A stretch of DNA of 64,000 nt, from the NCBI RefSeq assembly GCF_009914755.1, contig NC_060944.1. The stretch is one strand, 5' to 3'. The position numbers and the translations under genes are program-made. Source of the stretch: the human T2T-CHM13v2.0 reference genome, Homo sapiens. Positions 1 to 64,000 of this stretch are shown piece after piece (the first letter of the stretch is position 1; each line of letters begins with the position of its first letter). The notes beneath the pieces were generated by a model that worked only from the letters and a program-made list of their open reading frames with translations, ran no database searches and had not been told where the DNA came from.

Positions 1-163
1 AGTGTTAGGATTATAGGCCTGAGCCACCGTGCCTGGTCTATTTTTTATTTTTATTTATTTATTTTTTTAATAGAGACGCTAGTCTCAAACTCCTGAGCTC
101 AAGTGACTCTCCTTTGGCCTCCCAAAGTACTAGGATTACAGGCGTGGGCCACCACGCCCGGCC
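1..163 (-). mobile_element. Alu 5' end fragment (1-38) plus FLAM/Alu left monomer (~40-163)
   Basis: ...ggattacaggcgtgggccaccacgcccggcc is the reverse-complemented Alu 5' end; T-rich tail. Confidence 0.85.
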
Positions 164-573
164 AACAGTTATTAAAATTACGATGATGAAATTTTAGGCA
201 TTTAGAATACTTCAGGCCAAAAACACTTTGAGCCAGGGGGCTCGCTCAAAGGCATGCGCAAAAGCCATCAGGCCTGTACCTGGAGAACTCAGGTGAGACG
301 TTGCCACTCGTTGTAATCCCTCCCCCTAGCACTCGGCCCCCGAGCCTGGGCCACTGCCCTGGCTACACCGGGAAGTCTGGAGCTAGAAAGTGGGCCGTGC
401 GCGTGACGGGCGCGCGTGACGCCGAGGGGGCAGGTCTGAGAAGCAGGCTGCGCCGGGATTCGGCGGTCGGTTCCCGCGGAAGGGGCGGGTCAGGTTAGGG
501 GGCGGTGCTTAATGGGAGCTGGTCTTGGGGCCGGGCTTCCGCGTGCGTTGGCCTGGCGGCGAGAGCGCGCGGC

Positions 574-622
574 GGGGGCGTGCCCGGCGGGCGGGGCGGG
601 GCCAGCCGGGGGCGGGGCGGGG
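574..622 (+). promoter_or_regulatory. Cluster of Sp/KLF GC boxes (GGGGCGGGG x3), G-quadruplex-capable
   Basis: GGGGCGGGG at 593-601, 609-617 and 614-622. Confidence 0.75.
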
Positions 623-632
623 CGCGGCCTAA

Positions 633-650
633 CGGCGGCGGCGGCGGCGG
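633..650 (+). repeat. (CGG)6 followed by degenerate CGA/CAG/TGG triplets
   Basis: cggcggcggcggcggcgg read directly. Confidence 0.95.
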
Positions 651-711
651 CGACGGCGACAGCAGCGGTGGTGGTGTCTGGTTAGCTCGGCGGCTGCAGA
701 TCTCGCGGCGA

Positions 712-789
712 CGCCTGCGAGGGACCCGGGCCGCGGGTCGAGGCGGGCGGCGCCTGCGAGGGACCCGTGTCGCGGGTAGAGGCGGGCGG
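712..789 (+). repeat. 39-bp tandem duplication in the 5'UTR
   Basis: 712-750 vs 751-789, 36/39 identical. Confidence 0.95.
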
Positions 790-811
790 CGCGCGGCGGC
801 GGCGCTCGGCG

Positions 812-845
812 ATGGTAGGCGTCCCTGGAGCGGCCGCCTTCCAGC
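812..845 (+). CDS. CBFA2T2: First coding exon of CBFA2T2/MTGR1 transcriptional co-repressor (MVGVPGAAAFQ + 1 nt, phase-1 intron)
   Basis: Good Kozak context gcgATGg; peptide recalled as an MTGR1 isoform N-terminus (MVGVPGAAAFQLG...); immediately followed by AGC|GTAAGT donor. Confidence 0.85.
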
Positions 846-1264
846 GTAAGTGGGGCGTGAATGCGGGCGGCCGAGGGGGGCGTGTGAGGGCCTGCGGCTC
901 CGCAGGCGCGGTGATTCCGAGTGCCCCGGGCGCGAGGCCGGGAGTGGAAACTGAGGCCCGAAGCGGGGCGGCGGATCCAAGGTCACGCAGCGGGGCGGGC
1001 CTTCCCGGGCTCCTGAGGCCACCCCGTCGCTTCCTGCGCCGCCCGAAGAGCTCGGGGCTCACGGTGTGAGGGAAATTGTGGGGCCCGCGGCCTCGGAACT
1101 TAGGCCGGGCCGGCGTCCATGGGACTTGCCGGCGGGCAAGAATCATTTTGTTGTCCCAGCGCTGGGGCCACGAAGTCCGGCTCCTGGGGAAATACTACAC
1201 CCGCCCGATGTTGAGGGTTGGAGGAGATGAGAATGGCCCCTCGGAGGGCCTGTTTGAGCGCAGG

Positions 1265-1470
1265 CTCAGTAGTTGGCTACCTGGGTTCACATCCAGGCTT
1301 CCCCATTTAGGTAGTGACCTTGGCTCTCCCGGTGCCTCAGTTCCCCCATCTGCAAAATGGGGATGTGGAGCGGGTTCCCTCCCTCCCCCAGGGTTCTTGG
1401 GTTTTGTGAGGCCAGTAAAACGCTTGACACCGACCGTGGCACACACACAATTGTGAAAACTGTCATTATT
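1265..1470 (+). mobile_element. MIR SINE
   Basis: MIR core gcctcagttcccccatctgcaaaatgggga. Confidence 0.75.
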
Positions 1471-2246
1471 GTAATCGTCCTTTATTAATCTGATCCAGTG
1501 TGCACCGCACTCGGAAAAGTCCGAAATTAGGCTCTAGCCGTGTTAAGATTTTGTTTTGTTGTCTGTTAGTCCTGCTCCATGATCTAATTGTTATTCTTAC
1601 TTCCATTTAGCCATTCCAGTATTTATCTAGTGTTCCTCCTTGATGTGTGAGATCCTTGGGGGAGGGGTGGCTTCTCTGAATAAGAACAATAAAATTTTAA
1701 TTGTTTTTCATTATTGTAATTATAATAGCCAACATTTTTTTGAGCACCAGACATTTTGCATTCTATTCACTTAATATTTATTAAATCATATAGTAAGTTT
1801 AAAAATACCATTCCAGGCCCTGGGAATACAATAAACAAGATAGACCGAACTGGGGTTTTGAGTTTAGTTAGGAGAGGGAGAGACATAGTAAATGAGGAAA
1901 CAGATAAACATGTTTTGCATGTTTTTTTAATTGTTTAATCTTGATGACATCCTAAGTAAGACATTATTTGAGGATGCCCATTTTGCAGAGGATGAAACTG
2001 AGTAACAGAAGGTACTCTGAGTACTAGTCTCAGAGCTGATGTCCTTAAACACGTGAAAGGGAGGCTTTACGCTTCTTTTTTTTTGCACCCATTAAATGTT
2101 GGATTGAAGATAGAAAAAGTAGATACACCCAGCTTGCAGTTACTGCTTTTGATGGTTTGATCCATTCCTCATGAAATTTCCAACTAAAGAGGCGGATAGT
2201 GATTACTCTTTTAGGCTTGCAAAGGTACAGCATCTCTGTAAAATGA

Positions 2247-2862
<616 letters not shown>

Positions 2863-2894
2863 AGAAAGGACTTTTTATTTGAAAAAATTGGGGG

Positions 2895-2969
2895 GCTCTT
2901 CTGCCTATGAAGTAGTCTTCCTTTGTTTCTTTACTTCCATAATAAACTTGCTTTCACTTAAAAAAAAAA
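2895..2969 (+). mobile_element. Short ERV1-type LTR 3' (R-region) fragment ending in poly(A)
   Basis: ...tttacttccataataaacttgctttcactt + A10, resembling LTR7/LTR8-type polyA regions. Confidence 0.55.
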
Positions 2970-3054
2970 GATTGTGTCCAAATTTCTTTTGTGTAGTATT
3001 TAGTTTAAAATATGCCCAAAAGCACAACTTTTGCTTCTGTTACGTAACTACATT

Positions 3055-3354
3055 TTTGTTTTCTTTTTTCCTTTTTTTGAGACAGTCTCTCTCTGTCACC
3101 CAGACTGGAGTGCGGTGGCGTCATCATGGCCCACAGCAGCCTCAACCTCCTGGGTTCAAGTGATTCTCCTGCCTCAGCCACTTGAGTAGCTGGGACTCCA
3201 GGCGCCACCACACCCAGCTAATTTTTTTATTTTTTGTAGAGATGGGGTCTTGCTTTGTTGCCCATGCTAGTCCGGAAGTCCTGGGCTTGAGTAATCCTCC
3301 TTCCTCAGCCATCCAAATTGCTGGGATTAAAGTCATGAGCCACTTTGCCTGGCC
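3055..3354 (-). mobile_element. AluJ
   Basis: Diverged full dimer. Confidence 0.88.
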
Positions 3355-3416
3355 TTTTTTAGTGTTTCTAAGAGAATTCTGTATTACATTCCTAGACAGT
3401 ACACTTGGTGTAGTAC

Positions 3417-3921
<505 letters not shown>

Positions 3922-4042
3922 TGATTGAAGTTTTTAACTGGCATGCTGGGAAAGAGAATATAGGAGTTCAGTCTTAAAATCGGTGCTTCAACCCCTGAGC
4001 CAGAGTCCTTGGGGAAGTAGTCTAGAACTGTGGCCTCACATG

Positions 4043-4735
<693 letters not shown>

Positions 4736-4738
4736 TGA

Positions 4739-5462
<724 letters not shown>

Positions 5463-5667
5463 TAACATACAAAAATAGACATTTTACAGAAGGATAAGGT
5501 AAAATAAATGGAAGTAGCAGTTCCAACGTTGTCTTTCTACACCCAGTGGTGAATTTTAACAATACCTCCTGGGGTGGAGATCATTGATCTTGTAGTAGTA
5601 CCTTCTCAATCCATTAGGTCTCTTGCTCTGATGAAATCTAGTTTATTCGGTAGAAGTAAAATGTAAT

Positions 5668-6257
5668 GGCTGGGTATGGTGGCTCGCGCCTGTAATCCCA
5701 CCATTTGGAAGGTCGAGGTGGGCGGATCATCTGAGGTCAGGAGTTTTGAGACCAGCATGGCCAACATGGTGAAACCCCATCTCTACTAAAAATACAAAAA
5801 GAAGCTGGCTGTGGTAGCGGGGGCCTGTAGTACCAGCTGAGGCAGGAGAATTGCTTGAAGCCAGGAGGCAGAGGTGGCCGTGAGCTGAGATCCCACCATT
5901 GCACTCCAGCCTGGGCAACAAGAGGGAAACTCTATCTCAAAAAAAAAAAAAAAAAAAGGCCGGGCACGATGGCTCATCCCTGTAATCCCAGCACTTTGGG
6001 AGGCTGAGGTGGGCGGATCACGAGGTCAGGAGTTCAAGACCAGCCTGGCCAACATTGTGAAACCCCGTCCCTACCAAAAAACGTACAAAAAAAATCAGCT
6101 GGGCGTGGTGGCGGGTTCCTGTAGTCCCAGCTACTTGGGAGGCTGAGGCAGGAGAATTGCTTGAAAGAAACTGCGGAGGTTGCAGTGTGCTGAGATCGTG
6201 CCACTGCACTCCAGCCTGGGCAACACAGCAAGACTCTGTCTCAAAAAAAGAAAAAAA
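5668..6257 (+). mobile_element. Two tandem AluS elements sharing outer TSD aaaatgtaat
   Basis: 5668-5957 and 5958-6257. Confidence 0.9.
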
Positions 6258-6299
6258 TGTAATGGTTAAGATTTAAATTCTAAAGTTTTGAAATTTAAT

Positions 6300-6500
6300 T
6301 CTGGAGTTGTGCTGAGGTTAAAATCCTGGGAACCAATCCTAACAAGTTTTGAGACTTCAGGCTCATTACTTAACCTTCTTGTGCAGTTCATTTTCCTCAT
6401 CTGAAAAATGGAGATAAAATTTCTACCCCATTTGCAGGTTTATTATGATGGTTAATATATGTTAATATATGTAAAGTACTTAAAACCGTGCTTGACACAT
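6300..6500 (+). mobile_element. MIR
   Basis: ttacttaacc...ttttcctcatctgaaaaatggagataa. Confidence 0.7.
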
Positions 6501-7334
6501 TCTGTTCTGGTGGTTGTTAGTGGCTGAGGGTATACCATCTGACTTAGGGTCTCAGTCTAGGAGGGGCCGTGCACAAGTCAACAGGTAATGATAAAGTGTT
6601 TTAAGTGCTTTAAGCGTAAGGCTTTTGGGAAGGCAGGGGAGACATAACTAATTATTCCTTGAGATTCCAGGTAAGGTCCAGCTAAAGGGGTGACATTAAA
6701 CCAGGCTTTAAAGGAGAAGGGAGGCTTTTCCCAGGAGAAGGAAGGGTGAAGTCTACTGGCTGAAGGTAGTTGAGGGCTTGGTGAGTAGTTTATCAGATCT
6801 GGACCTACAGGGAACCTGATTGAAGCTTATATACCTTGTTAATAGTGAATTCTGGCTGGAGTTGTTCCTGGCAGGGGCCAGATGGCAAAGAAGCCTGTTA
6901 CAGAACTTTTCACACCACCACAGCCCTTTCCTTCTCTCTCTGGCACATACCTCATTCTGCCTTCTTAGTTATCTAAGAATATAAGCTTCTAAATTATAAA
7001 CTCCTTGAGGGTTTTGACAATGTTTGCATTTTTGTAATTTTATTTTGCCTAGCAAGGTAAGTAGGAAGTTCATTAGTGTCGAGAAAGGTATATAATCATT
7101 GGACCTTCAAGGAAGTCTAAACAGTTAAAAGTGGAATGGTAAATGACCATATTTACTAGTGAAAAACTTGGTTACAAATGTTTTGTAGTAGATAGGACCT
7201 GTGCATTACTATTTAAAAGGGGTAAGAATGATCATCTTCAGTATCCCTTTCCTTATCTGGCACTTATCCATTGGGATTACAGAAGAGATCGGAAAGTGCA
7301 TCAGAAAGGCTTGTCTGACGTTGAATAGGTACCT

Positions 7335-9616
<2,282 letters not shown>

Positions 9617-10509
9617 AAGCAGAGAGATTGAGTTTAAGCTTGTTCTCAAGTGTTAAATGTTGTATAGGTTATGTGAATCCAGAGTTTTAGGCAGGAAGAA
9701 TGGTTTAAATGATAGTGCTTAATGAATGATTGCAGCCCTGGGATCAAGATGAGTTAATTCACTAAGTTCAGGGTAATGAAAATAGGAGGAAGAGGTGGGG
9801 AAGTAAGATTTCTCACCTGCCAATTTTGTTCTCATTCCTTAGAGTATTGTTTTGAATCTCATAGAAAGTGACCATTCTTTTGTAAAGATTTACTTCAAAT
9901 CCCTGAAAGCTTGGAGGCTAATGAAGAAGAATCACTCTGGTTATTGTTTAGGCTTTAGTAAGATTACCAAGGAAGGGATCTCATAATGCTGTAGTAATAG
10001 TTTACATGTGCGACATGAGCTAGTGTTTGTACATGTGACAGACCTTGTTTCTGGATTTTATTAAGGCTGGTTAAGTAGCTTTTTGCCTCTGTCTCTGGTT
10101 TCTGTCTCTGGCCCCTTGAGGCTATCTGAAATTTTAGGAGTTGGGGTACCATAACTTGAACTTTTGAAATGAGTCAATAAGCAGATACGTCAGCCGAGTA
10201 TGACTTTAAGTCTAGTTGAATTCTTTTAAGAAAAAGTCTTGGCTAGATTTTCTGCTGGGCATTTTTTATGTACATCAATCATCTCATTTAATTATAGATC
10301 AAACTTGGGAGAGAGTATCTCTGTTTTACTGATAAGGAAATCCTGGGCGACAGAGTGAGACTCCATCTCAGAAAAAAGAAAAAAAGAAATGAGTTAGAGA
10401 ATTTAATTGTCCAAGGTCACACAGTTAATAAGTAGTAGATTCACTCTTCCTAACTAGTTTAATCTTGGTGTCAAGTTCATTCATTATGCATTGAGTGTCC
10501 AAACACCCA

Positions 10510-10807
10510 TTTATTTTTTATTTTTTATTTTTTTTAAAGACAGTCTCTGTCGCTCAGGCTGAGTGCAGTGGTGTGATCTTGGCTCACTGCAACCTCCACC
10601 ACCGAGGTTCAAGCAGTTCTGTGCCTCAGCCTCCTGAGCAACTGGGACTACAGGCGCCCGTCACCACACCCGGCTAATTTTTGTATTTTTAGTAAAGACG
10701 GGGTTTCACCATCTTGGCCAGGCTGGTCTTGAACTCCTGACTTGTGATCTGCCCGCCTCTGCCTCCCAAAGTGGTGGGATTATAGACGTGAGCCACTGCG
10801 CCCAGCC
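10510..10807 (-). mobile_element. AluS
   Basis: Full dimer. Confidence 0.9.
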
Positions 10808-10979
10808 AAAAACCCACTTTTTTTTAACCCTCTATCGCATGGCTTCTTTTTGCTAGACTAGGGGTTTTTAGACATGTGTTCTACAGGAGCCCAGAGCTTC
10901 CTGAAGATAATTGATTTCCCATAATCTTTCTTCAACTTTCTTTCCCTAACAACTCTTCTTATTTAAAAAAAAAAGTCCA

Positions 10980-11287
<308 letters not shown>

Positions 11288-12177
11288 TTAAAAAAGTCCA
11301 AATAATTGGGGTATGATTTAAAGATAGCTATATGAGACCTTGTTCAGGGGTATCCTAAGTTGGCCTTAGAGATGAATTAAAAAAATAAAAAGGCAACAGA
11401 AACTGTCAGCAGTCTTTAACAATTCATCCCATATGTTTCCTGATCTTAGCAGTGAAGCAGATGATGGCAGTGAACATCAAAAGCCCAAGAAATGTCCATG
11501 CTAATTTTGCATGGCTCTATGAGGAGCTGTCAAATATGGATCATCAAATATAGTATATAGACTATGCAATGAAGCTTTACTTTGCAATGTGGCTCTTTAA
11601 GATTTGATTTTACCCTTCTATTTTGTGTTGTAATTAAATGCAGAAATCAAAGTATAAATTCAGAATAACCCAGAGCTTGGTATCCTTCTGTCTGAATTTA
11701 TAGCTTTGGAGTTGGCTAGACCTTTCAGTAAAATTAGCTGATGGTGACAAATATGTAATGTGACCTCTGTAGCAGCTCCAGTGAAATGTTAATATCAGGC
11801 ATAGCACAGCTCCCTTGATACACTATTTTGGCCTTTTCCTCTCTTACAAATGTTTCCCTTATTTCTTTGTTAATTTAGCCATCTCCATGCAGAGGTCGTG
11901 CCTGCTTTTAATTTTTCGAAGCCACATGAGAACAGACATTTAAACAACACAGATTTATTCATTTTGGCCTTGTATCCCTAGAGCTACACTAACTTTATGT
12001 CTGGGACTAAAGGTGGAAGTAGCTGAGATTAGGGAAATGCAGAATGGTGAGGGAGAAGTGCCGGGAGAGGTGATGGTTTTAGCTCCTGCATTCCCCAGCC
12101 AATTGCTGAAATTCAGCTCCCCATTAATTTTCCCTTGATAAGTTGGTCTGGCTAAGTAGTTGAAACTATATTCTTAG

Positions 12178-12645
<468 letters not shown>

Positions 12646-12941
12646 CTAGCCGGGATTATAGACAAGCGTCAGCTAATTTTTGTTGTTGTTTCTGTCAGTC
12701 CTTCCTTGCTTATTAGTTAATATTCTTCTGCAGAGCATTTTCTTATCTTTGTGTATATATATTAATATGGATTTATGGATTCTTATTTTAATACTCTGTT
12801 ACTGTCATTATTTGTTGTGTTCACATTGTTCCAGATTTGGCCAGGGAGATCCCCTTCAAGCTGGCTTTTGTGTCATTTTGACACATTCCCACATTTTTTA
12901 ACTGCTTTTTTTGACACACCAAAAAGGTGTTGTAGGCTTAG

Positions 12942-13258
<317 letters not shown>

Positions 13259-13364
13259 TAGTTTCTGCTCTTCTTACCCTCTTCTTGGAATCGGCCATTT
13301 CTCCAAACTGTTTCTCTCCTAATTCCTTTCAGTGGAGAAAATTATTTAGAAATCAAGATTTGGA

Positions 13365-14374
<1,010 letters not shown>

Positions 14375-14379
14375 AAGAT

Positions 14380-15335
14380 GTAATTTATATACAATCAAAT
14401 TTACTTTTTTTTTTTTTGTCAGTGGGTAGAGAAAAAAACTTGCTCTTTTTCATGGCATAGTTCTATTAGTTTTGTATTATTAGTATGCAGTTGTAATCAT
14501 CAAACCAGATAGAGATAATTTTCATTCTTCCTGTAAGTTTTCTCACACCCCTTTCTTTTCACCTCGCTCTTGGAAGCTACTAGTTTATACTGGTTTTTGT
14601 CACTCACAGTTTTATGGGGGTTTTTGTTTGCTTGTTTCTCTACTTTTTCTTTTCTATAATGTCATATACATGGAATCATACAGTATGTAACCTTTGTGTC
14701 TGATGTGTTTCACTTACCATAATGCTTTTGAGATTCATCCACGTTGTGTCATGTATCTATAGGTTGTTCCTTTTTATTGTTGAGTAACATGTTATGTTCA
14801 CCAGCTGATGGACATTTGAACTGTTTCCCATTTTGATGATTATGAATAAAGCTTTAAATATTCATATACGGTTCTGCATGTGGACATATGTTTTTCTCTC
14901 TCTTGGATAAATACCTAGGCATGGGATTGCTGGGTTCTATGATAATTTCATATTTAACTTTTTTTTTTTTTTTTTTTTTTTAAGATGGAGTCTTGCTCTG
15001 TCACTTAGGCTGGAATGCAGTGGCATGGCTCACGGCAGCCTCCGCCTCCTGAGTTTAAGCAAATTCTCCTGCCTCAGTCTGCCGAGTAGCTGGGATTACA
15101 GGTGTGCACCGCCACGCTTGGCTAATTTTTGTATTTTTAGTAGAGATGGGGTTTCACCATGTTGGCCAGACTGTCTCGAAATCCTGACCTCAGGTGATCC
15201 ACCCACCTTGGCCTCCAAAAGTGCTGGGATTAAAGGTGTGAGCCACCACGCCCGGCCTATACTTAACTTTTTTGGAAACTGCCAAAATGTTTTCCAAAAT
15301 GGCTATACCATACCATTTTGCATTTCCACTACTAA
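14380..15335 (-). mobile_element. Old L1M 3' region interrupted by AluS (14959-15257)
   Basis: tttcacttaccataatgcttttgagattcatccacgttg...; TSD ata(t/c)ttaacttttt. Confidence 0.8.
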
Positions 15336-16056
15336 TGTATGACAGTTTCACTTGCTTGTTGGTATTTTTGTTTTGTTTTGTTTTAGAATTAATTGTTAAG
15401 GAAGCACTATATCTGGGTGAAATCAATTTTGGTCATCTCATTTCTACAATGAAAGGAATACTCTCTGTTACTTGTTTTAGAATGTAGGGTCCCTTGCTAT
15501 TTATATTCTTTTGGGGTTAGTGCAGTTCTTATTTACACATCATTTGCAGAAATAATGGTAACTACCATTTGTGTATCAGAACAATTTTCACATATCTAAT
15601 TTTTATAGCAATTAAGGTAGGTAGAAGTGTCTTCATCCTCTTAACTTGTATAAGGAGATTGGTTCGGGTAATCAGGTGATTTACTCACTGTCACACGGCT
15701 AGAATGTGAGAGTGTGGCTTTTTGGATTTGGAGCTGTGAGGGGACATTCTGTCTCTCTTTTAAGTAGAGGTGTAATAGAGGAAGATATGGGTGTCATCCC
15801 AGTCCTTTCTTTTACCTCAAATTCATAAGCAGTGCAGTCTTGAACAATTCATATTTGAATTTTGAGTTAATTTCATCTTTTCACCTGTCTACCTGAAAAG
15901 GTGAGAATCAGTTGAGGGACTGTTAAAGGATGTTTTGAACACTGTATGTTACCTCATGATTAATTTTATAGTACTCTCCATTTGTAGTGGTTTCCATAGT
16001 TGTTTATGGGAACAAGTTTGCAGAAAAAAAATGGTTGAATAGAAATAGAAGGGGTC

Positions 16057-16810
<754 letters not shown>

Positions 16811-18219
16811 AGTCATAATAATATAAATTAATACAAAAAAGAAGAGAAGCAATTTAATACAGGAGCTGAATAGCAAAATGGCCAGTACTACTACAATACA
16901 CACAGAGACACAGGTCCCCTCTTTTTTCATATTTACTTTGTTTTATGTAATACATAAATACATTGAAAAAAATTAATACAGATAAAATAAAAATCCACTT
17001 CCTACACTAAGTGAAACCATTAACAACTGTATTATGGAGCTGTTAGATGCAGGGATTGCGCTAAGTGCCATAGGGCTGCCAAGGTAGGTAAGATTCGGTC
17101 CCGGTCCTCAGTGATTTTCTAGTTTTCCTTCTGTGCCCTAACAGTTTTTGGATAGCTCTTGTAATAAAAACTTTTAAACAGATGTTTTAAGTTTAGATAG
17201 TGATTAACCATCTTTTCCTCTTGTAATTGATGCCATCGAGTGAGAGTTCTGTTGGGAAATAGTGAAACAAGGATTCTGGTTCAATCAATGGAGGCAGGGA
17301 ATTTCGGAGGAAGGAGATGGGATGCCATCCATGCCCCAGAGCCACTGAGCACTTAGCTGCAGCTGTGGAGAGCAACACTTGGCTAGCTATGAGTTTTCTG
17401 TAGGTCTCTAAATAGTTCATGCTAATTTTGTGGATGTTGGACTCTGAGGAATGGTGTGTTCAATGGGGAGAATGTCCAAAAAAACTGTAACTGGTAAGTA
17501 GCCATTTGGAATACTGAAATCAATTTCTGATTATGTGAATGTCCCTTTTTTGTAAATTATTTTAGCTTACTTGCCAGTTCAGTTTCTTGGTGTTACCCTG
17601 TTAGTTAAATTCAATATGTCATTTATTTAAGGGCCTGATATTTGTATTCTATTAGAAGGACAAACAGCTAATTATACTAGAAGGTGGACTATAATGAATT
17701 GTCATTACAGTGACTAAAAGTTATTGATTTTCTAGGATATTCTTGATTTCAGATATTTACTTTGACAAACGTTTATTGAATTCCTTGTATCAGATCCTGG
17801 GGGATATAAAGAGTTCTGAGGTCCTGGAGGACTATGTAGTCCAGTAAGGGAGATTGATAGCTTCAGTACCAAATGCTAAGCAGTGTTAATGGCAAGTAAC
17901 ATCCTACCAAGGATGGGCATCTGACCTAATGTGTAAGTATGCATGTGTGAGTGTGTTTCAAAAAAGGCTTCTTAGAGAAAATGATATCTGTTTTGAGCCA
18001 ATCTGTTTTTCCTTACAACATAAAAAAATAATTTTTGGACTGGCTATGTATTTAGCTAATTTAACATTTGAAACGAACAAAGAATACTTATTGAAGTTTC
18101 TCTCACCTCTGCACCAGCCAGTCTTTTCCCCTTCCTGGAAGCAGCTAGCATTACCATTTTTTTCTGGACCCTTTCGATACATTCCTGTAGGCCATATAAT
18201 GTCGGTAGGTAAAGAACTT

Positions 18220-18485
18220 CCTCATTTTGCATTGTATTTCATTGTATGACTGCACCATACTTTTTCCCCCCTACTGCTGATGGACATTTACCTTTCAATC
18301 CTTTGCTGTTGCAAACAATGCTGCATAACCTTGTAGCAATTGTCTTTTCATAGATCTGTAGAGTAAATTCCTAGAAGTAGAACTGCTGGGGTTAAGGGGT
18401 TTGCCTGTTTGTGTAATTTTGATAGATGTTGCCAGAATACCCTCTGGAGAGGTATATCAGCTTTTATACTCCTACCAGCAAAGCA
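18220..18485 (-). mobile_element. L1ME-like fragment
   Basis: gatggacattt...aacaatgctgc...taaattcctagaagtagaactgctggg. Confidence 0.65.
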
Positions 18486-18599
18486 TGACCCAAGTGAAGA
18501 ATGGGTAGGAGATGGGTGAAGTTGAGGCTGGGTCAGGTTTATGAGTGTGAGGGGGACTGAAAGTAGTTATGTATTATTGAAGTGTGAAGTGCTGGGTAA

Positions 18600-19335
<736 letters not shown>

Positions 19336-19639
19336 TATAAGACAAGAGGGGTTTATTTAAACTTCTGCTATCAGAAGTAGGAAATTGGGATCCCATTAGG
19401 GCTTAACTTAATTGGTTTGATTTCAGCTTTTTAGCTTGGAGGCTGCTGAAGAGTTAATTTATTGTATGAGAGTTTGGCCGTGTGTGGAGCACAAACTTAC
19501 TTGTTTTAAAGAAAGGATTTCTTTGTACATTTATTCATTTGCCAGATCAGTCGTTTACATGTGAACCCTCTTCACAGTTAGTTATAGGGAAAACAAGCAG
19601 ATAATTCATGCCAGTTAAATATTACAATATGTCAGACTT

Positions 19640-19940
19640 GGCTGGGTGTGGTGGCTCACACCTGTAATCCCAGCACTTTGGAAGGCTGAGGTGGGCAGAT
19701 CATCTGATGTCAGGAGTTTGAGACCAGCCTGGCCAACATGGTGAAATCCCTTATTTACTAAAATTACAAAAATTATCTGGGTGTGGTGGCGCACACCTGT
19801 AGTCCTAGCTACTTGGGAGGCTGAGGTAGGAGAAACACTTGAACTCTGGAGGTGGAGGTTGCAATGAGTCAAGATTGCACCACTGCACTCCAGCCTAGGC
19901 GACACAGCGAGACTCCCTCTCAAAAAATAAAAAATAAAAA
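19640..19940 (+). mobile_element. AluSx
   Basis: Full dimer. Confidence 0.9.
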
Positions 19941-20030
19941 GAACACGACACACTGATTCAGATCCCAAGATTAAGGGGGAAAACAAGGCTTCAGATTTTA
20001 TTAAACTTATCCTAAATAATGATGTTTTTA

Positions 20031-22081
<2,051 letters not shown>

Positions 22082-22292
22082 GAGCAAAACTCTTAAAAAA
22101 ATGGTTTATGTAAAGAGAAAAGTAACAGAAAAAAGGCTGTCTTCCAAAAGGATTACAGGTGTGAGCCATCATGCCTGGCCATAAACTTTTTATTAAATAG
22201 ACAAAATGCATAAATCATAAATGTACAGCTCAGTGAATTTTCACAAAGTGATCATACCTGTGTAGCTACTATGTAGATCAAGAAATAAAGCA

Positions 22293-23790
<1,498 letters not shown>

Positions 23791-23899
23791 AACTTGCTGT
23801 TGTTAATGTTTAACCTTTTTGAAGAGCCTCTGCTTTGTGAGATAGGTAGAGGGCATACAGTCGTGAAGAAAACAGTGCTGCTTTCATAGACCGTAATGG

Positions 23900-25620
<1,721 letters not shown>

Positions 25621-25622
25621 TT

Positions 25623-26013
<391 letters not shown>

Positions 26014-26070
26014 TTATGCTATAATATCTACCTATTATTTATTCTGTAGTGTTCTGCATTGACACTATAG

Positions 26071-27193
<1,123 letters not shown>

Positions 27194-27987
27194 AAGACAT
27201 TCTTTAAAAATGCCTAGCAAATATAGTAAAAAGTAAAAATTCTCTTTCACCTCATCGCTGAAAGTTTCTGTATATTTTCAGGCTTTTTGGTATACCTTTA
27301 TACACATCTGTAATACTCACGCAGTGTTTTTTCTAAATGGAATGATACTGTACATAATACTTTGCAGTTTTTATAATTTACAGTCAGATGGGAAGGACAC
27401 AAAACTATTCTAGAAGATCTTTGCTTTAAACAGTAGTGAAGACATTTATCTCTTCTGTTGTTTTAAGTGCCTTGGAACAGATTTTATGAACAACAGCAAC
27501 ATTCGATATTGATTTGCTCAGTGTTAGTAGTGAGATGCCTTTAGTAGTGAGATCACACCTTTCAGAGAACTTTCTAAATGCTCTGTAAATAAAAGCAGAT
27601 ATGTGATGGACTGCTTCATGATGTTGCCAAGCACCATTCACATCCTTTTCCCTTTCTCAGAAAGTGCAGAGTCATCCATTTTGGAGCAGTTAGTTCTTGC
27701 AGATCTACCAATTACCTGTGGTTATAGGAGATGATGTTTCTCTATCTGCCTGAAAGTGGAAAAAGGAATTAATGAACCTGTGAAGTTCAGTTCTGTAACT
27801 AGACAGAGCTGTGCTGGAAATGAAAATAAGTCCTTTCTGTTATTCATGACATATGGGAAGAAAAGCTTCAGGTAGATCAAGCTCTGCAGGCCTAAATCCA
27901 CAGAAGCCTTGCCAATTTTCAGCTCATTATTGCCATCAAGGTATTTTGGTGATTATTTCCACTATTGTAAACTAATTCATAGGACTG

Positions 27988-28800
<813 letters not shown>

Positions 28801-29035
28801 CTACATTTTGATTTTAATGTCTTACTGTTAATGATCCATGCACCAAATTCCCATGCTGTTAGTATTTTTCTCAGAATGACAAAGGAATTGAAATGCCATT
28901 GTGGGATAAAATTAAATATTGTCAAAGGCCTGCTCTGAGCCAGTCTATGGACTAGGTAGATATATTGGGGAGATAATGAAGTAGGCTCTTGTTGGAAACA
29001 GAGCAGACCAAACCAAACAGAAAATGAATTTGTCA

Positions 29036-29635
<600 letters not shown>

Positions 29636-29654
29636 TAAGGAAAGAAAAATAATA

Positions 29655-30185
<531 letters not shown>

Positions 30186-30194
30186 GTATGGTAT

Positions 30195-30370
30195 ACACCT
30201 TGGTGTGTATTCTAATCATCTGGGAAGCTTGTGAAATGTAGGTTCACCCCCTGGATTTTTAAATCCTGGAAGGTCTGGGGTAGGGTCCAGGAATCTTCAT
30301 TTTCAGCAGCAGGGTTCCTAAATAATTCTCTTAGAGGTAACCTGAAGACTCCTTTGAGGAGCATTGGTGT
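30195..30370. mobile_element. MER5-like hAT-Charlie MITE
   Basis: aatcatctgggaagcttgtgaaa...ggtctggggtagggtccaggaatc. Confidence 0.6.
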
Positions 30371-30419
30371 CTCAGAGGGTGTCTAAACCTGACAAAGACC
30401 ATCTAAATCTAGTTGGCTG

Positions 30420-30716
<297 letters not shown>

Positions 30717-31043
30717 CTAGTTGGCTGAAGAGTTATGGGGAGGAAAAACTATTTTGATATAGCACAAACTTTGTGATAAAAGTGATAAACGGAGATAACT
30801 GAGAAACTATTAAGGAAAGAGATCAGTTAACGCTCACTGAGGTAGGGAGGAGAGGCAGATGTCTGATTTTATGTTAAACTTGAGGAATATATCTTTCATT
30901 TGATTGCCTTGTTTTATATACCTCATAATGCTATATTGTCTTGGTAACCAAGCTCTCATATCTGTATATTACTGCAGTCCTGGGGCATCTCTAACTTCTA
31001 ACATATACTACTTTTTTGATAAGCTATTGAACTGTCCTAAGTA

Positions 31044-31340
31044 GGCCGGGTTTGGTGGTTCACACCTGTAATCCCAGCACTTTGGGAGGCCAAGGCAGGT
31101 GGATCACTGGAGGTCAGGAGTTCGAAACCAGCCTGGCCAACATAGTGAAACCCAGTCTCTACTAAAAATGCAAAAATTAGCTGGGTGTGGTGGCACGCAT
31201 CTGTATTCCAAGCTACTTGGGAGGTTGAGCCAGAGAATTGCTTGGACCTGGGAGGCAGAGTTTGCAGTGAGCTGAGATCATGCCGCTGCACTCCAGCCTT
31301 GGTGACAGAGCAAGACTGTATCTCAAAAATGAAAAAAAGA
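31044..31340 (+). mobile_element. AluSx
   Basis: Full dimer. Confidence 0.9.
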
Positions 31341-31452
31341 AATATCTTAAATAACTTTTCAACGTTCAAACTAACTCGTGGACTATGGCATAAAATCATT
31401 TGTTACTCATGAGTGTTTTCGTTTATTTGTTCAGGAAATAATCACTGTTTTT

Positions 31453-31567
31453 ACACACGCACGCGCACACACACACACATTTTCACCTGCCATCACATAC
31501 ACACACACACACTTTCACCTGCCATCACACACACACACACACACACACACAATTTTCAGCTGCCATC
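31453..31567. repeat. Compound repeat: three units of (CA)n + tttca(c/g)ctgccatc
   Basis: Read directly. Confidence 0.9.
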
Positions 31568-32374
31568 CTAGATAGTTTACCAATATTGATGAGTCTTTCT
31601 TAATGGGGGGACATTTCTCGGAGGATTTAAGTATAGGTTAAGTCGATTTAAGGCTTTAGGGGGAGAAGAAAACATTTCTCAATTATAAAGTATACAACTA
31701 GGAAGAAATTCTTATTTCTCATATTCTGTTTATTTAGCACTATCCATTCATTTAGCACATTTACTTGTATTGACACTACCATGCTTATGAAGCCGTGATG
31801 GCTAGGGAGTAATGAGCTTGTTTTGCTAGTGTTATCTTCTATAAATGTTCTAAATTAAGTAGTTGGGGAAGTGGTTAATGACAACCAAATTTGTAATCTA
31901 GGATTGTTACCCTCTAATCAATTCTTTTTAAATTTCTTCCTGACATTTATCTTGTTATAATAATAACTCTCTGACATTATTATTATAACAAAATTGTTGT
32001 ATTTGTGTTTTGGGGATAAAAGGCATATTTTAGCATCCTATAGTTTAAAATGGTGTTTGTTTTAATCTGGGTGATAAGATGGAAATGCTGACCTGGGCTT
32101 GCCTGATCTACAGCTAACATTGTTCTAATAAACTGCATGGAGTCCAGGTGTTTTACTTTAACTGCAGCTGTACCATCTGTGGGAGCAGGTGGACAGATTC
32201 TGTGTCATCAGGAAAATACAGCTGGTGAGACTAAGGAGAAGAGCTAATTGATTGCTTTTCCAGCTCTCTCCAGTCATATATACATAAGCATAGCATTTAC
32301 CTTGGCACAGGTGTTGCCTTTGGTCTGGATAGTAACAGCAAAATTGAACAAAAAAAGATGTAAATTTGAGCTGC

Positions 32375-32398
32375 GTGTGTGTGTGTGTGTGTGTGTGT
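32375..32398. repeat. (GT)12 microsatellite
   Basis: Read directly. Confidence 0.9.
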
Positions 32399-33000
32399 TT
32401 CTTGGTTGGCATTGAGAAAGATAATTTAAGGGTTTTTTGTTTGTTTGTTTAGGTTTTATTTTTGTTTTTAGTTACTTGAAGATATTTCCAGCTCGTTAAC
32501 TTCTCTGAGAGAGTTCCTTGTAAGGCTACTTATAAATAGTAGTATATATATATATAGTTTATGGCAGGGAAGATCTGGGAAGTAAGCAAAAAGAGCCTTT
32601 AGTTAGGCAACATAGAACAAAATAGAGGTCACAGGTTCCATGCACTGAAGAATGGAATTGAAATAGAGACTCCAGGGTCATAGACTCTTGGAAGGAAGAC
32701 TAGAGTACATTCATGACCCTCACCCTTAATTACTTCACAGGTGAGAAAACCAAGAGCTACAGAAAATAAGTTATTCCTCAGTACCAGGGCCTGGTTCCTT
32801 GGAGAATTGGGTTAAAATTCAAAATAACCTTCTAAAAAATTCTTTCAGAAACGAGTAGTGAAAGCCAGTGGATCAAATTCAGTGATAGTTAACAGAGAAA
32901 CAGCAGCATAGATAAGTAAGCCAATTTAATGTAGGGAGCAACCACTAGCGTACATGATCTCAGCTCATCTGGTACTACCAAGTAAAAATGAACCTGGGCC

Positions 33001-33325
33001 AGCCACAGTGACTCATGCCTGTACTCTCAGCGCTTTGGGAGGCCAAGGTGGGAGGATTGTTTGAGGCCAGGAATTTGAGACCATCCTGGTCAACATAGCA
33101 AGACCCTGTTTGTTTAAAAAAAAAAAATTAAAAAAATAAAAATTTAGCTGGGCTTCGTGATATGTGCCTGTAGTCCCAACCTACTTGGGAGGCTGAGGTG
33201 GGAGGATCATTTGAGCCCAGGAGTTCAAGGCTGCAGTGAGGCATGATTGCACCACTGCACTGCAGCCTAGGCAACTGAGTGAGACCCTGTCTCACAAAAC
33301 TAATAAATAAGTAAATAAATAAAAC
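33001..33325 (+). mobile_element. AluJ
   Basis: Diverged dimer; TSD ...gaacctg. Confidence 0.88.
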
Positions 33326-33644
33326 AGAACCTGTATTATAGTGTTATTTTAGAAACAATTATACCATTGAGATGCATGAAGAGAGCTAGTAGTTTTGCCT
33401 ATCATACTTAAGGTTTAACTTCTTCAGCTTAAGAGATATATGAGAGCAGCTTTTGAGAGGATTTAAAAGATCCCTAAAAAAAGAAAATCCAATGGAAAGG
33501 TTCAAAAACTTGTGTCTGATGAAGAGAAAATATAGAAGTTTGATAAGCCTTTAAGGATTGTTTTGTAGAAGTTGGCTAGTTGTATACTTATCCCTTTAGA
33601 ACTAGACAGGAAGGGGCAAATTTACCTTAGCCATGGGGAATATA

Positions 33645-33975
<331 letters not shown>

Positions 33976-34227
33976 TGAATTATAATTTAATTACAGAGTC
34001 TATCTTAATTAAATAATAAAGATCATTCTTATTTTTCAAAAGCATTTAAAAAAATGGGGTTCTTATCTAGATGAGAGAGGTTTTACTCCATAAGGATCAC
34101 AGTCTAGTGATCCAATAAGCAAACAAACGTGTACTAAAACCCCAGGTGGGGATAAATACTTTGAAGAAAAATAAGCTAAGATTGGAGAGTCTTTCAGTTT
34201 AAGACCTAATTTATTCCCTATGTGTTG

Positions 34228-34534
34228 TGTTTTTTGTTTTGTTTTCTTTTTTTCCCAGGATGGAATTTCACCCTTGTCGCCCAGGCTGGAGTGCAGTGGC
34301 ATGATCCTCACCGCAACCTCCGCCTCCCTGGTTCAAGCAATTCTCCTGCCTCAGCCTCCCGAGTAGCTGGGATTACAGGCATGCGCCACCACTCCCGGCT
34401 AATTTTGTATTTTTAGCAGAGACGGGGTTTCTCCATGTTGGTCAGACTGATCTCGAACTCCTGACCTGAGGTGATCCGCCCGCCTCGGCCTCCCAAAGTG
34501 CTGAGATTATAGGCATGAGCCACCACGCCCGGCC
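34228..34534 (-). mobile_element. AluSp
   Basis: ggtttctccatgttggtcag; TSD tgtgttgtg. Confidence 0.9.
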
Positions 34535-35355
34535 AGTGTGTTGTGCTTTTTTTTTAGTTTTTAATGGTTATCACTTGTAGGTAGGTTTTAGAGCAGACTT
34601 CAGTTTTTTGGGTTTTTTTGTCCCTCTTTTTTTGTTTTCTCGGTTTTTAGACTTCAGTTTTCAGGACAAAAATATGTACAGGTTTTAAAATTATTATTAT
34701 TATTAAAAGAATTACCTTAACTCAGTGCCTGGCACATAGTTAACATTTAACTGGGAATGTTTCATAATAAATCTCAAGTAAGATCTTAAGAAAATCAACA
34801 CTGATTGTTACCTGTCACAAGTCACGTGGGCTGAGATTTCTGGCTAGGCAGGAAAGAAAGAAAAGTTCAGTCTTTTGTTCTCTTTTTCATATTATTATGA
34901 TTTTTGGATTCTGTGGATTCCAGAATCAGAGTTTGAACAGAGAAGTGGTTTCTACACTTTGTTGCATACCAGATGGGTATGGTTTTGGAATAATGAAGGG
35001 GCTTTCAGACTGTGGGTTCTTGAGTGATTTATGACATTTCTCCCGCTTTGTAGTTGTTTTTCTTGGAACTTGCCTAGATGGGCATGCCATGAACTTGCAA
35101 ACGTTGTTCTCATTTTCAAATAAAATAATTTTGTTGCAATTTATTTTTAGGATTAAAAAAAAAATCCAGATGCTCACTTAAATACATAAGAAGACAAACC
35201 AGGATCAATCTTAATAGGAGAAAGGTATACATGTAGAGGGGAATTAACTTTATGCTTGCTATGCTAGAAATGAGCTGGTTGAGTTGCACTCAGGTAATAG
35301 TATGGTAAGGTATATTTTTTTGGTTAATTTGAAAAGAAAATGTATATATGTATGA

Positions 35356-37135
<1,780 letters not shown>

Positions 37136-37720
37136 ACTGCGCCCAGCAATGAATACATTTATTTTATGGCAAAACTAAAAGTTTGTCAAACACCCAAATT
37201 CAGTATGATAAGTTAGCTTTTTATAGGATACTGACAGGTTATTGTGGGTACTCCAATCTTGTTCAGCAAGGCCAAATTTTCAAAAAAAAAAATGTAGATT
37301 TATTACAATAAGGGAAATATATATCTTAAGCTATATTTCCATGTGTTCTATGAAGACAACTCTGAGAGGAAGTTAGCAGTTTGTGTGGTTGGAAGCCTCA
37401 GAAAGTTCTCCTACTTCTATCTCTTACTCACCTGGCTTGCATTGCAATATTTAGGGTAAGAGTCACAAGCATACTCGGGTGCATTTGAATGATGGTCTAA
37501 GCAGATCTCTACACCTGTCGTTATCTGGGTTTGTGATCATTCCAGTGTTTCCTAAGTTTATAGGATGAATTGGCAGTAAGTGACTTTTGTTCCAGTCCTC
37601 AGCTGCATTATAAAGACAATACAAGACTATGCTGAAATAGCCATTTGGTAAAGTTTTGTAAACCCAGAAGCCTTTTTAAAAAGTATTGTTCTTCTTAATC
37701 TCTTAATTATAGTTTTTTAA

Positions 37721-38720
<1,000 letters not shown>

Positions 38721-39241
38721 AAGGGTTTGTTTTCTGATTCTTCAAAGTTTACTTCTCTCAGATCTGGAGACTGTGATATGTATAAGACAAGTTTCCCATG
38801 TCTTAAGAAACTTGATAGCTAGTAAGAGAGGTAAGGCCTGTGAACTCAGGTAACTAAGCAAGACAGAAAGACAGATGAAGATGAGGACATATGAGTAGAA
38901 TAAAGGAAGTGATCAGTAAAGGTTGCATGTGGAAAATGTTGTCTGAATCAGTCGAAGAATTGCCTTCAACATGACCTAGAGAAGAGCAGATCATGACCGA
39001 AATCCAGACCTTTTCACTGGCTTGATTGTTTGGTGGGCTATTTTTCTCTCTTTTTTGAATCAGAGGATCCCAGATGAGGGCTTTATTATCAGCCTTTGAC
39101 TGAAGTCTCAGTTATATTCTTGTTCCCAGCCCATGCGTGTGGAATCAGGGATATGACTTACATGCCCTTTTAAGCTGCTCTGTACCTTTTTGCCAGTTAT
39201 ATATACATGTAACTATGTTAACCTGCCTTAAATGTCCACTC

Positions 39242-39870
<629 letters not shown>

Positions 39871-40030
39871 TGCACCAGTTATTTTTACCTTACGACATTT
39901 TCTCACAGATTCATGTTCTCCTTTGGTAACCTTCCATCAAGCCTCTTTCAACTCTGGTTTAACTAGTGCAGGAGCTCTTTCCATCCCTCTTTCCTTTACT
40001 TTGTTCTCTTTGTAAGTTACAAAAGAGACA

Positions 40031-41645
<1,615 letters not shown>

Positions 41646-44600
41646 GGCTTCTAGTTGCAGTAGGAGGGACGAATTGAGAGCAAGGGTTTAAGGACTAAAT
41701 GCAGGGTGCAGTACAGTGTCAGTGTCAGTGTGCAGTGCTCAGGAAATATTTGTTGAAGGGGAAGAGTATGCTTCTTCAGTCCAAGGTGGAAGCATGAAGG
41801 AAACTGTAAGCACATTGATCTAGACCACAGTTTCAGGTACAGAGGGGAGCGTTAACTAAAGCTCAGAGCGGGGAAAGCACAGGGTGCTTACAAAATGGCA
41901 AATGCTGTCATTTAGGCCAGAATCCTACTCACACTGCTGCTGTATATCCTCTTCATCTGTGTTTAGGATTTTGAAATGCATTTTTGTTGGATTATTGCCC
42001 CACTAGAAAAAACAGTTCAGATCTGTTGCAGTTTCACATTTGAAACTACTTTCATTCTGGAATCCTTATCCTTAGACCTTCCTAATAATTTCTGTGGTCA
42101 CACTGGACCTGATCTCTTCCTGTGCTAAACAAAAGCACACAATCACAAAACTGTGTAGGCATAAATGAGAGGCATATGGGAGTGGTGTAAAAGGAACTGG
42201 AAGAGTCTTAATATGCCTGGGTGGGCGAGCTAAACTAATAGCTCCCAGCAGTTTTTCTGAATCAGACATTGTGGAGCCAGGAGTCTAGCATTTGGAATTC
42301 CACTGCCTGTGCAAAGGGTCTGTCTTTTATCCTCCAAACCACCATTTGTTAACTGGTTAATGACCCAGTGGACCCGTTGACAACAAAGGAGGGAAAGCTG
42401 GTAAAGATCAAGTTAAAAGGAAAAAGAAAAGTTCAAAGGTAGGAAAGTAAGAACAAGAAGGGTTTAATCATATCTTCACCTACTCTTTATTTTTTAACAA
42501 TTTATTGTGGGGAATTTTGAACATACACAAAGTAGATGGAGTAATGTAGTGACCTCCCATGAACCTATCCCCTCAGCCCCAATAAGCTGCAGTTACCAGA
42601 CTTAATGAAAGGAAACCAGAACTCTGGTGAGGCTTAGGTTTGGTTTCCAGACCTCTCTAGGCCTTGTCACCTTTGGCCTTATCCCATCAAACACCTCTTT
42701 TCCCCATTTTTAGCTCCTGGTGTGCACAGAACACTGCGTTTAGGCTAGTGATGAGTATGACAGTACTTAACCTCTAATAGATTAAGGAAATAACTGTTAT
42801 TGTTCAAGTATGGTTTTGAGAGCAGAAAAGTGTAATTCTGTCAAAGGTACACAACGAAGAGGGAACTTAGGAAGGCATTATTGAGAAGTTGACATTTGAG
42901 TTTACAGCAGAAACGTTGGGCAAGGGGTAGGGAATGATCTCTGAGATAGCAGCATACCCGATCTACTAGCTCTTTTTCACCAGGCTATTTAGAGTTTGAC
43001 ATTTATGTTACATTTATAACAAGGTACATTTCAAGTGTAGCTTTCCTTTTTGCTTTAAGCAACTGAGACATGTAAGTCAATTTCAGTTATTTTCTGCTAA
43101 ACTGTGTGTCTCTTTGAATGTTCACTATCAAGGTGAATTATACAAGGTGTGTTAGATCCTTTTAACATTTCAGAGCAACCAAAACCAAGTTTGAATGTCT
43201 CATTTAACACTGTGAGAGGATGTATCTTGTCTGCATCTTGTGTTTCAGTTGTATTTATCGGTAAAATAAGCCAGGGGAGTATTCTGACTTGCAGTTTAAA
43301 AGCTGACAGGCCTAGGGGAATGTTCCACAAAATAGTATATTTTGTATATGGCATGGTATTATAGATAAATGAGCTATTGTGCTGCCTGGCACTGTCTTCT
43401 CCCTTGTGCTGTCTTCTGCTGTTTCTCAAGGAGTGATTCCTCTCTGTGTTTTGGAACCGTGTTTCTCACTGCCTACAGATGATGTCCATTTGGCTTATTT
43501 CACTGTCATCTCATACACAGCTGTTTCAAACTGCATGGAATCCTCAGAGAACTACACGCCCCTTCCTGAACAAACAGTGCTTCTTCCTGCATTTTCTTCT
43601 TAAACTTTTATCACTTTTCCCCCCTTACATATACTTTTGTTTTATTCTTTCACTAAAAAAAAAATGAGGTTTAATTGACTTACAATAAACTACACATATG
43701 TAAAGTGTACAGTTTGCTCAGGTTTGGCAGGTATACCTGTGAAATGATCACTGCAATCAAGATAGTCAACATATCATTCACTCCATAAAGTATCCTTGTG
43801 CCCATTGGTAATCTCTCCCTCCCATGCTCCCCCTGCCCTGTCTCCAAGCAAACACTAATCTGCTTTCAGTCACTATAGATTAGTGTGCATTTTATAGAAT
43901 TTTATGTATATATGTTTTATATAGATGAAATCATACAATATGCACTCCTTTCCTTCCATCCTTTCTTCCTTTTTAGGTCTGGTTTCTTTCATCCAGCATA
44001 ATTATTTTAAGATGTATGTATCAGTAGTTTATTCCATTTTATTGTTGAGTAGTATTCTGTTGTATGGATATATCACATTTGTTTATTTGCCTGTGGATAG
44101 ATGTTTGAGTTGTTTCCAGTCTTTGGCTATTGCAAATAAAGCTTCTTTGAACATTCATATATAAATGTTTATATGGACATATGCTTGCTTTTGTCTTTTC
44201 TTTTTTAAAAAAAAAAGCACAGATGGGAACCGGGCGTGGTGGCTCATGCCTGTAATCCCAGCACTTTGTGAGGCTGAGGTGGGCGGATCACCTGAATGTT
44301 AGGAGTTCAAGACCAGCTTGGCCAACATGGTGAAACTCCGTCTCTACTAAAAATACAGCAGTTAGCCTTGCATGGTGGTGTGTGCCTGTAATTCCAGCTA
44401 CTCAGGAGGGTGAGGCTGGAGAACCGCTTGAACCCTGGAAGTGGAGGTTGCATTGAGCCGAGGTTTCAGTGAGCCGAGATCACGCCAGTGCTCTCCAGCC
44501 TGGGTGACAGAGCGAGACTCCATCTCAGAAACAACAACAACAGCAACAACAAATAGAGATGGGGTTCGAGCCCAGGCTAGTCTTGAACTCCTGGGCTCTA

Positions 44601-45309
44601 GTGATACTCCTGCCTTGGCCTCCCAGACAAAGTGTTGGGATTACAGGTGTTAAACCACTGTGCCCAGACTCTTTTTCCTTTGTAAATACATAGGAATGGT
44701 GTGGTTGCATCATATGTTTTAACTATTTAAGAAATTGCCAAACTTTTTCTAAAATATTTTCAAGTACTTACCATCTATATATCTTCTTTGGTGAAATGTC
44801 TGTTTAAATCTTTTACCCATTTAAAAAAATTACATTGTTTATTTTCTTGCTGTTGAGGTTTTTGTTTGTTTGTTTGAGACAGTCTCACTCTGTTGCCCAG
44901 GCTGGAGTACAGTTGTGCGATCCCAGCTCGCTGCAGCCTCCACCTCCTGGGTTCAAGTGATCCTGAACTTCCTGAGTAGCTGGGACTACAGGCACGCGCC
45001 ACCACGCCCGGCTAATTTTTGTATTTTTAGTAGAGACGAGGTTTCACCATGTTGGCCAGGCTGGTCTTGAACTCCTGGCCTCAAGTGATCCGTCCACCTC
45101 GGCCTCCCAAAGTGCTGAGATTATAGGCATGATCCATTGCCCCCAGCCTGTTGAGGTTTTTTTTTAAATCAGGTATATAATCAGGTATATGCTTTGCAAA
45201 TATTTTCTCCCAGCGTATTACTTGTCTATTTTCTTAACAGTTTCTTTCAAAGAATAGAGTTAAAAAGATTTTTTGTATCTTTTTAGCTTTTTTTTTTTTT
45301 TTTTTTTTT

Positions 45310-45634
45310 GAGCAGTCAGAACACACACAGCATTTATTGGAAGTTTTCCATCTTATATGGGCACAGTTTGTGGCTCCCCAAAACAATTAGAATAGTAATA
45401 TCAAAGATCACTGATCACAGATCACCATAACAGATATAATAATAATGAGAAACTGTGAAATGTCGCAAAAATTACCAAAATGTGATCCAGAGACAGGAAG
45501 TGAGTGCATGCTGTTGGACAAATGGCACTGATAGATTTGCTTGACACAGGGTTGCCAGAAACCTTCCATTTGTTAAAAAATGCAATATTTGTGAAGTACA
45601 ATAAAGTGAAACACAGTAAAATGAGGTGTGCTGG
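45310..45634 (-). mobile_element. Tigger1 5' portion, inside SVA-transduced DNA
   Basis: Reverse complement matches remembered Tigger1 5' end (...atatctgttatggtgatctgtgatcagtgatctttgat...tgtgtgttctgactgctc); truncated exactly at the poly(A). Confidence 0.78.
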
Positions 45635-45721
45635 GCATCCTGCCATTTATGCACATGCCTCTTTAGGTAGAAAATAATCCTGTAAAAGTTGAGGCTGTGG
45701 TTGCCTTTCTGAGAATCTTGT

Positions 45722-46030
45722 CTACAGAAATGGTCAACTGGTGGCCAGCTAGCCAAAGGGCTAATCTAGCCCACAGACATGTTTAGTTGGGGCTACATAG
45801 AGCTTTTTACAAATTTGAGTCAATATTTAGAAAATAAAAGTCTGGATTTTGGGATTCCCTTACAAAAACTGGAAAATTTGGCCACACTGGGTCATATTCC
45901 CACATAGTCGTGGTGGTTGGGGTTCAGTAGCAGTAGCTGCTGCCCCTTAAGACAGGTCCCCATGGTCCCCACTCAGTTGCTTCCTTATTTATCTTACAAG
46001 CCTGGCAAGGAATTTGAGTTGAACTGATCT
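45722..46030 (+). mobile_element. MER102-like hAT-Charlie element, inside SVA-transduced DNA
   Basis: agcccacagacatgtttagttggg...gccacactgggtcatattcccacat...gctgccccttaagacagg. Confidence 0.6.
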
Positions 46031-46184
46031 AGAAGATTGGTGCTAAGAACCAGCTCAGTGGCTTAGCTGTCCTGGGGTCTGCAGGAGAAGGCTTCTTTGT
46101 TAGGCCCAGGCAGGAAGTCTGGGCATGGATTGAGTTTTATTTTTATTTTTTTATTTTTTCTTTTTTTTTTTGACCTTTTAAATA

Positions 46185-48071
46185 TTTATTTATTTTATTT
46201 TATTTTATTTATTTATTTATTTTTAATTGATCATTCTTGGGTGTTTCTCGCAGAGGGGGAGTTGGCAGGGTCATAGGACAATAGTGGAGGGAAGGTCAGC
46301 AGATAAACAAGTGAACAAAGGTCTCTGGTTTTCCTAGGCAGAGGACCCTGCGGCCTTCCGCAGTGTTTGTGTCCCTGGGTACTTGAGATTAGGGAGTGGT
46401 GATGATTCTTAACGAGCATGCTGCCTTCAAGCATCTGTTTAACGAAGCACATCTTGCACCGCCCTTAATCCATTTAAGCCTGAGTGGACACAGCACATGT
46501 TTCAGAGAGCACAGGGTTGGGGGTAAGGTCACCGATCAACAGGATCCCAAGGCAGAAGAATTTTTCTTGGTACAGAACAAAATGAAAAGTCTCACATGTC
46601 TACTTCTTTCTACACAGACACGGCAACCATCCGATTTCCCAATCTTTTCCCCACCTTTCCCCCCTTTCTATTCCACAAAACCGCCATTGTCATCCCGGCC
46701 CATTCTCAATGAGCTGTTGGGTACACCTCCCAGACGGGGTGGTGGCCGGGCAGAGGGGCTCCTCACATCCCAGTAGGGGCGGCCGGGCAGAGGCGCCCCT
46801 CATCTCCCAGACGGGGCGGCTGGCCGGGCGGGGGGCTGACCCCCCCCACCTCCCTCCCAGACGGGGCGGCTGGCCGGGCAGAGGGGCTCCTCACTTCCCA
46901 GTAGGGGCGGCCGGGCAGAGGCGCCCCTCACCTCCCGGACAGGGTGGCTGGCCGGGCGGGGGGCTGACCCCCCCACCTCCCTCCCGGACGGGGCGGCTGG
47001 CCTGGCGGGGGCTGACCCCCACCTCCCTCCCGGACGGGGTGGCTGCTGGGTGGAGACACTCCTCACTTCCCAGACGGGGTGGCTGCCGGGCGTAGGGGCT
47101 CCTCACTTCTCAGACGGGGCGGCTGCCGGGCGGAGGGGCTCCTCACTTCTCAGACGGGGCGGTTGCCAGGCGGAGGGTCTCCTCACTTCTCAGATGGGGC
47201 GGCCGGGCAGAGACGCTCCTCACCTCCCAGACGGGGTCGCAGCCGGGTGCTCTCACATCCCAGACGGGGCGGCGGGGCAGAGGCGCTCCCCACATCTCAG
47301 GCGATGGGCGGCCGGGCAGAGACGCTCCTTACTTCCTAGATGGGATGGCGGCCGGGAAGAGGCGCTCCTCACTTCCTAGATGGGATGGCGGCTGGGCAGA
47401 GACGCTCCTCACTTCCTAGACGGGATGGCGGCCGGGAAGAGGCGCTCCTCACTTCCTAGATGGGATGGCGGCCGGGCAGAGACGCTCCTCACTTCCTAGA
47501 CGGGATGGCGGCCGGGAAGAGGCGCTCCTCACTTTCCAGACTGGGCAGCCAGGCAGAGGGGCTCCTCACGTCCCAGACGATGGGCGGCCAGGCAGAGATG
47601 CTCCTCACTTCCTAGACGGGGTGGTGGCCGGGCAGAGGCTGCAATCTCGGCACTTTGGGAGGCCAAGGCAGGCGGCTGGGAGGTGGAGGTTGTAGCGAGC
47701 CGAGATCACGCCACTGCATTCAGCCTGGGCACCATTGAGCACTGAGTGAACCAGACTCCGTCTGCAATCCCGGCACCTCGCGAGGCCGAGGCTGGCGGAT
47801 CACTCGCGGTTAGGAGCTGGAGACCAGCCCGGCCAACACAGCGAAACCCCGTCTCCACCAAAAAAGTAAGAAAACCAGTCAGGCGTGGCAGCGCGCGCCT
47901 GCAATCGCAGGCACTCGGCAGGCTGAGGCAGTAGAATCAGGCAGGGAGGTTGCAGTGAGCCGAGATGGCAGCAGTACAGTCCAGCTTCGGCTGGGCATCA
48001 GAGGGAGACCGTGGAAAGAGAGGAAGAGGGAGACCGTGGGCCGTGGTGAGAGTGAGAGGGAGAGGGAGAGC
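46185..48071 (-). mobile_element. SVA retrotransposon (SVA_D-like), near full length, antisense to host gene
   Basis: SINE-R ~46225-46725, GC-rich VNTR ~46725-47640, Alu-like ~47640-48010, short (CCCTCT)n head ~48048-48070. Confidence 0.96.
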
Positions 48072-49629
48072 TCTTTTTAGCTTTTATAGCTTTTGTTGTG
48101 TCTAAGGAATCTTTGCCTAACCCGAGTTCACAAAGATTTTCTTGTATGTTTTTTTCTGGAATTTCTGTAGTTTTTAGATTTACATGTAGATCTAATATTT
48201 TAATACATGGTATGAGATATTAAGGATCCAAGTTCAGTTTTTTGCATATGAATATCCAGCTGTTTTAGTACCAGTTGTTGAAAGGACTATCATTCCTCTA
48301 CCGGATTGTCCTTGTACCTTTGTCAAAAATCAGTTGTTTATATATCTGTGGGTCTGTTTCTGGACTCTGTTCCATTGATATGTTTACCTTATCTTTATGC
48401 CTGTACCACACTGTTTTACTATAACTTGAAGTGAGGCAGTTTTAGTCCTCTAGCTATATTCGTTTTCAAAGTTGTTTTAGGTAATCTAGGTTCTTTGCAT
48501 TTCCAAATAAATTCTAGAATTAGCTTCTCAATTTCTTAAAAAAAAAAAAAAGCACGTTGGGATTTTGATTGGGACTACATTGAATCTGTTTGGGGGAAGA
48601 GCTGACGTCTTAACAGTTTAGGAGAGATACAAATTAACAAATTAAATTAGTGATTTTATTTTAATTAATGTTTCTCAGTAGTATTTTTGTGTTTTTCCTG
48701 TACAGGTTTTATGTCTTTTGTCAAATTTTTCTCTTAATATTTCACAATTTTTGATACTGTTTTAATTTTTTCAGAATTTCAGTATTTGGTCATTGCTACT
48801 CTATAGACATGAAGTTGATTTTTGTGTATTGATCTTGTATCCTGCAACTTGGCTAAATTCACTTATTTTAATAGCTTTTTGGGGAGATTCCATTGGATTT
48901 TCTTTTTTCTTTTTCCTTTTTTTTTTGAGATGGAGTCCTGCTTTCTCACCCAGACTGGAGTGCAGTGGCCCAATCTCGGCTCACTGCAACCTCTGCATCC
49001 TGGGTTCAAGCAATTCTACTGCCTCAGCTTCCTGAGTAGCTGGGATTGCAGTTGCCTGCCACCAGGCCTGGCTAATTGTATTTTTAGTAGAGACAAGGTT
49101 TTACCATGTTGCCTAGGCTAGTCTTGAACTGACCTCAGGTAATCCACCCACCTCGGCCTCCCAAAGTGCTGGGATTACAGGCATGAGCCACCGTCCCTGG
49201 CCTCCGTTGGATTTTCTGTACATCATTTGCAAATAAGGACAATTTTACTTCTTTCCAATTATCACTTGTTTTACTTATTTACTTATTATCAGTATTTTCT
49301 GTGTTGTCACTGCTTCAGAGATTCTGTCCTTTTCAATTTTCTTTTGTTATCTTCTTGGTCTTAGATATTATCATATTGTTGTTTGTTTTTTTTTTTTAAT
49401 TAGTTAATGGCTTTCTGTGAGGTATTCTCTCAGTCTATGTTGTCTTCAGAAAACACTGGTTTCATTTTGTTCAGGGCCATATCATAATTCCTAGCTACCA
49501 ATTACATGAAGTTCCAACTTATTTATTCCTCCACATTGGGATCAAATATTTCTTCCTGTCAATAATTGGCATTTCTGTTTACCATTGCAACTTATTCTAG
49601 CCTAGGTCCCACTTAAAATTATAGTTGGG

Positions 49630-49850
49630 GAGAGAGCATCAGAGTTGAGGTTCGGAAATTTGGTTTGAATTCCCATTTTGCTGCTTAGTGTCTGTATAAT
49701 CTTGGGCAAGTTTTTTAACTGTTAGGCCTGTTTGCTTATCTGTAGGAAGAGAGTAACACAAGAACTTTACAATATGTCATGTGAATTGAAAGAGAGAACA
49801 TAGAAATCATAGCCATGTGCCTGCAACACAGTGTGGGTAGTCTGTAAATA
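49630..49850 (+). mobile_element. MIR
   Basis: ggtttgaattccc...ataatcttgggcaagttttttaac...ttatctgtag. Confidence 0.7.
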
Positions 49851-50193
49851 TTTAGTCTGGCACTAGTGTGAGCACCAAGTGAAGGAATGAATGCTTGTTT
49901 GCATATCCTATTTCTGCACTGTTGCTTATGCTGTTCTCCAATCTCTTTTCAGGCCCTCTGCATCTTCCTCATGTTTCGAGGTCAATGAAGCCCATCTTTA
50001 TTACTCATTTCCTATCATTGTTTACATCCCTGTTGAGTTGATATCTTACTAAACTTAGGGACTGGGAGTATATCTTTGGAAAATATTTGTTTTCCTCAAA
50101 ATGCCTACCATAAATGTATTATAGGTCCCTAAAATAATTGGTTGATTGTATAGTTAATTTGGAAGCAGTGCATCAAAATACTTTGTAGGGTGA

Positions 50194-50507
<314 letters not shown>

Positions 50508-50781
50508 TGTTTGTTTTTTGGTCAGATTTAGGTTTTAGGAGTGAAGTAAGTTGAATTTTACATGCTACAGTGGAAGTGGCAGAAATGTTTTTGTTTGATT
50601 AAAAGTAGCTTTAAGAGAACAGTAATTAACTTTTTAATTTTGGCCATCAAACAAGGAGGGTTGCTCATAAAACAGAATGGGAGTTTGGTAACTATAAACC
50701 ATTTATTAAATGTTTTTTAAAAATCACATTGTTTCAACATTGAATGTGGTAGAATATTCAGTATTTCCTTTAGGTTTACAT

Positions 50782-51055
50782 GTATAGTCTTATGTCTTTT
50801 AACAACAGAAATATGTTCTGAGAAATGCATCATTAGGTGATGTACAAACATTATAGAGTGTACTTACACAAACCTACATAATATAGCCTACTACACACCT
50901 AGGATATATGTAAACCTGTAATAGTAGCTAACAGCATGTTACTGTACTGAATGCTGTAGGCAGTTTTAACAATGGTGTTTGTATATCTAAACATAGAAAC
51001 TGTACAGTGAAAATATAGTAATCTTATGGTACCACCTTTATTGACTGAAACTTCA
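50782..51055 (+). mobile_element. Tigger3/MER7-type DNA transposon
   Basis: gttctgagaaatgcatcattaggtgat...agagtgtacttacacaaaccta...atagcctactacacacctagg. Confidence 0.78.
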
Positions 51056-52404
51056 GCTAAAAATGATAAACCTGATTAATATGCAAAGCAGCCCTTATAA
51101 CATGCTTTTTCAAAAACAGCTTAAGACTTTTCAGATTTCGTTAAGAAGTTATATGGTAACATGCTGACTAGAGAATGATTTATTGGGCTAGTTAGCATTT
51201 TAAAGTAAAGGGAATGGAAACCAGAAGATGATGCAAGGGTACTTTTATTCGTTGTGTTAAAAAGCCATAGTAAAAGCCGTAGTAATCATTCTAAACTGTT
51301 GGATGCTTCCTTAGTGCTGCGTATATAAAGTATGTTAATAAATTTGATATCTAGGGTACTTGTTAGAACCCTAACTGGCATAGCCTATAACTCCAGAATC
51401 ACCATTCTAATTGTATTCTGGAGTTGTGCTCTACAGTGGTGCTATTCACATAGAATATAATGTGAAAGGTAACCCTAGAGTTGTGCAAGTAGAAGGTACT
51501 AGCTTAATGAATTTGGCTCTAATAAGTTAATAAAGTAATTTGAACATTCCTTGAGAGGTAAAGTTTAAGATGCACTGTGGGACGCTAGAAAGTAATTTGC
51601 AGGCAGCCAGGAAATCTGGTTTCTGGAACCAGTCAACTGGCACCTCACTTTCCCCATAGTACCATGGAAACTTTGATTAGATGTCTCTTCCATTGCTGAT
51701 ATTTTGCATTTAGGTGATGGATTGAAGTCAGGAACTAGATCTAGCATTGAGGGCACTGAAAGGTGGTTGTCATGTAGTCCAGAGGTCAAGGGTCAAGTGA
51801 TTAGAAGCAGTTTGTTCAGAGGTCAAGTGATTAGAAGCAGGTTAAGCCAAAGTTAGACTCATGATTTTAGCAGGGAATGTGAATGGAAATCCATATACCC
51901 GCCCATCTCCATTGGTTGGAGACCAGCGGGTCATCTTTCTTAAATTGTATATGGGTGTATGGAAGGGATTTGAAATTGACGAGTCGTATAACTGAGTAAG
52001 GACAGAGAAGCCGGACTCTATTTTTCCATTAGGTCTAGGGCTTTCTAGTGCTTAAGATGAGTTCTTGCTCCTGCTCTGTTACTCAGGCAGTGGCTTGATT
52101 GTGGTAGACACTTATGACCTACACATTTTAGCCTAGGCTGATGCCTTTCCACAGTTATGTTCCTGGTTTGTTTGTTTGTTTTTAGTTCTTTCTCTGTCAG
52201 TTACAGGTACATTTTCCCAAATCATCTGAACTCAAAATTCTCCTAACTTTTCCATGAAGCCTTTATTGTTCTTTGCCTAGCTGGAAGAGACTTTTTCTAT
52301 AATTTTTGGTACTTTTTACTTGTTACTTTTTATTATATCTTGTGTTATGCATACATTTATCCCCTACTATATTACTGAAAGCAGGGACTTTGTCTTAGTG
52401 CTAC

Positions 52405-52740
52405 AGGTTTTTGTTTTTGTTTTTGTTTAATTTGAGACAGGGTCTTACTCTGTCACCCAGGCTGGAGTGCAGTGGCATCATCATAGCTCACTGCAGCCTC
52501 CATCTCCTGGACTGAAGTGATCCTCCCGCCTCAGCCTCCCAAAGTGCTGGGATTATAGGCATGAGCCACTACACCTAGCAGTTTTCTCAAACTTTAGTGT
52601 ATAGAGGAGTCACCTGAAGAACTTATTAAAGTTTGGATTCCTGGACCCCCTATTCTGATTACTTGGTTCTGATTTAGGCCTGGGAACCTACATTTTAACA
52701 AGTTCCTCAGATGAGCTTGAGTATGTGGGCTAGAGGAACA
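52405..52740. mobile_element. Internally deleted AluJ (-) plus MER5-like element
   Basis: Arm-to-arm collapsed Alu; ttttctcaaacttt...gagtcacctgaagaacttattaaa. Confidence 0.7.
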
Positions 52741-53206
52741 TGTGGTTTACAGCATCTAGCCTAGTACCTCGTTTTGCTCTTCTATTGCCTGAGTGGTTAA
52801 GTCAGTGATCAGTTAAAACCAATAATCATTGGTAACTCTGCTAGAAGAACCAGTCTTAACACCTGTGAGGAACTAGATCTATTTTGTTCCTGGCTACCTA
52901 GTATTTTACAGGTTTTTGTGTTTACATGAACTTTTTGTACCCTCAGTTTAAGATGCCCTTTGATTTTAGTTTTAAATTTTTTTTTATTATAATTTTTTTC
53001 ATTAAGCCTCTTCCATTTTAGGATGATTTTAATTTTAAAGCTTCTGAATACTCTCTCAATTATCAATGTATATATATTGTGGACATATGCATTTGAGTTT
53101 TGTTGTTGTTTTGCCTTTAAACTTATATGTCTTATTAAAATAAACTCTACAGAAATTGCTATATTCAGTCTTTGTAGGAACTAACAGAAGAAGTCTTTCT
53201 TACTAA

Positions 53207-53845
<639 letters not shown>

Positions 53846-54435
53846 GAAAAATTATTATTTTATAGTGATACACTTTTGTATTAGATATTATAGGGAAAAC
53901 CAGAATAAGTAGATACTTAAAGATTTTCTGGCGCAATGGAGTGCTGAAGACAAACACGTAAAATAGTTAACATTCAAGGCAGTTCGCAACATAGGACCAA
54001 ATGAATGGTCTGCATCAATAAAAGTAAATAGTTATTAGAGTTCAAAGAAGTGGGGGAGATGAACACGTACTAGAGAACCTGGAAAGCCTCCATGGAGAAG
54101 GCAACAGGAGCTGAACTTGAAGGTGTTTTAGATTTCAGTCAGAGGAAAAGAGCGTTCTTAGAGGGAAGAACATACAAAGATTCATTTTACAATTGGAAAA
54201 AACGGAAGCTCAGAAAGGTAAAGTGAGTGTGTGCTGAGGTGCCAGTCTCCTGACCACTGCTCTGCTTTGTGCAGCATTTGGAGGTTTTTCATTGTTGCCA
54301 AGTAGAAGACAGGCAACATTATGATAACCATATTTCAAAGCACTGATAACTAAATTAAATTAAATTAATTAATTAATTTATTTATTTATTCATTTTGAGG
54401 TGGAGTCTCACTTTGTCTCCCAGGCTAGAGTGCAA

Positions 54436-55470
54436 TCCTGTTTGTTCTACCTTGAGACTATATCCAGAATCCAGAATCCAAGTAACATCTTACCTTTACC
54501 CCTTCCATTCTTGTCCATACCACTAGCATCTCTGGCCTGGATTATTGGAGTTGCTTCCTAGTTGTTTTCCCTGTTTCCATTCTTGCCCTACCATCTGTTT
54601 TGAACATAGCAGCCAGAGTGGTTCAATTTAGTCAGGTCATGTCAATTCTCTGCTCAGAACCCTGTTAATGACTCCCATTTTACTGAAAGAGACCAAAGTT
54701 TTTCCAGTGGCTGGAAGCTATCTGTGATCTGCTTCCCTCTCCCTGCCCACTGCTTGACCTCTCAGCTCATATCCTACTACTTTTCAGCTTCAGCCACACT
54801 AACTTCTTGCAGTTCCTTGAAGACTGTAGGCCTAGTCTTGCCTCAGGACCTTTACCTAGACAATTCTTTTTTCACCTGTCCTGCTGCGGCTCATTTCTTC
54901 CCTTCTCTGCAAGGTCAACCAGGCTACCTTATTTAAAACTGTGCCCCATCTCACTTTACCAGCTTATTACCTTCTGATATACTGTATATAGTATTTATTA
55001 ATTTTGTTTGTTCTTTGTCTCCTCTTGCTAGTTTCAGAGAAGACAGGGAATCTTGTCTATTTGATTTATTTTTATTTTTATTTATTTGTTTTTTATTTTT
55101 TTGAGATGGAGTCTCGCTCTGTCACCCAGGCTGGAGCGTAGTGGCGCGATCTCGGCTCACTGTAACCTCCACCTCCTGGGTTCAAGCAGTTCCCTGCCCC
55201 AGCCTCCTGAGTAGCTGGGATTACAGGCACCTGCCGCCACGCCTGTCTAATTTTTGTATTTTTAGTAGAGATGGGGTTTCACCATATTGGGCAGGCTGGT
55301 CATGAACTCCTGACCTCATGATCCCCCCGCCTCAGCCTCCCAAAATGCTGGAATTACAGGCGTGAGCCACTGTGCCCGGCCTATGTGGTTTATTGATGTA
55401 TCTCCATTGCCTCAAACATGGTCAGGCATCTGATAGATGCACAATAAATATTTGTTGCATGCATGAGTGA
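54436..55470 (+). mobile_element. L2 3' region interrupted by AluS (55065-55382, -)
   Basis: cagccagagtg...ggtcatgtcaattctctgctcagaaccct; ends caataaatatttgttg...tgagtgaat. Confidence 0.8.
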
Positions 55471-55551
55471 ATAGAATAGAACAGAATAGAATAGAATAGA
55501 ATAGAATAGAATAGAATAGAATAGAATAGAATAGAATAGAACAGAACAGAA
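55470..55551. repeat. (AATAG)n pentanucleotide microsatellite at the L2 tail
   Basis: About 16 units with AACAG variants. Confidence 0.93.
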
Positions 55552-55954
55552 TGCAAGGTAGACAGGCAGTCCCAACTCTCATGAAGCTTACAGTTTGTGG
55601 TTTCTTTACTCCAAATGACGTTAACCATGTTTTTCACATTTTTTGGTATGTGTAATTCAAAACCTTTGTGAAATAATAAGCATTTAAACTTTAGGAAGCA
55701 GTGTTTCTTAAAAAGAATGTGATCTTGGGGTATGTTTTGAATCAACTGAAAACTATAAAACATTAAATAGAAAAGCTGTGTGCCAGGAAAGGTGATTGCT
55801 TGATCAGTTTTTGAAAAATGCCACTAGATAATTTTTGATCTTAATTCATTCCTGTGGAACACTTAACTACAAAATTTCCTTGAAATAAAATGCAAGTTAT
55901 TAGTGGGATTGTTAGTGGGATTCCCAAATGAAATGATTTTTAGCTCTCATTAAG

Positions 55955-55966
55955 ACTCTTTCTTTC

Positions 55967-55998
<32 letters not shown>

Positions 55999-56273
55999 TC
56001 GTTCGTTTGTTTTCCTCTAGGCTGGAGTGCAATGGCACGATCTCGCCTCACTGCAACCTCTGCCTCCGGGTTCAAGGGATTCTCCTGCCTCAGCCTCCTG
56101 AGTAGCTGGGATTACAGGCACATGCCGCCATGCCTGGCTAATTTTTTGTATTTCACTAGAGATGGGCTTCCGCCATGTTGGCCAGGCTGGTCTTGAACTC
56201 CTGACGTCAGGTTATCTGTCCCCTGTTGGCCTCCCAAAATGCTGGGATTACAGGCGTGAGCCAACATACTCAG
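55955..56273 (-). mobile_element. AluS with (TTTC)n tail and 3'-terminal deletion
   Basis: TSD agact(c/t)tttc. Confidence 0.88.
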
Positions 56274-56954
56274 ACTTTTTCTTATCTTTTTGCAGTCTAC
56301 CATAGAAAAACACAGAATTTCATTTCTGTTCATTTAAAATTCTGTGGTAGAAAATCAAATATGGAAGACTTTTGAACAAATATCCAGTGTTGAAGCAAAT
56401 GTAAATAGTAGATATTATATTGATGCCAACTGAGGAAATATGATTAGACTTAGTCAATAAATGAAGCTGTTAACATAATCTGTCATGTGCCAGTTTAAAT
56501 AATGAAAGCATTACTGTAGTAGGATGTTTTGTTAAATGTCCTACAAGGCCTGTATCTTTCTGTGCAAGCCTACCATGTGGTAGACACTTAATAATAGTTG
56601 ATGATAATAATGCTGAATTATCTGCCTCTTAAATTTGTTTATCTGAGGGAAGAGGTGCTTATTTGTATATAAACTGCTAATTTATCTGTTAGTAACTGAC
56701 ATTTTTTCTTTACTTTTTCCTGAAGATTTGCAATTAATTTAATAATAGAATAAACATTTTTGTATTGTTTTTATATAGGATAAATAATGAAGCTTATAAA
56801 ACCAGGCCTTAGCAGCCACACTGTAAAGACTAAAGAAAAGGACATTTTCAGTTGGTATAAATTTTCTTTTTGTTTATTTGGTGTAAATTTTGAATTTCTT
56901 CTTTTTTTTGGTCTGAAAAATTAATTTAGCTCAGCATGGCCTATCTGGATATAC

Positions 56955-59488
<2,534 letters not shown>

Positions 59489-59490
<2 letters not shown>

Positions 59491-59535
59491 CATCTGTCCA
59501 TCCGTCCATCCATCCATCCATCCATCCATCCATCC
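59489..59535. repeat. (CCAT)n tetranucleotide repeat
   Basis: Read directly. Confidence 0.88.
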
Positions 59536-59839
59536 GTATTCATTCATTGTACTTAAGAATGAGCTATATAAAAGTGAAACCACGGGAGTTCTAGAAGAAC
59601 ATATAGGTGCATATTCTTATAATCTGGGACGAGGAAAATCTAAACATGATATTAATATTAGTTGACAAACTACTGATGAGAGCATAATGTCAGAATAATC
59701 GAAAAATTATTAAAAACTATTTGGTTAGGGCAGAATTTCTGGAATGTTGGATTAAGGTGCTTGGGAAATCCTCCCTCCATAAAGCAGATAAAACTGGACA
59801 AATTTATAAAAAAAAAAAATCAACCATTTTGAACTTGTG

Positions 59840-60282
59840 TAGATTGTTCCCAGCAGCATTACTAAATAGCCAAAAATTGGAAACAATCCAAATGCCCATT
59901 AACTGGTGAATAGATAAGCATAATGTGTATTCATCAGTAGAATACTACTCAGCAGTAAAAAGGAGTGAATCTTGATACATGGTACAGCATGAAGCTCAGA
60001 AATATTTTGCTAAATTAAAGAAGCCACAAAAGATGACATATCCTTTCATTTATGTGAAATGTCCAGGAATAGCGAATTTATAGGGACAGTGAAAGCAAGA
60101 TTAGTAGTGGTTGTCTAGGGCTGTAAAGGGACATGAGGGATCTTTTAGGGGTGATGAAAATGTTCTAAAATGGAATTGTGATGATCGTACAACTGTAAAT
60201 TTACTAAAAATCATTGACTTGTACACTGAAAATAGGCAAATTTTATGGTCTGTATATTATACCTCAATAAAACTTATTTAAA
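59840..60282 (+). mobile_element. L1MC/ME-type 3' end
   Basis: aatagccaaaaattggaaacaatccaaatgccca...attatacctcaataaa. Confidence 0.8.
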
Positions 60283-61138
60283 ATGTTGGCAGGGGCAGAG
60301 GGACAACAGGTTTTTTCCCCTGCTGCAAAGGAGTAGTCCAAGTACAGCACATGTCTGCAGATGGCATTTATGTATAATAGATGGCTGCTGCTTTTTTTTT
60401 TTTTTTTTTTTCTCTAAATCAGGTGTCCTGAGAGATTGGGACCAAGAGGGAGATAGAACACTGGCAGTTGGGGTTCATGTTAGGGTTTCAGACACATCAA
60501 AGACAGCATCCTTCTTTGTTTTAAGTTTATAAAATAGGGTTCAATAAATACCTGTCTTATAGAATTTGGACAGTTTTTTCCACATAAAGCCTTCCAGAAG
60601 ATACTAAGAGCTATAGATTTTAATAACTTAACAAATGTAATAACGTTCTACATTGTCTTTGCAAATAGGTGTATACCCCAAGTATGAATGATACCTTATT
60701 TTGGATGGGACAGGATGGTGAAAATGGCCACGATGTTTGGAAAAACCAGTTCAGGGGCAATAATTTTTAATACTTATTAGCAAAGTAGTCTTGAAATTAT
60801 TAATTTTTTGTCAAAATCCTCCCATTAAAAAATTCTTGAAGACAGCATAATTTGATTTGAATACATCACATTTAATAGAAATTTAATTCACCCTTTCAGA
60901 CTTTAACTCCCCTCCCCCTATTTTAATTAAATGGAGGGATTGGCTTGGATTCTTTCTAAGCTAATGCTTTGTGGTTTGATCCTGTTAAATTTATTTTTTA
61001 AACAAACAGCATATTTTAATTTATTTACCCAACAAATAAGCATTAAACATGTTAATCAAGACACACCACCTGTCCTCAGAGAACAGTAATGGGTACATTT
61101 GGTCAACAAATAACTCAAAGTCTGAAGTACTAATGTGG

Positions 61139-62361
<1,223 letters not shown>

Positions 62362-63279
62362 TGTTCCATCAACTTTTAAAAATCTTCTATCACTATTAAG
62401 TTTAATTCTTGATTTTTTTTTCCTTTTTCTCTTCTTGCCCTCCCTGCCCTTTTTTTTTCTGCTTACGTAAAATTCTTGATTTTAAATGATGGTCCACAGC
62501 TGCTGTAGTCTGACTTGTGTCCCATAAGGGCTGATGACTCAAACATCAGAATTGTTGTTCAGTTTTAATTTTCAAGATCACTTTTGAGTTTGATTGCTTC
62601 CCTGGTTTTTTTTTTTTTTTAAGTTGACAAAATTTTTTCCAAGCTTTGTAATGCTCAGTGTGTGAAGCAAATACACAACCATTTATGAAGTCTTTAATAA
62701 CTAATAAAACTGGAATCTACACATTGTCATATAAATTGGAAAATTAGAATATCTTGTTTGTGGAGAGCATTTTCAGGTTATTTGACTTAACAATGATGTT
62801 ATGAGACTACATGGAAGAATAATTGGATCTTGAGCTGTTTAAACATGTGCTAAATAGAAAGAAACAAAGCTTCAGAGGACCTCAGGTGACACCTGGTCCT
62901 GTCTTCTGATTTTTGACAGATGAGAGTTTTAGGGATTTAGATAATTGGCTTAGTAATTGAATCAGTGAAACAGCTACTCCAGGCTCTTTCTGCTGAATTG
63001 TAAGGGGAAATCAGTGTCTCTTGAAATGTTTGCTGTAAAAAAAAGGAAGACACTATTTTCTGATCAGTTGTACATTTCAAATTCTAAACATTTTTTTGAG
63101 CATTGTTAAACACTGTCAAGCCGTGTGGATGTGAAGGTGAATAAGACAGAATAGTGAATAAGATAGCCTTTGTTGTCACAGGAGTTTGCAAGATTATCTA
63201 ACATTTAGGAAGTGAGACAAATGGGCTTATGCTGTCCCCTGCACCCCAGCAAATGTGTGAAATGTCCCCTTGCTTGTCA

Positions 63280-63710
63280 CTCCACTTCATCGTCCTTCTG
63301 CACGTTTAATGCTGTCCATACATGCTGACTTCCTCCTGCTTCTTTCTGCTAGTCATACCTTTTACCATCTCAGGGTTCCTATATTATTCTGTTCCCTCTG
63401 CCTGAAATACTTCTGAATATTCTTCATCTCCACCCCATCCCCCTTTTTAACCTGATCTACTTCTCCTCTGTCAAATTTCATTTCATCAGAGATTATGTCT
63501 ATATAGCACACCCCTTAACTCTAGTCCCTGCTGTGAAGCTCATAGTTCTGGTTTTTTTCTTTATAGCACTTAGTATATATTATTATGTTTGTTTGTATGA
63601 TAATTACATTACTTTTCTCAATAGACTGTAAGCTCCCTGAGAGCAGAGACTATTTTTCTTTACTGTGTCTCCTGCACTTAGTGTAACCTCAGTAGGTGTT
63701 TGAGTATTAG
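63280..63710 (+). mobile_element. L2 3' fragment
   Basis: agactgtaagctccctgagagcagagact...tgtgtctcctgcacttag. Confidence 0.7.
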
Positions 63711-63759
63711 AACTTTTTTTTGTAAAGCTACGTTGTTGCTATAAATCAGAGTTTAGTTT

Positions 63760-64000
<241 letters not shown>

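What the first reader, a model, noticed from the sequence alone, without database searches (positions are those of the whole stretch)
45278..48085. SVA insertion carrying an ~825-bp 3' transduction of foreign genomic DNA into this intron
Seen: the true TSD is not next to the SVA tail. The 14-mer tctttttagctttt occurs at 45278-45291 and at 48072-48085, bracketing the SVA plus an extra segment (45310-46134) and a separate pure T22 run (45288-45309). The host L1M reads colinearly across the TSDs. On the SVA sense strand an AATAAA (45338-45333) lies 23 nt before that poly(A), inside a Tigger1 that is cut off exactly there. The SVA's own signal is the weaker ATTAAA (46227-46222). The nick site TTTT/AT fits L1 endonuclease preference. 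Established: SVA/L1 read-through of weak polyA signals gives 3' transduction. Inference: 45310-46134 (Tigger1 + MER102-like + unique DNA) was copied from another locus that holds the source SVA.
Basis: partly seen in the sequence, partly recalled or inferred. Interest (0 to 1): 0.8.

Follow-up and report, generated by a model that had tools for sequence, protein, structure and literature searches.

The report
SVA insertion with chr9-derived 3' transduction
A full-length SVA retrotransposon in the first intron of CBFA2T2 carried about 825 bases of chromosome 9 DNA along when it was copied, which is a well-known and ordinary by-product of how these elements spread.

Summary
An exact 14-bp target-site duplication (45278-45291 and 48072-48085) encloses, on the minus strand, a full-length SVA (46135-48071), 825 bp of non-SVA DNA (45310-46134) and a second pure poly(A) of 18-22 nt.

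The 825 bp has exactly two other full copies in this genome.
- Chr9 (C9:36940799-36941623) is the original locus.
- Chr6 (C6:107028201-107029023) is a sibling. It is another full-length SVA with the same inner tail and the same transduced piece, but its own 16-bp duplication and a cleavage site 3 nt further on.

There is one departure from the prediction. No SVA sits at the chr9 locus in this assembly. Homology stops at TTTT/AA, an L1 endonuclease site, so chr9 looks like the empty allele of a source SVA that is lost or polymorphic.

This is a textbook L1-mediated SVA 3' transduction. Transduction groups and missing source elements are both already described. Not testable here: ape orthologues, SVA subfamily, presence in the 2006/2009 catalogues. 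Interest is low.

The parts
45278..45291 (.). Target-site duplication, copy next to the terminal poly(A). Its last 4 T merge with the T run.
   Evidence: Exact 14/14 match to 48072-48085.
45292..45309 (-). Terminal poly(A) of the retrotransposed RNA. It is 18 nt beyond the duplication; the whole pure T run from 45288 is 22 nt.
45310..46134 (-). 3' transduced DNA copied from chr9. 45310-45631 is the terminal 322 bp of a Tigger1-type element. 45632-46134 is low-copy DNA. Homology to chr9 extends to 46138-46139.
   Evidence: three full-length copies; the non-Tigger part has exactly 3 copies.
45333..45338 (-). AATAAA polyadenylation signal used by the read-through transcript, 23 nt before the tail. 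It is the first and only AATAAA/ATTAAA on this strand within the transduced DNA.
46135..46224 (-). Inner A-rich tail inherited from the source SVA: (TAAA)n/(TAAAA)n, a GGTCAA interruption (46170-46175) and an A tract. The motif around GGTCAA is shared only with the chr6 sibling.
46222..46227 (-). ATTAAA at the end of SINE-R, where most SVA copies have AATAAA.
46225..46725 (-). SINE-R module of the SVA.
   Evidence: 98.4% identical (8 mismatches in 500) to the chr6 sibling. Module names are recalled from the SVA literature; the SVA scheme is given in a passage of PMC6139936.
46726..47639 (-). VNTR module, with 37-49-bp units and higher-order 128-bp units.
   Evidence: Tandem Repeats Finder rows.
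47640..48035 (-). Alu-like module (approximate borders).
   Evidence: Reading; alignment to chr6.
48036..48071 (-). 5' hexamer-repeat end (approximate inner border). The sense strand starts G-CTCTCCCTCTCCC. The G at 48071 is absent from the chr6 copy, which starts CTCTCCCTCTCCC.
48072..48085 (.). Target-site duplication, copy at the SVA 5' end. It is followed by AT, so the nick context is TTTT/AT.

Best explanation
This is a classical L1-mediated SVA retrotransposition with a 3' transduction.

An SVA once sat on chr9, next to what is now C9:36940799-36941623, with its sense strand on the chr9 plus strand. Its transcripts ran through its own ATTAAA/(TAAA)n tail into the flank. They were cleaved and polyadenylated at the first AATAAA downstream, which lies inside a Tigger1.

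L1 endonuclease nicked CBFA2T2 intron 1 at TTTT/AT. The RNA (SVA, inner tail, about 825 nt of chr9, new poly(A)) was reverse transcribed in full, giving a 2780-bp insert flanked by a 14-bp duplication.

A second RNA from the same lineage was cleaved 3 nt further on and inserted on chr6.

The source SVA itself is not in this assembly. The chr9 site looks like the empty allele.

Shown: the anatomy, the three copies, the empty site, the two independent duplications. Inferred: the read-through transcription, the L1 machinery, and the fate of the source.
For: **Boundaries.** The exact 14-bp duplication encloses the whole composite. 0 of 100 shuffles gave 3 matches.

**Copy number.** The 825 bp has three full-length copies among the 40 scored hits. 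Its non-repeat part has 3 of 3 candidates and no more.

**Chr9 is the original.**
- The Tigger1 continues past the poly(A) site and aligns with the 7 paralogues.
- No SVA lies within 5 kb on either side. Apart from the 831-bp match there were only three short hits at 80-83% identity.
- Homology ends at gagTTTT/AAAG on the priming strand. TTTTAA occupies 0.13% of positions per strand in that 10-kb locus.

**Chr6 is an independent sibling.**
- It has the same composite and its own exact 16-bp duplication, CCAAACCCTATTTCTT, with a 27-29-nt tail.
- A 21-nt motif of the inner tail is exact only in the chr6 and chr20 copies. There were 7 hits at up to 1 mismatch against 18 for the reversed control.

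**Polyadenylation.**
- AATAAA lies 23 nt before the tail and is the only such hexamer in the segment.
- Both cleavage points fall at a CA of the chr9 sequence, 3 nt apart.

**Literature.** Transduced pieces enclosed within duplications, transduction groups and absent sources are described in PMC12593883 (section 7 and passages).
Against: **No source SVA.** No SVA is present at the chr9 source in this assembly. The key intermediate is therefore inferred, not seen.

**The weak-signal account is incomplete.** The SVA tail holds 11 AATAAA hexamers. A weak hexamer alone does not explain the read-through.

**Branch lengths are uneven.** The two copies share 8 differences from chr9, against 3 and 4 private ones. 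That is more than a simple star tree predicts, though not significantly (P = 0.088). Of 3 shared sites that could be polarised, 2 are changes on the chr9 branch.

**Limited resolution at the duplication.** The L1 paralogues cannot show that the 14-mer was single before the insertion.

**No primate test.** No outgroup primate sequence could be examined.
Confidence: 0.93

Rival explanations
1. Same mechanism, different parent. The chr20 insertion was copied from the chr6 element, which already carried the chr9 piece. It was not copied directly from the chr9 source. The chr6 transcript reused the transduced AATAAA and was cleaved at the earlier CA.
For: - The two copies are closer to each other (6 mismatches in 823, 99.27%) than either is to chr9 (11 mismatches over 831 aligned positions for chr20).
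- They share 8 differences from chr9.
- At least one of these differences, a CpG to CpA change, is probably derived in the copies.
- Offspring acting as sources is documented (PMC12593883 section 7).
- The reverse direction is excluded. The chr6 copy holds 3 more chr9 nucleotides before its tail than chr20 does.
Against: - 2 of the 3 polarisable shared differences are changes on the chr9 branch, so the excess is partly just chr9 evolution.
- A star tree is not rejected (P = 0.088).
- chr20 shares none of the chr6-private changes (3 substitutions and a 2-bp deletion inside the segment). Those changes could, however, postdate the copying.
Confidence: 0.3
2. Template-switch chimera. L1 reverse transcriptase began on a polyadenylated chr9 transcript and jumped to the tail of an SVA RNA. 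On this account no SVA ever sat on chr9.
For: - No SVA is present at chr9 in this assembly.
- Such a switch has been proposed for an SVA joined to a processed pseudogene (legend of Fig. 3d in PMC12593883 section 7).
Against: - The chr9 homology ends exactly at TTTT/AA on the strand that would prime an SVA insertion. The chance is about 0.1-0.3% per position. A template switch does not predict this.
- The piece is intronic or repeat DNA, not a processed mRNA.
- The chr6 and chr20 copies have the same junction but different cleavage sites. That requires either two identical switches or one switch followed by ordinary copying.
Confidence: 0.03
3. The composite is not one event. Either an SVA landed next to an older retrocopy of the chr9 DNA, or a segmental duplication or gene conversion took place between chr6 and chr20.
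For: None beyond the presence of two poly(A) tracts.
Against: - The only duplication encloses the whole composite. There is none around either half.
- The same composite occurs on chr6 with unrelated flanks and its own duplication.
Confidence: 0.01

Closest known systems
SVA 3' transduction events and transduction groups of the human genome (Ostertag 2003 and Xing 2006, both recalled; PMC12593883, read in part)
   Same: - Extra flanking DNA lies between the SVA tail and a second poly(A), all enclosed by one target-site duplication.
- The extra DNA maps to one other locus.
- Siblings share the same piece.
- The terminal tail is short (18-22 nt). PMC12593883 section 7 reports shorter tails for SVAs with a 3' transduction (median 26 bp).
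   Different: - At 825 bp it is longer than the median 3' transduction of 258 bp, but well inside the published range of 9 bp to 4 kb.
- The source element is missing from the assembly. The same paper also reports this for part of its set.
L1 3' transduction (Goodier 2000, seen only as a reference-list entry; mechanism recalled)
   Same: Read-through of the element's own polyadenylation signal, use of a downstream signal, and L1 endonuclease and reverse transcriptase doing the insertion.
   Different: The passenger here is a non-autonomous SVA mobilised in trans.
Retrotransposon-mediated gene or exon shuffling by SVA (AMAC1 family, Xing 2006, recalled)
   Same: The same mechanism moves non-repeat DNA to new loci.
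   Different: The moved piece here is a Tigger1 end plus about 500 bp of low-copy, apparently intronic DNA. I saw no exon or gene in it, and did not run an ORF or gene search on it.

Membership tests
Full-length SVA insertion made by L1 machinery | Hexamer repeat, Alu-like, VNTR, SINE-R and A-rich tail, in that order on one strand | tested here: met
   Reading; VNTR arrays; module-by-module alignment to a second SVA. No consensus library was available, so the subfamily was not assigned.
Full-length SVA insertion made by L1 machinery | Target-site duplication of 7-20 bp, and a nick site resembling TTTT/AA | tested here: met
   14-bp exact duplication with nick context TTTT/AT.
SVA 3' transduction | Non-SVA DNA between the element's own tail and a second poly(A), inside the duplication | tested here: met
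   45310-46134 lies between the inner tail (46135-46224) and the T22 run, and all of it lies within the 14-mers.
SVA 3' transduction | The extra DNA maps at high identity to another locus where the sequence continues beyond the polyadenylation point | tested here: met
   Chr9 copy at 98.7% over 831 bp. The Tigger1 continues there and aligns with 7 paralogues.
SVA 3' transduction | Polyadenylation signal 10-30 nt upstream of the new tail | tested here: met
   AATAAA 23 nt before the tail, the only one in the segment.
SVA 3' transduction | An SVA sits directly upstream of the source copy. This is expected but not required: published sets accept origins without an SVA. | tested here: not met
   No SVA within 5 kb either side of the chr9 copy in this assembly. 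[quoted passage not shown]
SVA 3' transduction | At an empty source site, the homology breaks at an L1 endonuclease motif on the priming strand | tested here: met
   gagTTTT/AAAG in chr9. TTTTAA frequency is 0.0013 per position per strand.
SVA 3' transduction | Empty orthologous site with a single copy of the duplicated 14-mer in outgroup primates | not testable with these tools
   No primate genome other than the window's own assembly is held. The L1 paralogues only show that the flanks are adjacent and colinear.

The most novel reading that the evidence does not exclude
The chr9 source SVA is a 'ghost' master, extinct in living humans. Its only traces would be the chr20 and chr6 offspring. 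The about 500 bp of low-copy chr9 DNA it exported probably comes from an intron of the paired-box gene whose exons lie about 97 kb away. That DNA could carry regulatory sequence that now acts in CBFA2T2 intron 1. Nothing here tests such activity.
Probability: 0.04. Interest if true: 0.4.

Novelty: already known. Interest (0 to 1): 0.15.

Why it matters
It matters little beyond annotation.

- **Annotation.** It documents one SVA transduction group of two members (chr20 and chr6). It fixes the origin on chr9 and shows that the source element is absent from this assembly.
- **Mapping.** The about 500 bp of otherwise unique chr9 DNA has two 99% copies elsewhere. This can confuse read mapping and variant calling in that chr9 region.
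- **General biology.** It is a clean example of the point that SVA source elements can vanish while their offspring persist.

The mechanism, the frequency of such events and the existence of missing sources are all established.

Tried and rejected
**Database searches**
- Rfam scan of 45000-48400: 0 matches.
- Further lineage members through the inner-tail motif: none beyond chr6 and chr20.
- Further or truncated copies of the transduced piece: none.
- Search with the tail plus the SINE-R end: only generic SVA ends apart from chr6 (40 scored of 723 candidates).

**Single versus double 14-mer.** I tried to resolve this with 7 L1 paralogues. The alignment is too loose at about 70% identity.

**Literature**
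- The catalogues most likely to list this element, Xing 2006 (PMC1693794) and Damert 2009 (PMC2775593), are not held.
- The main texts of PMC10681720 and PMC12593883 hold none of CBFA2T2, PAX5, chr9 or chr20; PMC6139936 was asked only for chr9 and chr20 and holds neither.
- The two held supplement files of PMC12593883 do not mention PAX5 or CBFA2T2. Some cells there were cut, so this is weak evidence.
- A search for CBFA2T2 with SVA found 6 papers, of which 5 were listed. I judged them from titles and abstracts only; they appear to treat CBFA2T2 as a protein, not this locus.

**Rejected readings.** Two adjacent insertions, a segmental duplication, and splicing of a distant SVA transcript onto the piece. 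For the last, I see no AG acceptor in the bases before the chr9 boundary, and an inherited A tract sits at the junction.
Full report
**1. What is in the sequence**

Read on the minus strand, the region between 48085 and 45278 has this order:
- a 14-bp repeat copy (48085-48072);
- one G;
- a CCCTCT-type hexamer end;
- an Alu-like part (to about 47640);
- a VNTR (47639-46726; Tandem Repeats Finder arrays with periods of 37-49 and 128 bp);
- a SINE-R part (46725-46225) that ends in ATTAAA (46227-46222);
- an A-rich tail of (TAAA)n/(TAAAA)n with a GGTCAA interruption and an A tract (46224-46135);
- 825 bp that is not SVA (46134-45310);
- a pure poly(A), seen as a 22-T run on the plus strand of which 4 bases overlap the repeat;
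- the second 14-bp copy (45291-45278).

The two 14-mers are identical. With one mismatch allowed the window holds 3 matches against 0.20 expected. None of 100 shuffles reached 3. The base after the right copy gives the nick context TTTT/AT. The insert between the repeats is 2780 bp, of which 1937 bp is SVA with its inner tail. Rfam finds nothing here.

**2. Where the 825 bp comes from**

A search of the window's own assembly gave three full-length copies among 40 scored hits (3645 first-look candidates):
- the window itself;
- C6:107028201-107029023, at 99%;
- C9:36940799-36941623, at 99%.

The other 37 hits cover only about the first 322 bases at 80-86% identity. That name is not from a tool. 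The remaining part (45640-46134) has exactly three copies in the genome (3 candidates, 3 scored).

**3. Chr9 is the original locus**

- **The repeat continues.** On chr9 the Tigger1-type repeat runs on beyond the point where the chr20 copy meets its poly(A). That continuation aligns with the 7 paralogous copies I aligned.
- **No SVA nearby.** A BLAST of window 44001-49500 against 10 kb around the chr9 copy found the 831-bp match (98.7%). The only other hits were three short matches at 80-83% identity from outside the insert, which I take to be Alu. So there is no SVA within 5 kb on either side.
- **The break is at an endonuclease site.** On the side where the SVA should lie, homology stops at gagTTTT/AAAG. 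This is an L1 endonuclease consensus, on the strand that would prime an SVA in the required orientation. TTTTAA occupies 0.13% of positions per strand in that 10-kb locus, and TTTTA 0.30%.
- **Not a splice junction.** In my reading no AG acceptor precedes the boundary.

I read chr9 as the empty allele of a source SVA that is either lost or not present in this individual. [quoted passage not shown]

**4. Chr6 is an independent sibling**

- **Same composite, different site.** The chr6 locus holds a full-length SVA, the same inner tail and the same piece of chr9 DNA. It also has a 27-29-nt poly(A) and its own exact 16-bp duplication, CCAAACCCTATTTCTT, with unrelated flanks.
- **Shared tail signature.** A 21-base motif around the GGTCAA interruption is exact only in these two elements. 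Five further hits have one mismatch, giving 7 in all against 18 for the reversed control.
- **Same 5' start.** Both copies start at the same register of the hexamer repeat. The chr20 copy has one extra G. From recalled knowledge such a G is often ascribed to the RNA cap.
- **Different cleavage site.** The chr6 copy keeps 3 more chr9 nucleotides before its tail than chr20. In the chr9 sequence both ends fall at a CA. These were therefore two separate RNAs, and chr6 cannot descend from chr20.

**5. Relationships and age**

Over the 825 bp:

| Class of difference | Count |
|---|---|
| Private to chr20 | 3 substitutions |
| Private to chr6 | 3 substitutions and a 2-bp deletion, plus 1 change at the boundary |
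| Shared by chr20 and chr6 against chr9 | 8 |

Three of the 8 shared sites lie in the repeat and can be polarised with 7 paralogues. Two are changes on the chr9 branch. One, CpG to CpA, is probably derived in the copies. A star tree is not rejected (P = 0.088 for 8 or more of 15 on one branch).

Identity of chr6 against chr20, by module:

| Module | Result |
|---|---|
| Transduced piece | 6 mismatches in 823 (99.27%) |
| SINE-R | 8 mismatches in 500 |
| Alu-like plus hexamer end | 16 mismatches in 431 |
| VNTR | 92.5% identity, with 135 gap columns |

The figure of 0.73% has a Poisson 95% interval of 0.27-1.59%. Set against a recalled human-chimpanzee divergence of about 1.2%, it places the events roughly at or after that split. 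This is an inference with wide error. I cannot say whether either insert is human-specific. Whether chr20 came straight from chr9 or from the chr6 element stays open.

**6. Why the transcript read through**

It is a minority state: 326 genome matches for the SINE-R end with ATTAAA against 1658 with AATAAA. These are exact-pattern counts and lower bounds.

But the tail directly downstream holds 11 AATAAA hexamers in the chr20 copy, and the (TAAA)n part is shared with chr6. Hexamer strength alone therefore does not explain the read-through. A lack of downstream elements in an A-rich tail is the usual explanation (recalled, not tested).

In the chr9 flank the signal used is the first and only AATAAA or ATTAAA on that strand in 825 bp. 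A (TG)n stretch lies between it and the cleavage site.

**7. The host site**

The flanks belong to an old L1. Of 11 paralogous L1 loci fetched with the right flank, 7 also align to the left flank. In these the two flanks are colinear and within about 20 bp of each other. The other 4 matched the right flank only. These copies are about 70% identical and the site is T-rich, so they cannot show that the 14-mer was single. Its exactness within so old a repeat argues for a recent duplication.

The SVA is antisense to CBFA2T2, which lies on the plus strand according to the hub's annotation.

**8. Comparison with what is known**

The anatomy meets every testable criterion of an SVA 3' transduction. 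The one exception is an SVA at the source, which published sets do not require.

PMC12593883 (section 7 read in full) reports the following:
- 40% of non-reference SVAs carry a transduced piece;
- 3' pieces have a median of 258 bp, and transduced pieces overall range from 9 bp to 4 kb;
- tails are shorter on elements with a 3' transduction;
- 68% of such elements fall into groups;
- offspring act as sources.

It also proposes template switching for one SVA-pseudogene chimera. I considered that mechanism here and rate it unlikely, because of the endonuclease motif at the chr9 break.

I could not see the catalogues of reference-genome events (Xing 2006 and Damert 2009, not held). Whether this exact element is listed there is therefore unknown to me. 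The three papers I queried name none of the gene or chromosome terms asked of them, and the held supplements of PMC12593883 name neither PAX5 nor CBFA2T2.

**9. Verdict**

- Two findings are added: a chr6 sibling, and the ATTAAA lineage as a minority state among SVA copies.
- The kind of event is textbook, so interest is low.

Noticed in passing
L011 4955-7749 (G000:C6:107028155-107030949): Sibling full-length SVA on chr6 with the same chr9 transduction. It has its own 16-bp duplication, a 27-29-nt tail, nick context TTTCTT/GA, and a 9-bp deletion in the Alu-like part relative to chr20.
   Followed up: yes
L012 about 4990-5000 (G000:C9, near 36940795): Empty source site: homology to the transduced copies ends at gagTTTT/AAAG, and no SVA lies within 5 kb. 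Paired-box (PF00292) exons lie on the minus strand of the same chromosome at C9:37038702-37044519, about 97 kb away. From memory the gene is PAX5 and spans about 200 kb. On that basis the source site would lie in one of its introns, antisense to it. This is not verified.
   Followed up: partly
window 46170-46190: The inner tail of this SVA lineage has a non-A interruption, ...TATTTAAAAGGTCAA on the sense strand. It is found only in the chr20 and chr6 copies. It could be the remnant of an older, very short transduction from a grandparent locus, or just a mutated tail. A GGTCAA also lies 17 nt beyond the chr9 break, which I take for chance.
   Followed up: partly
window 48071: One extra G lies between the duplication and the first hexamer on the sense strand. 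It is absent from the chr6 sibling, which starts at the same register.
   Followed up: no
whole genome: SINE-R ends with ...GATCAATTAAA occur 326 times and with ...GATCAATAAA 1658 times in this assembly. The ATTAAA state therefore marks a sizeable SVA sub-lineage, whose subfamily I did not determine.
   Followed up: partly
window 46135-46169 versus L011 5824-5846: The inherited A tract between the SVA tail and the chr9 DNA is interrupted in chr20 (A12 G A6 T A7 T A5 T A4 on the sense strand) but pure in chr6. It differs far more than the flanking DNA does.
   Followed up: no
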